Source: Spizellomyces punctatus DAOM BR117
Taxonomy: Eukaryota
Assembly (NCBI GenBank): GCA_000182565.2
Contig: KQ257450.1
Strand: one strand, 5' to 3'
DNA length: 64,000 nucleotides
Below, one piece after another: positions 1-64,000 of this stretch. Both the position numbers and the translations under genes were made by a program. The notes beneath the pieces are model-generated. The model made no database searches. It was given only the letters and a program-made list of their open reading frames with translations, and was not told the DNA's origin. How positions within the stretch are numbered: the first letter of the stretch is position 1; every line of letters starts with the position of its first letter.

Positions 1-372
1 ACTCAACGCTCATGAAACCTGAATGGAAAGACTATTAGTGTGGGTCGTCGCGCTTGTTTTGTCCGTGTGCACACTTGATTGGGAACACCGATACATGGCA
101 AGAGTGTTTGCTTGTTGCTGGTATCTCACTTGGTTTTTTGTGTGCACGGACAAAATGAATTGCAGGCACTGCTGATCAATTCGAGAGCTTGACTGGTAAT
201 TTGGCTGCTGAATAGCACGTGTTGCTGTTTTTTGGGTTCATCCAAAAAGTATGGCAAGTTTCCCAAATAGCCGCCAGGTGTTAAGTAAGTAGTGCGGGGT
301 ATTAGTATTGCTTCTTCTTACACACATACACAGACATCTAGTAAAACACACGGCCCTCGTAAGTGAGCCCTA

Positions 373-1846
373 CTACTCTACTTGGACACCCTGTTGACAG
401 CGCACAGCAAACTCTTCACACACATCCGCCATGGCCGTCTCTAGAACTCGTTGCTTTTGATGCTTGGCCCATTTCCCCACAAGCCCATCCTCGCCCGCTA
501 CGACAGCAACCGATTGCGATACGCTCGTTGCAACGTGCATCGTATCTCCCGACACAAGGACAGTGTAGTATTGCAAGTGTGGCTGCGAGTCGGAGAGGAG
601 GGACGTGAGCGTTGTTGTAAAAGGCTGGATGACGAGGAACACGGCTTGGGAGGCTGTTGGAATGGGCTCGCTCGAGTCTGATAGCTTATGTAGGCGTTCA
701 ATGGTAGACTGGGAATCGCAGACCAATGACATTGGTATTAACATTGAGTATTAGAAACACAAGGACTTGACATACCTCGACGATTTTGGTTGCCTCTTCC
801 AAACTATCAGCGATCTTGGGCTCAGGATGCTTGACGCTGTTCACCGAGACTTTATCACAAAGGCGCGGTCGCGAGTTGAGCCACATTTCATTCACAGTGG
901 ACTGTACAAAGTCGTGGAGGTTGTCCAAATCTGCCGCGCCTGAAGCCTCGCCGCAGAACCAGACTGTGACATTTGACGCAAACATAGCTGTGCTGGGGTG
1001 ATCTCCTCTGCCTATTGGAGGCGCAATCGTGTCAACAACACTTTGCGTAAGTCGCGTAATGTCTGTGCCTGTAGTTGGTGTGTGAGATCCCGTTTGCCAC
1101 GGTTTTTTCAATATAACTCGTTCCACCTACCCAACTTTTCAAACTGCTCCTTATTCACATTAGATATAATCCCCTTGACTTTTTCGTTCGTAGATACCGC
1201 TTTGGCAGTCTCTTCCGCCATCGCTTTGGCCGTTTCCAATCCCTTTGTCAAGGACGTTGCAGCTGCACCGCTCACCTTGGCAGCTTGTGACCATATATTT
1301 CCCCACCCCCATGCATCTCCCCTGACAGTAGGTGAGGTATCTGTTGATTGATAAGAAGGCTGTATGAGTGGGACGTTTGTCTGTTGGGGAACTGTTTGCT
1401 GCGATGTAACTGGTGACGGAGCTGGAATTGAAAATCCTTGCGGGGGTCGCTGGGATGTAACTACAGGAGGGCGGTGTGGTGCGGAAGAGGTAGCGGCATA
1501 CGGATTGGTCTGCCCAGGCTTTGATGCGGGTACACCGACAGGAGGAGCCTGGCTTGGTATTGTGGATGCACTAGGGCTTGCGCTTGAGACAGGTGGTGCA
1601 TCCAGTTCGTTGAGAAAGCTCAAAACATCCTGTGATGACGCCGCATGGGTGGTAGGAGTTGCATTCTGAGCGACGCTTGTTGTTGGTCCGCCGGCAGCTT
1701 CTCCTGGGACAATAGAGTCCAAGTCTTGCAGAAATCTGAACGATGGTAGGACTGTGTTATACTGCGGCGAGTTGATGACCACGAGTAATCGATGCCATTC
1801 CAAACACTCACTGTAAAACCTCTTGATGTGCATTTGGTTCCGTCAT
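373..1846 (-). CDS. Mtc1-like (maintenance of telomere capping 1) protein, multi-exon
   Basis: Spliced start MTEPNAHQEVLQ/FLQDLDS, a second DVLSFLNELD motif, Pro/Ser-rich linker, WGWGNIWSQA motif, then VVDTIAPPI and a C-terminal domain; joins ORFs 1108-1833, 698-1126 and 373-744. Confidence 0.55.
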
Positions 1847-2886
1847 CTTGTGTGTGTAGATGGCTTTAACAAAAAGCTGGATTCCGTCAAGGAAATGGTC
1901 AAGGAAGAAGCAGCGGTCAACGCGGCGCGAAAGGCCAACGTCACATTGAAATGTCATTTGACCAATGTGGAAAGATTGAATGTAGTGCGATTTAGTGTGG
2001 ATCCAGATGCGGGCTGGGTGGAGAAACGAGATGGACTTTTGCGAACGGACATGTCCCCAGAATGTCGATCCGAATGGCGCTTTGGATCGACAATGCTGGG
2101 AACTATCCTGAGCGAAAAGCGTCCTGGTGGGACTTGCTCCACTTTGGGTTCAAATACGTTCAACAGGTGATGATTCCACTTTCCATTAGATCCTCAACAT
2201 TCTTGCCCAAAAGAGACCAGTTGATGTGACCGACAACGTTTGCTCCTCATTGTGTCCAACCCTATTGCCTTTGGGAAGCTGTACAGTTTTGCAATGAAAT
2301 GGGCACCGCTGGTCAGAGTCCAGCTTGGAGACGGTCATAGGATGGCCATCAGTCCTCCCAAAGCCTTTACAGCGGGGTCTCGTGTCAGGACCGATCTAAA
2401 ACACGTTGCACACATTGGCGTATCCCGTCGTGCCATCATTTATTTTGTCCTTTGAATAGTACGGACCGATTGGCAACGTTGGCTCGGAGCAAGCATTTCA
2501 ACCCTCTAATGCTCTAGGAGTGGCAAGTGGGAGCATTCAATGAATTGGACCCGGGGCCTTTCGACCAGAACAAAGTGGGGATTGCCCATCATCCAGGCGT
2601 TTTTTGGAGTCTCTGCAGTATAAAAGTGATCAGGGTCCTGAATGTCAACAATGTGTTGGTTCGATACTACCCAAACATAAGAGTGATCCAATTGCCAGAT
2701 CAGTGTTATGTTAGACTCGGGACGTATACCTTTGGCAAGATGCTTCCAACATTGGAGGGCAACTACTCTATACCCTGCACACATGAGTCGTCACGCTTCT
2801 ATGTCTACGTCGGGCTCTGCATCAGAATGTTCTTGGACTCGGCATCAGACGTTTGATATGAATGCAGCATCTGGTTCCCAAAAAAT

Positions 2887-2895
2887 ATTATAAAA
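2887..2895 (+). promoter_or_regulatory. Putative TATA box of the small secreted protein gene
   Basis: ATTATAAAA about 110 nt upstream of ATG 3002. Confidence 0.45.
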
Positions 2896-3001
2896 ACGCG
2901 AGCATTTTCTCCTCCTACCTTTCATCATTACAAGCAACCTACAAGCTAGAAATACTCATACATCACCTACAACTACCTTCAAGCGATCAAAACCAGTCAT
3001 C

Positions 3002-3304
3002 ATGAAATCTTTCACTGCCTTCGTCATTGCCGCCGTCGCCCTTCTTGCCGCCCCTATGGTTAGCGCAGAGGGCAGATGCCCCCCTGGCCAAATGGAAGTC
3101 TTCGAGTCAGTACTTCTAGTTGCAATTTTTATTCTCAAAAGGTTCATCATTCTGACTATTCCTACTTTTAACTTGTGCAGGGGGGGTTTATTCCCCAAGT
3201 TTAAGGAATGTAGGGACGCCGAAGTGTTCTGTCGAGGAACTCAGGCTGTACAATCGGGAAAGCAAACTTTGGATGCTTGCATCAAGCGTGCCCTCGGTAA
3301 ATAG
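3002..3304 (+). CDS. Small secreted 4-Cys protein (about 75 aa after removing a probable intron at 3106-3180)
   Basis: Signal peptide MKSFTAFVIAAVALLAAPMVSA; GTCAGT...TGCAG 75-nt in-frame intron; mature EGRCPPGQMEVFEGGLFPKFKECRDAEVFCRGTQAVQSGKQTLDACIKRALGK. Confidence 0.75.
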   Translation: MKSFTAFVIAAVALLAAPMVSAEGRCPPGQMEVFESVLLVAIFILKRFIILTIPTFNLCRGGLFPKFKECRDAEVFCRGTQAVQSGKQTLDACIKRALGK

Positions 3305-3965
3305 ACATCAAGGAGCTGTGCGCACTCGTCATCTTTGGCACTCTTCAGCTTTGTGTATAAGAGAATGTAACAATTGTAGACCTGTACAGTACGAGCCTTG
3401 TGAATATATATGCTCTCTCATCAAAGTTTTTATGATGCAAAGGGTTGGCAAGTGTGAAAGGTTTTTTATGAAGAGATTCACTTGAAACCTGAACAAGCAG
3501 CTCCCGTGCAAAGACCCCAAAAACATAGGTATACTATCAGCATATGGCCCAGAGTCGTTTGTGTGAAGGAAAACGTAGTGTCAGCCAATAAAGGTCACTC
3601 GCTACAGGCGATTTCTTGCGGGGCCCACTAAATCCAAGGCAAGTTCAGTGTATTCTCATGGGACAAACCGACCGTACTAAAGCAAGTTTGCCCTTCCCAG
3701 AGTGCGGAATTTTGAGAACAAGCCGTGAAGAAGTCTATATCCAGAGCCCATGCCTGTTGCGATCAGCAACACATAAAAGTGCACCGGCTGAGTGCTCTAC
3801 TTTGCGCGACGCGGCTTTTTGCGTTGAAAGCCAGTAGTCCCTGATGCCCATATCCACACCTGGTTTCCCCAAATGAGTGACTGTTTGATCCTGCGTTCGA
3901 GGAGGGCTTGCCGCCAGTTGCAGGGACGCCCTCCACACAATGAGTCAATGCATAAAAGACCATAA

Positions 3966-3974
3966 TGTGTGTGT

Positions 3975-4005
<31 letters not shown>
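3966..4005. repeat. (TG)n microsatellite followed by a poly-G run
   Basis: Directly visible, about 75 nt upstream of the CBS gene ATG. Confidence 0.95.
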
Positions 4006-4078
4006 TTGTTCTTGAGCGCAAAGCTCCTTGCTTGTTCTCGTGCTCTTCTTCTTCTTCTTCAATTCTTTTGCTAAAAAC

Positions 4079-5591
4079 ATGTACGCAAGTGACATTAACC
4101 CTCGTCAAGCTCCAATGAAACAGAAGCTCATCAATGAGCTGAAAACATTTCTGAATGCGCCTGTTCAGAATTTGATCAATGACCGCCAGACTAGGGACAT
4201 GACTGAGCACCTTCGCTCCAGGTGCGACTACATGTCAATGTTGAGGCATGCGTTATGGCTTTTACCTTGCTGATGGTGGCAGAATTGTGAATTAGAGTAC
4301 GTCCGTCTAAGCTGGGCCCGGCTTTGGTTTGCATTCCAGAGACCGCTACCGTTTCCGAAGCTTTTGCATTATTGAAGCAGCATAATCTGTTGGGTAGTTT
4401 ATAACGCATTGGTTGTTTTCCCTGGTGACCATGGCTTACGGTAGCGTATGGTGATGGTACACGGCAGCACTACCCGTCTACCGCTTGACCAAGTCGGGTC
4501 ACAAGAGTTTCCAGACAATCATTTCGGTTATTGATCTTCTCCATGCTACGCTACTAGGACCTGCCTTTGACGACCTTGGTCTGGTAGGTTTCAAATCAGC
4601 ACTTTTACCTTGATATTGTTATCTTGCTGAATTTGTCGAAATGACGCAGTCTCAGGAATCATCCAACACTGATCTGGAGAAACAGCTCTCTACTTGGATG
4701 GACGAGCATGTGGATATGTTCAAGAGCACTACTGTCAAAGACGCTATGGGCCGCACTCCCGAATCCAAGGCCTTGATCACTGTCCAAACCACAGAACCTT
4801 TAAGTCGTTTATTGGACATCATGACGAGTAATGTTCACAGGGTTCTGGTTTACGATAAAAATCATGAAGGAGACGAAAACTGGTAACGCAGCGGATGCAT
4901 GTTTGATCTGTTTCTAACTCAGTATTGAACAGAGTCTGCTTGTGATGTTGAAGGTACACAATCGTATCGCAAACCGATCTTGTATGGTACCTCCACGTCA
5001 ATCGAAACAAACTCCCTGCATCGATTTTTGAGATGAAAGCCTCAGACATTATGCAATCCGCGGCAAAGCCCATTCCTCATCCGTATCTAATGTATGATCT
5101 CGATACTGGAGCCAGCAAAGCCTGTCCGATTTCGCTACTGGAGAATACACCAACGGCCATGGCCGTGAGATTGATGGCCTTGTTTAACACCTCGTGTGTT
5201 GGCATCGTTGATGAACAAGGGAAATTAGCTGGCAATCTGAGCGGTATGCCATGCGAATGAACCGCTGCTTTCCTTTTATGATTCAATTGGATAACGTTGA
5301 CTGTCAGGTGCCGATTTCCGTGGATTCAATGAGCAAGCAATCCGCAAAATTCTTGACCCAGTTCTGCAATACATCCATGAGATCCACAATGTTGATCCGG
5401 CTGAGCGCAGCCCCACTTGTGAACCCGAGAACAATCTGGAGGAATGCATGCAAACCGTTTTGAGCAAGGGTGTCCATCGTCTTTGGGTATGTCCTCCTGA
5501 CGATAAGATGCCTATTGGCTTGATTACACTCTCGGATATGCTGGTCATGTTTAAAAATCCTGCCGCGGTTGCGGTCTCCGTTGAGGAATAG
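4079..5591 (+). CDS. CBS-domain protein (AMPK-gamma/Sds23-like), multi-exon
   Basis: CBS motifs TVSEAFALLKQHNL..LPV, NVHRVLV..IVSQTDLV, VGIVDEQGKLAGNLSGADFRG, GVHRLWV..PIGLITLSDML; stop TAG 5589-5591. Confidence 0.8.
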
Positions 5592-6220
5592 GGCAGTGTG
5601 CACCGTAGCAAACATCTCATTACGCGGCTTCAGATCGCTTTTGAGTCTGTACATAAACTGAACAGTGCTGGATTCATGTATGATTTTGATAATTGGCAGT
5701 ACGTACCCGAATGTCTTATTCTCTACTTGCTTTTAACTGCACTTTTTCTTTTCTGATGCGGCTGCATCACTTCTGACTGCTCCGGTCAACATGTTTGTTT
5801 ATGTTCAGGCACCGGGATGTAAATTGATCTTGTCTGCGCACCTTGGACTCCAAGAAATTGACAAGCATCAATTTTCATGCCTGCTAACATGCCTGGAGTT
5901 GCTCAAGATGCTTTTTGACGATACTAGAAAGTTTATCATAGCACCATTTGATTACAGGACTTGTGCCGATCGCACCAAGTCGCCAAGTTGGAATCGGACG
6001 TCGTTCGATGACAATACGATTTATGAAATTCAAATGACTGCAATAATGTGGTCCTGCTGGCAATGCACCTATTATTTATCACAATCCATTGGCTGCCTAC
6101 AAAAACGAATGGAAAGTCCTCCAGCCCTTCCTTGTGCACGTGACTGATGGCACAGAGCGCTGATGACAACACTTTGCGGTTTTCCTTTGGCCATTTGACG
6201 GGAGATCGCGACAGCACACG

Positions 6221-9037
6221 ATGCCCAACTCGCTCTATGTGGGCGGCCACCGTCCAAGGAAGCATATTCATGTTTCCATAACATACAAGACGCAAAAGAT
6301 TGACACATTTGCGATTGACCCCTCTGCGTCCCTCACGAGCATTATAAAGGAATTATGCATCTCCCACTTCGCCTGTGGGAACCCTGCAAACTATTGTCTA
6401 CGACTGGTAGAAACAGAAGAGCTGGTTACTCAAGAGGTAACAACGCCCAGTATATGTCCTGCTTGTATTGTTAAGCTGAATTGAACATCTTGGGAGTGTA
6501 GAGACTAAGGAGGAAGCTTCGGGATGCCTCGAACCTCAAACTCGTTTCCTCTCCAGCCATCATGGCTGCCGATATGGTCAAAGACTTGACTCCAGAAGAT
6601 CAAACCCTCCTCAAGCGAACCATATTTATGCTACAAAAATACCTCAAGGTATAACCCAATGGTCGTTTGGAACTTTTCGGGCACCTGCTTATCGTGACGT
6701 GCGTAGGAGGATGAATTTGTGGACGAGTTCATTGCCAGATCCGGACTGGAAAAGCTACAGGACGTGATAATAACGGCGCAAGGGAATACTTTAGCATATG
6801 CATTGACCTCACTGCAGACTCTAATGGAGCATGATCGTGGTTGGGACACCTTCAGTCCATCCTTTATCAGCACAGTAAGTTTATCTTCCCTAATGAGCGG
6901 GATTCCATGTCACATGTTAAAGTCTTTCTTTCGCAGCTCGTCTCTATCATCGTAAAACAGAATCTCGTCAACATCTGCCGACCAGCTACAGCGATTATCA
7001 TCAAACTCGTCGTGGCCGACCCGAGTAATCCATCATCTGCCATCCAGTGCTACGGTTTTGATGTTGTTAATCGAGCAATATCAGCCCAGTCGTCCTTTTT
7101 ACCAACCCTTGTGCATCGCCTTTCTGCCACCGACTATCTTCTTCAACTCAACTCGATGCATCTGATAAATTCTCTATTTCGACATGTGACCGAACGAGCA
7201 CGGATTGGCTTCATCGAAATGCTGGACGCGCTAGATATTCGCACAGTAGTCTTGAAACTGATGCAAAGTAGTCCGGCGGACGAACTCAAAGCGCAAGTAG
7301 TCGAGTTTCAGCGACTACTGATCTTGGAAGGGCATAGGAGAAAGAGGACGCCAGTGAGAGTGCATAAACATGAACATGCAAAATCTTTAAAGGAGCTATG
7401 GGAGTGGTCGGAGATTGACCCTGAGGAAGTACCTGATTGGCAGCGATTGGGGTTTACGGTATGTCAATCGTGGCAACCCCGATGCTGTGCGCTATATGTG
7501 CGGTCTTGCTAAATTTCAGATTTCTGCAGAGTACCTTTCCTCATCGTGACCTGAGTCGCGTGGGTGTTCTTGGGCTGGGGGCATTACACAGCTATGCCCA
7601 ACAAAATCGCGAAGCCTATCAAAAGGTATGCAGTCAATCGCATTTCGTATGGTTTTCCACATATCTTAGAGATCATATGTTCTTCCAAGTTTTTCAAAAA
7701 GCAGCAGGAACAGGTACCAGAAAGGCGATGTCCGTTTGCCCGCGCAGGCATCGAAGTTTGCGAAATACTCGCCGATTTTTGGGAAGTCAGCACAGGGTGT
7801 ACGTACCAGGGAGGTTAGAATTTGGAGACATCCAGGATGCTAATATGCCATCTTAGATTCCACAACGACATCGTATCAGCCTCTTTTACTTACTTTCCAT
7901 GAAGTGTTCGCTATAACTCTTCAGACGTTCTTTCGATTGTGGGACGAAATGGAAGCTGACGCCACAGGGGATGACATAAATCGTGTTTCCGCTCTTGTTC
8001 GATCTCAGTTCAAACACTCTGCATCAGCTGGCAAGCCGCTTGATCCAAATCTACTCTCATCCTTCAGGACTGAGATGCTAGAAACACCTTACAGCATTGT
8101 CAGAGAACGGCAGTTGAAGAATTTAGAGGTTGAAGATGATCTGATGACTAAACTTCCCGTCAGGTGTGCAAGTCTGAAGTTGTGTTGGAGAAAACTCACC
8201 TAACCTGTTGTGTTTGAAGAAATCTCCGCGAACGCTTTTACAAAGACAGCTATGAAACAGTAAAGCGGCAAAGAATATCGTGTTTGACGAAGGGCGCGTG
8301 GTTCCCAGTGATACGTGAGAAGGGAAGAGTGAAGGGGTTGTATCGATTTTATCGGCTTGGAGCAAATCATAAATTCCTGCATTACGGGGAATTCTCTGAA
8401 GTGCTAAATAGACGGCCTTTGCCAGATGAGCTCAGCGAGCGCAGTGAGTAATGGTCTATCCAGTCTGCTTCAACCATCTGCTAAACTGTTTATCTTGTCA
8501 TCAGTCGACATGTCTCTTGCGACGGACCTCCTTACGGGCCAATCTTCCCCAATATTCCGATCCAGGAAGAACGCAGGAGAAAACCCGTCCCTATCCTTCT
8601 CCCTTGTGTCTTCATCATCGTCCGATCAAGCAAATCCTTCCATGGCAGATTTCGTGTGTTCTTCAGCCGTGCAATATTCCGAGTGGACCGACGGGTTCAA
8701 CATGCTTTTAGATAAAAACATTGCCAACCGCGATACTGCCGAGTATATTCAGCAACTCACAGATGTAGCCGTCAAGCTCGCGTTGCTTGACTTGACGGGA
8801 GATGGAATCGACGTTGCTGCGGTGTCCACTGTTGATGTACCTGATTTGCCGACTTCTAGTACTTTCTGGTATGATGATGGTGCCGGAGTGGCCGGTGGTG
8901 CGCTCTTAGCGGCACTAGGCGATGGACGGTCAGCTACGCCTGTTCCCAATGGAGAGGAAGATGAAGCGTTTTCAGAGGCGGGAGGGTCGGTGTACGAGGT
9001 TGCCTCTACGGATTCCTTTTTGGATTGCTATACATGA
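6221..9037 (+). CDS. ELMO/CED-12 family protein (ubiquitin-like N-terminus, ARM repeats, ELMO domain, PH domain)
   Basis: GNTLAYALTSLQTLMEH, WQRLGF, CPFARAGIEVCEIL, RQRISCLTKGAWF, RLGANHKFLHYGEF, SEWTDGFNMLL, C-terminal VPDLPTSSTFWYD. Confidence 0.9.
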
Positions 9038-9244
9038 TAGACGTTTTTTATTTAGATTGTAATTTTACAGTGAATTTGTATGTATTTTTTTTTGTAATGT
9101 ATATTCTTTGCTGCCGAGAGCGTTGCATCTGAACGAAGGAATAAAAACAAATGCTCTCATCGGCCACGTGAAAGGCAGGCCGAGTCATTTTGCTACCGAC
9201 CAAATCCATCGCCCGACCAATTTACTTTTCACCACGCTAACAAC

Positions 9245-10780
9245 ATGTACCGAGGCTCGATAGAAGAAGAGTTTGATCGCCTCCCACTGCTCAGCCGACA
9301 AAGTGATGGTAGCAACATGGACGCATTGAGGTATAGTAGAGGGACCGAACTACTCACAACCTTACGTCACAAACTTACCTGTCCTTTCGATCAGTATGAG
9401 AGCCAAGGATATTCAACGGCGATTCTACGACCATATTCTCGAGCAAGTAGGTACGGTCTCCACCAGTTAAACTGTTCATCCCGGAATTTCTTCTAACGCC
9501 GCTCTCTCAAAATGCCCAGTTTGAGAGATTGCAAAAAGTTGACCCAACAGAACGAACCGACTACCACTTTGACCCGGTGTTAGCCAAGCTGCGTATGTAT
9601 GCGTATACTGGATTTTTGGTTCGTCCAATGGATGGGCTCTCAACTTTCTTTGGTTTTACCAGGTAAGCTGCGCGAGGGCATAACTTCGACCGGCGTGTAT
9701 GATGAGTTCGCCGCAAATGGTAAGACCCAATAGCGTACTTTTTGGCGTATTCAACGTATGGATAATTCATAGTCTAAACTACAAGTGTACGAAACATCCG
9801 TGGACGTCTGTCTGCTTGCGAAGAATTTTGCAGAACTGCTCAAGTCGTTGGTTCAAATCTTGGGAACAGTCTATCCAAGGATCATTGGGGATAAACAGGT
9901 ATGGGAAGATCATGCAATTTTACCATATAACAGAGTTTACAGGTAACTGATACTTTGGTTCTTTCGATTGGAAGCGGGTTCCGGACCTGATCTGGTGCAC
10001 CAAATGTCAGCGGGACCGGCCAATATCTTCTTTCGCAGGTTCAGAGCAAGAAAGAGCTTCTGCTGCGATGGAATACGGGCGACAGCGGAGGGTAAGGGGA
10101 CCGACAAGCGATTCAGAACCAGAGGCTGTGACAATAAGCCGGTTCCAGACGTTTTGCAGTGACTGTTCTTCCGGGGAGCGAAAGGTACCGACTTGTTCTA
10201 CATTGCGGGCAGTTATGAAGGGTTAAAACTTTCAGCAGGAAGACCTCCTCTCCCGCAGAGCGGAACTGACTGGTTACATGCTTCTCTATCTGATATGCTA
10301 TACGGCAAGGGGACCAAAATGCTACGGGGACGCAAACAAAGTGATGGAGTATTACCGGGAACTGCCGACCGACCTTCAACGGGACCAAAATGTTACTTTT
10401 GCTCTCAGCGTATTCAAAGCCCTGCATGCTGACATTGATTACGTATCACTGGCACATCTGTGGCATGAGGCATCAACAAATCAGCAAACCCTTCTTCAGG
10501 TGCGTCTCTAGCGAGAATTTGTTCTGACATTTCCCATTCTCTAAAGCGGGAAATCCAACTATAGACTGTTTGGCCTTTGGCGCGACAACGAATATATGAC
10601 GTTTTAAGTAGAGCCTATTATACATATCCCGAGAAACAACTTCGCTTGTCGTTAAGGTTGGAAGTACAGGACCAATTTACAGACTTTATGCGTAAGCAGA
10701 TAGGGTCAGACTCGGTTGCGTCGAGAATAAACAATGGAACTGTTCAACTTCGTGTACCAAAGAGAGTAAAACAGAGATAG
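9245..10780 (+). CDS. SAC3/GANP-PCI-like helical protein, multi-exon
   Basis: Spliced segments VLAKL/RKLREGI, VYETSVDVCLLAKNFAELLKSL, GYMLLYLICY, ARQRIYDVLSRAYYT resemble SAC3/GANP/PCI-family helices. Confidence 0.5.
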
Positions 10781-10832
10781 CAGGTGGACACAGCGAAAGA
10801 GAGCAATGAAAAGTGGGTGTGCACACGGGTTC

Positions 10833-11825
10833 CTATTGAATCATTTGGCCGGCGAATTGGTCGGCCTTCGCCTTATGGTCGGCAGGATTTGCTGCGAGCT
10901 AGTATAATAGCATCTCAGTCGTCCAATATGATTGCTTAACGGTATGTCTTGATTGCACACGCCAAGACCTACCTCGTATATGGTTATGATTGGGTCCTTG
11001 TTTATCTCCATCCACTCCCCTTTCAGTCCAATGTAGTAGATCCTCGATGTATCGTCACCAAAATTCTCGGGAAAGTACAAAGTAAGGTTGCGGACATTGG
11101 AGAACTTGGCAATACGTGTGGGATATTCCGCCAATTGCCCTTTTGGGACATCTCGTACAAGCTCCCATTCCTGAGTCGGCTCCGTGGTGTCCGCTGTGTC
11201 AAAATCCACATCGTCGCGGTTGATGTAGCTAGAAAAATATGTACAATAAGAGAGATGCGATAAATTGGGGAAGAGGCAAGTAGGACTTACGCTTTCATGC
11301 GTGAAGGAGCTTTTTCTCCAGGGCCCCCAAAGATTGCTATTGACTTTAGTTTGATGCTTGCTGTAAATCTAGGTATTCAAAGAACAAGCGCCATAGAAAG
11401 CGCTGTTAGGAACAACAGCCCTTCTTACCAAAAGACGGACGCAACAACAGTACAGGAAGCTTACGGTATATTGATAATTAACTGTTCGTCTGCATCGCTT
11501 TCCACATACTGGAGCATATCCACCAGTAAAATAGCTTGTAAGTACAGGAAAGTATTACGAAAAAAAACACACCACAATCATAGTACTCGCGCAAAAAACG
11601 TATCCCTACCTTTGTCAAATCTCCTCTCTGTTCCCACGTCTTGAAAACCGTCTTAGCAGCTCCTTCCACGCTTTCATTTAGGCATCGGACGTTGTCTATA
11701 TCTATCTGCTTGTAGAGGGTATATTCTGCTCCGCGATCTGGTCCATCGTGGTCGTGATCGTGGCCGTGATGGTGACTGTGATCGTCGTGGTCGTGGTCGT
11801 GGTGTTCGTCGCGGCAGTGAGACAT
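10833..11825 (-). CDS. PITH domain-containing protein (PITHD1-like) with His/Asp-rich N-terminus
   Basis: LYKQIDIDNVRCLNES, VESDADEQLIINIPF, INRDDVDFD, KFSNVRNLTLYFPENFG, IYYIGLKGE, ANPADHK. Confidence 0.92.
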
Positions 11826-12188
11826 TCCAGGTGGTCGTTGACCATTGGAGGCAGAGGTGACGGCCAACTCGGCGCGATCACCTCATAGCAACGCGGTTGC
11901 CAAGTGCCCGGGCATCAACCGCCAGGATATCTTCATCAGAAAGAAACAGAAATATCGAGGAATGCAGACGAGGTTTTTTTATTAAAGATATTGCTCTCTA
12001 TACTATTATTTTTTATCTAGCTTAATTTATCAATAGGTTCAGATTGTTATTTTTAAATATTGATAATGGGTGCGAGCATAATAGGGTTTTTTTGCATTAG
12101 GCGACGAAGCTCATTTTAAATCTTACGGTTTTGTATTTTTCGCCTTTAGAGAGTTATTAGTTACTTCCTTTTTATTTCTTGCTTATAA

Positions 12189-13739
12189 TTAGCCCTTGAG
12201 GACGGGGTTGGGGTTCTGCACGAAGCGATATTTGAGATAGTCCCGGTAGGAAGTCGAGTTCTTCGCCCAGTCTTGAAGCACGAGCGTCCAGCTGAGAGGC
12301 GAAAGGTTCCAGAGACCGTACGCTTGCTGAGTTGTATATTCCAACTCATACGTAACCTTGTCTTCGGTGTTATCTCTCACTAGGTCAGACCAGTATTGGG
12401 TCCATTTAACAAGGCCTCCAAAAGCGAAACGACTCGTGTCGTAGGAGTAAACACGGATAGCAGGGTTGTTTTCACCAATGATACTAGGGCCTTGCGAGCT
12501 CACGTGCAGAATGCAAGTGTTGTCAAAGTCGATGCTGGGGACAGTGTCGGTAACTGTCGAAATGAAGAAGGGGCCGTCTTGAGGCGAGCTAGTATTGTTT
12601 GTGTACACATACGAAATGTAATCCTTGTTTGTGTGTCCGTAGAACGATCCAAGTATAACGTCCGAGAATGATCCGAGGATGTTGGTATAGTCGGTGTGGC
12701 AAGTTGGGTAGTAGAGTTTTTTACCAGAGTGGTCCAATGGGGGGATGTGCTGCATGACATATGCTTTTTTACCGGCACTGCGAAGCTGAGAAAGCTGGTT
12801 GCGCAACCATGTGAGCATGCCAGCACCCGCGCTGCCGTCGACTACACAGTCCTTGGTCAGGACATTGGAGGCGAACAAAAGCATACTGTTCAAGTTCAAA
12901 ACCACGAGACCGGGTTTGACTTCGTAGGCAAAGTAGCCGCCGTTGAGCCAGTCCTGATTTTCGTCCAAGCCAAGTTTGTAGGGTGCCCAGATCTGGGTAA
13001 GGTTGGCGATAATCGGGTCGGTAACAGGAGCCATTTTGTTGTAATCAAGTTCGTCGTTATTACCAAAAGTAGGAATAAACTTGGTTTTGGAGGTATCAAA
13101 AGCACTGCAATTCAATCATCAGGACCAACGTATTGCATGTTGACGGATGCTGCATCCCATACCTTATAACTTTATCAACAACAATCTTGTGCTCATTCAA
13201 CACCTCAGAGTGTTGACGAGGGACTGTTTTGTCACGGTCATGACGGGCAGAATCACCAGTATACAGAATAAAGTCAACATCGGCGGTATTTTGTTTGATC
13301 CAGTCGAAAGTGGCATCTAACATCACTTGAGGGGTATCGCAGATACTGGATAAAGTACCGTATTTTCCAGCAACGTTCAATGCAGCGTTGGTAGCACTTG
13401 GGCGGTGACACATGGTACCAGCGGGGTCGGTACCTTCCTTGTAGAGTTCATCAATGTGGATATCCTAAGTTTCCTAAAGAGTAAGTAAAAGTTTGCAAAC
13501 CAAATCTTTGATGAGTTAAAGCATACCGAGATGTGCATAAATTTGCCATTCAAGCCAGTTGTCCATTTGGGCCATTGAATGGGCGCAAGGTAAGGCCCAT
13601 TATATGCGCTGGCACCGAGACACTTGATGGTCTTTTGCAGCGAGCCGAAATCCGCAGCTGGCAAGGCAGCAGTCGGTCCAGCAAGCGCAAGTGCTGCGAC
13701 CATGCAGGCAATCTTTGAATGGCTTTTTTTGTTGGGCAT
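12189..13739 (-). CDS. Calcineurin-like metallophosphoesterase, Ppn1 endopolyphosphatase / acid sphingomyelinase-like
   Basis: FMHISDIHID, AGKYG..CDTP, DFILYTGDSARHD, PTFGNND, HIPP, GHTN, NPAIRVYSY; hydrophobic N-terminus; 2 introns. Confidence 0.85.
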
Positions 13740-14782
13740 TTGTTGATGATCAAGAAGAGAAAAGACACAGAATTGGGTATTGAATGATGAGAAGGGGAAA
13801 GGAGGCAGTGTGGTCCCTCTTATAGCCCGTAGGATATCTGGGGACTTCTTTTAATTTCATGCATCTGGAAATGCGGCTCAACTCCGATCGTCCAGATCTT
13901 TACCTCAACGATGGAGTTCTTTTTTTCTTTTTGGTTGCTTTGGACAACAAGGCGGCGCTCTGTCAAAGAGCGGAAGTCTCTAGGTGAATCAACATTGACC
14001 AAATGTGAGTTCTGGAATAGCAGTTGGACGATGCGAGACGTTAAACCGTCTGTGGTAATGACATCTAAGTTTCTCCGGAGGCTTGCCAAACACATTAACC
14101 TTACCGTGAACCTTTTGATTCCAGAAATGCAGACAAAGGGTGACCCCCAAATATTCTTCATTGTGCGATTCCCAACTATCGGCCTTTGTCATTGAGCCAC
14201 AGTCCAGGTACATTGAAGACGAGATCCATGTCTTCAAAAGTTTACAAGAGAAACAATGATAACGTTACGTTCCTGTAAACGAAAACATTCGGGCGTTTTC
14301 GATACGTTCCTGCAATAATGGACACCGGCTTTATTGGAAACAAACCGGTGCTAATTATAATTCCGGGCTTCAGCGGAAAATAGATCGTGAGGCAGCGCCT
14401 CGTACTGGACATCAACAGGGAGACGGCTGTGTCTATTTGGGAGCATTGGGTCGATTCGGGCAGTAACAGTCTCGGGGTGATGTATGAAGATCGATCGCCA
14501 ATGGAGTTCTGGAATCCTGTGCTTGGGTACTCCTTAACCCACACTGACTGAAAGAACGATGGTGAAATTCAAGATGTCGTGCCTTCTGGAATGTTTTGAC
14601 CACGGGAGATGATGCGGAGAACCATCCCCAAACGCTGTCTCTCTAACTTGGAAATGTGTCCTTCGGCCATCCTGTCTCCATCTCAAAATAACTCTTGGTG
14701 GCGGGTCTATTTCTTTTCAATAAATGTCCTGCCCCAGTGACAAATTCCTCCCTTCCGCTCTCCTAAGGATCTCTACGCAAAG

Positions 14783-17476
14783 ATGCGACTTAATTGTCTA
14801 ATATTAGTTTTGCTGGCAACTGCCAGCCAACTTGTTTCGTCCTGGCCTAATGGAAATTTCACTTATCGAGTACCATTCGCTCCGGGTGGCGGGTCTGCGG
14901 GTATCGCAGAAACACAGTCAAGATACATCCCTCAAGCGAAGCTTTTATACAAGTCCATCAACAGTGGAGCTACTGCCTGGGCGGACATGAAAAATGATCC
15001 CAAAGATGGTTCAATCGTAAGTAGATAACACTTACTCTTTTTCCAAAGTTTGTCTGTCCGCTTAATTACCACTCTTTAGATTACTTTAATCAACTTGCCA
15101 CATATTTATATTCAACCCTACGTTCCTGAACTTCGCGCCAATTACACGCCAGATGACATTGCCATTGCCTACATCCACACAGTACGTAGTAGTATCACCG
15201 AGTTGCAACTGGGATGCCGTCGCTGATGACTAGGTACCTTTATTTTGACCAGTATACACCATTGGTGCTTCTCGTACCAAAACACAACAGCACTATTCTC
15301 ACTTGGTCAGACTTTGTCGCCGCATGTAAGACCCGGCATATAACGGTTTCCGGTGCTGGAACCGGAACCGTTTTCGAAACTGGCTCGGGTCGTTTGCGAC
15401 AATTGGCCCGCATCAAGTTCGATTACCTCTCCGCCGGAACAGGTGCAACTACTGCCATCACTGAGATGCTCAAAGGAAAGTATGATGCTGCGTGGACTAC
15501 CACACCTGTCGTGAAAGACCGAACAGATGTGCGTGTACTGGCAATTGCTTCAGGTTGGTGCAATAAATCCTTGCGCAACTTGCCTTGCGCATTAGCTAAC
15601 TTTTATATTCTATCCTCCAGAATACGAATTCCCCACCGTAAGTTGAAGCTGCACGGATGGAGTTTCATTTGCCAACAATTTATTAACAAGCAGTTCGTTG
15701 CAGATTGATGCTCCCACTTTCCGGACTTTGGGCATCAACTACATTGATGGTATCTACCGCGGTGTTGGTCTGCCTGCAGGAACACCAGAAAGCGTCATGA
15801 AGGTAAGCAATGGCTGCATTGAGTATTATGCTGATGGTTGCTCAAAATTATTATGCATTACAGGAAGTTTCCAACTACTTTAATGCATTGAACCGCAACA
15901 AGACCTTCATCGCTGAGGTCCAGGCAGACAACGGCGCCTTAATGTTTATGCCATATGACTCGCCTTCCTTGAACTATTTCACTGCAACGTACCGAAAGTC
16001 TATTTACAATGTGCTATTCCCTACCGACCCGATCTCCCGTGGGTCCATCTACGCCTTCTTTGGTAAATACCATCAAACTCAAGCATAAAGTGATTTGAAG
16101 TTAAAATTAACCTTATGGTATTCTAGCTTTTGGCGGCCTGGGAATTCTGCTATGCCTGGCATCTGCTATTTTCAGCTTCATCTTCCGTAACACTCCCGTC
16201 ATCAAAGGCTCCAGTTACTTTTTCAACAACATTATTATCTTTGGCATTGTTCTGGCGTATGCCTCGGTGATTGTTACGAGTCTTCAAATGCCATTGAAGG
16301 GTGTCACTGAACGTACCCTCAGCGCTGGCTGCAAAGCCCTTCCCTGGTTGCTTGGCTTGGGCTTCGACATAACGTTTTCGGCCATCATTGTCAAATCATA
16401 CCGACTCTACAGGTACGACAGAGATTGCACGCCATGAAGAACAGCAATGATCTTTTGTGCTCATTAACGGTTCTGGATAGATTGTTCTTGTTTACTGCTT
16501 CCAAGATTGTCCAGTTCGACGCAAGCAATCTTGCGATTCTGAAATGGGTGTTTGGAATCTGCGGCATCAACGCCATTGTCTACCTCGTGTGGACGGTGCA
16601 AGACCCACTCTCTGCGGAGCTATTGAGTATGGATGGCGACGACACCTTTTACTACAGCTGCACTTCCGAAAACGCATCCGCGTATTTGGGTGTTGTGCTG
16701 TTATTGAAATACATCATGCTATGCTGCTGCATCTTCTTTAGCGTAAAGCTTAGGGATCTGAACGCCATGTTGAACGAGGTAAGCAGCGGGTTGCCCCCTT
16801 TTGAGAAATATTGGATAATATTCACTCAGTATGGCTATTCCTCTAGACCAAGGCCATTGCCGCCGCAACATTCTCCACCACCTTCGTCTTGACTGTTTGC
16901 TTGGCTGTATATGCCCTCGTGAGCAGCTTCGAGGGACGATACATAATTCTGGTCGGGGGTACGACTGTCGGTGCCACAACCTGCCTAGGAGCTCTCTTCC
17001 TCCCCAAAGTTATGGTAGCCCTCTTTAACCCCGACGCCAACACCTTTGACTACATTCGTCGTGTTGTGAAAGGCTCCGACTTGTCTCGTGGAGCTTCCTC
17101 TGGTGGAGAAGGTGCAGCTCGATCGGGCTCGATTGACGCCAGATCAACGGGACGTGGCTCAATGGACCTTTTCACATCGAATCCTGTTCTCTTACACCCA
17201 CCACAAAGTACAATCAGTAATTCATCAATGACGCCTATTTACGTGCAGGAGGGGCGTGCGTTCAACCGTGAACACCGTGACCGAATCAATGCTCTTGCTC
17301 GTGTTATATGCAACACTGCCTCTGAAGGCCGTGTGAGCGAATTCCAAAACCATGTGGGCAAATTGGCCCAGTTTGCCTCTCGGATCCGCGTCATGGCGAC
17401 TGCTAAGAGCCGTGCTTTCTCTATACCCAGCATCAAGTCGGGGGAGCAAATTGCTGAAGATGTTGATGAGCCTTAG
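14783..17476 (+). CDS. Class C (GABA-B-like) GPCR with an extracellular TctC/Bug-type solute-binding domain; 9 exons
   Basis: Exons 14783-15016, 15080-15181, 15253-15553, 15621-15637, 15704-15802, 15864-16062, 16127-16412, 16481-16778 and 16847-17476 splice in frame. Signal peptide; TctC-type motifs WP..VPFAPGGGS, PKDGSI, GAGTGT, VRVLAIAS, PTFRTLG, RGVGLPAGTP; 7TM motifs FRNTPVIKGSS, C...PWLLGLGF, AIIVKSYRLYRLF, VWTVQDP, NETKAI, LFLPK. Confidence 0.88.
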
Positions 17477-17947
17477 AAGGCTGAATTTGAGGGGTGGTGC
17501 TTCGACTTGTAAAGATACCTTTACCTAGACTACTTGTTTTTTGTTCTCACTTAATAGCATTTCTCAGCGTTTTTTCCAAATGAGCTCTAACTGTCGCTCC
17601 CTTTTTGGCAAGTATTGAATCTGTGAAGAAGCAGTGTGCAGATGACAGTTGAGTCTCGATTGTCAAGTGCCATTCAATACAATACTAAATATAGCAGTCA
17701 AAAGTTGCGAGAAAAGCCTAACCGTAACATTGAAGCATTAGTGACCCTCCAAAGGTAACTGCCGCCCTTAAGAATCTCACACAGAGGCAGCATGTTTGAA
17801 GGGGGTATGCGAGTATCGTGCAGAGGTCTATCATCCCTTTCTTGCAAGGACGGCCAGTGGCACTCTCTCGAATCACTACGTTCATTGGAAGCGTATAGAC
17901 AAAAACTGCCTAGAGGTTTATATACAAGTTGCGACCACACGAGCACA

Positions 17948-20900
17948 TCAATCCATCATGTCAAGCTGCAACAACTAGATTAGTACCTGTGACCGAAAGA
18001 AAAAAGGAAAGGAAATCGCAGCCTCCATACCAAATCCTCTTCCTCCACCTCATCCTCGTCACCTTTCGATATTGCTGCTGGCGGCTCGTCCTCGGCCCGG
18101 AGAAACTGTGAAAGGGGAACGAAAGGTTAAATAAATAATAGGAAATATACTGCCAAAAGATCACCGCATCATACCGCATCCGCTTCTTCTCTTGTAACGT
18201 TACTATCACCTGCTTCATCTTTAGTGATGAGTGAGATCTGCTGGTCAACGACCCGCCGCCAAAATGGTGCGTGACGGACGGACTCCCCAACAGACAGGAG
18301 GTGCTTCAGCCCACGTAGCCAATTGTTGAACTGGTCGGATTCGTCGTTTTCGGCAGAGACCTTACGTAGAACAACGAGGCAATTCGTTGCTTTGTCATAA
18401 AGCTGATCGCCAAAGGACTCTGTAACTAATTTTACGATGACCTCGCACATTTGCTCCACCGCTTCGCAGATGATGGTTTCAGATTTACAAAAGATTGCGA
18501 ATACAGGTAACTCCGCCTACCTTTTGTGACCAGATCAATGTCTCTTCTCCCGACCATGGCATTGAAATCGCTAATGGGATCAACTGTGGACACTTTCTCA
18601 ACATTGCGCGCTGTTAGATCGGTCAAGTTTTCTGGCATTGGTTCCTCGACTTTGATTCGCTTTTCAGCTGGACCATTATCGGGGCGATTAAGCACCTCTT
18701 CTGCATCTATCCTATTGGCAGATCTAGCGGCCCAAGCACGCTTTCCTGAACCTTTCTGCTTTTCAACTGTTCAAAAGATCAGCACAAAGCACAACATGAT
18801 TGACTTGGTCGCGTTCCGGTACCTCGAGTTATCTTGAAAGCATCTTTCAATTTTTCGGCTGCTGATTTTGCTCTTTCAACAACGTCTGGTATTGGTTCAA
18901 TGCACGCCATAATTTGTGGGTTCACAGGTGGCAGTTCCGCTTTGTCAGGATGGATAGCACGATAGGCAATGCACTGGTAGATACGCTGCCAGCCTGGGTT
19001 GAATACGTCCTTTGGTCTAAAGGCTTCCCTCTTGTGGCTGCAAGCTTGGTCAGCATCCAAGGCACCCAAGACTTGCCGCATTCAACATGTTCTCACCCGT
19101 CTTCATCCTCCACAGCGTCCGTCAAATCCATTGCGTCAATAAAGGCGTCCATACGCCTCATTGCCTCGTCAGCGGGGACCTGACGAGCATCGAGCTTATG
19201 TTTCTTCTTGCTTGAACTAGCAGGTGAGTCAGTATGAGATTGGGTATTATTAGAAGGCGATAGTGTCGAAACAGCCAAGGTTGAGTTAGATGCGGATGTG
19301 TCTTCAGCTAGCAGGTGATCCAAAGGTGCAAAGGAATAAGGTCGTAAATCCTCTGCAAAGGGAATCTGTGTCGGCCGTCAGGAATCAAACTGTGATGGAG
19401 GAAACGAACTCTGACACACGCACTTGTGCCCACCATCCCCACCCTTTTCTGGCTGGTACCAGCACACCAAGCTTCGGATTGGCGTCATTAACACGGACAT
19501 AACGGACGAGGGCCGCATTCTGCTTTTCGTCAAGCGCCGCGATTAATGTGTAGAATGTCTGCGCCGCTCGTGAATTGCCTGGTTCGGGAACAACAGCCAA
19601 CACATTTGCCATCAAGTGATGACGGGGTACCTGATACCCTATTTAATACCGGCGATATTCGCAGCATAGCAAACAGTAATACCTCGCTCTGTTTGACGAA
19701 GCCTAATATTGACATCCCTTTGGACGTACGTAGTTTCATTGCTTCTTCGTCTTCCGACGAGAAAGGGACCAGGGTTTTGCCATATCTATAAGCCCTCACA
19801 AGATCATCCTTTGATATACTCTTATCCTGCCCGTTTTGATCCTTCTGCAAGTCAGCATCTCCCAAAGCAGGTTTGTAGCTTCGCTGCATTTCCACTTCGC
19901 CGTACGTTGCCCCATTGCGCTCCCCTTCAGAAATAGCTTCTGCGAGCGCAGACCACTTTTTGGCGGAGGGCAGTTTCATCTCTGCTGTCTTGTTATAGAC
20001 CCACACAGGGATTTCAAGTGATTCCGCGGGATGACTCTCAGGATCACCCAACGTAAGTGGTCCTCGAAATACGGTAACTGGTTTTACTGACTTTGAGCGC
20101 AAGCGCTCTAGCAACTCGGACGCTTCGTCTCCACTGAATAGGTTCCCTTCCGCCCTCTCGGTGAAACCGCGTAGAAACTCTTCATTGATCGCCTGACAGA
20201 ATGTTAGCATAACCAGACTCCTTATGCGGTAGCGATCATCCAAACTGCTTGCCTTCACATCGGACTTATGCTCGTGCTTAATTCCGTGATCTGGATCATC
20301 GAAATCGTACCCGCTGCATATCAAACGAGAAAGCTTGTGAGAAATCTAATAACATTGAGTTCCACAGCAGATGATCCCACTCATACATCAGATTGAATGT
20401 GACTGCCAATTCTTTTACTTTCTCGGCAACAGCATCGCTGCCCTCGGTATCCACGGGATTTTCGGCATCCGTGAACACGTAGATTTTTTTTTCGTACTTT
20501 AACTTCCTGCAATGTTGCTCGAGCATATGTAGACCCAGTATGATGGCATCCATGACTGACGATGCACACATGTTGTTAAATATGGGAGACGCGTGTCATC
20601 CTAGCCGTCGTACCTACCATCACCAATAGCAGTCCCTTCTTCCGTACCCCTCTCCACATATTTCAGAAGCTCCAGATTCGGCTGCTTGAAGAGAGCAGCC
20701 TCGTCCTCTTCAAAGCAATACGCCTTGATATGCTGATACTGCTCACCCTCCGCCAAGATGTTATCCGACTCTGAAGCGGGCAAGACGGTTATCTGACTGT
20801 CGCGTGAGAGAAATCCACGGATCTCGTACCTTCTGTTCCAACCAACAATAATGCAACCTGGTCCGTCTTTCGCCCTGGTATTATCTAAATTGACTGAAAT

Positions 20901-21069
20901 AGTCAGAATAGGTTGCATTGTTGCTTCAAGTGTTCGAGACCTTTGAGTGAAGAATTTGGAATAAGGCTTCGTGCGCTCTTTGATGATTTGTTTTGCCCCC
21001 TTCCTCCTTCTTCCTTCGCATAGAAGGATTGACGTCCACAATGAGGACCGTTGCCTCCTTGCTCGCCAT
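17948..21069 (-). CDS. KU80: Ku80 (XRCC5) NHEJ DNA end-binding protein, multi-exon
   Basis: MASKEATVLIVDVNPSM vWA start, YRYGKTLVPFS, LVRYV..NPKLGVLVP, FNPGWQRIYQC, C-terminal VSTVDPISDF..SFGDQLYDKA, ending EEEDL/LDMMD*. Confidence 0.95.
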
Positions 21070-21617
21070 CTTTTCGTCAAATTGTGGGTGGAAGATACCA
21101 CGGCAGGCCCCAACCCACATTTAGAGTTTGCCATGGCAACAGTGTAATGGATTGCACGGCCACCGGTCGGAGTTTAGCTCCGTGGCTCTTGAGGATCAAT
21201 AGGATCAACACGAAGAACCTTCGTGAAGGTCACTGAAAAACCCTTTGTTTACCTACCCGAATCTTCAATAGGATTAAGAAATGACATCAATCACTGATAA
21301 CACTCTGTGTGTCCATGCCCCGAAATCTCGAATAGCATAACCGAAATGAAAGGAACATTGGGTTCCGCCGTAGCGCCCCCAGAGGTCCGGACATTACTAT
21401 TGTTTTGCAGAATGACAACAAACAACTGGATACGACCCATTCAGTTCCGGCAGAATGATATCAACCACGGGTACTATTCTTAGTAAATTTGGGAATCCGC
21501 AACAAATCATGCGGTTGCCTATAAGAGCGAAGGGTTCTGTGCCCTCCCTTGTAAGTTACCATAGGTAGCCTAACATCGACTGCTGCGCCCCTATATCCCC
21601 CTGAACCCTCGTGCGCC

Positions 21618-23042
21618 ATGCACCTGTTTACCCTCGCTGTTATTACCCTAAGCCTGATTGGTGAGTTTCATCACTGCATATCTGCACTATTCTTCCATCC
21701 CCCTGATCACTAGTGCTTTCTGAACAACAGGCAGCACCGTTGCTGCTCCCAGTGGCAATACATGCCCTACTTGTATTGCAACACCAGGGAGTAACCTATG
21801 TGACATTACAACGTCATGTACTAGCGTTACTCTTAAAAAAACCGCTGAGACAAAGCTATTTTGTGCGTGTCGTCCTGGGTTCAAGGTATAATAACGCCTC
21901 TTTATGCGATGCTTTCTTCCCATACTTAACAAATGAATGTGATCTAGGCTGCTGCCCCAAACACCGATTCCCTAACCCATTTTCGTGCGGAATGGTTGAC
22001 CGATGGACAAGATCACCGGGTCTTTGTTCCACCAGTAAGTATCAGGCTGTCAGTATGTCTCAGATGGTGCCAGAACGCTGATGGTTTTCCATTTGATTAG
22101 GGCGTTGTTTGCAACACACGTAAGTAAGATGAAAACGCATTGAACGCACGACCACTGCTGATCGTCATCCAATACTTTCAATAGCCTGTACTACTTATGG
22201 TACAGATGCCTGCAGTGAGATTCCTATACGTGACTTGAGTGGTGTTTGCCCTGCAAGTGGAGGAGTTACAACAACGTAAGAGGCTGCCATTAACATCCTG
22301 TGCCTTGAGCCATCCCGCAAAGTGTACTTATCAATTGATATACTCGCTGTGATACAGGAAAGCTGCCACCACCACGACCAAGGCAACGACCACGACAAAA
22401 GCTACAACCACTACCAAGGCGACGACGACGACAACGACCACCAAGGTTCCAACAACGACAACCACGACAAAAGCGACCACCACTACAACGACTACCAAGG
22501 TTCCAACAACGACAACCACGACAAAAGCGACCACCACTACAACGACTACCAAGGTTCCAACAACGACAACCACGACAAAAGCGACCACCACTACAACGAC
22601 TACCAAGGTTCCAACAACAACGACGACCACAGCAACAAAAGCGGTGACCACAACGTCAGTCGTCCCCTCCACGACAAGCCTGGCTCCTCAGCCCTCGTTG
22701 GCACCCACGCTATCAGGCATCTGCAGCAGTTGTCCCATCAACGGAACAGTATGCGCGGGAACGTCGATCTGCACCTCCACCATCTACGGCCCAATGTGCG
22801 CTTGCCCCGATGGCTTCAAGGCCAGCACAGACAACCTTAATATTACAATTCAATGGCGCCTCAACGGAATGAATACGACCACGGTGTATGTCGCTCGTGG
22901 TGTCACCTGCACTGTTCCTTGTCAGGGATCCGAATGTCGTAAGTTAAAAGTTCAATAACCCGTTCAATTTGACCGGAACTAACATTTTATTTCTTGTTGA
23001 CCTTTAATAGAGGAGGTCGCAGCCTCTGATTGTGAAGTATAA
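21618..23042 (+). CDS. Secreted protein with two 10-Cys modules joined by a Thr/Lys-rich mucin-like stalk
   Basis: Signal peptide MHLFTLAVITLSLIG; module 1 CPTC..CDITTSC..CACRPGFKA..RVFVPPGVVCNTPC..CSEI; module 2 CSSC..C..C..CACPDGFKA..VYVARGVTCTVPC..CQEV; GT-AG introns including a 19-nt exon. Confidence 0.8.
22441..22620 (+). repeat. Perfect 54-bp coding minisatellite (3 copies plus a partial; encodes KVPTTTTTTKATTTTTTT)
   Basis: CCAAGGTTCC recurs at 22441, 22495, 22549 and 22603. Confidence 0.95.
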
Positions 23043-23299
23043 TTGACAACATATTATGTCATATAGCTGGAAACATGTTATTATGTAGTGAGATGCACTT
23101 AGATTACTTTAGAAGGATGTGATTTGAAAATCATTGTGGAGATAGTGGAGACTAATTTGATAGAGAGGATATAGAAAGATGGGGGATTGAGGGAGATGTT
23201 GTGCTCATCACATCTACTGATGTGGGAACACAACGATATATACCAAGCTCATCAGCATAAACATGGTGCTGAACATAGATGCCGAAACTCCCTGAAATA

Positions 23300-26037
23300 T
23301 TATTGACTACCGCCCACATGTAACGCAGACCACTGATGCAAAAATCGCATTCGGTGAGAAATGACCTCCCTGCCTTTAACCTTTTTGAGGGATTCAATAG
23401 CCTGCTCATCATTTCCAAGCAATGTTGCATCTTCATCCGATGTAAAGATATGGCGTCGAATTTTGGAGCTCAGTTTCGCTACATCCAACCCAGCATCTAG
23501 GAGCTTTCGCGCTCTTCCGATTACTCCGCCCGACATGTGAACCGCCCCCAGGCATTGATGACGGGTGAAGCCTTCAGATGAGTAGTCGTTGCAGAGTTTA
23601 TCGAATAGATTATAATACTGCGTCTTTACCGATTCCGCAACTTCATGGTGGGGTGCTGGAGTTAGGACCACATGGGGTATTGTTGCAGGCGGGGATTTTT
23701 GGCTAGGTTCGGGCAGTGGAACTGCCTTCTTTTTGATGACCCGCGAACTTGTCGGCGACGCTAAAAAGGGATTCTCGTCTGTCCTCCCCTCAGGTGCTGT
23801 CAGGTATTGAGTGTCAGAATTGTCCACGTCCATGGGTGCTTCTTCTGTTCCGCCCTCTTCATCTGCGGCGACTCCTTTCGCAGAAGATGCCATCTCCTCC
23901 AATTGTGCGTGCTTTTGGGATAGCCTTGCCTGTTCCTCAAGTAAACTGTCCAATTCTTCCTCTGTTGAGCCCACCATTTCCACAGTCGGTGGAGCCTCAT
24001 CTCGGTCCATCAGATGCGGACTTTCAACTTCTCTACTTATGTTCCTCGAGATGCTTCTTCGGGTTTGTGATGCAGGCTGGGTATTGGGGTCTTGAGGGGA
24101 GGACAACAATTGTTTCCGAGGCGATGGATGGGGCGACGTAGCTTGGGCTTGTGACGATTGTGTCTTGGATGGACTGTTTCGTAGCTTTGGTCGGCGCGGA
24201 CTTTGCGATGTGGCCTTTTCGGAAAAGTCACTAGTGTTCCTGCCCAGCGGACTTGCTTGTGTGGCGATTGCCAGTTCTTCCTCAGACGACTGCCCACGTT
24301 CATGATCCTGAGTGTCACCGATTGGCGCTTGAGTTTGCCATGGAGTGTCCTCTTCCTCTTCTGCTTCCCGTTCCTCCGCTTGTCCCTCTCCCTCCTCTTC
24401 CTCTTCTGCGTCTCGTTCCTCCGCTTGTCCCTCTCCCTCTTCTTGCTCTTCATCTACAGATGGAGCACTCTGAGGCTGCGTCATCCACATCCCAGTGTCA
24501 TTTTCCTTTGCGTCGTCCGGAGTTTCCGTTTCCTGCGACCAATACTCCACATCGCTAACTTCTGTGTCCTCAAGCTGCTTCGATTGCGGTGCACCAGGTA
24601 ATATTCCGGCATTTGCATCATTTTCGTTTACTGCCTCAGCGGTGCTTTTCTTTCTCACGTTTTGCAAGATCTTCTGGGCAGCCATTAGAACGGGCATTAT
24701 TACTTTGGTAGCATGCCCTCGCCAACTATCTGCGCTGTGCTGGGAGTGCTGAGAGCGAGCCAGTACGTTAACAGGGTGCGGACCTATCACGGCTGCCCAT
24801 GCAGCAGTGCTGTTACTTACCATCAAGCCAAACTCGACCCAAAAGTTTTTACCTTTGATACCTGCGTCTCCCAACCTGTTGCGCGTGATTTTCCTAATCA
24901 GCGCTTTATCACGCTCCGAGAATTCGCGACGAACACCCTTGAGACGTGACGGTGGTGGTGCATCTGTGCCTGTTTCCAAGAGCGCACCTTCGTCCTCCAT
25001 GTTAGGGATAACTTCCTCTTCTGCGTAGTGTTTCCATGAGGCTTGGGAATGGGCAGTGAACTAGCAGCGGTATAAGCTCGCAGGAAACACAGCAAAGTGC
25101 CAACGACAGTTGTGACTCACCTGCTCTGCCAAGGCACTGTACACTAGCTCGCGGTCCTTTTCGCGTGATATCCTCAAAAGCTCTTCCAATACCTCACGTT
25201 CGTACTTTGAAAAGTGGTCCGACCGCCTGCCCGAATCTCGACTTGTTGTAGTAGACTGTTCAGCATCGACTGGGCTTTGGCCAGGATTTCGGATTCGCTC
25301 CGCCCGCTTGTCGATTTTCTTGGCCGCTGGAAGTGTAGGCAAGATATGCTTAACAGCGTGGTCCCTCCAGGATTGCCAAGAGTGGTGAGGGAACTTTGAA
25401 GTACAGTATGGCCGTTAGTGAAATCCTGGGACGAGTATTTTGTTCTATCAAGCCTACCAAAGAAGCAAATTCCTTATATATTTCATTTCCGAATAGCTTT
25501 CCAGCTTTGATGTGCCCTTCAATGTGATTCCTCAGATGCAACTTGTCTTTTTGGGTGAAAGGTTCGCGACTAGAATGCAGAAAATACTTAGACGACGCCG
25601 AGTGCTGTGTGTAGAAAGAAGCCACTCTACATACCTTGTCCGGTTACCAGGAGGAAGGCCGTTCAAGGACAACGCATACGGTGAGCGACCGAGCAATTGT
25701 CCAGTCTGCACAGAATCCTCTACATATTCTGAGGAGTAGAGGTCTATGGTAGCGGTTCGTATCCCAGGTTCTCCCAGCTTCATGAAGCAATCTGACCCAG
25801 CAACATCTACGACCTGACCTCCATGTTCCTAGAGAAGAATGCTTGTCAGGCGTCCGCCACGCTTCTCGCTTCGTGGTCGCGCTCATATTCTACCTCAATT
25901 AGCTTCCTGATACGCTCGCGATGTAGTCCACGCGTCACGTAGAATTTTAGTGGGTCCCCGCGATCATCAGCAAAGAGTAGCTTCTTGTTCCTTTTCCCCA
26001 TTGGTTCCTCTTTGACAATCACTTCTTGCGTCAACAT
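23300..26037 (-). CDS. RAP1: Rap1/TERF2IP-like telomere protein: BRCT, three Myb-like repeats, acidic linker, RCT-like C-terminus
   Basis: BRCT LFADDRGDPLKFYV..IE/EHGGQV..YSSEYVEDSV; Myb REPFTQKD..GNEIYK..PHHSWQSWRD; C-terminal IFTSDEDATL..KVKGREVISHRMRFL. Confidence 0.85.
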
Positions 26038-26842
26038 GATTGCTGCGAGATCCTTGGAAAACACGACAGGAGCTTGTAAGCGATCACGGCTGTGCCTCCT
26101 TATGTGGCGCGGTGACTGTAAAGCAAAAGCCATAGTTGGGCGAGCGATATTTGCCCTCACATCACTTGCTAATGAACGTATGCATTCGGCATGGATTGCA
26201 ACATTGCGACCATAAAATAAGATGCTAGTTTCATCATGCGTGGCAAGTGTCTACCAGCAGGTCCGTAACATCCAAACGGCGTTTATTCAAGCGCTAACTG
26301 TCAGCCAGCCCTTGTCATTTCCCCATTCAAACAGTATGCATAAAGCAGACGTTGGCTTCACAAGTCCCTGCCCACCACCTCCACCACCACCACCATCATC
26401 ACCAGCGACGATTGCCAGTGCCATATCTCTTTGTGCTCTTGAATCTTTGATCCATCGCCGAGGATTCCCATCTTACCAGTCGTGTGCTCGTGGCAAATGG
26501 CCTTTGTTGGGAAATGAACACTTTTAAACTTTAAATCAGTGTATGACTGTGCCATGACATTATTCCATAAAAGGATAGATTGTAGGAACCTTATTGGCTC
26601 AAGTGTCCGACGACCAGCTGCGATTCCAACGTTAAAAGTTACTTCCGAACCCATCGCAGCAGGAGAAACGGCCACGGATATGCAAGTTTTGTTGTTTTTT
26701 TCTTTTTCGCCCGGCCGACTGCGGAACCTCATCGCTGTCGATATTTTAAAACGACGGCTTTCGCTGCATCCCCACCATCGTTTACCCCATCGCGGTTGCT
26801 GGCCAGCTACCGAGAGAGCACTTGACGACGACACGAGCCAGA

Positions 26843-28949
26843 ATGGACCGCGATAGCACTCAAGTGGACTTGGTCGGTTCCGACCAAGTTGGTTTCGACC
26901 AAGAGAAAGCCGTTCCCCGGCCTTCGGGGGAGATTGCTGCACAGCAGGGTGTGAAAGCCCTCGATGCGGCTTACAAGCTGTTAACAAGAACAGAATTCGC
27001 TATCATTTATGTCGGGTGCGTTGAAGGCTTAAAATCTGTGATAAAGACAAAGGATGCTAAACCGTTGATATCGTATAGAATCTTTCTTGTGATCTTTGTC
27101 TACTCGTTGGACATCAATACCTACGGCACGCTTCTTCCCTTCATCACGTCGTCGTTCCAACAGCACTCTGGCCTCAGTCTGCTAATGGCCGTGTCCGGCG
27201 TTGTAAATAGTGTTTGCAAGATGCCACTCGCAAAACTAGCTGATGTTTTTGGCCGGGCAGAGACATTTGCCTTTGCCGTGCTATGCTACATTGTTGGTTT
27301 GATCATCATGTGCGCTGTGGATACATTTGGCCAGTTTGCTGTGAGTACCTATCTCTCCACGACAGCCGAGTCTCGAAGTTGAAGTGGCCCCCTTCCCTAA
27401 CTATAATTGCTTTATCACAGGCCGCGACAGTTTTGTACACAATCGGTACTTCTGGCGTGTATACCCTGCTGCAGATTGTCATCGCCGACACATCTTCCCT
27501 TGCCAACCGAGGTTTTTTTTCGAGTTTGATCGATCTTCCATTTATCTTGAATATTTGGATCGGTCCACCAATTGCAAGGCATTTTCTTGAAAAGCAAGTC
27601 GACGGGAAATCCCAATGGCGCTGGGCTTTTGGAATGATCATCATCTTGCTCTTCTGCTGTGCCCAACCCATCTTCATTGGTCTCAAGTGGCTTGAAAGGA
27701 AGGCCTCCCGAAATGGCCTGGTGGTGAAGAAGAAGAATGAATATCTCACGTGGCAGTTTTGGAAGAATCTGGTTTTGGATGTGGACCTTCTCGGTCTTCT
27801 GCTGTTTGGCGGAAGTCTCTTTCTCATCATTTTCCCCACAAACTGGTACCGGAATTACCCAAAGGAATGGAAAGATGGTACGTTTTCTTACTGCTCGTCA
27901 AGCAACGTAGCAGTCGACTAACCTTTACGTCAGGCCGCATCATCGCCATGCTTGTCATGGGCGGCGTTGGCTTTGTCATATTCTTCCTTCAGCAACAGTT
28001 TCTCTCCCGCGCCCCCATCTTCCCTGCCCGTTTCCTAAAGGACCGTACTGTCATCGGTGGCCTTCTTACCGGCTGTCTGATCTTTGTGTCCTACTACATC
28101 TACAGCAGTTTCCTTACCTCATACATTTACGTTTCTCGTGACCTCACAGTCGATCAATCTCAATGGATCTTCACCTCTTGGAACGTTGGATCTGTGCTCA
28201 GCAGTATCCTTATCGGACTCGCTATGAAACGCACTCGCAGTTTCAAACTGTGGGCTTTGATTGGACTCGCCATCAACATCATTGGAAGCGGTGTCATGAT
28301 TAATGTAAAGGGACCTGAAAACCCATTGGCCGAAATGATCTCTGCCCAAACAGTTATTGGGATTGGTCAAGGGATCACAACATGTGCAACCCAAGTTGGA
28401 GTGCAAGCTGCCGTAGCACATCAAGGTATGTAGGTGGTCGTCACCGTATATCGATGGGATCTTGGCATCATCTGATCCTGCTGTACTTAGATCTCGGAAC
28501 AATGACTGCCGTGTATCTAACAGTCACGTCCGTCGGCTTCTCGGTCGGAGCGTCTATAGCAGGCGCAATCTGGAAGGAACTTCTTCACGATCAACTTGTC
28601 GAAGCGCTTCCCGAGCTCCCTGAGGCCAACATTACAGCCTTCGTGGGTGACCACACCAAAGTCAGACTATGGTTGGAGGGTGATCAACTGTCGCGAGCGC
28701 GCCACGCATATACCTACACGAGCAAAACTCTAAACATCATCGCGTGCTGCTTGTTGGTTCCAATATTTGGTACCATTGGTATGATGCGGAACATCACGCT
28801 GACAGACGGTGCGTAGCTATTGTTCACAGTTCAGTTGGACACAATGACTAAAATCTCCCTCCTTGTTATTAGATGTTACGACTAAAGAAGCCGAAGAGGC
28901 TGCGATTGCCGAAGGAAGCGTCGGCACAAGTGCCGACCACGGCAGATAA
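26843..28949 (+). CDS. MFS siderophore-iron transporter (SIT/Arn family)
   Basis: GVKALDA, YSLD..ITSSFQQHS, PLAKLADVFGRAETF, IVIADTSSLANRG, WRWAFGM, QVGVQAAVAH, GASIAGAIW. Confidence 0.88.
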
Positions 28950-29271
28950 TCCTTTTGATTTTCACGACGATAACCATATATATGCATAACTCATTGTGAA
29001 TAATTTATTAGATCTTGTATGTATGGATTTATAAAGTAGCTTTTGTAGCCCCCAATTATGTGAATGTCCGTTTTCAACGTCCTCCCTGCTTCACGACCGG
29101 TGATAGCAACGAGGTGGCACAGTCATAATGTGAAACTCGAGGGCTTGGGCACTCGAGCAAGTTCTCACACAGCGTTACGCCGCCGCCGCCGTCGTAACCA
29201 CAACTCCGCCAGCGCCATAGAACGCAACGGCGGCGGATTGGAGTTACAAAAGCACTCATTGCTGGATAGAC

Positions 29272-31490
29272 ATGGATCTCCTCACCAAAGTCAGATCCCA
29301 AATAGAGAAATTGGGGCCTAGACGCTCGACAGGGAACCTTCTTCACAAGGTGTGTGCAAAAAAATGGCTTGTCATATCGCCTACTGAACATAACCTTTGT
29401 CATGTCCATTTTCAGTTTCAAATATGCTGGGATACGATAAACTTTGAAGTACAGGTGGAATCCAACCTTTCCCGAAATGTAGATCGAACAGAGATACCGC
29501 AAGCATTGCAACAAATGCTAGATATCTTGGTGAAGGAGCAGAGTATGGTAGACCGGGGTCTGGTATGTTTCTATATGTACAGTTCACCGTCCTTTTCACT
29601 GGATCGAAGGGTGTTTATATTGAAGCAAATCCTAGCATACGACTAACGGCTGTGCTGAAATGTTCTTGAACAACGACATGCTGGGTCAGTTGGTGAAACT
29701 GTCGCAAGCGGACGTTCCTTTGGGATTCAGAGGCGAGGTCATCCAGACGATATCTTCACTGATCAGCCTGCTGGAAGGAAAGAGCTTGTTTCATAAATCT
29801 GTCAATGGGGCTGCGGTGGCTTTAATGAGGAGCGCTCTGGCGAGTCGGGATCACAAGTATGAGGATGCAATGCTCGAGGTTTGGTTCTTATTAATCGACA
29901 ATGTGCAGATAAGCAGTGGTTGCTAACGTGAAACCACAGTTAGAGTCCAATATTTCGACAAAGATTCATGAGCTGCCGGCACTGTTGCATCTCTTTTTTA
30001 CAAAACGACCCGTAACCTCGAACGTATCCACCGAAGCTGTTGGCGGGCTCGTTGGTGCACGAGACGACCAGGACTCGGGACTTGACGAGGGCAGCTACGA
30101 TTTCCCACTATTTGACCATTTGTTGCGCTACGTGCATATTGAAGGACGACGTGGTGATGTGGCACGGACGTCTTGTTTGTTCCTACTTCAACTGCAGCAG
30201 GATGAACTGCAGGATTGCATAGCGAGGAGCGATTTTGCGATTACGGTGATTGCCGGTATTGGCGGACTGTTTTCCCAGTTGCCTCCCCAATTGCCTGATC
30301 TGAATCCTGGGGGGCGTCAAGGGTATGCGTTGGTGACTTTTACGAGAGATGTCGAGTCCCTGTGTGGCCTTTTGCGCTTTGTTCAAGATGTACTGGCAAA
30401 ATGCCCGTCACCGGATACGTGCGAAGCCATACTAAGAGAGTTTCGTGTGACCTTCTTGGAACATGTCGTGCAACCACAGCTAATGACAGCATCGGATTTC
30501 GATGGGACGACCGTGGCGGTTTTATACTATATTTGCAAAATGCTTGATGTCGTGTGGGAGGAACGATTTTCCTCTATATTTGTAAGGTTCCTATTGCAAG
30601 GTGATGATGTTTCTGACGATCAGGACGCTACCGCGATAGATGACGTTGAATTGCATGTTCGCGATGTCCTCGTTTCAAAATTGAATTCATTATCGGAAGA
30701 AGTTGTGACGCAAACATTACGGTTTTTCCATAGCCTCTTGACGAAACACCGAGTACAAGTCTTGGCGCTCCTTTTGGAAACCATGTCCGAACCAAAGTTT
30801 GCGGAATTATCGTCCAATTTTACTGTCGATGCTCATCAACATTTGGCCGTCGTTAGGCGGTATTTTGCTCTTATGAATACCGCTCATGCGGCGGTGGACC
30901 ATGGGACTACCCTAGAAGCGTATCTTGAAGACGCAGAAACTGCACTCTTATCGTCCCGCATGACGTCTCGCGCATCCTCCCCTACAAAAGACAAGACAAA
31001 AGGAGAATCCATAACGATTGAAAATGCCGAGCTATTAGAGCAGCTGGATAGGCTAGGTCGCGACGCAACCCTTCAAAAATTTATTGGAAAGCTATCGACT
31101 TTCTTCAGCCATTCTATGGAAATCAATCTCGCCTTAACCGGTGTCCTTTCCAAAGTGGCCGCCTCTCCCCACCCTCTCCTTAACCTGTACCTCTTCAGCA
31201 GCGACATCCTTTTGGGACCACAACATCCCTCCCTCTATGTCATCATCACCCGTCTGCTCGCAGAGGTCTCAACGAAACGAGCTCAATTGGGCGAAGATGT
31301 ATTCGATAACCGGTTGGAAATGACACGGGCGGCATTATATGAAGGTGATTGGGTGGAAGGGGTCGGAGAGTTGGATCTTGAAGGGGAGTTTGTAAAGAAC
31401 GTTGTGGTTTTGGAGGAGTTTGTCAAGGAGTTGGTTGCTGTTTTGGTTACTAGGGGAGAAGTGAGTGCCGAAGAGGTAGCATTCGTATAG
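29272..31490 (+). CDS. FAM160/FHIP (RAI16-like) FHF-complex subunit
   Basis: LVKLSQADVPLGFRGEVI, FPLFDHLLRYVHIEGRRGDVAR, GIGGLFSQLP, FFSHSMEINLALTGVL, NVVVLEEFVKELVAV. Confidence 0.85.
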
Positions 31491-31698
31491 CTAGACCTTA
31501 TGGCAGATGTACATGTTTGTTTTTGTTTGTACCACATTAGTCTGAAACTTTTGTATATAGTTGAAAGTGTTGATGTTAGGTAGACTGCCGGTATCGGAAT
31601 AGATGCGAATTCAAATTGCGGATTAACGAGATGATCTTTGTAGCTTGATGGTCGTGACGGATTGCTATTCATTGGTTCTTTTGGAAGATAGGGTTGGG

Positions 31699-33178
31699 TC
31701 ACATTTCACTGTGCTTCCCGTACGCTTCCCTAGCCAGATCCAGCACATTTTCCACACTAATAACCCACTCTATGTCCCATTCCCACCACCGACCCAAAAA
31801 CAATTTACTAACAGCCACTGTAACATCGATTTCATCCTGCCCAGCATTTCCAGACAAATGCTTCCGCGTCGGCGGTACAACCCACAAAGCAGTAACAGAG
31901 GAACCAAACGGTCGTTTGTCTAGCAGCTCTATAAATTTTGGGCTATCGTGTAGTCTAGATGCTACGGCGACGGAGGTTACAAATCTCGCGAGAAAGGTTA
32001 AACACGCTAATCGTAATTTCGGAAATCGCATATCAGCACAGGGCGGTGAAGAAGGTGTTGGTGGGATGGCGCAAACAATAATGTTTGGAAGGAATTTGAC
32101 GCATACGGATCGGGTTGAAAAGAGTGTCTCAAATAAACCCGCTGCGGAGAGGATGTTGATGAGTCCCGATAGGATCATCTCTTCGTGGTCTGGAGGCTGA
32201 TAGGTGATGGGATCCATCACTACTGGCAAGTGTTTTCGAACCATATCGGCAATATTTGAAATGACTCTTGTGGCAGATGGTTCACTGAGTTGCCTCCAAA
32301 TATGGACCCCTCCTCTCAAGTGTCCGGCGGTGTCATCCCCATTAGAATCTGGAGCGTCTGGTTCAACAAAGAGCCTCTGGAGACACTGCAACGCGGCTAG
32401 ACGGGCATAGATGACTTGGTGCTGAGATGATTGCATCTGGCGATCCTGTCGACGTAAGGGAGACGGTGATGTGGTGGCGAGAATGGTCATGATGCAGCTC
32501 AGAGTGCTCGTCAAAAGAAACTTTGCCGGTGCCTCGGAAGACACGAGTTGCGACCCGCGCTGTTCTACACGCGCACAGATGCTGCAGAGATGCAGCGTAA
32601 GATCGACCAGCGAAAGCATGCAAAGGATCTGGCATATCCAAGACCTACTCGTAACGAAAATGCATTATTGGAATTGGGTCGCATGTAGATCAAACAGACT
32701 GCCACCACCTTTCATCATTTCGCTGCACACGTTTCACGGCATCAAGACCCTCGACCACAGACACAAGGTTTCGACAAACAGCGGTAACTTGGATCCCAAA
32801 TCTCGTATTTCCTTCGTCGAGCCTTTGAGCAACCTCCGACAAGAGACAGCAACATAATCCAACCGCCCAAACGTCTTCTCCCCCTGCACTCAAACTCATT
32901 AAAACCTTGATGACCGCATTCGTTAACCGCTCGGCTTCCTCGCTATCCGTGGGACGAATGTAGGGGAGAGAAGCTATTGAACGAATGAGGGATACGGCGT
33001 GCGGAAGGGGACAGGGAGTTTGAAGAGAAGACAGTGTTTTCGTGAGGATGGTAATGAGCGCTCGGAGGTTGGGTCTAGTAGAAGCAATCTCGGTGCGGAG
33101 GTTAGTTAGGTGGGTTTGCACTGCTGGGGATAACTCGAAGCATGAAATGAGCGGGGAGGAGCCGGTAATGGAATGCAT
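31699..33178 (-). CDS. Uncharacterised helical-repeat-like protein (about 2 exons)
   Basis: Two long Leu-rich ORFs (32690-33178, 31699-32619) separated by an intron-sized gap; no family recognised. Confidence 0.55.
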
Positions 33179-34704
33179 GGAGAAAGAGTAGACGCGATCT
33201 CACGCAAACGCGCAAAGGAGATGCCATCTTTGCAAGGTTTTCTGCCATTGCCGACGCAACATTCTGCAGAAATATTACTTTGCTGGTAGTCGTTGGATTT
33301 CAGCACTTCAGCGTCTTGGTGGAATTTTCATAACGTACCTAATGTTCTACATGGCAAACAGAAAGTGGAGATAAATTCGAGAAAATGACTGTTGTGCATA
33401 GACCTATGGAAAATATCTGTTTATTTACACCGACCTTTGGAAGCAGCACTTTCTTCCTTCTCAAAGTGAGCCGCCGCTCAAGAATATCGCTTGTTCCTCA
33501 GCTCTGCACTTTTGAATCACAGCTAGGGCATACAAGTCTCACGTTTCGGCCAGATATGTAATATATGCCAATGTAAGGTCTTGGCCATGATCGGCTTGTA
33601 TCTGGCTGGTCGCTTCATGATCAATGAAAGGAACATATTGTCCGATTGAAAGTCCTGCATAGTAAGTAAATAACTTTTCATCATCAACTACAAGTTTGGA
33701 GTTCATGTGCAAACGGGACTGCGACTAGTAACCTCCTTTTCGCTTCGAATGGGGTTTCTTGGGGCTTCACTGGGCCAGTAGAGAGTCATTGGACCGATCC
33801 GGCAGAAGCTTCATGTACTTATCTATGTGAATCCACAAACAGATCGAAAGACCGGAACCACACCGCTAGGGAGATCATGGGCATGCAGGATTTCTTGTGC
33901 AGCGATTAGATGCACCCGATATGATTAAGCATCTACTACATTACGCACGCTTACTTCGAAGCATATGGATCAAATATACTGAGCATCCATCCATTCATAA
34001 TCTACGATGTTGCGGGCATTCATTCTTTGTACCCGAACTGGTCATCAAAACCCGCAACGACAGAACCATACTGTGCACAAGAGGTTAATTACATGACATA
34101 TCGACGCGGATTACTGCTCATAGCCATCCTATGCCTCAATGTGAAGGATTTTACTCCCCTTCACGACCAGCACCGTCAACGCATTCAGCAACAGGTGGAA
34201 AGAAAAAGTTACCTACGGTCGTCTGGTAAGATACGTCGTGCACTTGTTGCATAGGCCATACGGTTTGACTTAGATTTGGACAGAGGGAACGTTCACTGGC
34301 TACTAAATGACCACAATGGGTGATCCGCCCTTCAATAGAGTATTTCTGTCTTAGTTTCGATTTTGACTAGCAATGAAAATATAGACTGATATCTCCCTAA
34401 ACCCTTTTAAGCGAGACTTCCGCTAGCAATACGTCATTGTATTTTGGGGGACAAGATGTGCCTTGTAGTCTCTGCAGAAAGAATGCTGACAGATATTGGC
34501 ACGGCCTGCCATTTTATAGGCTGGTATAAAAGTTTGGACATGCGGTTGTACAGATGTTACTGGTTCAGCCAGCTTGAGATAAATTGTATGTACAAACAAA
34601 ACCTATATATGTCCGTCTTCGTCCAGAAGATCCTAATTATGAGAGAAGGAGAAAATTCGTTGGTATCTGCAGGCTCATGGTATACTCTCCTTCCCCATGC
34701 CAGC

Positions 34705-36361
34705 TTAAGCATTGGAAGCCGACGAGGACGCTGATTTCGCAGGCTTTGTTCGGTAATGATAATAGCTCATTGCTAAGATCAAGAAATTTGCCCTAATATC
34801 ATGAAGGTATATGTTAATTTGGCTCAAACGCATCTCAACTAAAAACTCAATTCAGCCTACCCTGGAAGAACCTATCGATAGAGCAACACGAAACAATTGA
34901 CAAACAGGATATGTTCAGAGGCAAGAATGCGGGGAAAGCGGCCGGTGTAATACATACCATTAAATAAAAGGCATAGAATCCGTACGGAGCAGTATTCTTT
35001 GGAGGGCTTTTCCAAGAGATGCTGCTTGAAATCATGACTGACAGGTATGCAGCGGTAAAGAGAACCTTGTCCTATGTATGGGGAAAGTTTAGTTGATCTG
35101 TATTCAAGAAACGTATGACTGTAGGTTAACATACCATGACGATGCCAATTCCAACCCATCGCACCCTTTGGGCAATTTTCAGCATCTCCTGCCCCCGTAA
35201 TCTAGCGGGATTGCTCATTTTGTGACTGGTAGCGGTTCCAGCAAGCGTGGTTTGCGTTTGGGGTGTCAATGCAGACGCATCTTGTTGAGGGTTTTGAGTT
35301 TGCTTAATCTCCATGTTGAACTGTGAGGTCGACTTCACCGCTTCCACAATGATCGCAGAAAAGTGGATAGAGAATTTGTAACTACAGACTGCCCAGTTGA
35401 TGAACTACACGCATATGAAAGATATTAAGCTCGGAAATTGCATTTTCATATATTGATAAAGCATGTCACATACCCATGGTATCATCGAACCAAAGTAAAG
35501 TAGTGAAGCTATGTTATAGATCTTGAAAGGTAACTTGTTATTAGCCTCAAATGTTTGGCATTTTGCAGCTATACCGAATCATGCTGTACCTTTTGATTCT
35601 CCAAGCTGTAGTAAGCAGCACGAACAAACAGAATGGGTAGACAGATTATAAAGACTGTATGTGTTGGAACGAGCAGTGTTTTGCGAAGTCGGATCATTTC
35701 TTGTCGCAAAATCTCTTGTTCGTGCATGTCCACCATCTGAATCGTGAATTTGACCCAATGAAAGAGTGTACAGAACGCGGCCACCATAAGACCTGCACGA
35801 AAAAGGAGAGGGAAGGATGTTACCCTCTGCTGTGATAAGATCATAACAAATGTCACGCATTTCATTTTCTTACCTTCGGAACCAAAGATCCACACCAATG
35901 AATTCAGAACGGATACCGCCCGGCCCTTTGCAAAAACTTCAAGGCTCCCGATCATTAATCCCATGCATGTTATGCTAGTAGCAAGCTGCCAGGCGACACA
36001 AAGATGGTTTTTGTTGAATAAAGATTGAGAATATGACCCCACAGCAAGCAGAACACACACTCACATAAAATGCCTTGCTCAAAGTCCATTGACGCCCGAC
36101 AATTTGAAAGTCACGTATCATGAACACCACCATCAATCCGCACACAAAGCAGGAGAATACAGTGTTTGGAATGCTAAAGGCGAGTACGAGTTTGTTGCTA
36201 ACGCATAGGTTCGTTTGTAGGGTCCAATGGTCTAGTGTCGTCCCAAATATGGTTAAGAATGATGTGACTTCACAGAGCTGGAAGATGTACTCACCAATGG
36301 TATATCCATTGAGATCGTATATTCCCGACAAATCGCAAGGCCAGCTCGAATCTGTTGCCAT
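34705..36361 (-). CDS. Orphan seven-transmembrane (GPCR-like) protein, multi-exon
   Basis: Manual splicing, including an 11-nt exon encoding VLPG, gives seven hydrophobic segments, a polar loop between TM5 and TM6 and the tail YRTKPAKSASSSASNA*. Confidence 0.55.
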
Positions 36362-36946
36362 GACCAAGGTAGTTGTAGTTTAACGTATCACTGAGTATGC
36401 TCCAGGAGGGAGACGATAAAAGGGGAGATTTGGTTAAGAGAGTTAATTTTGGGACCGCTCCTCATGTCAACCCGGGTACCAAATGAGGTTTCCCCGTGGA
36501 TAAAAGCATGACTTGGATGACTTGCTCCAGAGCCTCATCCTGAGGGTATACCGCATATGCCAAACGCCAAGCCATGTCTTATTTACCAGCCTAGTATTGT
36601 TTTTTCTAATGAAATGTGCCTCCAAATATTTGAAAATGCTCATTTTCCAGGTCCAAACATGGCAGTACACCATAACAATGCCCAACAAATTACACCGAGA
36701 AGCCTCCGGCCTAGGGTTCCTCCGCACCCGAGAATTCCATTGTTTTGCCAATCAAGTCTACCTGGGATGTGCATCGGAATAATGGTATTATTTTAGGAGA
36801 TCGACCGCATGATTTACAATAACCGTGCCCAAAATAGTGCGTCGAAGTCGGTCGCCGATGATTATGTCATGAACCAGCCCCCGGCAAGCCACGCGATTTC
36901 ACAGTCATTCCTTTCGGTCTTTGCGCTCGTTGACGTCCGAACGGAT

Positions 36947-37379
36947 ATGTTGCCGACCAACAAACTCGTTGAGGATGCCCTCAGCGAGAACAAAGTCGTA
37001 GTATGTGTGGTGCCCCTAAATGGAATTGTAGCAGCATCGTATAATCTCCTAACGCTCTCCGCAGGTGTTTTCAAAGACGTACTGTCCCTATTGCACCAAG
37101 GCTAAAAGGCTGCTGGATTTTCTTAATGTTGAATATGAATCTTTTGAGTTGGATGAGCGACTTGATGGCCAAGCTATTCAGAATTATCTAAAAGAAAAGA
37201 CTAGGCAGCGCACAGTTCCCAATATCTTTATCAATGGACAGCATCTTGGTGAGTTTCGTTGTTGCAAGGCGACTGTCGACAAGCAGTGTAATGTACGCAT
37301 GGCGTACTTTTTAGGCGGAAGTGACAAACTTCATGAGGCTCACGCTAGCGGTAAACTGCAGCTCCTTCTTGCACCGTAG
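36947..37379 (+). CDS. Dithiol glutaredoxin
   Basis: VFSKTYCPYC, QRTVPNIFINGQHL/GGSD; 2 introns. Confidence 0.95.
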
Positions 37380-37825
37380 GTCATCAGTTTCCAGTGCATT
37401 TTATGGTTTGCTCTCGAGCTAATGTCGCTCCTTGTCAAGAATATCATCATCTCTGTAACATAACAGTCATTAAGATATCATCATCTGTATCATAGATTGG
37501 AATAATCATGTTGCGCCATGGCTCTATCGAAGCACGGATTGCACGTCGTTCAGTTGCGTTCTAAAGGACTTTCCATTTGCCTTTCAGGCTGGCTTTCCGG
37601 AAGCTGCAACTGCAAGCAGCACTGTGCAGGATGAACAAGTGCATGGAGGCCACGTCCTGTCACGGGATGCTGGCGGGGTGCACGCTCTGTTCCCTTGTCG
37701 CGGCGGTGAGATTTTCGGAGAGTAATTGAGGTCGAGAAAGATAGCAGAGTAGATCACACTGGCGCAATCGGCAAAAGCAAGCAAAAGTTTTCAGGCCCTT
37801 ACGGTCTGCATCCAAATTCCCGTGA

Positions 37826-39177
37826 ATGACATCCCAAACTCCAAGTCCCAGTCTGCATGACCTGAATGATGACTGCTTGCTGCTGATCCTTTCGTACCTC
37901 AGCGGCCCTGAGCTTGTAGCTATTACAAGGTGAATAGCCCTCCAGACAATGTGTGAAATCAGCGTACTAAAATTTGTTATCCGAAATTTAGAACCTCTCG
38001 TCGCATTCGACAAGTAGTTGAGAGTCCTGAGCTTTGGCGGCATTGCGCGATCAGCGGGCAGGTCTTGTCTGCAACTGCGTTTGTGGAAAAAGCGCTGTGT
38101 CCTAGAGCCGCGCACGTCAAGGGTTTGACATTGGTCGAGTAAGTGTGCATGTTTGATAGCATAGTAGTACATGTCCCGCTTTGGACTGACATCCTCGAAC
38201 GACAGCGTGTGTGCTCCTCCACTTTTACCACCAGATAATGATCTGTCCCGACACCTCGTAACAACCTTCTTTGCTGCTCTTGATACCCTTCTCTCCAAAT
38301 GCGGAAATAATCTCCATACCCTCGTCATTAGCGACACAGACGAGTCCTTCTTCTTTAGTAATTTTAATGTCTTGTTTGAAAGTGTCGCCCAGTATGCGCG
38401 GCACTTGAAGCGAATTGTGTTGGCTGGGACCGAAGAAACGGTTTATGTTGGGGATAGCAATATGTTGATTCTGATCATGGGATGCGGGGAAGTGGAAGAG
38501 TTTGTCGACGCCCAGGCGTTTGGGATGACCGCTCCGGTAGGAAAATTTCTCTTAGCTTGTTGTTCGCTGAACTTCTTTGTTAAATCCTTATTGGAATGCC
38601 CCGCCAGGCTTTGAACATGATGGTAGATGGCTGGAAATCTCTCCGCGCCCTGTCTCTCAACACTGAACTTCAGCATATCCGTCTCTTTACGCTGAACATT
38701 GGCCAGTTTCGATCCCGACTCAGATCTCTGTCAGTCACACATTTTTGGGAACCCCTCAATGCACAGGAAAACCTTTTCGCTTTTGCGGAAGCGTTGAAAA
38801 AGTTGCCGGAGCTGTCGCGCATTTCCATCGATTTACAAATGACAAAGTTTGCTGATGGTTTGCGCGCGAGTGACTGGGAAGTGATTTTGGATGCATGTCC
38901 GAATGTTCGAGAGGTGGAATATGTGGTATGCATTGAGGCATATTTTGAAGATATGGAAGAGGTTGCTCTTTCTGGGACGGAATCCACCCAGACAGTTACG
39001 GGCGAATACTTGCATTCGTGGTCCTCGGACGACTCGAAAGCCCTTCTCGATCGGGTTCGAGTTGAGGACGCGAGAAACACAACCGCACATCAGAGACGGT
39101 TCTTTCACATCCTGGACGAGATCAAGGTGCTCTGCAAAAAGCGGCGGATTCGCCTTCTACTAAAATGGTCCATATAG
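37826..39177 (+). CDS. F-box protein with RNI/LRR-like C-terminus
   Basis: LHDLNDDCLLLILSYLSGPELVAIT/RTSRRIRQVVESPELW, followed by LxxLxL repeats. Confidence 0.75.
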
Positions 39178-39448
39178 AAACCCTGTACAAATAATAGCAG
39201 CATCCTTGTATATAATGTAACAAACCAACACAATTTGCAAATATCCGAAACAAATAATCATTGTCCTTTATATAGATAACACCAGAGTCCCTTAATGCTA
39301 CATTTAACGCAATTCGTACGCTATAAAAATCCAGACACAAAGTCATAAAAGAGAATATCATCCATCCGCAAAGCACCCAATTCTCATCAGATAAATAATT
39401 TGTTTTGCCTACCCGCCTACTGGCATTGTTTGCTAGTCAACGATTAAG

Positions 39449-41046
39449 CTAGGGTATCTGTCGTTGACAAGTACGTCGATGCACTGGCCCGCGGTGACCG
39501 TCATGGTATCCGTTCATCATGAGAGAGTGCGCAGGGTGATATGCTGAAAACGAGGCGGCCCGCGGCCGATTCATACCCACCAGAACGTGATCAGGAAGGC
39601 GACGATGGTTGTCTGGCACCGACAATTGGTGCAAAGGGTTCCAGTTTAGGCTCGGACCGACGGTAGCCACGTGCTTTGACCTTGTCTCTTCACCCACTTT
39701 GCCCCATGTGAAACCTTGCCTCTCATTGGGATGGAGGCCAGAACCAGGTCGCAGGCCAGAGTAGGACAGCATCTTGAGATGACTACTTTCGACCCTTCCT
39801 GGATGTAACGATGTGCCCTTCAAAAGCGCCCACGAAGCCTGCAAAAGATTATTGGAGGGTATTTGGGGAGTCTCCGGGCTGCTTCCCGCCGAAGGACTGT
39901 TTACGAGTGTCCGACTGCCAGGAGTGATGTGTCCATCAGCAGGAGACCCATCGCTGAGAAAGGAGACTTCTTCCTCAAATGAGGATTCATTGACCCAAGT
40001 GTTCTCGTCCTCTTCTTGTGTGGCAGCGCGCACCGGTGGCGGTTTGGGCACTCCAGGCGCAAGATCGAATGGGCGTGGCCAAAGGCGAGCTTGCGACTCG
40101 GCCAATAACATCTCAAAATCGTTTCTAATATCAGCGTCTAGTTGTTCAATGCTCTCACGGTTTAGGAAACTGTACTCTTCATGTGCCTTTTGCACGAACC
40201 GGGGGATGGGCGCCGGCGGGTACAGCTTTGGCCCGGCTTGATAAAACGGCTGAAGATTGTTTAGGTTGTTCATCATCAACTTCTCTCGTTCAACAGTAAG
40301 GAGGTCTTCATCATCTAGTTTAGCATTTTTAGCGTAGCTCACTACGAGGTTTGTCTCTTGGCGGAGTCGTCTCCAGCACTTTGAGGCTGCTTGATCAGTC
40401 TCAAAGAATACGTAACCGTATTTCCCGTGAAACTCAACTTTCAAGAAGCTTGATCCAAAAAAAAAAAAAGATTAGAACATACACAGAACAGGGCATCACA
40501 GGCATGCTTACCCAGGGAAAGAACGGAACACTTTGCACATCTCTTCCTTTGAATAATTTGTAGGCAAATGAGTGACATGGATGACCTTACAGCGGGAGCT
40601 CTCTTCTTCTGGTTGCGGGTATGGAACTTTGTAGTTTTTCTGTGCAGGCTCGAGTGTGATGACACCTTGAGGGGCTGGGATGGACAATGCCCGCCGGGCA
40701 GACTCTGGGTCAACGAAGCGGACAAAACAGTAGTGATCGTAGAATGCAAAGAGCTCAAATCCTAGGTAGTTCCGAAAGTACAGATAGAGCTCTCCTCGAT
40801 CAGTCATCCCTGGGCTAGTGAATCAAGCGTTTTGATGAGATACTTTCAAAGGCATTAAATTGAAGTAGCGACACTTTACCGGTATGCGATATGCACCGTA
40901 TTGGTGTCCGGTTGCGACGAAGGGACTTGCATACGAGTGGGACACGAGACAGCTCTTGGTCGGAGCTGGTGGGTGTACATTGGGCTGTAAACCGTGTTGT
41001 TGTTAAGGTTCGGGTTGGCAGACTTGTACATGTTTACAGGTTGCAT
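39449..41046 (-). CDS. RNA-binding protein with two RRM-like domains and a long low-complexity tail
   Basis: YCFVRFVDPESARRAL; VIHVTHLP..GYVFFETDQAA..VSYAK; start codon uncertain. Confidence 0.7.
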
Positions 41047-41501
41047 ATCAGCTCGCCAAGATAACTTTACAATTAAATAGCAAAGAGGAACAGCAAGTAT
41101 GTAATATGAGAAAAGGAAAAGAATTTATCGGGAAAAGAACAAGGCGAAAAAGTGCTGACGACAAGTCAAAAGGACTTTGTCGCGGCGGTCGTCGTCAGAA
41201 AGCAATATGTACAGAAAAGAGAGCGGATTGCAAATAAGAAAATAACACGCGGCGCGTTGAGGGAAAGCCAGCTCTATCACCACGGGCGACAAAACGACGG
41301 CATCAAGGGGGGGCACGATGGGGGGGAGGAGGAGGGCGAAATCGGCAGGATGGAAAAGGGGAAAACGAGGACACTCCACGAAGGATATCACACTTCGCTC
41401 CGTCGAGTCCGAACACTGTCCAAATTGGGTTACATTACGCTTAGTATGAATTCTTTTTGTCTGCAACGCTTTGAAGGTTTCTTCTTTGTGTTGAAAACAT
41501 C

Positions 41502-42850
41502 ATGCTGCGGTTTGAAGGCCACAATTACTTTCGGCAACGGTTGCTGCTGGCGACTCTCAGCAACCAGCCTGTTCGCATTGACAAGATCCGGTCGGAAGAC
41601 GAGGACCACCCGGGATTGGCTGGTGAGAAGGAGGCATCGTCCAAAAGGGTTGTCGAAATGTCAGCTAACAACATGAAATTGTCTAGACTATGAAGCAAGC
41701 TTTCTTCGCCTGCTGGAAAAGGCCACGAACGGCGCAACCATCGAGATTTCGTATACGGGCACGACAGTAGTATACCGTCCAGGTGTCATTATCGGCGGCA
41801 AGGTGCATCATGACTGTCCTCCGTCGCGGGCCATTGGTTATTTTTTGGAACCCATGATTGCACTTGGACCTTTTGGCAAATATCCCTTGCAGCTGACACT
41901 GACGGGTATTACGAATGATAATGTGGATGTATCTGTGGACTCTTTGAGAACGGTTCTTTTGCCGCATCTGAGACGGTTTGGTGTGGAGGAAGATTTGGAG
42001 CTAAAGGTGGGTTCACATGCTGCCTTTGGAAACTGCCAACGCTCTTAACAAACTGCCGCTTTTGTAGATTAGCAAACGAGGAGCACCGCCAAAAGGGGGC
42101 GGCGAGGTCTTTTTCCGCTCTCCAATCGTGCGCCAACTCAAACCCGTACAATTTATTGAGGAGGGCCAAATCAAACGCATTCGAGGCATTGCGTACGCAA
42201 CTCGAATTTCACCACAAATGGCAAACCGAACTGTTGAGGCCTCTCGTAGCATGCTGACACAGTTCATCCCGGACGTTTATATTTACACCGATGTCTACAA
42301 GGGACCGGAGAGCGGTTTATCACCTGGATATGCGCTGACACTGGTCGCGGAATCAACGACTGGAGCATTGCTTTCTGCAGAATGTGCCTTTCAACCACGG
42401 CGACCGACAACCGGTGTGGATAATGGCGACGAAGCGAGTACACGAGGCGTGGAGGCCATGCTTGTAAATGACTACCACTTTGCGACCCCAGAAGATCTCG
42501 GCGTGCATACAACTCGAGTTCTCCTGGAAGAAATCAAAAAGGGCGGATGCTTTGACACTGTGAGTCAGTGGCTGGGCGTATTGTTCTTGGCGCTTGGGCC
42601 AGAAGATGTTGGTAAAATCCGCATCGCAAAGCTTTCTCCTTTCACGTAAGCTATCACATCTGTTGTCATCATCATTTACCTTGCGATGCATTTTCTAACG
42701 TGTCTCTGGATCCATAGAATACAATACCTGCGCGATATCAAGACTTTCCTTGGTCTTACCTTTAAAATTACGCCTGACCACAGCAACCAGACAGTAATAT
42801 TGACCTGTCTTGGGGTTGGGTACACCAACGTCAACAAGAGGGTCGCATAA
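41502..42850 (+). CDS. RCL1: RNA 3'-terminal phosphate cyclase-like 18S rRNA biogenesis protein
   Basis: FEGHNYFRQRLLLATLS, RAIGYFLEP, GITND, KRGAPPKGGGEV, KRIRGIAY, SPGYALTLVAES, GVGYTN. Confidence 0.96.
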
Positions 42851-43606
42851 GTTTCTTAAGGGCGATAGACTCGTTTGTATAGTTTTTAATAGCTGCACCT
42901 TTCCAGTAGATTGTATATAGATAACGCGTATATGCTTAGATCCGACAACCCAGTGTCATACTGCTGTGACATGCGCAATTGAAGGAAACAATAGCTTTTT
43001 GTACACACGAAGGTGACAACAGTACGGCAAGGATGACTAATGGCAACAGACAAAGAGGCATTTGAAACAAGGCAGATGCTGCCGATAATATATTTCCAAT
43101 GCACTCAGTAGTTACAAGTTTCGATGCGAGGTCGATTCCTTTTGGTGACAGTCTCATCCTTTCTTACCTACGATGGTTAGAAGCCTTGCATCAGTAAAGA
43201 AACAAGGACGTGTACAGAACTAGCAGAATTGCAGGATGCGCTCAGAACGTGATAATATGGCTCCTATCAAAAAGTTTGTCTTCAAAAGAAGAGCCGAAGC
43301 TGGTCTTCCAGTGCAAGGATGTGTTTCTTCATTGCGCATCCCACCCGCATACTCCCAGCTATCCTTCATAGCTTACCTTTGCGTACATGCGTGTTCCTTC
43401 AATCAGTCCCCGATGCAAATCAACAAACCCCATTCCTAGAATAAACTTGGCCTTTTGCCTCAAAACCGATCTGCTTATGTAATTTTTCCTAGCCATCTGA
43501 TTGGCTGAAATCGCGCTCGTCGTGACCCGTTGGATTAAAAGTCGCTCTCGGCAGATCAAAGCAAGTCCCTCCTTTCGCTTTGTCCACATAGTCGAACGGG
43601 GCAACT

Positions 43607-44852
43607 ATGGGTAAGTTTCTGAGGGATTTCATCCATCCATCCATCGGTCCATCCATCCGTTTGACGTTGAAAGGAAAGAGAGCGTTGGGGCGGCGAGGCG
43701 AAGGAATAGTGTGTGGTTGGAGCGAGTGGACAGGAATGGGACGAGGAGAGCATGACGAGCGCACATGTAGAACATGTGCATGCTACTTGACGACAAGCTG
43801 AGAACCTGAAGGGGGGGAGAATAGCATGGGAGTTGAGAGAAGCAGAATGATAGCAAGCGAGCGTCCTCAGTTTGCAACAATGGCATTGAAGTGTAGATCT
43901 GGCCAAGTTGAAGGCGACAAGCTGGAGCAGTGCGTTGTTGTAAATAGATAGAGCGTTGAAGCACGGACATAAGGAGAGGACACCCAGTCGTCAGCTTACA
44001 TTACCGGTGGATGGGCGAAGACGACAAGTACCGATGGAATGGACTGGAATGAACTGTATCACTTTGTTGCGAACCAGCGCTAACTGCAATTCACTTGTTA
44101 GGTATCAGCCGGGACAGCCGTCACAAGCGCGCGCACACTGGTGCCAAGCGGGCCCAGTACCGCAAGAAGAGGAAGTTCGAACTTGGTCGTCAGGCTGCCA
44201 ACACCAAGATTGGTGCCAAGCGTATTCACACCGTCCGTGTGCGTGGTGGAAACATCAAGTTCAGGGCCTTGCGCTTGGACACTGGTGAGTTTGTGACAGA
44301 TATCTCTGCTCACTTCAATGAACAACACGACTGATGAACCATCTTAGGTAACTTCTCGTGGGGATCTGAGGCTTCCACCCGCAAGGCTCGTATCATCCGG
44401 GTCGTGTACAACGCCTCGAACAACGAGCTTGTTCGTACCAACACCTTGGTGAAGGGTGCTATCATTGAGATCGACGCTGCTCCCTTCCGTCAATGGTACG
44501 AGTCCCACTACGCCATTCCCATCGGCCGTAGGGCACAAAAGACCGGTGCGGAGGCGACCGCTGAGGACCCTCTCAACAAGAAGCGCTCCAACCACGTTCT
44601 CCGCAAGATTGAATCCCGCAAGGAGCAGTCCAAGGTTGACCAGGCTCTTGCGGACCAGTTCGCTGCTGGTCGTGTTCTTGGTGGGTTTTGTTTTTTCCTT
44701 GATTTTCCCTTTATGTAATTCTAACCGGGTTTGCTGTCTTTTTAGCACGTATCTCCTCCCGCCCTGGTCAGTCTGGCCGTGCTGATGGATACATTTTGGA
44801 GGGGAAGGAGTTGGACTTCTACGTTCGTAGGTTGAAGGCTCGTAAGGCATAA
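43607..44852 (+). CDS. RPS8: 40S ribosomal protein S8 (eS8)
   Basis: ATGG/intron 43611-44101/[54 protein letters not shown]. Confidence 0.98.
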
Positions 44853-45218
44853 GAGAATTACAATTCCATTTATTTGTGTACAGAACATGCCCTTTGGTTG
44901 CGTGACCGTTGTGTTGTTGTGATTGCATTATATTGTTGCCGCATGTCTTTTTAAAGATGGTTTGCTCCTGATTGGAAGTTCCTACTGCTAAAACTCGCAT
45001 GTTTGCCCTGTAACAGGATGTCAGCACAATTTGCGCGTGTTGCTCAAGACAATTCAATTTCGGGACTAATTTATTGAAATAACCGACATTGCTGCTGAAC
45101 CAGCACCAGCGCCTTCTTACAAATGAGGGGAGGAAAACCACAAATTACCAATACAATAACGCTACACACACACGTCTCTATATTTGAATTGAATTCAAGC
45201 CCCGGGAATAGCTGCATT

Positions 45219-45908
45219 TCATTCCAATTTGCCCGTCACCACCATCCCATTTGCAGCAGTAGGGTCCTGCACGACATGAACGGCCCCATATCCACCATAC
45301 TTGACCAAAATCGGTCGAATCGCTTGACGGTAAACAGCCAAGGATCCATTGCGCGCAAAGAGCCAGTAGAGGATGAGCATTTTAGGAACGTAGTAGTATC
45401 GGATGTAGGACATCACTTTTTCGTGATAGGTGTCTAGGAGGGTAAACAATCCAAAAATGGACCCTGTTTGGGAAGAAATGCATGAGGCAATGCACTTTGC
45501 CAAGACAAAATCTCAAAAGGCACACGTACAATAAGTTAACCACCGTTCATCATCATCAGCCTCGGGCCGCTCGACTCCCTTGATGCTCTGCCAAGCCGGA
45601 TATAATACACCGACCAAATTCGTCAACAACAAAGGCTGCCTCTTGAGCATCCTCCTGAGCCCAACCAACGCCACCGCGCCAGCCAGGGCGACAACGGACA
45701 TGGGGGGTATACCCAACTTTTTGTGAATGGCGACCAACACAGCGTTTTGGTGTGCTCGGTGTTCAGTGGTGGCCACTCTTGGGAGCAGGCGCGTTCTCAA
45801 GAGGGCAAAAACGGGGGCGAGGGACGTGGCTTCACCCTTGGTTATGGTCCGGGTGAGGAACGTTGTGGCGGGAAGGGGCGTCGGGGAGGTGATGATGGGT
45901 TCCGTCAT
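45219..45908 (-). CDS. TB2/DP1/HVA22 (Yop1/REEP) ER-shaping protein
   Basis: NLVGVLYPAWQSIKGVE...DDERWLTY/WSIFG..YYYVPKMLILYWL..GSLAVY..IRP. Confidence 0.88.
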
Positions 45909-46349
45909 GTTTGAAGGAAAAGGGGGTGGAGTCTCTAGCAAAAAGTGTTTTTTGTATTCTTATCAGGAAATGGTTGTAACCCAGCAAAAGATTCCAAAAT
46001 ACTTACAGATCAAAAGAAATACGGTGGGCAGCGGGTACTTGCTTCTCTACCAACCAAAAAGTATGGTGGTTAGAATCTCGCTAGCACTCTCAAGACAAAG
46101 ACGTTCGAAAACAAACCCGCAAAACTCAAGACGATGATGATGTCGCTCACCTTTTGGCAAAAACCTCCGTCGTCGCCCCTTTAGTTTTTTTTTTTAAAAA
46201 AAGTTAGCGGTTGAAAGTCGGTCAGAAACGCGTGAAAATGCAAGTCATGAGAGCTGCACAATGTGGTTGTGATGGATGGAATGTGGATGGAGGGCATTGT
46301 CTGGTTTGTTCTGGTGGGAAGGCTATTTGCAAGTAATTGTTGATCGGCT

Positions 46350-46372
46350 GACGACGACGACGACGACGACGA
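46350..46372. repeat. (GAC)n microsatellite in the divergent Yop1/BPL1 intergenic region
   Basis: Directly visible. Confidence 0.9.
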
Positions 46373-46491
46373 CAAGAAGGATAGCAACGACGATAGTGAC
46401 AGTGCTTGTTCGTTCTTTATTTACGTGTTCCCGCAGTGTGGGGTCACCGCGACCTTGTCGTCTTTTCCGAGGCATTACCACTGGTATCCGC

Positions 46492-48650
46492 ATGAACGTT
46501 TTAGTGTACACTGGGCCAGGCACTGCCCGCGGCCCCGTCGACAATACCCTGCTCACTCTCAAATCCCTCCTCTCCGCCAACTACGATGTCATCCCCGTTG
46601 ATGCAGACACCCTCCTCAAGGAACCATGGCAAGACACAGCGGCGTGTTTGGTCATTCCTGGCGGGAGGGATCTCCCATATGTCGAGCATTTAGAGCCACA
46701 AGGAACGAGCGTCGTGAACGATTATGTGAGAGGCGGGGGAAGGTTTTTGGGGATTTGTGCTGGAGCTTATTTTGCCTGTCGTAGAGTTGAGTTTGAAGTC
46801 GGGAGGGAAGGCTACGAGGTTGTTGGGAAGAGAGACTTGGGATTTTGGCCGGGGACGGGAAAAGGGAGCATTGCTAACGGGTTTGTGTATGGGAGTGAAC
46901 AGGGGGCAAAGGCTGTGGATGTGAGGGTTGATACAAAGGTGCTGCCCGGGTGGGCAGGTCCAGAAGATCTTCATCTCTATGTCAATGGTGGACCGTGGTT
47001 TGCACTGGACTCGGATGTCAAGGCAGATGATCAACCCAACATCTTGGCATGGTACACTAACTCTTTGGAAAGCATGACGCCCAAACCCGCCATTGTTGAA
47101 TGCGCCATCGAAAAAGGCCGCGCAATCTTGTCCGGACCTCACATCGAGTACCGTATCGATACCTCAAAGCACAGCGACCCGGACGTTCAACGTATCCTGG
47201 AACCCTTGTCTGCATCGGAATCGCTGCGTGTTCAGCTTGTCCGCAAGCTTCTGGAGAAACTGGGCCTTAAATTGAATGAGGAACAGCATGTCGGGCTTGT
47301 GGTTGAGGATATCCTGCGACCCAAGTTAAGTTTGATGCACTTGTGTTCGGATGAGGGCGGGCAGCGCTCGATTCATAAATTATTGGACGGACTCTGTGAA
47401 GGGAAGGTGGGTGACGCTGTGGAGGTTGAGGATAGCGTCAATGTTCTCCGATTCCAGCGGTCGAATGTGGGTGACGAAGCAGTTGTGGACGATCTAGCTA
47501 GCATGACCCTTGCCGACCACGACGACGCCACACCCGACGTCAAACCAACGGTGAACATCATCATACACTCGCCCCCGTCTCTTCCCAGTCCACAACAAGT
47601 CCCGACATTTGATTTGGCATATTACTTTTCCGTGCTGGCACGGGCGCGAGAGGACAAGCATGAACGTGCAGCAAGTGGGGGATTTGGCTCGAGCATTCTG
47701 TACGGGGAAGTCGTTGGGTCCACACAGACGCTTTTGGAAAGGTGGGTTAGAACTCAAGACTTGTAACTTTCTCCGTTTCAACGGGCTGAGATCCGCTCAT
47801 GCGATATAGAAACCTCAAGCTTGCATCCAAGCTTCCCAACGGATTTGTGTGTGTCGCCACGCATCAAATAGCTGGCCGAGGTACCTATATATGATACTTC
47901 AGCTCCTCCTTCATTGTATAACGAATCATTTTTCCAGGACGAGGGCGGAACTCGTGGATATCCCAAACAGGATGCCTCATGTTCTCATTTGCTCTTGAAC
48001 ACTCTGATGCACGTTCCGTGATATTCGTCCAGTACCTAGTTGGGCTGGCGATTGTCGAGGCAGTTCGATCGCGACCCGGGTGTGAGGACCTTCCAGTCCA
48101 TCTTAAATGGCCAAACGATATTTACGCGCGCACTGGGGAGGGACCCGAAGGGCTCAAAAAGATTGGAGGCATCCTCGTGTCGTCGCACTTTAGTGGAGGT
48201 GCGTTCCGAATGGTCATTGGATGCGGTTTGAACGTTACGAATCCCCATCCGACCGTCTCCCTCGATGATGTGATTCGCGCACATGCGCGTCGATTGTCGA
48301 AAACGATTGCTCCCATTCGCCGCGAAGAAGTGTTGGGGCGATTCATGGTCTGTTTTGAGGACATGTACAAGGAGTTTGTTGATGCAGGACGAATCGAGTC
48401 GAGATTTGCGTACGCTTTTGAACCATTTCTGGAACGGTATTATTCTGCCTGGCTGCACAGCAACCAGCTCGTTACACTCGGATCGCTTGGACACGCTCTT
48501 GGGCGGATTACAGGTATTGATAAGAGTGGATTGTTGAGAGCTGTTGTGATGGAGGGTGAGGATGGAGTGACTGTGGGGCAAGAGTGCTTGCTACAACCGG
48601 ATGGCAATAGTTTTGACATGATGCGCGGGTTAATTACCCGCAAGCTTTGA
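46492..48650 (+). CDS. BPL1: Biotin-protein ligase (holocarboxylase synthetase) with N-terminal BPL_N domain
   Basis: MNVLVYTGPG, PGGRDLPY, LGICAGAY, STQTLL, QIAGR/GRGGNSWIS, LKWPNDIY, KIGGILV, LQPDGNSFDMMRGLI. Confidence 0.95.
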
Positions 48651-48809
48651 CGAGTCGCTTGAAGGAAGAAAACACTTATGTAGAAATGATGCATCGAACG
48701 TATATATATTCTCTGTCACATCCACTTTGACGAGTTGGCTAAAGAAAGAAAAACACTTGATATGTAGAAAAATAATGTATCGAAAACGTTTTATATATAT
48801 ATTCTCTGT
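48645..48809. repeat. Degenerate tandem duplication (period about 80 bp) at the BPL1 3' end
   Basis: CTTTGACGAGT..AAGAAAACACTT..ATGTAGAAA..ATCGAA..TATATATTCTCTGT begins at 48645 and again at 48725. Confidence 0.8.
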
Positions 48810-48898
48810 TTGCATTTTTGAATTGTATTTCTGTAGAATATATACACACACACAAAACCGTGTTGTTGGGACGAGCCTTGTTTAGACCCAACGACCCT

Positions 48899-49450
48899 TT
48901 ATTTCTCTTGGGTCTGGAAGAAATTGACAGCTTCCAATGTCATTCCTTTACGCTTGGCCCACTGATGAGCATTCCAACCCGTCCTCTTTCCCTCAAAGAC
49001 GCTCAACTCCATCCTGTCTTTTTGACGGTACAACAAAAAGACATATCTGTGCAGCCCAGTGCCGGTCTCGGGCTGCGGCTCCATAAACTCTGTCAGGTCC
49101 TCTCCTTTGTCAATGTTGCTGCCGGGAATGTTGGCGACGACCCAGTGGCGAATTTCACCTTGCGTCGGCTTTTCACGCGATGGCGCATCAGGATCGACCA
49201 TGATGAGGGTATAAAAGGCGTTTTCGTCTGCTGGCCACGACGCTGCGGGGGCCGAGAGACAGGCAGCAGAAGAAAGCTCTTTTCCCAGTGCAGCCTTTTT
49301 TCCGGACGGGAATTTGATGTTGAGCTCATAGGCAGGCTTGAAGTTGAGGGAATCTGGAATGACGTCTGGGATGACACCGTTGGATGTGAGAGCTTTTTGG
49401 AGCTTTGCGAGCGCTGCTTGAGCTTTTGCTTGAGCCTTTTCTGCGAGCAT
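48899..49450 (-). CDS. Phosphatidylethanolamine-binding protein (PEBP/Tfs1/OV-16 family), intronless
   Basis: VIPDVI, YTLIMVDPDAPSR, IRHWVVANIPG, TGLHRYVFLLYRQ. Confidence 0.95.
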   Translation of the reverse strand: MLAEKAQAKAQAALAKLQKALTSNGVIPDVIPDSLNFKPAYELNIKFPSGKKAALGKELSSAACLSAPAASWPADENAFYTLIMVDPDAPSREKPTQGEIRHWVVANIPGSNIDKGEDLTEFMEPQPETGTGLHRYVFLLYRQKDRMELSVFEGKRTGWNAHQWAKRKGMTLEAVNFFQTQEK

Positions 49451-50705
49451 GGTGGTGGCAGACTTTTATTCAAAGAACAAGAACGGGAGGAGGACACTAT
49501 GGGCAGAACTACGAACGAACGAAACCAAAGGAGCTAAAACAATGGAATCGATGGAGCCAAATGGACGAGTGAACGCGAGAGAGCCAAACTGTAACTATTG
49601 TGTGCAAGTTGGGATTTTTGAGGGGGGGGGGGGGGGAATGAACAAGCCCTTTTTATAACCCTTCGACTTTTACACGGAAGGAACCTCAGCAATGATCGGC
49701 TCCCCCCTTCCTAAAACTCAACAAAAAAAAGGGTTACATCAAAGGCGTCACCTGGCCCTGTGTTGCTTTCCACCAACCTCCACACTTTACAAAACAAACC
49801 CCCCCAGCAAAAGAAAGCCCTTCCTTGTGGGCCAATAACCACCAACTGGAAGAAACGCAAAGGTGGCAGATGACCCTCAGCGCCCTTCATTTGATGACTC
49901 ATCAAACTTGACTGTGCCACTGACGCGTTTGTCCTTCTGAGACATGTCCGAACATGTGACCTTTTTATATAGTTTTATTATTGAAGAGTTTGTTGAATAT
50001 GCAAAAGGGAGTTACGAGGAGGAATGACTGGCAATTGGAAATGCATCTACAGAGCTTTTAGCATATCTATATATCGTTTTGTTGCAAGGTCGTTATTTAT
50101 CTAGTTGGCTTGTGCTGATCAGGGAGGGAAGACAAGGGCCAGCAAAGGGGGGAGGCGTTCAGTGTTTGCGTTGTATGGTTGTTTTCTTGCCACATTTGGT
50201 GCTCACACACACGCCTTGTTCACACTCGCCCTTTGATTGTGTGTGTGTGTGTTGTCTTTCAAGGTCTTTTGTCTTTCAAGCGACAGAACTGTACACTCAA
50301 TTCCATTGCTATTCATTTTGAACAAGCAGATAATGCCAATTCCCAAAACCATGTCATCCAGCTGTATAAAACACACGCACACACACAAATAAAACACGAA
50401 TCGTATTGCCATCGTCCATTATAATATATGATTGCTCACGTACGCTCACGAGGGATAAATCATGACACCAAAGTGTTTCAATCCCCAATGCTGAGCTCTT
50501 CTTTTGAGTCGCGCGCGCGGCTGATGGCATATCACGTGATACATTAAGTAATCGACATGACATCATGATCTCATTACGCAATTGGAACAAGTTAGATCGA
50601 CACGAGTGTTATAAAAAGGAGCTGTTTGTAGGGATTTTTTTTTTCAAGATTTCCTACCACAAGCATACACGCATACGCACGCACAAGCACAAAGTAACGA
50701 ACGTT

Positions 50706-51534
50706 ATGTCCTCTGTCCGCACCATTTCCCGCTCCCTCCGTCTCCGTCCCGTTCTCCGCGCACCCCAACCACGTCTCACTCTCCAACAGAGATGCTACGC
50801 ATCAGGAGCCAAAGCCGCCAAACCCGGTGCTTCAAGCAAACTACTATGGACAGGAATTGCAGCGGCTGTTCTTGGTGGAGGGTATTACTACATACAGCAA
50901 ACCCCCGGTAAAAAGAAGCTTGACCAAGCTGTCGATGTATGTCATGTTATTGTTTTTTTTTTTTTTTACTAGAAGGAATTTTTGCTCATGTCTTGAACTT
51001 TAGAGCGCAAAATCCGGTGACGTTCGTCAAGCAGCCGCACAGGCCACCCAAGCCGTCTCCGACTCTTATCCCGAACTCACTAAAACCCTTTCCTCCCTCC
51101 TCGGCAAGGAATTTGGTGATGCGGTAACAAAAGCCCTCGACGCAGCCAACAAGGCCCGTGACGCAGCTTCCAAGGGGTTGGACACGGAAACAGGCCGTAA
51201 GCTCCAAGAACGCGCCAAAGAGATTGAAGAAGGTGCACGGGCGGTGTTGCGGGATGCCATGGAGCTTCGCAAGCAAGCCGTCAAAGAACTCGGTCCTGCT
51301 GCTAAAAAGCACTATGAGGCTGTCAAGGACTCTATATCCGCTACAAAGGGGTCAAGCTGGGATACGGTCGAGACGGGTCTAAAGGCTTTGAGGAAGGAGG
51401 GATCGGAATTGTTGGAGGAAGCCAAGCAATCACATGTCGGGGAGGAATTGAAAAAGAGAATCAAGGATTTGGTTGCCAAGGCGGATGACCTGCGGAAACA
51501 GGCTGAAGCGTATTTGCATGACAAGCGTAAATAG
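50706..51534 (+). CDS. Predicted mitochondrial membrane-anchored helical (LEA/apolipoprotein-like) protein
   Basis: Arg/Ser-rich presequence ending RCYAS, TM LLWTGIAAAVLGGGYYY, one intron (50937-51003), A/K/E-rich helices; TATAAAA at about 50610. Confidence 0.7.
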
Positions 51535-51689
51535 ATGTTATTGTATGCGTGTCCTCTTGTACCATTTCTTTTTTTGCATTAAAATCTGGCTTTCCGATCT
51601 GTTCGTTTGATCGAGAAGGTTGATTATCTAATCCAAATGCTGGCTGGCTTTCCACTCTTGCATGCCATTACTCTGACGTTTTCACACCA

Positions 51690-52945
51690 ATGTCTCAAGA
51701 AGCCCTCAACACCGTATTAACTCTCTCGGAATCGTTTAAATCACCATATCGGCTATCGAATCCTCTCTTGCGCACCATCCTCTCCAAACACCCCCACCTT
51801 ATATCCGAAGCACAAACTCACCCCACTCGCGCACGCATCCTCGTGCACCCCTCCCTCCCACCCTTCTTGACCGCTTTCCTGCAACTCAAGAAACAGCATG
51901 GCACACGTACAGAACAGACCGTGTACAGCGGTATTAAAACATGGCAAGACCTCGTTAAACGACTTGTAACATGTCGTCCCTATGTTTCTTTGGAGCCTCG
52001 GATACGACTCTATTACGGGACATGACATCCCCAAGTGGATCAGAATGGATCAAAGTCGGTACAGAGTCGGAAGGTCTCATACACATGAAGGACTATTTAA
52101 CGTACGAAGAGATGGGTGTCGCGGCCTTGCTCGGCTTGTCTGCCCCAGTCTTTTTTGTCAATGCTGGAAGGAGATACAATCGGGGAAAGTTGGGTGAAGA
52201 CGGGACGTTTGAATCAAGTGGAATTTATACAGCCTTGGTAGGGGCTCGATATGAAGTCCCTGGGAAAATGGAATGGCGGCATACTTTGGCTTACCCGGAC
52301 CAAGAACCAATCACTCATCCATGGACGATGCTCTATGATACACATTCTTTGCAAGAGGATCTTGATCCTACCTTGTACGCACCGATTTCGAAATCAGTCG
52401 CTCTGCACATTCCTTCTTATATTCGTCGGATCAGGATTCCATTGGACAATCTATTGCTTGATGCCAACGACAGAGCTAGAGCTCAAAACAAGCGTGCCTA
52501 TGTCCATGTCGTGGGACTGGGATTGGGCGTGTGGCAGATCTGTCAGTCACAGCCTCAATGGTTTGTCCGGGCCGCTGCCGAAGCCATACAAGCGTATCGG
52601 TTACCTCATGTAGGTGTGCTAAACTTTAGCTGGTTTCCCGAAAATATAAATGAATGCGGCGGGGTCAAGAGCGGACAACAGTTTAGGACAGACAAGGGGA
52701 ACGATATCCGCATCGAATTCTCAAAACGAGATCCTGCACAGCAATTAGAAGCTAGAGATCAAGACATGCTGTTGGTGGCTTCGTTTGCCTGGGATGCCAA
52801 CAGTTATGTGGGCAATGAGTTTTGGACAGGTATGCTGACTGCAAGCGGGGATCCCGCGGCGGCAGCTTGTTCGACCATCGGAGAGATCATGAACCCAGAC
52901 ATTAATCCGTTTCTGCTGGACAATATTTGGGTGGCCAGCGAGTGA
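51690..52945 (+). CDS. DUF4804 (MavL-type macrodomain-like) protein with an apparent 1-nt frameshift at about 51980
   Basis: YLTYEEMGVAALL, FVNAGRRYNRG, GLGLGVW, FAWDANSYVGNEFWTGMLTASGDPAAAACSTIGEIMNPDIN; N-terminal part lies in a different frame. Confidence 0.7.
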
Positions 52946-53179
52946 CGCGCGGACAAACTCATAATGTCAGGCATTTAGAATATCACTAGTAGATATCCCC
53001 TCGTACAGGAATGAGACGCGCGCGCAGGTGTTGCTGGGTCTGACGCACAAGTAGCATTGGCCAATTTCGCACTGTGCGAAGACCCACATTGATCCTCCTG
53101 TCCACAAGTAAACAGAGAAATAGAGTCACGATAGATATGTATATTAAACGAATAACCGTTAAAATACACCTCAGGACGC

Positions 53180-53850
53180 TTAATCGAAAAGACCTGTTGA
53201 AAATGAAGTTTGTCAATAACCCGTCAATCTCGTCAACTCAAACACAACACGACAACTCACCGAAGCCCATGTCGTCATCAGACTCCTCCTTGGCTTCCTC
53301 CTTCTTCTCTTCCTTGGGTGCCTCAGCAGCGGCACCACCGGCAGCAGCACCACCAGCAGGAGCGGCAGCAGCAGGACCTACAAGGATATAAACAAGGTCA
53401 GAAAACAAAAAGCCACAAATCACTCTAGTGCAATCTGAATGCGTACCAGCGGAACCAACGTTGAAGAGGAAGTCACCAACGTCCTTTCCGGCCAGGGCCT
53501 TGGCAAAGAGAGTGGCCCAGATGGGCTCAACTTCCACACCAGCGGCTTCGATCAATGAGTTGATCTTCTCGGCCTATAGTAAAGAAAAGCATGTTTAGTT
53601 GTCTGGTTGCTGAAAAAAGAGATCACTCCTTTGGCCATTGGCGGTATCTAGTCCCTTTGCCCTCCCACCACCACCATAATTCCTATCACACTCTCCTCAA
53701 TCATTGCGCTTCGTCCTTTCAGACTCCATGCTCACTCCCAAAGGCCAACCCCGACATGGGCATGTAAACACCTACCGTGATTTCGACACCGTCGTCGTGG
53801 AGAATCAACGCCGCGTAAACGCAAGCAGCCTCAGCAGTGGACAAAGACAT
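53180..53850 (-). CDS. RPLP1: 60S acidic ribosomal protein P1
   Basis: [48 protein letters not shown]. Confidence 0.97.
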
Positions 53851-54291
53851 GACGGATGGATGGATGGATTGATAAAAAAGGATCTGTGTTGCAAAGCAAG
53901 CGTTTAACCCGAAGGAGCAGTGCACTCGAGATCCGTGTGTGGGTGGGGAAGGAAAGCAGAAGGATGGATTGGGAGAAGAGACTTTAAAATGTGATGATCA
54001 CGTGGACAGGGCGCGTTGCTTTTTGGAGCTGCCAAACTGGACGACGGACGACGACGACGACAAGACAAACGGTAATGGAAAAGAAAGCGCACATGTTCAT
54101 AGATAATCCAACACACACAAGAGTATCATCGTACAGTCTACATAGCCATATCTACTTTATACACAACACAGAAAATATCCATATCTCATACTAACGGTCT
54201 AATCTACACGTCTACAATGTTTACCAACAACATTAAAAACACAGTCTACCGACGTATGGAAATAATAAAAGAAAGGGGAATCGCATGAGTA

Positions 54292-57087
54292 TCATTGTAA
54301 CCGCTTGATCACGTCCCGCTTTTCTTCAAGGTAATCGTGTGCCTATAAACGTTCAAATACCAAAATCAGTTTTTGCGAATACATGGTCATTTCTGGGGGG
54401 CGCTCAGTACCCACCTTTCTCAAGGCATTGTCATACTTGTTTGGAAAATGATGGTACAAAAAGTTGTTCTTGAACTGAATGTTACAGAACAATTCCTTTT
54501 GACTCCGCTCCACAAGGTAATGAGGGACAATGTCGTCGATCAACGGATTTCCTGTCATGGCATCTTCGTTGATTTCATCCTCCTTTGGTGGTCGCTTGGT
54601 GGAGGAATGGAGTACACGAGATGTCTTGTACATATAGTAGATGGTGCCGGGAATGTAGACTTTGGGGTGCTCGTTGGATTGTTTGAGGTGGGTATGGTGG
54701 TTGGCCAATCGAGTCATCCGTTCCTGTTTCAACATTTCGTCAGAAAGGACCATAAGGAGGGTAGGGAAGAAAGGGTCTCACCTGAGTAGTAAGTTTCTTC
54801 TCATTCAGCAAGCCATGTGCAGTTTTTAGCAATTCCCGAAAATCCATGATCGCACCAAAACTGGCTCTTGGTACAATGTCATTCTCGTTGACATAAGTCT
54901 CAATGTACGGCTCAAACTCTTGGCATAGCTCCTCATTCACACACGGCGGAGTCGCAACGTTGTAACACTTTAGCTTAAACTTGGAATTGCCAGAGATTTC
55001 CCTAAACTCTTCAAGATGGCCATGGAGGATCATGGTAAACAGGGACGAAACACCAGCACCAAGCGAATGGGCACTAAGATATAAGGCGTTGCACTTGTAT
55101 TGTCGTACCCAGCCTTTGATGCGGTCGAGGAAGTGATCTTCAAGGTATTGGGCACATCGAAGGAAACCTCTATGAGCGTAACCGTGAGAAAATGGCTCGT
55201 ATTCGGCGCAAGCATCGGTGATGCACTCGTGAACATTCTGAATAGGGAACGAAAGCATGAGTTAGACAGGACTATTACCCCAGGTAGTTTATCAAACGCG
55301 AAAACAACATACAAAGGTTCCTCGGATGACAACTACAATCGCATTCAGCTTGGGATCTCTCGCAATGAAAAATTGAGGCTTGAAAAGCTTCAGATCAAAA
55401 TCATACGCGAGCATGTCAGATCTCGCCAACCCCAAATGTTCACACGCAGTCTTTGAGTCGTTTTTGGGACGCACAAAATCACGAGCGTAACCCTTGCCGT
55501 AACCAAAGTAGTTTAGCACGAGTGAGCCGTACGCCGTCATGGCGTAATTGAGAAAGTAGCAAGCTACTCGGATCTGTCGTTCATCAGTGACAATGTCATT
55601 GGTGCGCGGACTGCCCATCAAAGTCAGAATTGAAGATGGTAGCGGCCAATCAAGATTCGAGAATATACATACTTGGGATGATATTTCGCATAGTACTTTT
55701 GCACAAACATCAACGCTCGTGCAAACTCCATTTTACTAATCTTCCATCCAGTGCCGAAAAAGGCAGACGCAAGTTCAGATACTTCTTTCAATCCCATAAG
55801 TGTGTTTTCGGCAATGAGAGTGGGTCTCCTCTTCTTCTCGTTTACATTCGAGCTGGAAGACGTCCGCATGCTGATGACAGACCGCGTTTCGTCAAAGCTC
55901 TTTGATCGAGACCGGGCATAGATTGACTCAGCGTCGCCATTCTGCTGCTCTTTTTGCAAGTACTCTAAGAACTCTGCCGCCTCCTGCTCGTGATCCGTAT
56001 TGCCCGTCATCTCGTCGACAGGGAAAACATTCGAGTCCATGCGGTTCCGGTGCCCCGGAATGGACGGAGACAATGGTGGATTACTACTGCTTGTACTGTA
56101 ACTCCGATCCAAGCGAGTACTACGCCGCCCACCAATGAAACTGAACCCAATCGTTATTTCTCCAATCTGCTTCCCGGCCAGCTTGGGACTGCGGTGCGCC
56201 TTTCGGTGATTGAGCGAGTAAGTGCTGAATTAAATGTGTGGATTTGTTAATGCATCGATTTTGCATCGAGGAGACTGACACATCTCTACATACTGCTCAA
56301 TATCACCCAAGACTTGTGGCAATCTTGACAATCTGATGTGGGCCCGTCCGATGTGAGATCCCAAAAACCCAGCCTCATAGATATCGACCTATATGAAACT
56401 TGGTGAGCATCATGCAAAATTGGACACTTCCGCAGCTGATATGCGTTCCGCCGGAGACTGCATTGCATCCCTCCGTGTGCACATGCTGCACCTTGTTCGC
56501 GCGTCTCCGCACGAATACTCACCTTTAGGTGGTCAAAAAGCAAGGCATGATACGTAACATCAAACTTGAATTTCGTCTCCCCATGTCCATTGGGATACGC
56601 TCCCGCGGAGGTCTTAAACTTGCGATGACGAAACGAGAATTTCACGACAATGTTTGTCACTGGCTTGTTGAGTTTGATATCTTCCAAATGCACCATCATC
56701 GTAGAAGGATGATTGTCCCATGATAATCCGTTAGTGGCCGTCGGCATGGTCGTAGGATTGTGCAAAGACGCAGCTTTCGTTCGTGGAGTGACTGGAGCAT
56801 GGCTCGCCTGTTTGTCCTTTGCCTGGTTTACCGATGCTACAAGGTATAATGACACCGTTTACCATCAAGAATTTGAACAAGGGCATGCTCGTTTCTACCA
56901 TACCAATGTACAACTTTTCCAAATCCTGCGGGGACAAGCTCGCAAAGTCCAAGGTAGAAAAATCGATCGTAGTGCCATTGGGTGTTGTCGGCTCTTGTGC
57001 TGGTGCCTCGTCCTCTCCTTCTGGTTCCTGTACCATTGTCTTGCCGTCGTCCATCACCTTGTCCATTGCTGCCTCTACTGCCATCAT
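54292..57087 (-). CDS. Class 3 (DAG-lipase-like) lipase with an N-terminal C2-like domain, multi-exon
   Basis: IVVVIRGT, GYAHRGF, SAHSLGAG, YVNENDIVPR, YIPGTIY, HHFPNKY; upstream beta-rich KFKFDV..HLK/VDIYE..HIGRAHIRL. Confidence 0.82.
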
Positions 57088-58246
57088 GTGCTCAACCCTC
57101 CAAAGCAGTAAACATACAAGTAGTGCAAGATGCCAAATGCCCAATGTCTTTTTAAAAAGCCCTTCTAGGCCGCCCTTGCCGCCTGCGTCGGGGAACTCCC
57201 AAAAAGCCCAAACGACGACGACGACGGGCCGAAAGCGCGAAAACTTGACGAATAATTTTCCCTCTTTCATTCATTGCCTGTGGCACAGTCATACTATTAA
57301 CAATTTTGATTATCATTTCCTTTTATAGATTAATTACGTGTGTAACTCTTTATGTCACCTGTCACGTGTGTGAATGACGTTGAAAGTCAAAAAGTGTTTA
57401 AAAAGCGATGCGCTACGAGCGGCCGGCAACGAGGCAAGTAACTAGCAAAATAACACAATGAACGCTGGAAAATCGCAGATGCGTGATCCCGCCATGGCCT
57501 CTGTCGGGACGATCAGAATGAAGGAAGGAGCTGCAGAGGTGGTTTTGGTGCATCTGTGCAGGAAGATCCGTTTGCGATAAATAACGCGTGTTTTTCCCTT
57601 TTTTTCGTGCAGCCAAAGGACAAGGCCAATGTAACGCTCAAGGATAAGGTAGTGGGTACCGCACAGGTAGGTTCATAGTAGCACATGCCCACTGGCCAGT
57701 GCTTGTATTGACGCACGGATGGATGGCCCTATAGAAGTACCTATCTTCGGACCCAGATACGCAAGCACGCGGCGCAGAGCGAGCGGCGACGGGGACAGTA
57801 AGAACCGAGGAGGAACTGAATCCGAATCAAAAAGCGAATCTTTTGTAAAAGTGTGAACAGTGTACAATTTAGCAACAAAGGATATTTCCGAACAGTCAAC
57901 AGTTTGAAAACTAGCACGGTAACGCTGGTATTCACTCTCATCGTCCACGCCGTGCCTTTGTCGTTGCTGCTTCTCCAACTGCTTTCCGACTCCCTTCGCT
58001 GTAGACCTTTTCCACAAAGGCATCGTGATGACCTGGTGATTATGTAAGCCGGTTCCTGTCCGGAGGGTGTGAGGCGCGTTCAGCATGACCTCCACCTTCT
58101 GTCCAACAAATGGCCAAATTGAGATCGTCTGGCAGATAGAAGCGGATCGCGCCTTGTTTACCTACAGCGATTGTACAGAAACCTCCCAGTCACGCATCGG
58201 AATTCTCTTGTAGCAATACTTTTCACCAATTCTGGGCCACCTCACC

Positions 58247-60320
58247 ATGGGTGACGCCACCATACATGTGGATCCTCCGGCCGGAGACGACCATGACGAA
58301 AGCGAAATGGAAGAAGGGGAACTTTATGAGCCTGTTTTTGTCGCACCCACCTCTATACCTTTTACAAGTTACCCTGGTCTATCACCCACCTCGCACCCAC
58401 ACAGCCCGCCAACACCAAAATTTAGCCCTTCTCCCACAGATCCACTGTACTTCCCCTGCACCCAGAACCCATTAAACACGAATCTCTCCAAGACATATGT
58501 GGGGACATGCCCACTTGAGGAATACGACAACCGTGAGAGAATTGGCAAGGGTAGTTTTGGGTAAGCTTTCCGAAAAGTGTTCCGCGCGTGGAAATCATGT
58601 CACTCACAATACTCATTGACACAAGTGAAGTCACCATTGCGACTCACAAAGAGACACAAAGAAAAGTAGCTTTGAAGAGAATTATTGTACATAAAGAGAA
58701 GGATGGGGTGAGTTGTTTCTGAAAGGGTGCTTCATGGTTCGTACTGACTATTGATCACCGACTCCTTGGCAGCTCCCAATTACCGCGGTGCGGGAGATCA
58801 ATATTTTGAAAGGCCTTCGACACAAGTCTGTGATCGAGCTTCTGGGAATGGCAGTTGCGAAGGGTATGTGAATAAGGTGTTCCATTGCGCCGTGTAGCTC
58901 TTTGTCATTCCGGCTGATCTCACTCATTATCAAAACAGGCAATCCAGACGAGTACGAACCAGCAACTATCTACATGATATTTCCCTATATGCACCATGAC
59001 CTTGTGGGCCTACTCGAAAATCGGTATGTCACATTGGAACCAAATCAAATCAAATCATTTACCAAGCAGCTCCTCGAAGGGGTCGCCTATCTGCATCGGG
59101 TAAGTCAGCGTACAGCAAGATTGAACCAGCTGCATGAGCATTCTCTCATACACAACTACGACTAGAACCATTTTCTTCACCGAGATTTGAAGAGTTCCAA
59201 CATCCTGATCGACAACGAGGGGACCTTGAAGATCGCGGATTTCGGTCTCGCACGATCTTACAACGCGGCAGATAAAACAATTGAGCTTACTCCCAATGTC
59301 ATTACTTTGTGGTATCGTCCGCCTGAGCTACTTCTAGGCCACAAAACCTACACATCAGCGGTGGATATGTGGGGTGTCGGGTAAGCGGTCCCTAGGTTCT
59401 CCCACTCTTACAGTCTATCTTTGCTCACCTTCGCATACCCCGCTTAGGTGTATATTTGCGGAAATGTGGGATAGAAAGGCCATATTCAAGGGGGAGACGG
59501 AACTAGACTTACTCGATAAAATACTGAGAGTGTGCGGGACCCCCGATGCAAAAGCGTGGCCAGAGTTTACAAAACTCACTGCTTCGGCAAGCATACGACC
59601 CAAGCAGGAGAGTAGAAAAATACTAGATATCTACAAGCCGGATCGGTGGGTTTCCTTGTTGCGATCAGATTATATCCGGTGCACACTCCCTGAGTGCTTA
59701 TTGCGTATTTTTCCAGCCTCGATTTCCAGACAATTGATCTATTGAACACCTTCCTAGTACTCAACCCCGCAAGGCGTCCAACAGCTGAAGCTGCACTCAA
59801 ACATGAATACTTCCACGTTGAACCCGAAGCAGCGAAACCCAGTACACCCGAGTAGGTCATCGGCGGCAGATTGTGTTCCAATAAATGCCAGTAGTAAACA
59901 CTTGCAACTTTCAGCTTTCCAGGGTGGCCCGAGTCCCACGAATTAGGCATACGCGCCCAAATCGACCAAGAACTCAGAGAGCTCGATGTATTGCAGAGAC
60001 CAATACCATCGATCCGACCACCAGCACACCACGATGCGCTCATCGTGGACGGTCAACCCGTGAGACGCCCACGTCTTCACGACGATGCTGAAACACGACA
60101 ATATAATCGGCATCGTGACGATAAACGACCGGGGAGACGACATGATCACCGGCGCTTTGGACGCGGGCGAGGACGACCGGGGAACGAGCGGGGACGGGGC
60201 GGACGTGGAAAGTCGGCTCATGAGGCATCTGGCGAGCCAACCGGGGAGGGCTCAGTCATAATGAGAATGAAGCATCCGTTGCCACCCAAACCCGTACTCA
60301 GAGTACCGTTTTCGGAATGA
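58247..60320 (+). CDS. Transcriptional cyclin-dependent kinase, Bur1/CDK9-like
   Basis: [64 protein letters not shown]; Arg/Gly-rich tail. Confidence 0.9.
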
Positions 60321-61090
60321 GGGTTCGCTGGGCGATGCGAATGGAAGTAGACACTGGACTGTACATATTTGTTGCATTGCTGATGCGTTGAAAATAGCGG
60401 ATGTGGATCTAGTTGCGGAACTGGGGACTGTGTCCCCGAGGTCACGAGCTCGTGCATGACTCTTTATGTCCATCGAATCCAAGAGCACTGGAGGAACGTT
60501 TTTCTAAACCAATCCAGCCTGACGATGCATGTGGGCTATACCATTATTGTTCATGGACGTCGCCGAGCAATATAATGATGATGCAATTCTCCTTGTCAAA
60601 TGGGGCGGCACATCATAAACAGGTGAAATCGACACGTGGGATCAACATCTGTCCCAACCCTTTGAACCGCCGAGGCGAAAGCTATTTGTCCCTTGACAAC
60701 CCGCAACGTGATACGAGGATGGATTGATATCCATGGGTATTGGTACATCTTTCTGGATGCACGTAGATATTGTATTTTATAGTACATAGTAATTTATGGA
60801 CACTCTGTCATTAGAACACGCACTGTTGTCAGATGACTGGCGTTATACTTTTCTGTACGGCCTAATGGATTATTGCTGACAAAATATAGGATTTGTAGTC
60901 AACAAGAAGAGGCACGGAATAACGAACGACGGGCAACATTTTCCTGCAGCTGCAATACCTTTCTACTTGGTGGCCTGCGGTACCAGATGTTGGTGAGGAT
61001 AACGTAATACGATCGGCGTGACTCACGTGCACAAGTCAGTGCCTGAGATCGGTCTCCCAAGGATCTCTCCATCTTGTCCAATTCAAAAAG

Positions 61091-64000
61091 ATGACCCAAC
61101 AAACGCTTAGCGCCGATTTTGACAAGTCGCAGGCAGATGACTGGTGGGCTCGATTGGTCCCAGTAAATGCTTCTGAAGGTTGTTCCCACGGGTCACCATC
61201 ATGTGAACGCCCTGCCTGACACTAGCTCTGCCTACCTAAAAAGAGACACCGCTACTTCTGATGGCTCCAAAGGAAGAATACATTATCGGTCGCTCTTCCA
61301 ATGAGTGCAATTTTGTTTTAGGTGGAGATTTGGTGTCCAGTCAGGTGAGATTCCTATTCTTAGGAGGGTTCTACCGTGCGTTAACCTTGACCTGCTAAAA
61401 TCATTGACAACGAGCAGCATTGTCGCATATTAAAGGTAATCTTCTAATATACTACTTTATAATTCAAGTAATTTGTAGCCAACAAGTGGCTGTTCATGTT
61501 AGGTATCGGACGGGGAGGATGCTTTTATGGTTTTAATGGAGGACTTGTCAAGCAATGGGACAGTACGTGTCTCTCCCATTCTGGTTGGGTTCAATATGTG
61601 TATAGATAGGCTCATACTTTATTTTAATAAAAGTTTATCAACGGTATCAAACTAGGGAAAGGTTTTTATTGATCTTCATTGCTATAGATCATGTAGTTTG
61701 TTTATCTAACGACATTGCGGATGGAAGGGAACAAACGCATGCTTGTATCTGGGGATGAGATTGGCATCACGCCAACGGGCAGGACATTCGAGCATCGTGA
61801 GTTTGGAATTTCTTGGAATCTCAAAAGAAGGTTACAATGAACCATATCCAGACTTTATCTTCCAAATGACGAGTTCCCGCAACAGCGACGATGTGCATTA
61901 TGAAGTGAGATTGGAATCATTTCATCTTGCTTGCTCCGGACGGCGATACCCAATTGGATGTTGCAGGTTGAATCTCCATCGGATAGAATGTATATTTTGC
62001 AACGGGAACTGGGAAGGTATGTTCGTATGTATGCGGAGGCGCCATGACAGCCAACCTAAACAGAATTGGCGGGCCGTAGAGGAAACTTTAGCGTTGTTCG
62101 GCTGGCCGTCAACAAAACTACTGGTGAAAAATATGCCATCAAAATCATAGGTGGGTTGTTCAAAGCGTGCGGTGGTCTTTACTGCGTCTCATATAAACAA
62201 AGACAAAAGACGGATCGCATTTAATGTACAAGCTGAAGAAGCTTTGAAGAGAGAGGTATTGCTTCGCGCCGTCTTGTCTTTCACTGTAATTATCTCAACT
62301 TACACAAGGACGTAGGCCGAAGTACTAAAGTCAATTGACCACGTATGTTACCTGTCCCCTTTGTTGTCAACTTTCAAGAATCTGACGGTCCCCCACAGCC
62401 CTATATTGTTCGGCTACACGAAGCATTTCAACTCGGCCACCTTTCATACCTTGTCATGGATTTCATTAGCGGCGGGGACTTGTCAAATTATGTATCGGGG
62501 CGTGATGTACTCCGAGAAGAGGAAGTTCGACGTCTGTTTCGACAAATGGTGCGTTTTGTAATGCGACTGACTAGAGCGCTCCATTTAAATTTCTTTGCAT
62601 GTTTAGGTTGAGGCAGTGCAGGTTTGCATAATTGTGTTTGTGTATGTCTGGACCGTCAGTATAACAACTTTCACGTCTAGTACATACATTCATTTGGCAT
62701 CGTTCATCGCGGTTCGTTGCTGGCGTGCTTCCTAATAATATCTCAACCTGTCATCTAACGCTGCCTAATGCAGATCTAAAACCAGAAAACGTCCTGGTTA
62801 CAGAGGACAAGTCGCCCACTTTAAAGCTTTCCGATTTTGGGTAAAGTCCACTCGGTTGTGTCAATACTTGATCATCTATATCTCAATCATCGATTATCCC
62901 CTGCGTTCTGTCTTTTAGTCTTGCTAAAATGATAGGTTCCGACGAATGCCATACCATATGTGGTACATCGCATTTTCTTCTTTTCGGTGTGGTTGGCGAT
63001 GATAAGTAACATTCTCTAGGAACACCGGAGTACCTTGCCCCCGAAGTGTTCCTATCTGGCAACTATGATTCACGGGTTGATCTCTACAGCCTAGGGGCCA
63101 TTCTATATTTTATGCTGACAGGTAGAAATGCTCGGAGTGACATCATTTATACCTCTTTTGGTTGACAAAAGTATAGGCCAGTCTCCTTCTGAGGTGAATT
63201 TAGAGACAATCGGTGTGGAAGGCTCAAGCTCGAGCCTGCCAAAAGCAATACCCCCTCAAGGTCTACAATTAAATGTTGCTCATGTAGATTAGGATTATAA
63301 CGGTATCTTTCTCTTTCTCAAACAGCGGCAGGGCTGATCAAAGGACTAATGCAGCCAGACCCTGAAAAGAGAACATCCTTGGAGGCTCTAATACGACATC
63401 CATGGATGCTAACGGCACCCCGGACACCAGCCACACCTCATGGTTAGATTCCTTTACCGTTGCTTTCTTGCGTCTAATCCTTCTTAATCTGTTTATGCAT
63501 TTCTGTTAGCTTTCCGGAGACCCGAAGATCGTCCAGTATGGGCTACGTTATCCTCGCAAGAAGGTCCTCCACGTGTCATCAAGATGTTCCGCGATTCCAT
63601 ATCGTTTGGGCGAAGAGAAGGTATGTCGCATTGATCATGTAGAAGAGTCCTTTCGCTAATATGCCTTTTAAAAGACAATGATATCGTTCTTGGCGATCCA
63701 AGGGTGTCTGGTAAGTTTTATACGAGTTGGTTTGCCATAAAACTTGCTGCAATTTCAAATGCTCACATGCGAACATGTCTATCAAGGAACGCATTGTAAA
63801 ATTGTTCGGGAGGGAGGACACGTTCTTCTGCATGATACAAGTGCAAACGGCGTGCGTGTGAATGGGATTCTGGTTGGGAAGGGAAATAGTGCCGAGCTGA
63901 GGCAACGGTAAGAATATGGTATGGCATCGTGTTTAAAGTAAGCGTACGCTAATGGCCTCCTTCTTTTTTCCTTATCCTTATGTAGAGATGTTTTGACATT
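61091..64000 (+). CDS. Rad53/Chk2-family checkpoint kinase, FHA-kinase-FHA, 3' partial
   Basis: FHA1 [37 protein letters not shown]; kinase [44 protein letters not shown]2 [32 protein letters not shown]. Confidence 0.85.

What the first reader, a model, noticed from the sequence alone, without database searches (positions are those of the whole stretch)
14783..17476. Chimeric receptor: bacterial-type TctC/Bug solute-binding domain fused to a class C GPCR
Seen: nine exons splice into signal peptide + about 290-aa domain with TctC/Bug hallmarks (WP..VPFAPGGGS, PKDG.I, LLVPK, GAGTG, VRVLAIAS, APTF..LG, RG..LPAGTP) + GABA-B-like 7TM + Ser-rich tail. There is no Cys-rich linker. Five spliceosomal introns, flanking a 17-nt micro-exon among others, interrupt the TctC part, so it is integrated eukaryotic DNA rather than contamination. 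Known: TctC/Bug proteins are type II periplasmic binding proteins of prokaryotic tripartite tricarboxylate transporters and often bind carboxylates, whereas canonical class C GPCRs use a type I Venus-flytrap domain. Inference: a bacterial nutrient-binding module was acquired and wired to G-protein signalling, possibly a zoospore chemoreceptor for organic or amino acids. I do not know of a described receptor with this architecture.
Basis: partly seen in the sequence, partly recalled or inferred. Interest (0 to 1): 0.9.

Follow-up and report, generated by a model that had tools for sequence, protein, structure and literature searches.

The report
Chytrid GPCR with bacterial-type TctC ectodomain
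A soil chytrid fungus carries a real, expressed receptor gene that joins a bacterial-style carboxylate-binding domain to a GABA-B-like G-protein-coupled receptor body; this type of fusion, and this very gene, were already catalogued in 2012, so it is a refinement, not a discovery.

Summary
Window 14783-17476 (+) is gene SPPG_00031 of Spizellomyces punctatus. My nine-exon model has eight GT..AG introns of 61-71 nt and equals the 721-aa database protein exactly. Metatranscriptome contigs from a near-identical relative confirm the 17-nt micro-exon and intron 7. S. punctatus RNA reads cover the 3' end up to a poly(A) site.

Residues 20-312 are a TctC/Bug (TTT-family, type II) solute-binding domain:
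- the ortholog profile hits 11 solved TTT binding proteins;
- the AlphaFold model has pLDDT 93.7, and its first 14 Foldseek ranks are all TTT proteins.

The window's own protein misses Pfam TctC, and the family's conserved Asp is Ala. Residues 313-585 are a class C 7TM (Pfam 7tm_3, 138.7 bits) closest to GABA-B2. There is no Cys-rich domain.

The novelty claim fails. Krishnan et al. 2012 list SPPG_00031 as a Glutamate-family GPCR with a type II binding-protein domain, labelled LysR_substrate. Seppälä et al. 2016 describe type II SBP-class C fusions in gut fungi. New here are the TctC assignment, the single origin of 11 chytrid sequences, and the altered motif. Ligand and signalling are untested.

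The parts
14783..17476 (+). Whole CDS of SPPG_00031 (9 exons, 721 aa), ATG to TAG
   Evidence: Spliced model is in frame and identical to database protein P0001
14783..14839 (+). Hydrophobic N-terminus (aa 1-19), probable signal peptide
   Evidence: Kyte-Doolittle window 1-22 is hydrophobic. The profile match to mature TTT binding proteins starts at W21-P22. Cleavage is inferred, not tested.
14840..16046 (+). TctC/Bug-type (TTT family, type II) solute-binding ectodomain, aa 20-312, interrupted by introns 1-5
   Evidence: Profile against PDB: 11 TTT binding proteins, best 2.3e-16. phmmer of P0001 alone: 4x9t 7e-12 and 25hk 1.2e-11. AlphaFold pLDDT 93.7, and Foldseek ranks 1-14 are all TTT proteins with TM 0.70-0.84.
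14873..14899 (+). Beta1-alpha1 'pincer' loop P-F-A-P-G-G-G-S-A (aa 31-39), the family signature with the final Asp replaced by Ala
   Evidence: In this column 94% of 83 bacterial-type sequences have D and 3 of 3 chytrid rows have A. All 9 A1 sequences that cover this position also have A (P0002 starts downstream of it). The motif definition comes from PMC5812351.
15621..15637 (+). 17-nt micro-exon (completes codons for EYEFPT, aa 213-218)
   Evidence: GT..AG on both flanking introns. An RNA contig in run X1 joins 15553 to 15704 with these 17 letters (1 difference) between.
16047..17065 (+). Class C (7tm_3) seven-helix domain, aa 313-585, GABA-B-like, with introns 6-8
   Evidence: Pfam 7tm_3 138.7 bits, aa 314-566. 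Best solved relative is GABA-B2 at 6.4e-19. The AlphaFold model has seven helices plus an ECL2 hairpin. Foldseek gives GABA-B, GPR156, mGlu and CaSR.
17066..17224 (+). Ser/Gly-rich, poorly conserved, predicted disordered cytoplasmic linker (aa 586-638)
   Evidence: pLDDT below 50 over 588-638. 16-46% identity in orthologs other than the sister species, against 60-73% in the domains.
17225..17410 (+). Conserved C-terminal module (aa 639-700), strand-helix-helix-strand, no known family
   Evidence: pLDDT about 90. 47-87% identity across 7 orthologs. No Pfam hit. Only generic helical-hairpin look-alikes in the ESM Atlas.
17477..17580 (+). 3' UTR up to a poly(A) addition site near 17580
   Evidence: Run X9 depth of 197-400 over 17408-17615, and 25 reads with an A-run loose end behind 17580

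Best explanation
SPPG_00031 is one gene for a single-pass-free, seven-helix receptor. Its extracellular ligand sensor is a TctC/Bug-type (tripartite tricarboxylate transporter family, type II) solute-binding domain. That domain is joined, with only about 10 residues and no Cys-rich spacer, to a GABA-B-like class C GPCR body.

Shown:
- the gene structure and its expression;
- the two domain identities;
- equal conservation of both halves across 11 chytrid sequences that form one clade.

Inferred mechanism:
- A small, probably carboxylate-bearing ligand (organic acid, amino acid or similar) binds in the cleft between the two lobes.
- The lobes close, as they do in bacterial TTT binding proteins.
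- The movement passes through the last ectodomain helix (aa 285-302), the short linker and the ECL2 hairpin to the 7TM bundle.
- The bundle, probably as a dimer as in other class C receptors, activates a heterotrimeric G protein.
- The Ser-rich tail and the conserved C-terminal module would serve regulation or scaffolding.

Inferred origin: the module most likely came from a prokaryotic TctC gene and was fused to a pre-existing class C 7TM in an ancestor of the Spizellomycetales/Rhizophlyctidales. This receptor is one more case of the type II SBP-class C fusions already described in zoosporic fungi.
For: Gene and transcript:
- The model equals P0001.
- Spliced RNA contigs confirm the micro-exon and intron 7, and there are poly(A)-ended reads.
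- No Met lies between M280 and M372, so TM1 has no start codon of its own.

Ectodomain:
- Pfam TctC passes in 5 of 7 family members scanned (35-56 bits, cut-off 27) and in P0011 (36.1 bits).
- P0008, P0009 and P0010 carry a precomputed PF03401 annotation.
- The profile hits 11 solved TTT binding proteins over nearly their full length.
- In the fold search, ranks 1-14 are all TTT proteins (E 9.6e-21 to 4.5e-16); the next class follows at 1.5e-8.
- 20 conserved bacterial columns are kept.

7TM:
- 7tm_3 scores 138.7 bits.
- GABA-B2 is the best solved match. C386 and C473 align with GABA-B2 cysteines, and LPKV aligns with its VPKL.
- The model shows seven helices and an ECL2 hairpin.

Selection: ectodomain identity is 60-94% and 7TM identity 62-95% in the same 7 orthologs.

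Origin:
- Of 150 listed hits from 1.84 billion representatives, 3 are chytrid. Scores then drop from 404 to 170 bits, to bacterial-type proteins mostly of about 300-350 aa.
- The 3 non-chytrid hits above 400 aa have no 7tm_3.
- The 11 chytrid rows form one clade with SH-aLRT 100.
- The review PMC5812351 states that these transporters are absent from eukaryotic cells, and that TTT proteins bind carboxylates through the pincer loops.
Against: - The window's own protein, and that of its sister species, give no Pfam TctC hit even at E<=10. NCBIfam gives no hit either.
- The 'very conserved' Asp of the signature motif is Ala in every chytrid sequence that covers it. Six further columns conserved in bacteria are also changed: R43E, G59I, Y77S, T78I, R215E and E226T. 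The ligand therefore may not be a carboxylate, or binding may be lost.
- No RNA read or contig crosses the exon 6/7 junction that links the halves. One X1 contig is unspliced.
- The 7TM part of the full-length model has low confidence (pLDDT mostly 50-80, pTM 0.57).
- No ligand, G-protein coupling, dimer or zoospore expression was tested.
- The tree is unrooted, and the sister group of the chytrid clade has only 86% SH-aLRT support on a stem of 1.05 changes per site. Transfer direction and donor are therefore not shown.
- Few relatives carry organism names: a Hyphomicrobiales MAG and Streptomonospora.
Confidence: 0.6

Rival explanations
1. The fused gene is real, but the TctC-like domain no longer senses carboxylates. 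It may bind another class of ligand, or act only as a structural or dimerisation cap on a constitutively active or otherwise regulated 7TM. GPR156, a GABA-B relative, signals without any ectodomain.
For: The signature Asp is Ala in every chytrid sequence that covers the position, and six other bacterially conserved columns are changed. The two Spizellomyces proteins fall below Pfam TctC. GPR156 is among the structural matches of the 7TM. The review notes that some TTT proteins bind non-carboxylates such as nicotinamide or sulfolactate.
Against: The ectodomain is as conserved as the 7TM across the family. The glycine-rich pincer loop, F32 and the second loop glycines are kept. The model is a well-formed two-lobe fold closest to ligand-bound TTT structures, with TM 0.84 to AdpC with oxoadipate and to Bug27.
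Confidence: 0.25
2. The TctC-7TM fusion is ancient and vertically inherited in eukaryotes, a relic of early SBP-7TM fusions, and was lost in most lineages. It is not a lineage-specific acquisition from bacteria.
For: Class C receptors with varied SBP ectodomains occur in distant eukaryotes (PMC3251606; PMC3971589). The chytrid clade sits on a long stem without a well-supported bacterial sister.
Against: In the 150 best hits of a scan of 1.84 billion representatives, the only eukaryote-named or fused members are chytrids. The named fused members found come from three orders by NCBI label: Spizellomycetales, Rhizophlyctidales and one Chytridiales.
Confidence: 0.1
3. Gene-model artefact: two adjacent genes, a secreted TctC-like protein and a separate 7TM protein, were merged by annotation.
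For: No RNA evidence across the exon 6/7 junction, and one unspliced contig there. Three database models stop early: P0006 at 360 aa, P0011 at 276 aa and P0008 at 518 aa.
Against: - Eight independent models from seven named species plus one unnamed source are fused at 678-751 aa.
- Reading through intron 6 meets a stop 8 codons after the exon end (ORF 15807-16088).
- No Met is available before TM1-TM2.
- P0006 runs from the ectodomain into TM1 in one frame.
- The only strong poly(A) signal is at 17580.
Confidence: 0.03
4. The ectodomain is a LysR_substrate-type domain, as labelled in 2012, and not TctC.
For: Krishnan et al. 2012 assigned LysR_substrate (PF03466) to SPPG_00031 using Pfam/RPS-BLAST with a permissive cut-off. 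Both families belong to the same type II clan.
Against: No LysR_substrate hit for any of 7 family members at E<=0.1, or for P0001 and P0002 at E<=10. All top sequence and fold matches are TTT binding proteins.
Confidence: 0.02

Closest known systems
Fungal Glutamate-family (class C) GPCRs with type II periplasmic-binding-protein ectodomains (Krishnan et al. 2012, PMC3251606; Seppälä et al. 2016, PMC5168858)
   Same: Same kind of chimera: a prokaryote-type type II SBP domain in place of the ANF/Venus-flytrap domain, no NCD3G domain, a 7tm_3 body, and a zoosporic fungal host. SPPG_00031 itself is on the 2012 list.
   Different: The published labels are LysR_substrate, PBP_like_2, OpuAC, SBP_bac_1 and sugar-type SBPs. 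TctC is not named in the passages I read or in any paper found by my searches. None of these receptors has a known ligand.
Bacterial TctC/Bug solute-binding proteins of tripartite tricarboxylate transporters (BugD, BugE, Bug27, AdpC, MatC, TphC, Polaromonas TctC)
   Same: Same fold and family by profile and structure. The glycine-rich beta1-alpha1 loop, F32 and about 20 conserved columns are kept.
   Different: 20-31% identity. The domain is tethered to a 7TM instead of being free in a periplasm, with no TctA/TctB partner implied. The signature Asp is replaced by Ala, among other changes. The gene is eukaryotic, with five introns.
Metazoan GABA-B receptors and GPR156
   Same: Closest solved 7TM by sequence (6.4e-19) and among the closest by fold. 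No Cys-rich domain between ectodomain and TM1. The ECL2-TM3 cysteines and the TM7 PK motif align.
   Different: GABA-B uses a type I Venus-flytrap domain and a heterodimer with a C-terminal coiled coil. Here the ectodomain is type II, the C-terminal module is a short strand-helix-helix-strand unit, and dimerisation is unknown.
BctC-BctE of Bordetella pertussis (a TctC-family protein that signals through a sensor kinase)
   Same: A TctC-family binding protein used for signal transduction rather than only transport (PMC8050422 table; cited in PMC5812351).
   Different: The bacterial partnership is non-covalent, with a histidine kinase. Here the domain is covalently fused to a eukaryotic GPCR.
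Dictyostelium Grl and Allomyces class C receptors with Bmp or OpuAC ectodomains
   Same: Non-ANF bacterial-type binding domains on 7tm_3 bodies in unicellular eukaryotes.
   Different: Different binding-protein families. Bmp belongs to the type I clan.

Membership tests
TctC/Bug (Pfam PF03401; TTT-family solute-binding proteins) | Score above the Pfam gathering threshold (27 bits) | tested here: not met
   P0001 (the window's protein) and P0002 give no TctC hit, even at E<=10. Orthologs do pass: 5 of 7 scanned at 35-56 bits, P0011 at 36.1 bits, and P0008-P0010 by precomputed annotation.
TctC/Bug (Pfam PF03401; TTT-family solute-binding proteins) | Significant full-length sequence similarity to experimentally solved TTT binding proteins | tested here: met
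   The profile of 10 ectodomains hits 11 TTT structures, E 2.3e-16 to 5.5e-4, aligned over positions 2-278 of 292. P0001 alone hits 4x9t at 7e-12 and 25hk at 1.2e-11. The reverse view gives 5277 hits at E<=1e-3 in 1.84 billion representatives, and all 10 scanned are TctC.
TctC/Bug (Pfam PF03401; TTT-family solute-binding proteins) | Two-lobe type II (cluster E-II) fold closest to TTT structures | tested here: met
   Model pLDDT 93.7, pTM 0.91. Foldseek ranks 1-14 are all TTT proteins with TM 0.70-0.84; other type II proteins start at E 1.5e-8 with TM about 0.5.
TctC/Bug (Pfam PF03401; TTT-family solute-binding proteins) | Signature motif P-F-X-A-G-G-X-X-D in the beta1-alpha1 pincer loop (PMC5812351) | tested here: not met
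   The window has P-F-A-P-G-G-G-S-A. P, F and G-G are kept, but the fourth position is P (K/Q in the other nine chytrid sequences that cover it) and the conserved D is A in every chytrid sequence that covers it. 94% of 83 bacterial-type rows have D.
TctC/Bug (Pfam PF03401; TTT-family solute-binding proteins) | Works with TctA/TctB membrane subunits to import a carboxylate | not testable with these tools
   No whole genome is held for this window. The covalent fusion to a 7TM argues for a different role. Ligand binding needs experiment.
Class C GPCR (Pfam 7tm_3, PF00003) | 7tm_3 score above the gathering threshold (33.5 bits) over the full model | tested here: met
   138.7 bits, aa 314-566, model positions 9-251 of 251. 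6 of 7 family members scanned pass; the seventh ends in TM1.
Class C GPCR (Pfam 7tm_3, PF00003) | Seven membrane helices, ECL2 hairpin, TM3-ECL2 cysteine pair, TM7 PK motif | tested here: met
   Helices at 310-339, 346-369, 379-419, 429-453, 478-510, 513-537 and 543-572, with strands at 457-462 and 469-474 (low to moderate pLDDT). C386 and C473 align with Cys of GABA-B2, and LPKV aligns with VPKL.
Class C GPCR (Pfam 7tm_3, PF00003) | Type I Venus-flytrap (ANF_receptor) ectodomain | tested here: not met
   No ANF_receptor, Peripla_BP_6 or Bmp hit in any of 7 members. The ectodomain is type II.
Class C GPCR (Pfam 7tm_3, PF00003) | Nine-cysteine domain (NCD3G) between ectodomain and TM1 | tested here: not met
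   No NCD3G hit, and only one Cys (C137) between the signal peptide and TM1. GABA-B receptors also lack it (PMC5168858).
Class C GPCR (Pfam 7tm_3, PF00003) | Obligate dimer and coupling to heterotrimeric G proteins | not testable with these tools
   This needs biochemical and cell assays; no computation here bears on it.
LysR_substrate (PF03466), the 2012 published label | Pfam hit to PF03466 | tested here: not met
   No hit in 7 members at E<=0.1, or in P0001 and P0002 at E<=10.

The most novel reading that the evidence does not exclude
A TTT-family (TctC/Bug) binding domain, a family regarded as prokaryote-only, was captured once by an ancestor of spizellomycete and rhizophlyctid chytrids. 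It was rewired, with a remodelled pincer loop (Asp to Ala), into a GABA-B-like GPCR. The receptor lets zoospores or germlings sense a specific soil or root-derived organic acid or amino acid. It would activate the 7TM by a type II clamshell acting directly on the helix bundle, without a Cys-rich relay. That would be a natural, portable 'bacterial sensor on a eukaryotic GPCR' design.
Probability: 0.3. Interest if true: 0.65.

Novelty: new member of a known kind. Interest (0 to 1): 0.4.

Why it matters
The finding adds one correctly named family (TctC/Bug) to the list of bacterial-type type II binding domains that early-diverging fungi have placed on class C GPCR bodies. It also corrects the 2012 label for this gene.

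TTT binding proteins have a growing set of solved ligand complexes: aspartate, glutamate, quinolinate, adipate, malate and terephthalate. That makes this orphan receptor unusually approachable. The ectodomain is small, has a single Cys and is predicted with high confidence. The host species has been reported as genetically tractable (recalled, not checked here).

Deorphanising it would show how a type II clamshell can drive a class C 7TM without a Cys-rich spacer. It could also inform chytrid chemosensing and receptor or biosensor engineering. As it stands, it is a catalogue refinement, not a new kind of system.

Tried and rejected
- Exon-by-exon Pfam scan of the window. It gave only 7tm_3 on exons 7 and 8 and a weak SBP_bac_11 hit (E 0.13) on exon 3. 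It was too fragmentary, so I replaced it with the database protein.
- NCBIfam scan of P0001, P0003 and P0004: 0 families.
- Homodimer prediction of two ectodomain copies: score 0.01, verdict 'no answer', and the tool did not use my alignment. This is no evidence either way.
- The genome search on the window's own genome: none is held. Paralogs, Gα genes and TctA/TctB could not be counted.
- ESM Atlas feature search of the whole protein and of aa 636-702: no usable hit. The structure rows for the tail are generic helical hairpins.
- Earlier scan notes by words, sequence and place: nothing.
- The word-index search with the 7TM region, run at my strict cut-off of 1e-10, returned only the same 9 orthologs. 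It therefore says nothing about which other chytrid class C receptors are the nearest 7TM relatives.
- Donor identification: cluster look-ups of 20 relatives gave organism names for only two clusters, a Hyphomicrobiales MAG and Streptomonospora. The sister group in the tree has weak support. I name no donor.
- Runs X3 and X4 are unspliced, genome-like contigs and say nothing about transcription.
- Literature searches on 'TctC' at word start mostly matched primer sequences.
- Supplements were not available. These include Krishnan 2012 Dataset S1 and figures, de Mendoza 2014 supplementary fig. S3, and Seppälä 2016 Additional file 2. They could already show a TctC label.
Full report
**What is there**

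The region 14783-17476 on the + strand reads as nine exons joined by eight GT..AG introns of 61-71 nt. These include a 17-nt micro-exon at 15621-15637. The 2166-nt CDS is in frame and ends at TAG 17474-17476. A database search with exon 3 returned a 721-aa protein at 100% identity, named by its sources as SPPG_00031 of Spizellomyces punctatus DAOM BR117. My spliced translation equals that protein letter for letter.

The flanking ORFs carry PH, PITH, acid-sphingomyelinase C-terminal and Ku domains. This is an ordinary chytrid chromosomal neighbourhood, not bacterial contamination. A tblastn of the protein against the window finds only this gene.

**Transcription**

I laid four runs.

- Run X9 (RNA raw reads, same species label; about 6% of the run was read) gave 2168 reads. 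They are almost all on the + strand and strongly 3'-biased, with depth of 97-400 over 17200-17615. 25 reads end in an A-run behind 17580, which indicates a poly(A) site about 104 nt after the stop.
- Run X1 (an RNA library of a metagenome) holds contigs of a near-identical relative.
  - One contig joins 15553 to 15704 with 17 intervening letters that match the micro-exon except at one position. This confirms introns 3 and 4 and the micro-exon.
  - Another contig splices 16412/16481 (intron 7).
- Against a clean picture: a third X1 contig (16115-16421) is unspliced at both ends, and nothing crosses the exon 6/7 junction that links the two halves.
- Runs X3 and X4 are unspliced, genome-like contigs.

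Indirect evidence for one gene:
- Eight independently predicted orthologs are fused at 678-751 aa.
- Reading through intron 6 meets a stop after 8 codons.
- There is no Met between M280 and M372, so TM1-TM2 have no start of their own.

**The ectodomain (aa 20-312)**

Pfam does not call TctC on the window's own protein or on that of its sister species, even at E<=10. NCBIfam is also silent.

All other evidence places the domain in the TctC/Bug family.

- Pfam on relatives: TctC passes in 5 of 7 family members scanned (35-56 bits, cut-off 27) and in the Fimicolochytrium fragment (36.1 bits). Three more members carry a precomputed annotation.
- Profile against solved structures: a profile of ten chytrid ectodomains (alignment A1) hits 13 distinct PDB sequences at E<=1.
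  - 11 of them are TTT binding proteins (25hk 2.3e-16, 4x9t 5.6e-15, AdpC, BugE, MatC, Bug27, three TBP entries, TphC, BugD), aligned over nearly the whole length.
  - The other two are weak and unrelated, at E 0.048 and 0.71.
- Single sequence: P0001 alone reaches 7e-12 and 1.2e-11 against two of these structures.
- Structure: an AlphaFold model built on 86 sequences has pLDDT 93.7 and pTM 0.91. Foldseek ranks 1-14 in the PDB are all TTT proteins (E 9.6e-21 to 4.5e-16, TM 0.70-0.84). The best TM scores include ligand-bound forms (AdpC with oxoadipate, closed TphC). Other type II binding proteins follow only from E 1.5e-8.
- The 2012 label LysR_substrate is not reproduced.

**How typical a TctC it is**

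Against 83 bacterial-type relatives, 20 strongly conserved columns are kept.

Seven conserved columns are changed: D39A, R43E, G59I, Y77S, T78I, R215E and E226T (P0001 numbering).

The review by Rosa et al. 2018 (PMC5812351, passages read) gives P-F-X-A-G-G-X-X-D as the family signature. This is the loop whose backbone, with two waters, clamps the ligand's proximal carboxylate. The chytrid version is P-F-A-P/K/Q-G-G-G-S-A, and the Asp is Ala in every one of the chytrid sequences that cover the position.

The clamp architecture is therefore retained but remodelled. A carboxylate ligand is the best guess, but it is only a guess.

**The membrane part and tail**

- Pfam 7tm_3 scores 138.7 bits over aa 314-566.
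- The best solved relatives are GABA-B2 (6.4e-19), then mGlu4, GABA-B1, mGlu and CaSR.
- In the GABA-B2 alignment, C386 (top of TM3) and C473 (ECL2) align with cysteines, and LPKV aligns with the TM7 VPKL.
- The full-length model (40-row alignment; pLDDT 75, pTM 0.57) has a confident ectodomain and seven helices with an ECL2 hairpin at only moderate confidence.
- It also has a disordered Ser/Gly-rich stretch at 588-638 and a confidently predicted strand-helix-helix-strand module at 640-698.
- Its fold matches are TTT proteins for the ectodomain, and GABA-B, GPR156, mGlu and CaSR for the 7TM.
- Between the signal peptide and TM1 there is a single Cys, and there is no NCD3G hit. The last ectodomain helix (285-302) is followed by about 10 residues before TM1.

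**Distribution and origin**

Word-index searches with exon 3, the ectodomain and the 7TM region each returned only the same small family (the last at a cut-off of 1e-10).

Its members are Spizellomyces (2), Powellomyces, Geranomyces (2), Gaertneriomyces, Phlyctochytrium arcticum, Borealophlyctis (2 paralogs) and one unnamed metagenomic protein. Fimicolochytrium was added from the exhaustive scan. By NCBI labels these fall in Spizellomycetales, Rhizophlyctidales and Chytridiales.

The exhaustive profile scan of 1.84 billion representatives gave 5277 hits at E<=1e-3.
- Of the 150 listed, 3 are chytrid. Scores then fall from 404 to 170 bits, to typical TctC proteins mostly of about 300-350 aa.
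- The only three non-chytrid hits longer than 400 aa are a tandem TctC, a C-terminal TctC and a TctC-TctB fusion. None has 7tm_3.
- Hits beyond the 150 listed could not be inspected.

A maximum-likelihood tree was built from 11 chytrid and 105 other rows; 42 of the 147 non-chytrid hits were left out because their length fell outside 295-350 aa. It puts the chytrid sequences in one clade (SH-aLRT 100) on a stem of 1.05 changes per site. The neighbouring group has only 86% support, and the tree is unrooted.

Few relatives are named: a Hyphomicrobiales MAG and Streptomonospora. A single fusion event in an ancestor of these chytrids, from a prokaryotic TctC, is the most economical reading. The review's statement that TTT systems are absent from eukaryotic cells is consistent with it. 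Donor and direction are not demonstrated.

Ectodomain and 7TM are equally conserved across 7 orthologs (60-94% against 62-95%). The linker is not (16-46% outside the sister species). This argues that both domains are under selection.

**What is already known**

Krishnan et al. 2012 (PMC3251606; passages read) list SPPG_00031 by name among fungal Glutamate-family GPCRs. They note that it carries a domain of the type II clan (CL0177), called LysR_substrate. They list PBP_like_2, OpuAC and SBP_bac_1 fusions beside it, and they note that NCD3G is absent outside Metazoa.

Seppälä et al. [quoted passage not shown] They discuss repeated SBP-7TM fusions.

de Mendoza et al. 2014 (PMC3971589; one passage read) mention ANF, OpuAC and Bmp configurations, and species-specific ones in a supplement I could not see.

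Databases already tag orthologs with PF03401 plus PF00003, and one source name reads 'TctC'.

I found no paper that names a TctC-GPCR fusion. The searches were:
- TctC + GPCR;
- tripartite tricarboxylate + G protein-coupled receptor + fungi (0 papers);
- TctC + 7tm_3 (0 papers);
- a four-term search;
- PF03401 (9 papers, none on eukaryotes by title or abstract).

SPPG_00031 occurs only in the 2012 paper.

A bacterial analogy exists for TctC-family proteins in signalling: BctC acts through the sensor kinase BctE (PMC8050422 table).

**Verdict**

The assignment rests on profile and fold evidence, not on a Pfam hit for this protein.

The interpretation as a chimeric receptor is sound. It is, however, a member of an already described kind, and the gene itself is in print under a different domain label.

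The likely mechanism is ligand-induced closure of a type II clamshell transmitted directly to a GABA-B-like 7TM. This is inferred, not shown.

Ligand, dimerisation, G-protein coupling and zoospore expression remain open. Interest is moderate.

Noticed in passing
window 17225-17410 (aa 639-700): A conserved C-terminal module follows the disordered Ser/Gly-rich linker. It is predicted with pLDDT about 90 as strand-helix-helix-strand, is 47-87% identical in 7 orthologs, and has no Pfam family. It may be a docking or dimerisation element.
   Followed up: partly
window 17416: In RNA run X9, 30 of 180 + strand reads show G instead of T, starting at 17 different places. This could be an allele, a strain difference or a library artefact; no DNA run of the same culture was compared.
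   Followed up: no
window 15445-17398, run X1 contigs: An RNA library of a metagenome holds spliced and unspliced contigs of a near-identical relative of this gene, with 0-5 differences per contig. A close relative of S. punctatus was therefore transcribing the receptor in that environmental sample.
   Followed up: no
P0002, P0006, P0008, P0011 (database orthologs): Four of the 11 family members look like truncated gene models. P0002 starts at an internal Met and lacks the signal peptide and pincer loop. P0006 stops in TM1, P0011 inside the ectodomain, and P0008 after TM5. These are probably annotation errors around short introns and micro-exons.
   Followed up: no
P0008 (Phlyctochytrium arcticum) in the tree: NCBI taxonomy labels this species Chytridiales. 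Its receptor is nevertheless the nearest relative of the two Spizellomyces sequences (3-row clade, SH-aLRT 97). That suggests a taxonomic label that no longer fits, not a wide distribution.
   Followed up: no
P0009 and P0010 (Borealophlyctis nickersoniae): This species has two paralogs of the receptor (66% and 63% identical to the window's ectodomain), whereas every other genome sampled shows one.
   Followed up: no
window 8408-13850 and 19530-21173: Neighbouring ORFs carry PH_12, PITH (two exons, - strand), acid-sphingomyelinase C-terminal (- strand) and Ku70/80 beta-barrel (- strand) domains. These are ordinary eukaryotic genes with no functional link to the receptor.
   Followed up: partly
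P0062, P0127, P0139 (non-chytrid hits): Three unusual bacterial-type architectures turned up: a tandem double TctC (622 aa, a cluster of 10 members), a 651-aa protein with TctC only at its C-terminus, and a TctC-TctB fusion of 482 aa.
   Followed up: no
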